Part shown: positions 1 to 14,945 of the stretch, piece after piece | Numbering within the stretch: the first letter of the stretch is position 1 | Layout: each line of letters begins with the position of its first letter | Assembly (NCBI GenBank): GCA_011364975.1 | Contig: RDOE01000078.1 | Span: 1-14,945 of the forward strand | Length of the DNA stretch: 14,945 nt | Direction of reading: 5' to 3' | Source: Promethearchaeota archaeon | GTDB lineage: Archaea; Asgardarchaeota; Lokiarchaeia; Sigyniarchaeales; SOKP01 | Made by a program: the position numbers and the translations under genes | Notes under the pieces: generated by a model | What the model was told of the DNA's origin: nothing | What the model saw: the letters and a program-made list of their open reading frames with translations, nothing else | Databases searched by the model: none

Positions 1-1218
1 GGTGTTTATTAAATAATCTTTAAAATCTGTAACAATTTCAATAACTTCACTCTGTTTATAAAACTTTTTAATAATAAGTCCATTTTTCTCCAATGTATAT
101 TCGGAGTAATACCAATAAAAGATTACACTAATGACCAGAATTAGAAAGTTATTTACCAAATTAATCTGATTTCTATCTGTATATGTACCAATCATCGACC
201 CCGCTCCGGTAATCATCACAACCTGGCCTTCGAAGTAGATTATAGTAAACGCATAAAGGAAAAAAGCTAAATTATTTGGATTGAATAGGCGTATCTTATA
301 GACCTTACTTCCTAAACCTCTTAAAACCATAATTGCTGTGAAAATCATTAAAAGTATGTCAATAAATACTCGAAATGCATCAATTCCCACTACAGTAGAC
401 GCACTTCTAAAAGAATTAATAAAACTAAATGATCTATACCAAATAATTAACCAAATGAAGAAGTAAAATGCTGAGGAGAAAAGATTATATGATTTATTTT
501 TTTTGCTTTCTAAAAAAAGATGAATTAAACGATAAGATGTTAATAGTATAAGCAAATACATAGCAATATTCCAACCATTAAACCAGACTAAACTGGTATT
601 ATCTGGAGAAAAGTAATCGTAAAACGCAAAATAGGTCCCTACTTGTATTACAACCGGAAAGATTAAGGCAATTACTAAAAATAAAGTGCTAAATATTTGA
701 TTCCTTTCGGATTCTTCCTTAGGTTCTATAAATTTATCGTTAAACTTCATAGAAAGATTCTCAAACGGTTTTCTTAAGAAAAAAATCTGTGATAAGTTCC
801 ATCCAAAATAAATAATGATGTAAAAACTAGGAAGAATGAAATCCCATCCTATAAATTGAATTGGTAGTTGATTTGATTGACCAAATAAGAAATATAATAA
901 GATAATAATGAAGCTAATTCCTAATGAGCCAACAAAATATATTACTTTATATTTATTAAGGGGTTTTGTGAAAAGTTGAGGCTCTAATTTAGAAAAAGTA
1001 CCTAATAGCATTAGAATTATAAAACTTAACGAAAATGTAGTAGCTAAAAATAATCCAGCATCTCCTATGTTAACAATTGGCACAAAACTAAAGGATAGGA
1101 GAACTATTAATTCTATGATAAAAACAATTGTATATACTATATGACTTGGACTGAAAATTTTATGAAAATATTCTTCTAATTTCTGCTTAATTGCTAATTT
1201 TTTATTTTGAATTTCCAT
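1..1218 (-). CDS. Polytopic membrane protein of unknown function (>=406 aa, ~10 TM helices), 3' end beyond the left edge of the window
   Basis: Not in the ORF track. Manual translation from ATG at 1218-1216 (MEIQNKKLAIKQKLEEYFHKIFSPSHIVYTIVFIIELIVLLSFSF...) stays open to position 1 (...EIVTDFKDYLINT). About ten ~20-aa hydrophobic stretches. No family motif recognised. Confidence 0.88.
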   Translation of the reverse strand, partial: MEIQNKKLAIKQKLEEYFHKIFSPSHIVYTIVFIIELIVLLSFSFVPIVNIGDAGLFLATTFSLSFIILMLLGTFSKLEPQLFTKPLNKYKVIYFVGSLGISFIIILLYFLFGQSNQLPIQFIGWDFILPSFYIIIYFGWNLSQIFFLRKPFENLSMKFNDKFIEPKEESERNQIFSTLFLVIALIFPVVIQVGTYFAFYDYFSPDNTSLVWFNGWNIAMYLLILLTSYRLIHLFLESKKNKSYNLFSSAFYFFIWLIIWYRSFSFINSFRSASTVVGIDAFRVFIDILLMIFTAIMVLRGLGSKVYKIRLFNPNNLAFFLYAFTIIYFEGQVVMITGAGSMIGTYTDRNQINLVNNFLILVISVIFYWYYSEYTLEKNGLIIKKFYKQSEVIEIVTDFKDYLINT

Positions 1219-1316
1219 AATTTTCTTATTAAATTATAACTCAAATAAACTTTTTGCTTAATTGTACAATGTTAGATTTATGAATTTAGAGACTTTATTA
1301 GAAAAAACAACATAGA

Positions 1317-1324
1317 TTTAAATA
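1317..1324 (+). promoter_or_regulatory. Putative archaeal TATA box (TTTAAATA) for the beta-helix gene
   Basis: TTTAAATA 60 nt before the ATG at 1385, with A-rich sequence upstream. The same octamer occurs at 10977-10984 before the 11130 gene. Confidence 0.45.
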
Positions 1325-1384
1325 AATAAATTATTCATATTTTCTTATTAAATCCAATTTAATAATAAAAGAAAAGTTTTAAAA

Positions 1385-3244
1385 ATGAATACAATAAAAA
1401 AAAAAGCAGTTATTATACTTTCTATTTTTTGCTTTCTCCTACTCTCTAACTTTGGTTTAGTATTATATAAAGTAGATTCTGCTAATACTATTGATTTATC
1501 AAAAAGATTAACCGGAATGAAAACATCAGCAACTTATAATATTACTATAGATATTGATGATACTGATCCAACAAAAAATTGGGAAACTAGGAAAGCTGAA
1601 GGTGTTTGTACGGGTTCAGGGACTTCAATTAATCCTTATATTATCAGCAATCATCTCTTTAATATCACCGCAGGAGGAAATTGCTTAGTGATTTCAAACT
1701 CTCGTAAATTCTTTAGAGTTTTAGATTGCGACTTTATTACTACAGGACTTTCTGTAGCAATATATTTACAAAATGCTACAAATGGATTAGTAGAAGGTAA
1801 TCATATACTAAATATCTTTGCAGGTATGGCCATTGATAATTGTAGCAAGATTACATTTACTGATAATAATGTTACCTTATGTGGTATTGGTATAAGTGTG
1901 GCTGATTCAGATTCTCTAGATTTTAACTTAAACATTATAGATCAAACAGTAATTACTTTTGGAATTGATATTGATAATTGCGAAGAATGTACGTTTACTC
2001 AAAATACTGTTAGTGAAGGTGCAAGTGCAGGAATATACCTTGAAGGAAGTAATCAAATTACTTTCAATGGTAATATAATATTTAATAATACTAATGGAAT
2101 TTATAATCAGAATTCAAACTATACTGTGATAAACGGAAATACAGTTGGTCCAAATGATAATAATGGAATACATATCTATCAAAGCTATCATGGACAAATT
2201 AGTAGCAATACTGTAGATCTTAACGCCAATAATGGTATTGAATTACAAGAAAGTCATTTTTTCACTATCTCATCTAATTCTGCTAATAATAATACGTGGT
2301 GGGGTATTTATCTTCAATCATCAAGCCAATATAACAAAATCTCTCATAATGATCTTAATTTTAATGATGATGATGGGATTCATGGTACCTCATCTGAAAA
2401 TAATGAATTCATTGATAATACTTGTAATAATAATGATGGAAATGGTATTTATTTATCATCATGTGATTATTCTACAATTTCTGATAATATATGTAATAAT
2501 AACAATGAAGAAGGCATCTACACAACTGGTTCTGATCATTCTCTAATATCCAATAATATTGCGTTTAATAATACTCTTAATGGTATCCGTCTTAATTCTC
2601 AATTTAACTTAACGATTTTAAATAACCAAGCTTATCATAACTATCAGAATGGAATAAGGCTCTATAGTGTTGATCAATCAATTGTAGAAGGTAACAATGC
2701 TCATCATAACAGCTGGGATGGCTTAAGGATTAGAAACGGTTGCCAACAAAATATTATCAAAGAAAATTTAGCTCGCTATAACAATTTAAGCGGAATTTAC
2801 TTATACAGTACTGCTGACAACAATCTACTTTATAAAAATACAGCATCCTATAATATTGAGCATGGAATCTATTTATCGAGTGCTGATAACAATGTTATTA
2901 CCTCAAATATCGCTAATTCCAACACATTAAATGGAATACATCTTTTAAATAGCGTTGGTAATTCCATAATGAGTAATACCGCTAATAACAATAACAACGG
3001 AACATATCTGGATACAAGTAATAATAATATTATTTTCGGGAATAATTTAATTAATAACGATGTTTGTTATAATGAAACAGGCAGCACTGGAAACGTTTTC
3101 GAAGATAATATATGCTCTGCAGCAGGAGTTCCTACAGCACCCTTAGATCCATTTATTCTAGGATTGATTATTGGATTAATCATCGGTTTAGGGGCATTAG
3201 CAGCTGTTTTAGTTATATTCTTCCTTCGTGGAAGAAAAAAGTAA
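1385..3244 (+). CDS. Cell-surface right-handed parallel beta-helix (NosD/PbH1-repeat) protein with C-terminal TM anchor
   Basis: N-terminal KKK plus hydrophobic signal/anchor; GSGTxxNPYII motif; many ~22-23 aa repeats of the form NGIxLxxSxxNxIxxNxxxxN; many N-x-S/T sequons; C-terminal TM (FILGLIIGLIIGLGALAAVLVIFFL) plus basic tail RGRKK. Confidence 0.9.
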   Translation: MNTIKKKAVIILSIFCFLLLSNFGLVLYKVDSANTIDLSKRLTGMKTSATYNITIDIDDTDPTKNWETRKAEGVCTGSGTSINPYIISNHLFNITAGGNCLVISNSRKFFRVLDCDFITTGLSVAIYLQNATNGLVEGNHILNIFAGMAIDNCSKITFTDNNVTLCGIGISVADSDSLDFNLNIIDQTVITFGIDIDNCEECTFTQNTVSEGASAGIYLEGSNQITFNGNIIFNNTNGIYNQNSNYTVINGNTVGPNDNNGIHIYQSYHGQISSNTVDLNANNGIELQESHFFTISSNSANNNTWWGIYLQSSSQYNKISHNDLNFNDDDGIHGTSSENNEFIDNTCNNNDGNGIYLSSCDYSTISDNICNNNNEEGIYTTGSDHSLISNNIAFNNTLNGIRLNSQFNLTILNNQAYHNYQNGIRLYSVDQSIVEGNNAHHNSWDGLRIRNGCQQNIIKENLARYNNLSGIYLYSTADNNLLYKNTASYNIEHGIYLSSADNNVITSNIANSNTLNGIHLLNSVGNSIMSNTANNNNNGTYLDTSNNNIIFGNNLINNDVCYNETGSTGNVFEDNICSAAGVPTAPLDPFILGLIIGLIIGLGALAAVLVIFFLRGRKK

Positions 3245-3269
3245 TTTTTTTTTTAATTTTTTTATTTTT
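3245..3269 (+). terminator. Oligo-T archaeal-type terminator
   Basis: T10, T7 and T5 runs begin immediately after the TAA at 3242-3244. Confidence 0.7.
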
Positions 3270-3398
3270 AGTATAGTAAAACCTTATGGATTTGTATAAT
3301 TACATAAAATTCTTGCTATAATTCAATTTGGAGTAAGATCGCTTTTTTTTATATGAAAAAAATTTAAGTTTGAGTTAAATTTGCCTTGGAGAGGATTA

Positions 3399-3479
3399 AT
3401 GGAAATAAATGAAAAGCCAAATATTGAGTATGATGCACCAAAACTAAATAAAAAAATTGATAATTTCGCTATAGACTAA
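3399..3479 (+). CDS. Possible 26-aa small ORF (MEINEKPNIEYDAPKLNKKIDNFAID)
   Basis: ATG at 3399 and TAA at 3477-3479, preceded by purine-rich GGAGAGGA (3388-3395) and an A-run plus TTTAAG at about 3356-3368. Too short to be sure. Confidence 0.3.
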   Translation: MEINEKPNIEYDAPKLNKKIDNFAID

Positions 3480-3625
3480 TTTCTCAAATCTTGTAAAGTA
3501 TATTAAATATATATTCTTTCCTTGATTATAATTTAATACTTTAGACATTTTAGTCAACAAGCAAGATAATATTAAATAACTGAATCAAGGTTAGATCTAT
3601 ACTCTTACAAAAAAAGTGTTACTTT

Positions 3626-5860
3626 ATGAATACGAAAAAAAAAAACAGTTTTTACAAAGTTACAATATTATTAGTAATTATTGCTGGCTTTACAGCGTTC
3701 TCGATGAATTTGATTACAGTTACACCAGCCATACAGCAAAAAAATTTGAATAATCCCGAATCATCGCAATATATTCCTTCAGAAATTAGAGTAGCAATAT
3801 ATAATGAGCCTAATGTAACTAGACCTTCCTACACTGCTATAGGCATACTAACTAATAATTATAGTCTTATTGAATTAGCCTTGAATGGGGCAGGCTATCA
3901 AGTGTCTACTATCACCACCGAGCAAATTTACAACCATGAACTATTAACCTCCAATTATGATGTTTTCATCATGGCAGATAACCTTCCAAAAGTGAACATC
4001 ACTAATCAGGTAAAAGAATTTTGGCTTGGTGGAGGAGGACTCTTGACTTTTGATAGTGTAGCAGCCTATTTATGTTGGTCGGGTATCCTCTTTCCAGAAT
4101 CAGAGGGTAGTGATGGTTTTTCCGTGTATTGGAATAACCAAGCTCAAACATCAGCTAATATTAGTTTAAGACATCCTGTAACAAGAGGATATGATATAGG
4201 AGATACATTCACTTTTGGATCCAGTTATTCATGGTCCACTTTTGATTGGACTGCTTTAATGGGCTCATCGATTGCAAGCGATCTCTATCGCTTAGCTAAT
4301 CAACCTGGAGATTTGAATGATGTTACCGTTCTTGGGTATGATCCTTCAGATAGAGGTGGAAAACTTGTACATATTTTAACTACAGATGAACTCGATGCTG
4401 ATAATCTTTTAATTAACGCCGTTGCTTGGTTATGTCCTCAACCAAAAGGTAAAATTCTTTTTGATTTAAGTCATTCTTCTCGATTAGGCGTAGATAGCTG
4501 GGATGATCTCACAGCATACCCTGGTTATTACAAAACTTGGAGAAATTCTCTTGTTAGTAGAGGTTTTTTATTCGATAAGTTATACCCCTCATCAACAGAA
4601 AATTTCAGTTCATCTCGTCTTAATCCATATGATATGCTTATAATTGTAAGTCCCGATTTGAACTATAGTTCTAACGATCGGACTGCACTTACAAATTGGA
4701 TTAATAATGGAGGAAGCTTAGTTGTCTTAGGAGATAATCCGTTTCTCTCAGATTTTGCAATAACCAACGCTCGTATAAATTATTTATTGGATTCCTTTGA
4801 TATTCGTTTAAATACGACGGTAGGCATAAGTGGAACCCAGGACCTTAGCTCAGAAGAGCATCCAACAACAGAAGGATGTTCAATAGTTACTGCATATTCA
4901 GCAGGAACGGTTAACATATCAGGAGATGCTTTTGAAATATGGGGATATAGCACTAATGTCATAATAGCAGGCCAAGAATTAGGATCAGGACGATTGATGG
5001 TTATTGGTGATATGAATTGGTGTGCAGAAGGAAATATCGGAACGAATGATAATGAACAATTCGCAATTAATCTAGCGAATTGGTTGATTTCCTGGAATGC
5101 TGACATTTTAATATATACAGATGATCCATTTAGTGCAAATTTCTATAAATCACCTTTATGCCGAGCGTTAAATTCATTAAAAATCAACTTTTATCTGACA
5201 TTTTCTTCCAGCTATTTCAATTATTCGCTCACCAATGGTTCATGGGAACTTTTAATAATTAATTTAGTGAATTATGGATTTGCTAATAGTATTTTGGATA
5301 ATATTAAAAATTTTGTGGATACAGGAGGATACTTATTAATGTCCTCTTATGTGGTGTCTAGTAATCCTACTCATGAATTATGGGCTACGCTAGGTTTTGC
5401 TTACGCCTCAAATATGCCAGATAATGAACCTTTTTACATCTGGGATGATACACATACTATATTTAATAAACCGTTTGATTATGATGCAACATTATTTCAA
5501 CCATTCATTTTCTATAGTGATGATGGAGATCTATTAACTGTATACGATAATGCTACGGCTTTAGCAGGCTATACGGCATCTGAAGCAGAGGGTAATGCAA
5601 CTATCATTTTAAGAAATGATAAGCACACTCTTTACAACGGATACATAATTGATGAACTGAGCGGAGATAATGATTTTAATGGTTTTGAGGATAGGCTTGA
5701 ACTTTGGACAAATGAAATATTATTTATGCTTGATCAAGCGGGATTATTACCGGATGGTCAACCAGCAGCAGGTATTCCTGGATATGAGTTAATTACGATG
5801 CTAAGTGTTTTTGGAATAGTTACATGCTTCTTAATCATAACCAAACGCAAAAAAAATTAA
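3626..5860 (+). CDS. Cell-surface glycoprotein with three tandem class I glutamine amidotransferase-like (DUF4350/GIFT-like) domains and an IPGY-TM-basic (Loki-CTERM-type) sorting signal
   Basis: N-terminal signal/anchor. Repeated cores YDVFIM..VKEFWLGGGGLL, YDMLII..LTNWINNGGSLVVLGD and WELLII..IKNFVDTGGYLL. Domain 2 has ILFDxSH and GSGRLMVIGD..DNEQFAINLANWL. At least 12 N-x-S/T sequons. C-terminus GIPGYELITMLSVFGIVTCFLIITKRKKN. Confidence 0.85.
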   Translation: MNTKKKNSFYKVTILLVIIAGFTAFSMNLITVTPAIQQKNLNNPESSQYIPSEIRVAIYNEPNVTRPSYTAIGILTNNYSLIELALNGAGYQVSTITTEQIYNHELLTSNYDVFIMADNLPKVNITNQVKEFWLGGGGLLTFDSVAAYLCWSGILFPESEGSDGFSVYWNNQAQTSANISLRHPVTRGYDIGDTFTFGSSYSWSTFDWTALMGSSIASDLYRLANQPGDLNDVTVLGYDPSDRGGKLVHILTTDELDADNLLINAVAWLCPQPKGKILFDLSHSSRLGVDSWDDLTAYPGYYKTWRNSLVSRGFLFDKLYPSSTENFSSSRLNPYDMLIIVSPDLNYSSNDRTALTNWINNGGSLVVLGDNPFLSDFAITNARINYLLDSFDIRLNTTVGISGTQDLSSEEHPTTEGCSIVTAYSAGTVNISGDAFEIWGYSTNVIIAGQELGSGRLMVIGDMNWCAEGNIGTNDNEQFAINLANWLISWNADILIYTDDPFSANFYKSPLCRALNSLKINFYLTFSSSYFNYSLTNGSWELLIINLVNYGFANSILDNIKNFVDTGGYLLMSSYVVSSNPTHELWATLGFAYASNMPDNEPFYIWDDTHTIFNKPFDYDATLFQPFIFYSDDGDLLTVYDNATALAGYTASEAEGNATIILRNDKHTLYNGYIIDELSGDNDFNGFEDRLELWTNEILFMLDQAGLLPDGQPAAGIPGYELITMLSVFGIVTCFLIITKRKKN

Positions 5861-5861
5861 A

Positions 5862-5877
5862 TTTTCTTTTTTTTTTT
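5862..5877 (+). terminator. Oligo-T terminator
   Basis: TTTTC followed by T11 directly after the stop at 5858-5860. Confidence 0.7.
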
Positions 5878-5951
5878 AATTTCTTATTCTAATATTAATT
5901 TAGATTGATATTTTAAGCTCTTAATAAATATATAATCAAATTATACATTCT

Positions 5952-6689
5952 TTATATCCTTCCGATAACTCCTACATAGATAGTAGTTTCATTATAACCA
6001 TCTATATCTAATAATTTATTTAACTCATCATCATAAATTGCACCTATTGTACATGCCCCTAAATCTAGTGCTTCAGCAACTAAGTAAAAGTTTTGACCTA
6101 TATGCCCTGCATCCAAATAAATATATCTATAGCATCGCTGTAAATATTTCCATTTTGAACGGCTAATCACAGCAGTCCATATAAAATTAATCGCGGATAT
6201 ATATACCATTGTCTGACCCAAACACCCCTCAGTTACTTCTTGTCTAAAATCTCCAAGTTTCAACAATTCTAAAGAATGGTCCGGTATATTATAGTGATAC
6301 AATCCAGGATCTAATTCTTCTACATTATTGATCACAGGGTAAATTTCAATTGGATATAAACCTCCAGCAGATGGAACTGTACGAAAAGCGAATTGGGGAT
6401 ATTTTCGTGTTAATCCATTCATTCCAAATAATAATAAACTTAACTCCATCATGGACAAGGGCTCATTCTTAAATCTTCTGGTTGAATGTCTGGTTTGTAT
6501 TGTTTTCCAAAAACTTATTGAATTAGTAAATTTGGGAGTTGGTAAAGAAATATTTTTAACCACATTGGAGTAAATTTTATAGGTTTTAGGTTTCCTTGCC
6601 CAGTCCAAATAATGCTGCGGAAGCTTACCTCTTATATATTTTGACTTTTGCTGGAAATTGTCTCCATAATAGTTAATTTCTTTTTCCAT
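5952..6689 (-). CDS. SagB/ThcOx-family FMN-dependent dehydrogenase (nitroreductase superfamily)
   Basis: Family motifs RHSTRRF, RTVPSAGGLYPIEIY, GLYHY and YRYIYLDAGHIGQNFYLVAEALDLGACTIGAIYDD. Confidence 0.93.
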   Translation of the reverse strand: MEKEINYYGDNFQQKSKYIRGKLPQHYLDWARKPKTYKIYSNVVKNISLPTPKFTNSISFWKTIQTRHSTRRFKNEPLSMMELSLLLFGMNGLTRKYPQFAFRTVPSAGGLYPIEIYPVINNVEELDPGLYHYNIPDHSLELLKLGDFRQEVTEGCLGQTMVYISAINFIWTAVISRSKWKYLQRCYRYIYLDAGHIGQNFYLVAEALDLGACTIGAIYDDELNKLLDIDGYNETTIYVGVIGRI

Positions 6690-6711
6690 AAGTGCAATTG
6701 ATATCTCGAAA

Positions 6712-6719
6712 CATAAAAA
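6712..6719 (-). promoter_or_regulatory. Putative TATA box giving a leaderless or near-leaderless SagB-family transcript
   Basis: TTTTTATG on the minus strand about 22 nt before the ATG at 6689; no SD-like motif before that ATG. Confidence 0.35.
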
Positions 6720-6756
6720 CTTTAAAATAATAATTCAAAAGGCAATTAATTTTATT

Positions 6757-8172
6757 TCAATTTATTCTTATTCCTTGATTTTCAAGAGATTCTTGGACTT
6801 TGGGAATATTAACAGCTCGACATATTGTATTCTCTTTAATCGAGGTTGCTGCAGCTATGCCCGCACCTTGTCCAGTGGCTATACAACAAACCATCTGACG
6901 AGTAGCGGCATGAGATAACTTATCTCCTGCAACAGATCGACCTACTACAAGAAGATTTTCAACTTTTTTAGGGAGAATTATTCCATAGGGAATTTGAAAG
7001 TATCTACCTGTCGTAGGCATAATTACTGTACCGTATGCATCTAAAAATTCAGGACATACTCCTATAGAATCTTCAAAGCGAGCTTGGTTTTTAACATCAA
7101 ATTCAGTTATATTGTATTCACCAATTATTTTTCGGGATTCGCGAATACCTAATGATGAACTTATATTCTTTAGCCTTGATTTTTCAAAACCGGGAATTTT
7201 TTTTCTTAATGACTTAATTGTCTTTATAACTCGCCTTCTACCTTCTATTTCTGCTTTAGTTAGGTCAAGCACGTTTGTACAGTCTATTTTAGTTATATGG
7301 ATACCATTAAAAGAATGAATTGTGCCTAGGTTAGCATAACTCATCCAGATCTTATTTATTGGGATTTTCTCAGGGATATTCTCTCTTTTATTGGTTCTAT
7401 TTATTGGTTCTAAGAAACAAGTAAAATCATCCATATAAAAAATCTCTCCAGAGTGTTGGAAGTATGGAATGAATTGGGGTTTTTTATGCATTTTTTCTAA
7501 AAGATAAGATAAAAATTTTTCTAAATCAACACCACTACAACTAAAATTGGTCGTTACTGCCATTAATTTCTCTCTTTCATCATTTCTATATGGTACTCCC
7601 GCATGATATGCAATATCTGCATCTCCCGTTGCATCAATAACTCGTTTAGCCATGATCGCTTGCCTTCCCGATTTACTTTCAGTTATAATCCCTTTAATAG
7701 TGTTTCCATCCATTATAGTATCAACTGCTTGACAATGTAGTAAAGGGGTGACCCCAGCTTCTTGTATTAATTCATCAGCTACTACTTTAAATGTTTCAGT
7801 GTCTAATATCTCATAAGTAGGTACTCCATCAACTAATAGGCCTTCATTCTCCAAGAATCTTCCTATCTCTGTTGTTATTATTTCTTTATTAAAGGTATTA
7901 ATAGTTCCACTTAACTGCTTTGCCTTAAGTTCAAACTCCTTGATAATTCCTCCACAATCTATAGTTTTTGCATAGCGATACCAACTAAGAGTACCTATCA
8001 TTGTTTGAGTTATTACACCTCCAAAACAACCATAACGTTCCACTAATAGGGTATTAACTCCCTCTCTAGCAGCAGCAATAGAAGCAGCAAGACCAGCAGG
8101 TCCCCCTCCTACGACTAAGACATCTGTTTCTGTGATTATAGGTACCTTTTTTGGTGGTTCTATTATATAGAT
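6757..8172 (-). CDS. FAD-dependent oxidoreductase (FAD_oxidored-type family); true N-terminus lies upstream of the ORF-track start
   Basis: The frame stays open upstream of GTG 8043 to TGA 8181-8179 and encodes IYIIEPPKKVPIITETDVLVVGGGPAGLAASIAAAREGVNTLLVERYGCFGG (Rossmann GxGxxG). Internal motifs VIDATGDADIA, GIRESRKIIGEY, IPYGIILPKKVENLLVVGRSV and ATGQGAGIAAA. The start at 8172 (ATC) is inferred from SD spacing and is uncertain. Confidence 0.88.
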   Translation of the reverse strand: MYIIEPPKKVPIITETDVLVVGGGPAGLAASIAAAREGVNTLLVERYGCFGGVITQTMIGTLSWYRYAKTIDCGGIIKEFELKAKQLSGTINTFNKEIITTEIGRFLENEGLLVDGVPTYEILDTETFKVVADELIQEAGVTPLLHCQAVDTIMDGNTIKGIITESKSGRQAIMAKRVIDATGDADIAYHAGVPYRNDEREKLMAVTTNFSCSGVDLEKFLSYLLEKMHKKPQFIPYFQHSGEIFYMDDFTCFLEPINRTNKRENIPEKIPINKIWMSYANLGTIHSFNGIHITKIDCTNVLDLTKAEIEGRRRVIKTIKSLRKKIPGFEKSRLKNISSSLGIRESRKIIGEYNITEFDVKNQARFEDSIGVCPEFLDAYGTVIMPTTGRYFQIPYGIILPKKVENLLVVGRSVAGDKLSHAATRQMVCCIATGQGAGIAAATSIKENTICRAVNIPKVQESLENQGIRIN

Positions 8173-8178
8173 AATATT

Positions 8179-8184
8179 TCACCT
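8179..8184 (-). promoter_or_regulatory. Shine-Dalgarno-like AGGTGA upstream of the FAD oxidoreductase
   Basis: Minus strand reads GA-AGGTGA-AAT ATT ATC TAT. Matches the archaeal GGAGGTGA consensus and the GGGTGA before the 11130 gene. Confidence 0.55.
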
Positions 8185-8381
8185 TCATATTCATAAGAAT
8201 AGAAAAAATATATGCTAATCCTATTTTGTTTCATAATCATAGTTTTAATATATTTGTTATTAACTCTATAAAATTCATTAGTTAGTAGATAAATATAATT
8301 ATAGGTAATATTAACCCAAAATATCTAAAAGCATTAATGGGACATCAAAAATTCTCTCAATAATCGAAACATTTTTCCTTA

Positions 8382-9941
8382 TTATAATATACTTTTAAAT
8401 ATCTCACGTTTCTTAAGCATATATTTTATTTGTTCTTTCAACGGGGCTAAATTTGCTAATTCTACTATACTTTTATCTGAATCCTTTAAATATGACCATT
8501 TATTCTTTTGCGTTAAAATATTTTTCTGTTCTATTGATAATCTCTCAATTAATTGATTCAAGCCATGTTTCTCGGCAATTTTTTGAGCATTGGTTAATGC
8601 TTCTTGAGCTTTAATCAAATCTAAAGTTATTAGATCAAGTTTTATTTCTAATAAATAAGATTCAACCAATAGCCAGTGCGATTTTTGATTAATAGCATAA
8701 TCTAAGATTTGATTAATATATAAGCGTATCTGATCTAACAATTCCAAATTATTAGTATTTTGTAATTCGACTAGTAATATATCACAAAGATTAAGTAAAG
8801 CTCTGATTGATGTTTCAAAAAGAAAGGGAATTTTTTTTCGCACTATTTCCTTAAATAATTCGCTAGCTTTAATTTGATCACTTTTCAGTGAACTTGATTT
8901 CAAGATTAAAGCCTTATTGTAAAGATAAATAAGATTTACATTTTCATTACTTTCTTGATTATTAATCTTTTCTAAATCCTGGAAATAAATCTGCGCTCGG
9001 GTAATATCATTTATTTCAATGGCAATTTGGATTGCTGTATCTAAAGTAGAGATTTTTAAGGGTTCAATGTTAATACTTTTATCTATTTCTAAAGACTTTT
9101 CTATGTACTCTAAAGCTCGTACAAAATCTCCTTTTATTTGATATAAACCACTTAAATTATTAAAAAGCCCCCCAATCACCAACCGATTTTTAATCTTTTT
9201 AAAAATTACTAAACTCTTTTCGCAATATTCTAAACTTTTGTCTATATTACCTCTATAAAAATTTATTCCACTAATAGTATTGTAACATAGCCCTACGTAG
9301 AACATATTCTTGCTCTCTATTGCAATTTTTAAACTACGCTCCACAAGTTTTAATCCACGATCAAGCTCACCATCATAAACAAGAAAACGTCCAGTACTAT
9401 AAAGAGACTCTGCAAGTTCTTGCTTATTATCTACTCTCTCTCGTAGAGCTATGCTTCCTTCTAAATAATCGAAAGCTTTGATCGAATCACCTTCATGAAA
9501 GGATACTAAACCTTGACAATAGAGTAAGTGAGCCTTCTTACCTATAAGAAATGATAATGAATCTTGGGGAATTGTTTTGAATAATTTTTCTATTTCTAAA
9601 ATAATTTTGATAACTTTATCATGTTTGTATTGATAAGTATAAATATGAGTGAGTAAAATTAGCGCATCTATTAACTGGAGGGTGTAATCATAAGATTTAG
9701 CTAAGTTATACATTACTTCAATTGTTTTAATTGCCTCATCATATCTTCCCTGCCAAATTAAAAGTTGTCCTTTTAAGTGATAACAGCTTAACTTATCGTA
9801 ATGTTGGATTCCAATCTTCTTCTCAAAGAAATCTAATAGTTCGAGGGCTTTATCATACTCTCCCTCTTCAATGAAATTTTCTACTTGAACAAATTCTTTA
9901 GGTTTAGCGTCTCTCCTTATTTTCTTCGCCCCTATTATCAT
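8382..9941 (-). CDS. Tetratricopeptide-repeat protein (long ~40-aa TPR units), paralogue of 11805-13364
   Basis: Repeats GRYDEAI, GDSIKAFDYLEGSI, GELDRGLKLVERSL, GNIDKSLEYCEKSL and GDFVRALEYIEKSL. The C-terminal block ALLNLCDILLVEL..ESYLLEIKL..AQKIAEKHG..W..LK..LA.LKEQI is shared with the second TPR protein. Confidence 0.9.
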   Translation of the reverse strand: MIIGAKKIRRDAKPKEFVQVENFIEEGEYDKALELLDFFEKKIGIQHYDKLSCYHLKGQLLIWQGRYDEAIKTIEVMYNLAKSYDYTLQLIDALILLTHIYTYQYKHDKVIKIILEIEKLFKTIPQDSLSFLIGKKAHLLYCQGLVSFHEGDSIKAFDYLEGSIALRERVDNKQELAESLYSTGRFLVYDGELDRGLKLVERSLKIAIESKNMFYVGLCYNTISGINFYRGNIDKSLEYCEKSLVIFKKIKNRLVIGGLFNNLSGLYQIKGDFVRALEYIEKSLEIDKSINIEPLKISTLDTAIQIAIEINDITRAQIYFQDLEKINNQESNENVNLIYLYNKALILKSSSLKSDQIKASELFKEIVRKKIPFLFETSIRALLNLCDILLVELQNTNNLELLDQIRLYINQILDYAINQKSHWLLVESYLLEIKLDLITLDLIKAQEALTNAQKIAEKHGLNQLIERLSIEQKNILTQKNKWSYLKDSDKSIVELANLAPLKEQIKYMLKKREIFKSIL

Positions 9942-10098
9942 AATTAGAATGATTAAAGTAGAATATCTTTGACAATTAATATATTTTACAATTATGTTAA
10001 AGATAATATCATCAACTATTTAAATATAATAAGCATATCAAAAATGTTTCTTGCTTTTTATAAAGATAACCAAAAACTTGATTAAATTAATTTTTTTA

Positions 10099-10887
10099 TT
10101 ATTCTTCTTTTTTATACAATTTTAGTAGGGCTATTAAAGGAATTAAGGAATCAAAATAGACAAAAGCGCTGTCCGCATCTAATTTCTGTTCCATAATTAA
10201 TTTTTTCAATTTTAATATATACTCTAAACGTAGATCATAAAATTGCTTAAACCGTTTTTTATCTAAAAACACAAAATTGAATTCTGGTTCATTTATTCCT
10301 GATAAAAACTCTTTATAGATCTCTTTAGCTTTTTCAATATCTTCCAAGTGGTCATCAAGATGATTTAGTGAAGAACTCAAGTAATTCACCAACCTAATAA
10401 CGTTATATATTGCACTTTTATAGGTTTGGATTTCCGAAAGTAAGAAATCATGAAGTTCATGTGGATCCGAAGGGATTTTCATAAATTCTTTTTGAATTTC
10501 TTCTTCCTTTTGAAATCTATCACTAATCCGATAGTATTTTGGAGGTATTCTTTCTCGTTCGCCTACTTTTTTTTTCCCTCGCTTAGATTCTAAAAGTCCA
10601 TCACTTTCCATGGCTCTTAATATTCTAGATACTGTAGATTTGCTTTGTTTTAAATAATTACTTATCTGAGAGACATTTAATTCATGATATAAATTAAGAA
10701 ACATCCAAATATCATAACGTGCTGTATGTTTAGATATTAAAGATTCCCAATTCTTTCCTAAATAAAGATTACCATAATAATTTTGTTTAATCGATAAATC
10801 CCCTGAATTAAATTCTGTTGAATCAATAATTTCTTTATTATATTTTTCTGGTTCGGCATTTTGGTTGTCTTTCATTAAATATATCAA
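10099..10887 (-). CDS. Winged helix-turn-helix (ArsR/MarR-like) transcriptional regulator with long helical C-terminal domain
   Basis: RYDIWMFLNLYHELNVSQISNYLKQSKSTVSRILRAMESDGLLES followed by a wing ending PKYYRIS. The start may be ATG 10875 rather than TTG 10887. Confidence 0.87.
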   Translation of the reverse strand: MIYLMKDNQNAEPEKYNKEIIDSTEFNSGDLSIKQNYYGNLYLGKNWESLISKHTARYDIWMFLNLYHELNVSQISNYLKQSKSTVSRILRAMESDGLLESKRGKKKVGERERIPPKYYRISDRFQKEEEIQKEFMKIPSDPHELHDFLLSEIQTYKSAIYNVIRLVNYLSSSLNHLDDHLEDIEKAKEIYKEFLSGINEPEFNFVFLDKKRFKQFYDLRLEYILKLKKLIMEQKLDADSAFVYFDSLIPLIALLKLYKKEE

Positions 10888-10905
10888 CTTAACCTTTAAT
10901 ATATG

Positions 10906-10914
10906 CTTATAAAA
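10906..10914 (-). promoter_or_regulatory. Putative TATA box for the wHTH gene
   Basis: TTTTATAAG on the minus strand, about 18 nt before TTG 10887 and 30 nt before ATG 10875. Confidence 0.45.
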
Positions 10915-10976
10915 CTAGTTATATTTTTTTTTCCTAAAATTATGCTATCTATATATAGTAATTAGTGATGGCAAAA

Positions 10977-10984
10977 TTTAAATA
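10977..10984 (+). promoter_or_regulatory. Putative BRE/TATA box (GGCAAAA-TTTAAATA) for the secreted protein gene
   Basis: Canonical TTTAAATA preceded by a purine-rich BRE-like stretch; it overlaps the first operator-like box by 3 nt. Confidence 0.6.
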
Positions 10985-11054
10985 TGAGTGTGTCCCATTA
11001 TTCATTAGTAATGGGACAGTGCCAACATACATCTCATATAGGACTGTACCATTA
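10982..11054. promoter_or_regulatory. Array of three pseudo-palindromic 19-bp operator-like boxes at a 27-bp period (consensus TAATGGGACWGTCCCATTA)
   Basis: 10982-11000 ATATGAGTGTGTCCCATTA; 11009-11027 TAATGGGACAGTGCCAACA; 11036-11054 ATATAGGACTGTACCATTA; both spacers are 8 bp. Includes the perfect inverted repeat TGTCCCATTA (10991-11000) / TAATGGGACA (11009-11018). Confidence 0.72.
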
Positions 11055-11116
11055 TAATTAGAAATCTATCCAAAAAAGAGAGTCTTAATAATTTAAAATC
11101 AATAAAAATAAGAATA

Positions 11117-11122
11117 GGGTGA
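11117..11122 (+). promoter_or_regulatory. Shine-Dalgarno-like GGGTGA
   Basis: 7 nt upstream of the ATG at 11130. Confidence 0.65.
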
Positions 11123-11129
11123 AATCTCA

Positions 11130-11672
11130 ATGAAAAAATTAAATTCTGCAAGAACTACCCTTTTATTTGCTGCATTAGGTCTATTAGCCTTAATTTTTAT
11201 TCCCCAAGCTAGCGCTGGTATTCCTCCATTTATCCCACAAGGTCAGATGGGAAATAATCTTATACTTCCTACATTTGTAGGTGAATGGTGGCCGTTTAGC
11301 ACTTCAGAAAACCTCTTTTTTGCTTTCGGCTGGGCATCAACTGAAGAAGAAATTGAAAATGATTGGACTCCGAAACAGCCATGGGAAGTAAAACTCTTTA
11401 TTAATAATGAGGAGATTGTATTACGAAGATACGATATCTTTGTTAAAGATGAAGATGGATTTATAAAAAACTCTGTTTGGTATTACATATTTGGTCCAGA
11501 TTATTTTACACCAAATGGAGAATACCTCTTAAGATGGGAATTTTGGGTTAGGAGACCATACCAAGGAGATGGTAAGAACTATTGGAGGATATTCGTGGAT
11601 TATGGAGGTTATGTTTTTGGAGTTCCCGGAACTGTGGCTTGCTTTGAATATTATTTAAATATTGTTGAATAA
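11130..11672 (+). CDS. Secreted aromatic-rich hypothetical protein
   Basis: Sec-type signal MKKLNSARTTLLFAALGLLALIFIPQASA|G (AxA cleavage site). The mature ~151 aa has 9 Trp, many Tyr/Phe and beta-strand-like segments, and no C-terminal TM. SD present. Confidence 0.85.
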   Translation: MKKLNSARTTLLFAALGLLALIFIPQASAGIPPFIPQGQMGNNLILPTFVGEWWPFSTSENLFFAFGWASTEEEIENDWTPKQPWEVKLFINNEEIVLRRYDIFVKDEDGFIKNSVWYYIFGPDYFTPNGEYLLRWEFWVRRPYQGDGKNYWRIFVDYGGYVFGVPGTVACFEYYLNIVE

Positions 11673-11709
11673 CAATTTAATAAATTATTTAATCAATAAA
11701 ATTAATTAA

Positions 11710-11774
11710 AAGTAGCAAAAAGTATAGTAAAAATGTTTTTAAGAAGATGAAAATTTGCTACTTATTTTTTTTTT
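11710..11774 (+). terminator. Probable terminator between convergent genes (10-bp inverted repeat plus T10)
   Basis: AAGTAGCAAA (11710-11719) and TTTGCTACTT (11754-11763) are perfect reverse complements, followed by T10 at 11765-11774. Confidence 0.5.
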
Positions 11775-11804
11775 ACCTTATAAATTAGCAAGAAATACTT
11801 TCCT

Positions 11805-13364
11805 TCATTTTTGTTGTTTTTTATCTTTTGCTGCAATTTTTATATCATCAAATTCCTGCTCATAGAATTTAACTGGTTTTGTATAATCAATTGGAGATTC
11901 ACAGATCCAACATACATTTTCCAAACCAGTCAATGCTCGAGCACAGTTGTCGCAATATATTGCACCGCAATCACATATATATGTGAACTTTAGTGCTTCT
12001 CCCCTACATACTACACAGATTTTCAACTCTTTATGAATTGCTACTTTTTCTTCAGTAATAAATGCTGGGAGAATGACCCGTTTCTCATCAAGCTCTTCAA
12101 TTTGTTCATGTAACCTCGCTAATTTTATACGTTCAGCCATCGATGCGCCAGTATCTTTTAATTGCTCCCATGTGCTTGATTTTTTATGCAAAGTTGATTG
12201 CTCGATCATAATTCTCTCCACCATCTCTTTATTCCCAAACCTTTCAGCTATTTGTTTTGCCTGAGTTAAAAATCTTTTAGCCTTTAGATTATCAAAGGTT
12301 AACAAAGAAATTTTTGCTTGTAATAAGTATACTTCCGGTATAATAACGGAGGATTGTTGATGTTCTGCGAGTTCTAATAACTTCTGAATGTAGGGTTGAA
12401 TCTCATTTAGTATTTCGGGATCATCAGTTAAATGAAGCTCAATCAGCAATAAATCACATAACTGAATGAGTGCTGCGATCCTGCCCTCAAACGTGGCAGA
12501 ATCATCAAAAGCAACTCTTTTGAAGATATCTTCCGATTCAATTCTTTTCCTTGCTCGTAGACTCGATTTTAAAAGCAAAGCCTTATACATATCATAAATC
12601 TCATTGTATATTTTATTATTATATTTTTCTTTCAGTTCACCGAGATTTTCAAAATAAACTTGTGCTTCTTTATAGTTTCCCTTCCTAATGTAAATTTCAA
12701 TCAAATTTCCTAATGGAAAGGCCAATAAGGGTTCGTAACCAACCCTTAGAGCTTCTTTAAGATATTTTATCGCGTTATCATACTCTTTCAGAGAAAAATA
12801 ATTAAAACCAAGGTTATTAAGACTAGCAGAAATCAATATAATATTGTGTGTATCCTTAACAAGCTCATACGCCTTTTTATTAAATTTTAAAGAACCTTGA
12901 ACATCACCATTAAAAATATTCAGATTTGCTTTTATCCTCGCTAAGAAAGATTCCCTTTCTCTTAAATCTAGTGAACAATCTTTCTTAATCTTACTTAAAA
13001 GAATCTCTGCTTGTTCAATTAAGGCTTCACTTTCATTAATCTTTCCCAGCATAGCAAGTGAACTTGCTTGAATAAGTAAAATATCATATGAGGAGATTAA
13101 ATCTTCTTCCTTTTTAAATTGCTGAAATAATCCGTCAGCACAATCAATAGCTTTTAAATATTCCCCCAATTTCGAAAAGATATCCGCTTTGAGAAGCCTT
13201 ATTAAAAGTGCTGCTCTATGTGAATATTTAGCTGATTTTTCTAGTTCAGAAACAATTAGGAGAGCTTCCTTTAACTGACCTTGATTTACTAAATTTTTAA
13301 TTTTTTCTAAATCTTGTATTATGTAACGTTGTTCAGGTGCTTTTTGTTTATCATCTTTCACCAA
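11805..13364 (-). CDS. TPR protein with C-terminal C4C4 RING-like zinc finger (candidate E3 ligase)
   Basis: TPR units GEYLKAI, GDVQGSLKF, NNLGFNYFSLKEYDNAIKYLKEAL and GNYKEAQVYF. C-terminal CVVC-x10-CDC-x4-CDNC-x10-CWIC at 12017-11901. Start is TTG 13364 or GTG 13361. Confidence 0.88.
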   Translation of the reverse strand: MVKDDKQKAPEQRYIIQDLEKIKNLVNQGQLKEALLIVSELEKSAKYSHRAALLIRLLKADIFSKLGEYLKAIDCADGLFQQFKKEEDLISSYDILLIQASSLAMLGKINESEALIEQAEILLSKIKKDCSLDLRERESFLARIKANLNIFNGDVQGSLKFNKKAYELVKDTHNIILISASLNNLGFNYFSLKEYDNAIKYLKEALRVGYEPLLAFPLGNLIEIYIRKGNYKEAQVYFENLGELKEKYNNKIYNEIYDMYKALLLKSSLRARKRIESEDIFKRVAFDDSATFEGRIAALIQLCDLLLIELHLTDDPEILNEIQPYIQKLLELAEHQQSSVIIPEVYLLQAKISLLTFDNLKAKRFLTQAKQIAERFGNKEMVERIMIEQSTLHKKSSTWEQLKDTGASMAERIKLARLHEQIEELDEKRVILPAFITEEKVAIHKELKICVVCRGEALKFTYICDCGAIYCDNCARALTGLENVCWICESPIDYTKPVKFYEQEFDDIKIAAKDKKQQK

Positions 13365-13411
13365 TTCAGGTCACTTCTTAGTTTTTGTTTTGATATTTTC
13401 TTCTCTTGCAT
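13358..13411 (-). CDS. Possible 17-aa upstream ORF (MQEKKISKQKLRSDLNW) overlapping the TPR-RING start
   Basis: ATG at 13411-13409 with GGTG 9 nt upstream. Its TGA (13360-13358) overlaps the GTG (13361-13359) of the TPR-RING gene as GTGA. Confidence 0.25.
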   Translation of the reverse strand: MQEKKISKQKLRSDLNW

Positions 13412-13736
13412 TGTTATTTGCACCAGTTTTTACTCTCTAATATAAATTTTTAACTGGGTTTGAATGTGATCCTCTCCAGCTTTTTTGAGATTAGCATCAT
13501 TAATTTAAAAAACTAAATTTTCTTCTAGAATTAATTCTTCTAGTTTCTATTGACATCTTATCTTTTTCGTATGCACGTAAAAACATTTTAAAGAAAAATG
13601 AAATTAGCAGTAATCGGATTTAAGAATATAATAAAATATATGATTAACAACTATATAAATATGATAAGCTAGAATTTAGGCTAATTATATCTATAATAAG
13701 GATAAAAAAATAAAATTAGAGTTTATAATTTTTGCT

Positions 13737-13976
13737 TTACTTTACAGCTTCAAAATAAATATACCACTGTTCTTCATCGTCGAGATATTCTGTCCCCAAA
13801 TGTTTATGCTTTGTTTGCTTAGCTAAATCTCTAGGAACACTCTCAGATGCTGGCTTATAGTCCGTAATTACCTTTAGGACTGTCCCAGGGCGCATTTTCA
13901 TTAATTCTTTTTTTGCTTTAAGTGCCGGAACAGGACAAACTAATCCACATACATTTAATTCTTGATCAAATTTCAT
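13737..13976 (-). CDS. tusA: TusA/SirA-family sulfur carrier protein
   Basis: 79 aa; LNVCGLVCPVPALKAKKELMKMRPGTVLKVITD contains the CPxP motif and the G.VL.V.TD segment typical of the family. Confidence 0.92.
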   Translation of the reverse strand: MKFDQELNVCGLVCPVPALKAKKELMKMRPGTVLKVITDYKPASESVPRDLAKQTKHKHLGTEYLDDEEQWYIYFEAVK

Positions 13977-13985
13977 GGTTTTATT

Positions 13986-13991
13986 CTCCTC
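13986..13991 (-). promoter_or_regulatory. Shine-Dalgarno GAGGAG for tusA
   Basis: 9 nt before ATG 13976, inside the 49-nt gap after the upstream oxidoreductase, consistent with co-transcription. Confidence 0.6.
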
Positions 13992-14025
13992 AAATTAATT
14001 TTATTAATAAATATAAAAATGGTTT

Positions 14026-14945
14026 TTAATCACATATAATTGAAAATATTGGTTCTTCCATTTCTGGTTCTGCTTTCATCTCTAATTGCATTAATTGGAC
14101 CAATCGAAGTGTTTCATACCTAACTTTTTTCGCATCAATTCCCGTTTTCTTTGCGATATTACTAATAGTAGAAGGTCCTTGAAAAGTGATATAATCTAAC
14201 ACAGTTTGCCTTGGAGTCTTCTCAAATGTCATCAGTTCTCTCTTTGACTTTAGATTAATGGCTATTTTAAGTTCTTCTTCATTTACTTCACCTTGATCAA
14301 ATAAACCTTTTTCAATAGCATGATCAACAAGCTCTTTTCCACGCTCAGTCCATACTATCACTGTAGTATAACCCTTCTTAGAACCTACTTCGCCAGCAGT
14401 TAGATCCGAATAAATTGCTGGGAAATCTTGACAATGAGAACAGAAGTGATTACAACTTAAACATCTTCTTGCCTCTTGTAAAGCCATGTCTTCATTGAAC
14501 ATCTTATCAATCTCATCAAAAGACCAGTTTATTTCTTCAGTTGCTTCTTCTAATGATTCAGGTTTTAATGAATAATCTTTTGGAGGTTTCTTAGGTCCAG
14601 TGAAAAATGAATTCGCCTTTTTATATCTTCCGTCTACTAAGTTTTCACCTTTTAAATACCTTTCAATAGAGATTGCTGCCTCTTTTCCATGAGCAATTGC
14701 AGCGATAGCTACTGCTTTGGAATTATTAATGATATCTCCTCCAGCAAACACTCCGGGAATATTCGTTTCAAACGTAATTTCGTTTACTTTTATTTTGTTT
14801 CGCTCTTTTTCCAATTCATCGTTAGTTGCTGCATCTATTTGGTTAAAATCAACGGCTTGACCGACTGCTATCACTATTTTGTCTACAGGGATTTCATAAT
14901 CAGAGCCTTCAACTTTATTTAATGGTCTTCTTCCATTCTCATCTG
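14026..14945 (-). CDS. 3' part of a multidomain oxidoreductase: GltD/NfnB-like FAD/NAD(P) module + FrhB/FdhB C-terminal segment + terminal wHTH (5' end beyond the right edge of the window)
   Basis: Frame open to the window edge: DENGRRPLNKVEGSDYEIPVDKIVIAVGQ..TNIPGVFAGGD..AIAAIAHGKEAAISIERYL..EARRCLSC (GltD-like), then CSHCQDFPAIYSDLTAGEVGSKKGYTTVIVWTERGKEL..AIEKGL (FrhB-C-like), then VLDYITFQGPSTISNIAKKTGIDAKKVRYETLRLVQ (wHTH). Confidence 0.87.
   Translation of the reverse strand, partial: DENGRRPLNKVEGSDYEIPVDKIVIAVGQAVDFNQIDAATNDELEKERNKIKVNEITFETNIPGVFAGGDIINNSKAVAIAAIAHGKEAAISIERYLKGENLVDGRYKKANSFFTGPKKPPKDYSLKPESLEEATEEINWSFDEIDKMFNEDMALQEARRCLSCNHFCSHCQDFPAIYSDLTAGEVGSKKGYTTVIVWTERGKELVDHAIEKGLFDQGEVNEEELKIAINLKSKRELMTFEKTPRQTVLDYITFQGPSTISNIAKKTGIDAKKVRYETLRLVQLMQLEMKAEPEMEEPIFSIICD

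Follow-up and report, generated by a model that had tools for sequence, protein, structure and literature searches.

A candidate operator array between a winged-helix regulator gene and a secreted-protein gene in a Promethearchaeota archaeon

Related regulators and the layout of the locus

Regulators of the ArsR/SmtB and MarR families are dimeric repressors on palindromes beside their own gene, and the RRNPP regulators of Firmicutes (PlcR, PrgX, Rgg, and NprR) consist of an XRE-type HTH fused to a TPR domain, with an exported short peptide that is re-imported. Among the archaeal repressors, MDR1 is DtxR-like. To our knowledge, no transcription factor with a defined operator has been described in Asgard archaea, and a literature search on the regulator family and module reported here found no paper. 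According to the relevant sections of PMC2995911, archaeal repressors bound at or downstream of the TATA box, such as LrpA and MDR1, block the recruitment of RNA polymerase, and the sections of PMC12993045 on operators treat sites near promoters as the general rule. Ss-LrpB of Sulfolobus solfataricus binds three similar, regularly spaced, semi-palindromic boxes cooperatively with a dimer on each, wraps about 100 bp of DNA, and acts as a concentration-dependent switch, as outlined in PMC1802622 and PMC2995911.

The window, which is the whole stretch of 14,945 nucleotides analyzed here (contig RDOE01000078.1), contains a 254-bp intergenic region flanked by a divergent wHTH gene on one side and a gene for a signal-peptide protein on the other. 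The features of the locus are as follows.

8382 to 9941, minus strand: gene for a TPR protein of 519 aa, next downstream of the regulator gene in the same orientation, with TPR_12 and TPR_MalT matches
10099 to 10875, minus strand: wHTH regulator gene, 258 aa, true start ATG at 10875 (MKDNQ...); the mechanical ORF runs from TTG 10887
10949 to 10958, minus strand: TATA-like ctatatatag, candidate TATA of the regulator's own promoter
10963 to 10971, no strand assigned: conserved element TAGTGATGG, between both TATA boxes
10970 to 10984, plus strand: cargo-side core promoter, a BRE-like purine run ggcaaaa and the TATA box TTTAAATA at 10977 to 10984
10985 to 10997, plus strand: box 1, TGAGTGTGTCCCA, with the conserved core TGTnCCA at 10991 to 10997 (TGTCCCA in the window)
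10998 to 11011, plus strand: spacer 1, 14 nt, length kept and sequence drifting
11012 to 11024, plus strand: box 2, TGGGACAGTGCCA, a 13-bp palindrome TGGnACAGTnCCA at about +5 to +18 of the predicted start site
11039 to 11051, plus strand: box 3, TAGGACTGTACCA, inside the transcribed 5'UTR
11061 to 11068, plus strand: conserved 5'UTR element GAAATCTA
11130 to 11672, plus strand: secreted-protein gene, 180 aa, N-terminal signal peptide ending ASA-G (judged by eye)

The original prediction placed three 13-bp cores at 10985, 11012, and 11039, in steps of 27 bp, between the divergent wHTH gene and the secreted-protein gene, and we found all of them there, directly after the TATA box TTTAAATA. Box 1 begins 1 nt past this TATA box, and every plausible start site is downstream of it. 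The start site itself, at about 11007, is predicted from the TATA position alone; box 2, which had been thought to lie on top of it, begins about 5 nt further downstream. A second TATA-like site, gttttataag on the minus strand, is closer to the ATG of the regulator than the element at 10949 to 10958. By-eye inspection of the intergenic regions upstream of 1385 and 13364 revealed no boxes.

The predicted consensus, with up to three mismatches, matched the window 7 times against 1.16 expected, and none of 200 shuffles reached 7. Because this comparison is circular, the consensus having been derived from the boxes themselves, we searched the 254-bp intergenic region in an unbiased way for any trio of similar 13-mers at equal distances. 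The best result started at position 10988 with a spacing of 27 and a score of 30.8, which was reached by none of 500 dinucleotide shuffles (mean, 20.1; standard deviation, 2.2; maximum, 29.2).

As in the Ss-LrpB system, three similar, regularly spaced boxes occupy a control region. However, Ss-LrpB is an Lrp/AsnC protein (HTH plus RAM), whereas the regulator here has an ArsR/MarR-like wHTH, an unrelated helical C-terminal domain and no Lrp/RAM match (HTH_AsnC and RAM/AsnC_trans_reg were absent among its 11 Pfam matches with E ≤ 0.01). The Ss-LrpB boxes are 15 bp long with an AT-rich center (TTGCAAAATTTGCAA) and lie in its own control region, whereas the boxes here are GC-rich, include one full palindrome only, and sit on the core promoter of the neighboring gene. 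Pyrococcus LrpA and Archaeoglobus MDR1 belong to other families (Lrp and DtxR-like), and their mechanism was shown in vitro, whereas for our locus it is read from position. What they would share with it is an operator overlapping the stretch between TATA and start, where polymerase recruitment is blocked and TBP/TFB may stay, as described in the sections of PMC2995911 on these repressors. The boxes extend from the edge of the TATA box to about +18, and their predicted use as a repressor site agrees with this position, at which archaeal repressors act according to the corresponding parts of PMC2995911 and PMC12993045.

With ArsR/SmtB and MarR proteins, the regulator has its wHTH fold class in common. 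Pfam HTH_5 matched aa 62 to 101 of the 262-aa ORF with 30.4 bits (cutoff, 22); MarR (PF01047) was barely above its cutoff (25.1 versus 24.6 bits) and MarR_2 (PF12802) below it (25.9 versus 27 bits), both covering only about 35 HTH residues. Unlike ArsR/SmtB proteins, it stays below the cutoff of the NCBIfam metalloregulator family (HTH_metalloreg, NF033788; 26.4 versus 55 bits), has an extra N-terminus of about 40 disordered residues and a helical C-terminal domain of about 140 residues, and was found in Asgard MAGs only. It also lies well under the NCBIfam cutoffs for Lrs14 (24 versus 90 bits) and Sta1 (19.6 versus 80 bits). In the AF2 model (mean pLDDT 60), the wHTH at aa 41 to 120 is confident, and the C-terminal part is predicted to be all-helical, with low confidence. 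The PDB sequence search gave weak wHTH matches only, the nearest being PagR (2zkz, E = 5e-4), and found no solved or named relative of the helical C-terminal domain. The start-codon context of the regulator gene is conserved in orthologs.

The locus also resembles RRNPP systems in its parts, which are a domain that binds DNA, a TPR domain, a neighboring gene whose product is exported, and a palindromic box at the promoter of the target. It differs in that wHTH and TPR are encoded by separate genes; HTH and TPR in one polypeptide beside a short signaling peptide were not found at the locus. What argues against a dedicated signal peptide is that the exported proteins of the modules are 170 to 370 aa long, come from several unrelated families, and are swapped from ortholog to ortholog.

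Conservation of the boxes in orthologous promoters and paralogous modules

We compared 10 distinct orthologous promoters whose regulators are 68 to 82% identical, 8 of them in a gapless alignment and 2 more beside it. Among the 8 aligned orthologs, 10 of the 13 columns of box 2 are invariant; of all 10, 8 match TGGnACAGTnCCA without a mismatch and the other 2 deviate from it at one position, and in L043 and L044 the box is a perfect palindrome. The center and right half of box 1 have 6 of 7 invariant columns and its left half 3 of 6 (8 orthologs); the core TGTnCCA is kept in 9/10, and the left half, TGAGyr, is conserved and not palindromic. Neither spacer contains any invariant column (0/14 and 0/14 in the 8 orthologs), and the 19-mer consensus with TAA/TTA flanks was therefore not borne out. 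Box 3 occurs in 6 of the 10 orthologs, all of one subclade, and its conserved part is only ACTGTnCCA, the left half being variable (TAGGAC, TCATAC, CCGCAC, TTGCAC, CAGCAC, and TCATAC). Box 2 is equally conserved in the four orthologs that lack box 3 (L041, L042, L043, and L047).

Conservation above the surroundings, as looked for in an operator, was thus found in orthologous promoters for boxes 1 and 2; box 3 is present in only 6/10. With regard to dyad symmetry, box 2 is palindromic and boxes 1 and 3 keep one half each, a pattern that half-sites 14 nt apart fit equally well. The three equivalent palindromes first proposed reduce to one conserved full palindrome, box 2, with box 3 being clade specific.

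The surrounding elements are conserved as well. The cargo-side TATA box, TTTAAAtA, has 7 of 8 invariant columns, the regulator-side tATATA is invariant or nearly so, and the TAGTGATGG region is conserved as aTagtGATG (8 orthologs each); a TATA box is present in all paralog groups, and groups B, C, and D have TGATCA at the place of TAGTGATGG. The element GAAATCTA is identical in all six box-3 orthologs despite three different cargo genes behind it.

Boxes 1 and 2 persist beside the regulator where the divergent gene is replaced or absent. At this place, the window, L022, and L023 encode a member of the window's secreted-protein family, L051 and L052 a membrane-anchored protein of 310 aa, L044 a member of the RPIEDWL family, and L047 a beta-helix protein. 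L042 has no divergent gene, its place being taken by a tandem regulator, and both boxes are still present; in L041 and L043, no divergent cargo gene is evident nearby. A divergent partner gene conserved with the regulator family was considered and rejected, as tblastn found the window's secreted protein beside the closest orthologs only.

In paralogous modules, the layout of TATA, box, N14, and box is kept, and the box sequences differ at the same promoter positions. Group B reads TAAATCTTTCCCA-N14-TGAGCCGTCCCA-N15-TGGGACnGC, again with the 27-bp phase, group D reads GTTGCA-N14-TGCAAC-N6-GTTGCA-N15-TGCAAC, group C has TGAAACGTTCT...TGGCACGAT, and group E has TGArCCGTCCCA. Genome G046 carries one group A, two group B, and one group D module; in one genome with four copies, three are about 3.3 kb apart on one contig. 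Because several module groups occur in one genome, shared general factors cannot explain the box differences. The recognition helices vary in step with the boxes: QSKSTVSR(V/I)L goes with the half-sites CCCA/TGGG in groups A and B, RNKSTLSRVL with GTTGCA in group D, and Q(S/G)KTTVARHL with AACGTTC/TGGCAC in group C. However, the match is not clean, since group E combines a group C-like helix, STVARHL, with the group A/B-like half-site GTCCCA. The parallel variation is also weaker evidence than it looks, because adjacent sequences share descent.

We then turn to the window's own 3.74-Mb genome, which was searched with the refined motifs TGGNACAGTNCCA and GTMCCA-N14-TGGNAC. This search found the motif at no other promoter, and the absence of a further regulon fits a dedicated local regulator. 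Extra matches at C116:84, C180:17848, and C65:11084 were rejected as targets, since each of them falls within a long ORF or at the end of a contig and controls with the reversed patterns yielded similar numbers. The whole motif showed a mild excess over the reversed control, with 36 versus 15 sites at up to two mismatches and 388 versus 234 at up to three.

A probable operator of the adjacent regulator and competing explanations

According to the above-described comparison, boxes 1 and 2 probably serve as an operator for the Asgard-specific wHTH regulator encoded next to them, and this regulator would block the promoter of the secreted gene. We infer the regulator as the binder of the boxes from its adjacency and the parallel variation; negative regulation, cooperativity, and a signal are presumed with it. 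The original picture of an operator tied to this gene is supported for boxes 1 and 2 (a conserved footprint in 10 promoters, co-travel with the regulator, and paralog-specific boxes), whereas the three equal palindromes are not. The putative operator abuts the TATA box at 10977 to 10984 and runs across the predicted start at about 11007. With the regulator seated on the boxes, TBP/TFB binding would be left intact or disturbed and RNA polymerase would be kept from the promoter; the secreted gene would stay repressed until the regulator is released by a signal that may act via its helical C-terminal domain, the downstream-encoded TPR protein, or both. Box 3, restricted to one subclade, would play an accessory part, as a third site of lower strength or as the 3' arm of a 5'UTR hairpin with box 2. 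Regulator, operator, and the first part of the 5'UTR would make up a cassette that persists through exchanges of the secreted cargo gene.

Transcription of the secreted gene was observed in situ. Metatranscriptome contigs from three runs of two studies span 11029 to 11743 only, so that they cover the secreted gene and neither the regulator nor the TPR gene; the missing contigs over the latter two in the same runs are no evidence of silence. The 5' ends differ by run (11029, 11041, and 11052), the one at 11041 follows directly after sequencing-adapter letters, and such contigs, which lose ends, cannot show transcript starts. In the DNA run compared with the RNA runs, the region is not covered. 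The secreted gene is a real, separately transcribed unit, and its transcription neither supports nor refutes repression; a cargo that is expressed and a regulator that lacks contigs in three metatranscriptomes would fit an activator or no regulation equally well.

The operator grammar could be either a 13-bp palindrome or half-sites 14 nt apart. In the second case, a possible reading on the less likely side, the same protein would bind inverted repeats with one elongated dimer each, its two wHTH domains about two helical turns apart on one DNA face. The units would be GTCCCA-N14-TGGGAC at 10992 to 11017 and GTGCCA-N14-TAGGAC at 11019 to 11044, and the 13-bp boxes would be mere junctions between neighboring dimers. 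This grammar is favored because groups A, B, and D share the N14/N15 spacing but differ in the distance between the two halves of box 2, which is 1, 0, and 6 nt, respectively. Both group D repeats, GTTGCA-N14-TGCAAC and GTTGCA-N15-TGCAAC, are perfect, GTCCCATTA/TAATGGGAC form a perfect 9-bp inverted repeat in the window, and the predicted 39-residue helix of the regulator (aa 138 to 176) could form a long coiled coil, although its confidence is low (pLDDT 50 to 69). On the other hand, the 13-bp palindrome is favored because the 4 of 10 orthologs without box 3 keep GTnCCA, the right half of box 2, although they have no partner half-site 14 nt downstream of it. A distance of 10 bp separates the invariant TGG of box 2 from its invariant CCA, the usual reach of a compact wHTH dimer, which also counts against the elongated one, and in orthologs the inverted repeat loses its 8th and 9th base pairs without compensation.

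Rather doubtful is the view that the array works mainly on the regulator's own promoter, by autoregulation or by activation of the regulator-TPR operon, with control of the divergent gene being secondary or part of a dual switch. It would agree with the persistence of the boxes in L042, which has no cargo gene, and in L041 and L043, and with their location 27 to 75 bp upstream of the TATA-like element at 10949 to 10958, which we regard as the presumptive TATA of this promoter. Ss-LrpB offers a precedent, having three regular boxes in its own control region and a concentration-dependent switch between activation and repression, as the sections of PMC1802622 and PMC2995911 on it describe. Nevertheless, the boxes abut and follow the cargo-side TATA with its purine-rich BRE in every paralog group, and the only degenerate cargo-side TATA, TTTAAACA, is that of L042, as expected if its job was lost there, whereas the TATA and start site of the regulator are candidates only.

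It seems unlikely that boxes 2 and 3 matter as RNA, as both arms of a 5'-terminal mRNA stem-loop (about 11011 to 11053) that controls stability or translation, the DNA palindrome being a by-product. Box 3 is transcribed, and the minimum free energy fold of 11006 to 11135 pairs it with box 2, but the fold energy is unremarkable (z = -0.70; 50 of 200 shuffles fold as well). In the six box-3 orthologs, 64 of 66 cells are paired, 2 of 11 pairs are compensatory (GC:3, AU:2, GG:1 and CG:4, UA:1, CA:1), and 2 pairs change from G-C to G-U; at the most variable position, the unconserved left half of box 3 still complements box 2 (right half) in 5/6. The covariation score, 0.182 against a shuffled mean of 0.127, was reached by 19 of 500 shuffles and is marginal; 5 to 25% of unstructured related alignments reach such ranks, and in group B the covariation term is unfavorable (+0.48), with 1 of 10 pairs compensatory. 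Furthermore, a palindrome that is present twice necessarily yields complementary copies, so the DNA model also predicts pairing. Box 2 is conserved to the same degree in the four orthologs that lack box 3 or any other partner, box 1 has the same core yet lies upstream of any plausible start, and the RNA contigs stop short of box 2, although contigs lose ends.

A role of the boxes as docking sites of an unlinked transcription factor, chromatin protein, or basal-factor paralog, or as core-promoter or initiator elements, with the neighboring wHTH protein acting elsewhere, is very unlikely: the tie between protein and DNA is one of adjacency and parallel variation, and the extra conserved element (TAGTGATGG, or TGATCA in other groups) means that more than one factor probably reads the region, but the boxes differ between modules of one genome and follow the regulator paralog group, and the motif that a shared factor predicts at other promoters was found at none in the 3.74-Mb genome.

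The secreted cargo, the TPR gene, and a possible cassette

The secreted protein has no Pfam or NCBIfam match. None of its 40 homologs carries a functional name from any source, those with an organism name being Promethearchaeota, and in the Atlas it falls into unnamed clusters only. The AF2 model (pLDDT 73) consists mostly of beta strands, and the fold search gave no meaningful PDB match, only weak Ig-like rows (TM of about 0.3, rmsd of about 13 Å, E > 0.001).

If the operator reading of boxes 1 and 2 is taken further, the locus would be one copy of an Asgard-specific multicopy regulatory cassette, in which a wHTH regulator, usually together with a TPR partner in the cytoplasm, goes with its cognate operator array at a divergent promoter, with distinct operator "codes" per paralog group that give orthogonal switches in one genome and with recombination exchanging the secreted or surface-protein cargo behind the conserved operator and 5'UTR; we consider this whole an improbable extension. 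In its boldest form, the TPR protein may sense an extracellular or envelope cue tied to the exported cargo, which would make the cassette a split archaeal counterpart of TPR-HTH (RRNPP-like) sensing. If true, the cassette would show the means by which secreted or surface proteins, which are relevant to the syntrophic, cell-contact lifestyle of these archaea, are controlled and swapped. If the basic reading alone is true, the locus holds an ordinary local repressor and operator pair. Gene control in Asgard archaea has hardly been studied, and the boxes are probably docking sites of a regulator, an ordinary kind of gene switch. At a clear BRE/TATA promoter, the 13-bp palindrome with its accompanying half-sites makes up, together with the 258-aa regulator, a pair that is testable in vitro, transcription of the target gene in nature is evidenced, and the variants of the paralog groups already sample the specificity space.

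The TPR gene is a frequent companion of the regulator. Among the 32 regulator copies with at least 1.3 kb of downstream sequence, a TPR homolog lies directly downstream on the same strand in 22, and 10 have none there. The conservation of this gene suggests that the regulator has a partner protein, either in place of a small ligand or in addition to one. A prediction of the TPR-regulator complex, run without controls, scored 0.11 against a mark of 0.32, and no conclusion was drawn from it. One fused TPR-wHTH protein, P0137, was found in a Heimdallarchaeaceae MAG; it is distant and the only one known to us.

Phased boxes between the regulator and secreted-protein genes

The window is one whole contig (C182, 14,945 bp) of a 3.74-Mb genome with 30.6% G+C. 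The wHTH regulator gene and the divergent secreted-protein gene (the cargo gene) are separated by an intergenic region of 254 bp, with the following features.

10099-10875, minus strand: wHTH regulator gene
10977-10984: TATA box of the cargo side, TTTAAATA, with a purine-rich BRE-like run 5' of it
10985: box 1, TGAGTGTGTCCCA
11012: box 2, TGGGACAGTGCCA
11039: box 3, TAGGACTGTACCA
11130-11672, plus strand, divergent: secreted-protein gene, 180 aa, N-terminal signal peptide judged by eye

The original prediction described three palindromic 13-mers in 27-bp phase, and all three are present at these positions, the array starting one base past the TATA box. By arithmetic, 27 bp corresponds to 2.6 helical turns, which places successive boxes on alternating faces. 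The consensus proposed with the boxes has 7 matches in the window against 1.16 expected, but this comparison is circular because the consensus was derived from the same boxes. As an unbiased test, the highest-scoring set of three similar, equally spaced 13-mers was sought in the intergenic region and compared with 500 dinucleotide shuffles. The best triple (10988, spacing 27) scored 30.8, while the shuffles had a mean of 20.1 and a maximum of 29.2, and 0 of 500 reached 30.8. The phased repeat is real.

Regulator orthologs with 68-82% identity occur in two same-genus genomes, three sister-genus genomes and several metagenome contigs; their loci come from Promethearchaeota MAGs and, in one case, a Hermodarchaeota MAG, and the names of close homologs also include Hodarchaeota, which makes the source an Asgard archaeon. 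After duplicate loci were dropped (L045, equal to L022; L040 and L046, equal to L023; L053, equal to L047), ten distinct promoters were left, which align without gaps between the TATA box and the end of box 2.

Invariant columns among the first eight orthologous promoters (L051 and L052 were added later, giving ten)
Box 2: 10/13
Box 1, centre and right half: 6/7
Box 1, left half: 3/6
Spacer 1: 0/14
Spacer 2: 0/14
Box 3: 0/13

Box 2 matches TGGnACAGTnCCA exactly in eight of the ten orthologs and with one mismatch in two, and it is a perfect palindrome in L043 and L044. Box 1 retains TGTnCCA in 9/10 orthologs; its left half, TGAGyr, is conserved, yet does not mirror the right half. Box 3 is present in 6/10 orthologs, where ACTGTnCCA is the sole part kept and the left halves read TAGGAC, TCATAC, CCGCAC, TTGCAC, CAGCAC and TCATAC. 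The three predicted palindromes are therefore only partly borne out: across orthologs, box 2 is a conserved palindrome, but box 1 is a conserved half-box immediately after the TATA box, and box 3 is a clade-specific half-box. The TAA/TTA flanks of the predicted 19-mer are located in the unconserved spacers and do not stand.

Box sequences of paralogous modules

Relatives of the regulator at 35-55% identity reach up to four copies per genome. On contig C206 of genome G046, three modules (L037, L032 and L039) belonging to two box groups form a tandem cassette array, with about 3.3 kb from one to the next. Nine of ten inspected module loci have a divergent gene whose product is, by eye, hydrophobic at its N-terminus, a count that takes in L002, where the likely partner is a 239-aa ORF (535-1254). 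A TPR gene lies directly 3' of the regulator, in the same orientation, in 22 of the 32 copies with enough flanking sequence; groups D and E lack it, as does part of group B. The paralog promoters retain the layout of the window's group (group A) with other sequences.

Sequences after the TATA box in paralogous groups
Group B, 5 loci: TAAATCTTTCCCA-N14-TGAGCCGTCCCA-N15-TGGGACnGC, again in 27-bp phase
Group C, 12 loci: TGAAACGTTCT...TGGCACGAT
Group D, 2 loci: TGGATCGTTGCA-N14-TGCAAC-N6-GTTGCA-N15-TGCAAC
Group E, 3 loci: TGArCCGTCCCA only

The recognition helices vary in step with the boxes, reading QSKSTVSR(V/I)L in groups A and B, RNKSTLSRVL in group D and Q(S/G)KTTVARHL in group C, but the match is imperfect, as group E combines a group C-like helix with a GTCCCA site. 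Because modules of different groups occur in one genome, general transcription factors cannot explain the box differences. A module-specific binder can, and the obvious candidate for it is the adjacent regulator.

Two readings of the recognition site fit the promoters. In the one originally proposed, the unit is a 13-bp palindrome; box 2 has its invariant TGG and CCA at a distance of 10 bp, and promoters that lack box 3 still conserve its right half of box 2. In the other, half-sites lie 14 nt apart as GTCCCA-N14-TGGGAC; the N14 spacing is constant over groups A, B and D, with a gap within "box 2" of 1, 0 or 6 nt, and half-site centres 20 bp apart (1.9 turns by arithmetic) would lie on the same face.

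Between the two back-to-back TATA boxes is a further conserved element (10963-10971). Its sequence is TAGTGATGG in the ortholog group of the window; at the same position, groups B, C and D have the palindrome TGATCA. Since this element is unlike the boxes, a second factor may read the region.

At one mismatch or fewer, TGGGACNGTCCCA has two sites in the 3.74-Mb genome, both in the window. One is box 2; the other, TAGGACTGTCCCA (13875-13887), is only 2.9 kb away, inside a TusA ORF (13737-13976, minus strand). This match could be a second site, or it could be due to chance, since a reversed control likewise gives 2 matches genome-wide. A wider regulon was not found in the window's genome, where refined motifs match few further places, each of them at a contig end or within a long ORF, and control patterns match about as often.

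Cargo exchange behind the control region

The TATA box, box 1 and box 2 are conserved among orthologs, but the gene that follows them varies.

Window, L022, L023: the window's own protein family
L051, L052: 310-aa membrane-anchored protein
L044: "RPIEDWL" secreted family
L047: beta-helix protein
L042: without a divergent gene; a second regulator copy in tandem instead

The 5'UTR element GAAATCTA (11061-11068) is common to the six orthologs with box 3 despite three different cargo genes 3' of it. The same TATA/box operator, with partly the same 5'UTR, precedes different exported proteins (L044, L047, L051 and L052 versus the window), so the cargo gene has been exchanged behind a fixed control region. 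Judged from these loci, the boxes go with the regulator and not with the cargo.

Tandem second regulator copies lie 5' of the orthologous regulator at L042:1882-2292 and L043:1-240. The former matches aa 5-141 only and has its own TATA box, box 1 and degenerate box 2 (TGGCATTGTTTCA); the latter match is truncated by the locus end. The window also encodes a 619-aa beta-helix/NosD-like protein (1385-3244, plus strand), a class that also supplies the cargo in the L007 and L047 modules; its gene has no regulator beside it and no boxes 5' of it by eye.

Transcription and candidate repression of the cargo promoter

Metatranscriptome contigs from three runs of two studies cover 11029-11743 only; at the 5' end they begin at 11029, 11041 (adapter letters directly before) and 11052, at the 3' end they stop within 11680-11743, and they do not fix the TSS. 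In the same runs, the regulator and TPR genes had no contigs. The cargo gene forms a transcription unit of its own, and box 3 is within its 5'UTR. Archaeal transcription starts ~26-28 nt from the TATA box, and from the TATA position the TSS is expected at ~11007. One paper gives this distance as about 28 nt (PMC8553660).

Box 2 and box 3 could alternatively be the arms of a stem-loop at the mRNA 5' end. The two are complementary, and in the six box-3 orthologs 64/66 cells pair, with compensatory changes in 2/11 pairs and G-C to G-U changes in two pairs. However, pairing between two copies of the same palindrome is expected by construction, the folding is energetically ordinary (z -0.70), and group B gives no covariation support. 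The covariation score, reached by 19/500 shuffles, is marginal, and such shuffle ranks carry 5-25% false positives. The main objection is that box 2 is conserved equally in the four orthologs without box 3, while box 1 is outside the transcript. Therefore, we retain the RNA reading, as a live one, for box 3 only.

For the array as a whole, the best explanation, and a fairly probable one, is that boxes 1 and 2 are bound by the adjacent wHTH regulator, which thereby represses the cargo promoter, with box 3 as an accessory element; repression would be released via the C-terminal domain of the regulator, the TPR partner, or both. The boxes may have a dual role, as they are also upstream of a TATA-like element on the regulator side (10949-10958). 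Archaeal regulators generally bind operators near promoter elements, with which the boxes agree (PMC12993045), and the repressors LrpA and MDR1 block polymerase recruitment, the window's boxes matching in position from the TATA edge to ~+18 (PMC2995911). The known three-box case, Ss-LrpB, has regularly spaced 15-bp boxes with one dimer each and DNA wrapping, as described in two papers (PMC1802622, PMC2995911), but it is a protein of a different family, and the promoter it acts on is its own. A local wHTH protein with an operator over a promoter is a well-known kind of system. Our literature search returned no paper on the regulator family or module, although supplementary tables of Asgard comparative-genomics papers might list the family; as far as these searches show, neither the family nor its motif has been described, nor has a multi-copy cassette that swaps its cargo.

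In Pfam, regulator residues 62-105 match ArsR/MarR-type wHTH families with scores near the cut-offs, whereas its scores against NCBIfam subfamily models are far below the cut-offs of those models. In the AF2 model, confidence is restricted to the wHTH (aa 41-120), the C-terminal 140 residues being predicted as long, low-confidence helices, and PDB sequence matches are weak and confined to the wHTH. The 49 homologs found have generic names only; those bearing a taxon are all from Asgard MAGs, except two marine-sediment-metagenome records and one labelled only "archaeon".

Beyond the secreted-protein gene and convergent to it, a gene at 11805-13364 (minus strand) encodes a 519-aa TPR protein. 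This protein is paralogous to the TPR protein of the module, with 34% identity over 296 aa, and its C-terminus has a RING-type zinc finger (zf-C3HC4_3, E 6e-5, scoring below the Pfam cut-off). The protein P0137 (729 aa) of a Heimdallarchaeaceae MAG has N-terminal TPR repeats fused to an HTH_5 wHTH (aa 501-542) with the same KYYR wing motif. This fusion is a possible Rosetta-stone link between the module's wHTH and TPR genes and gives a weak hint that their two products act together.
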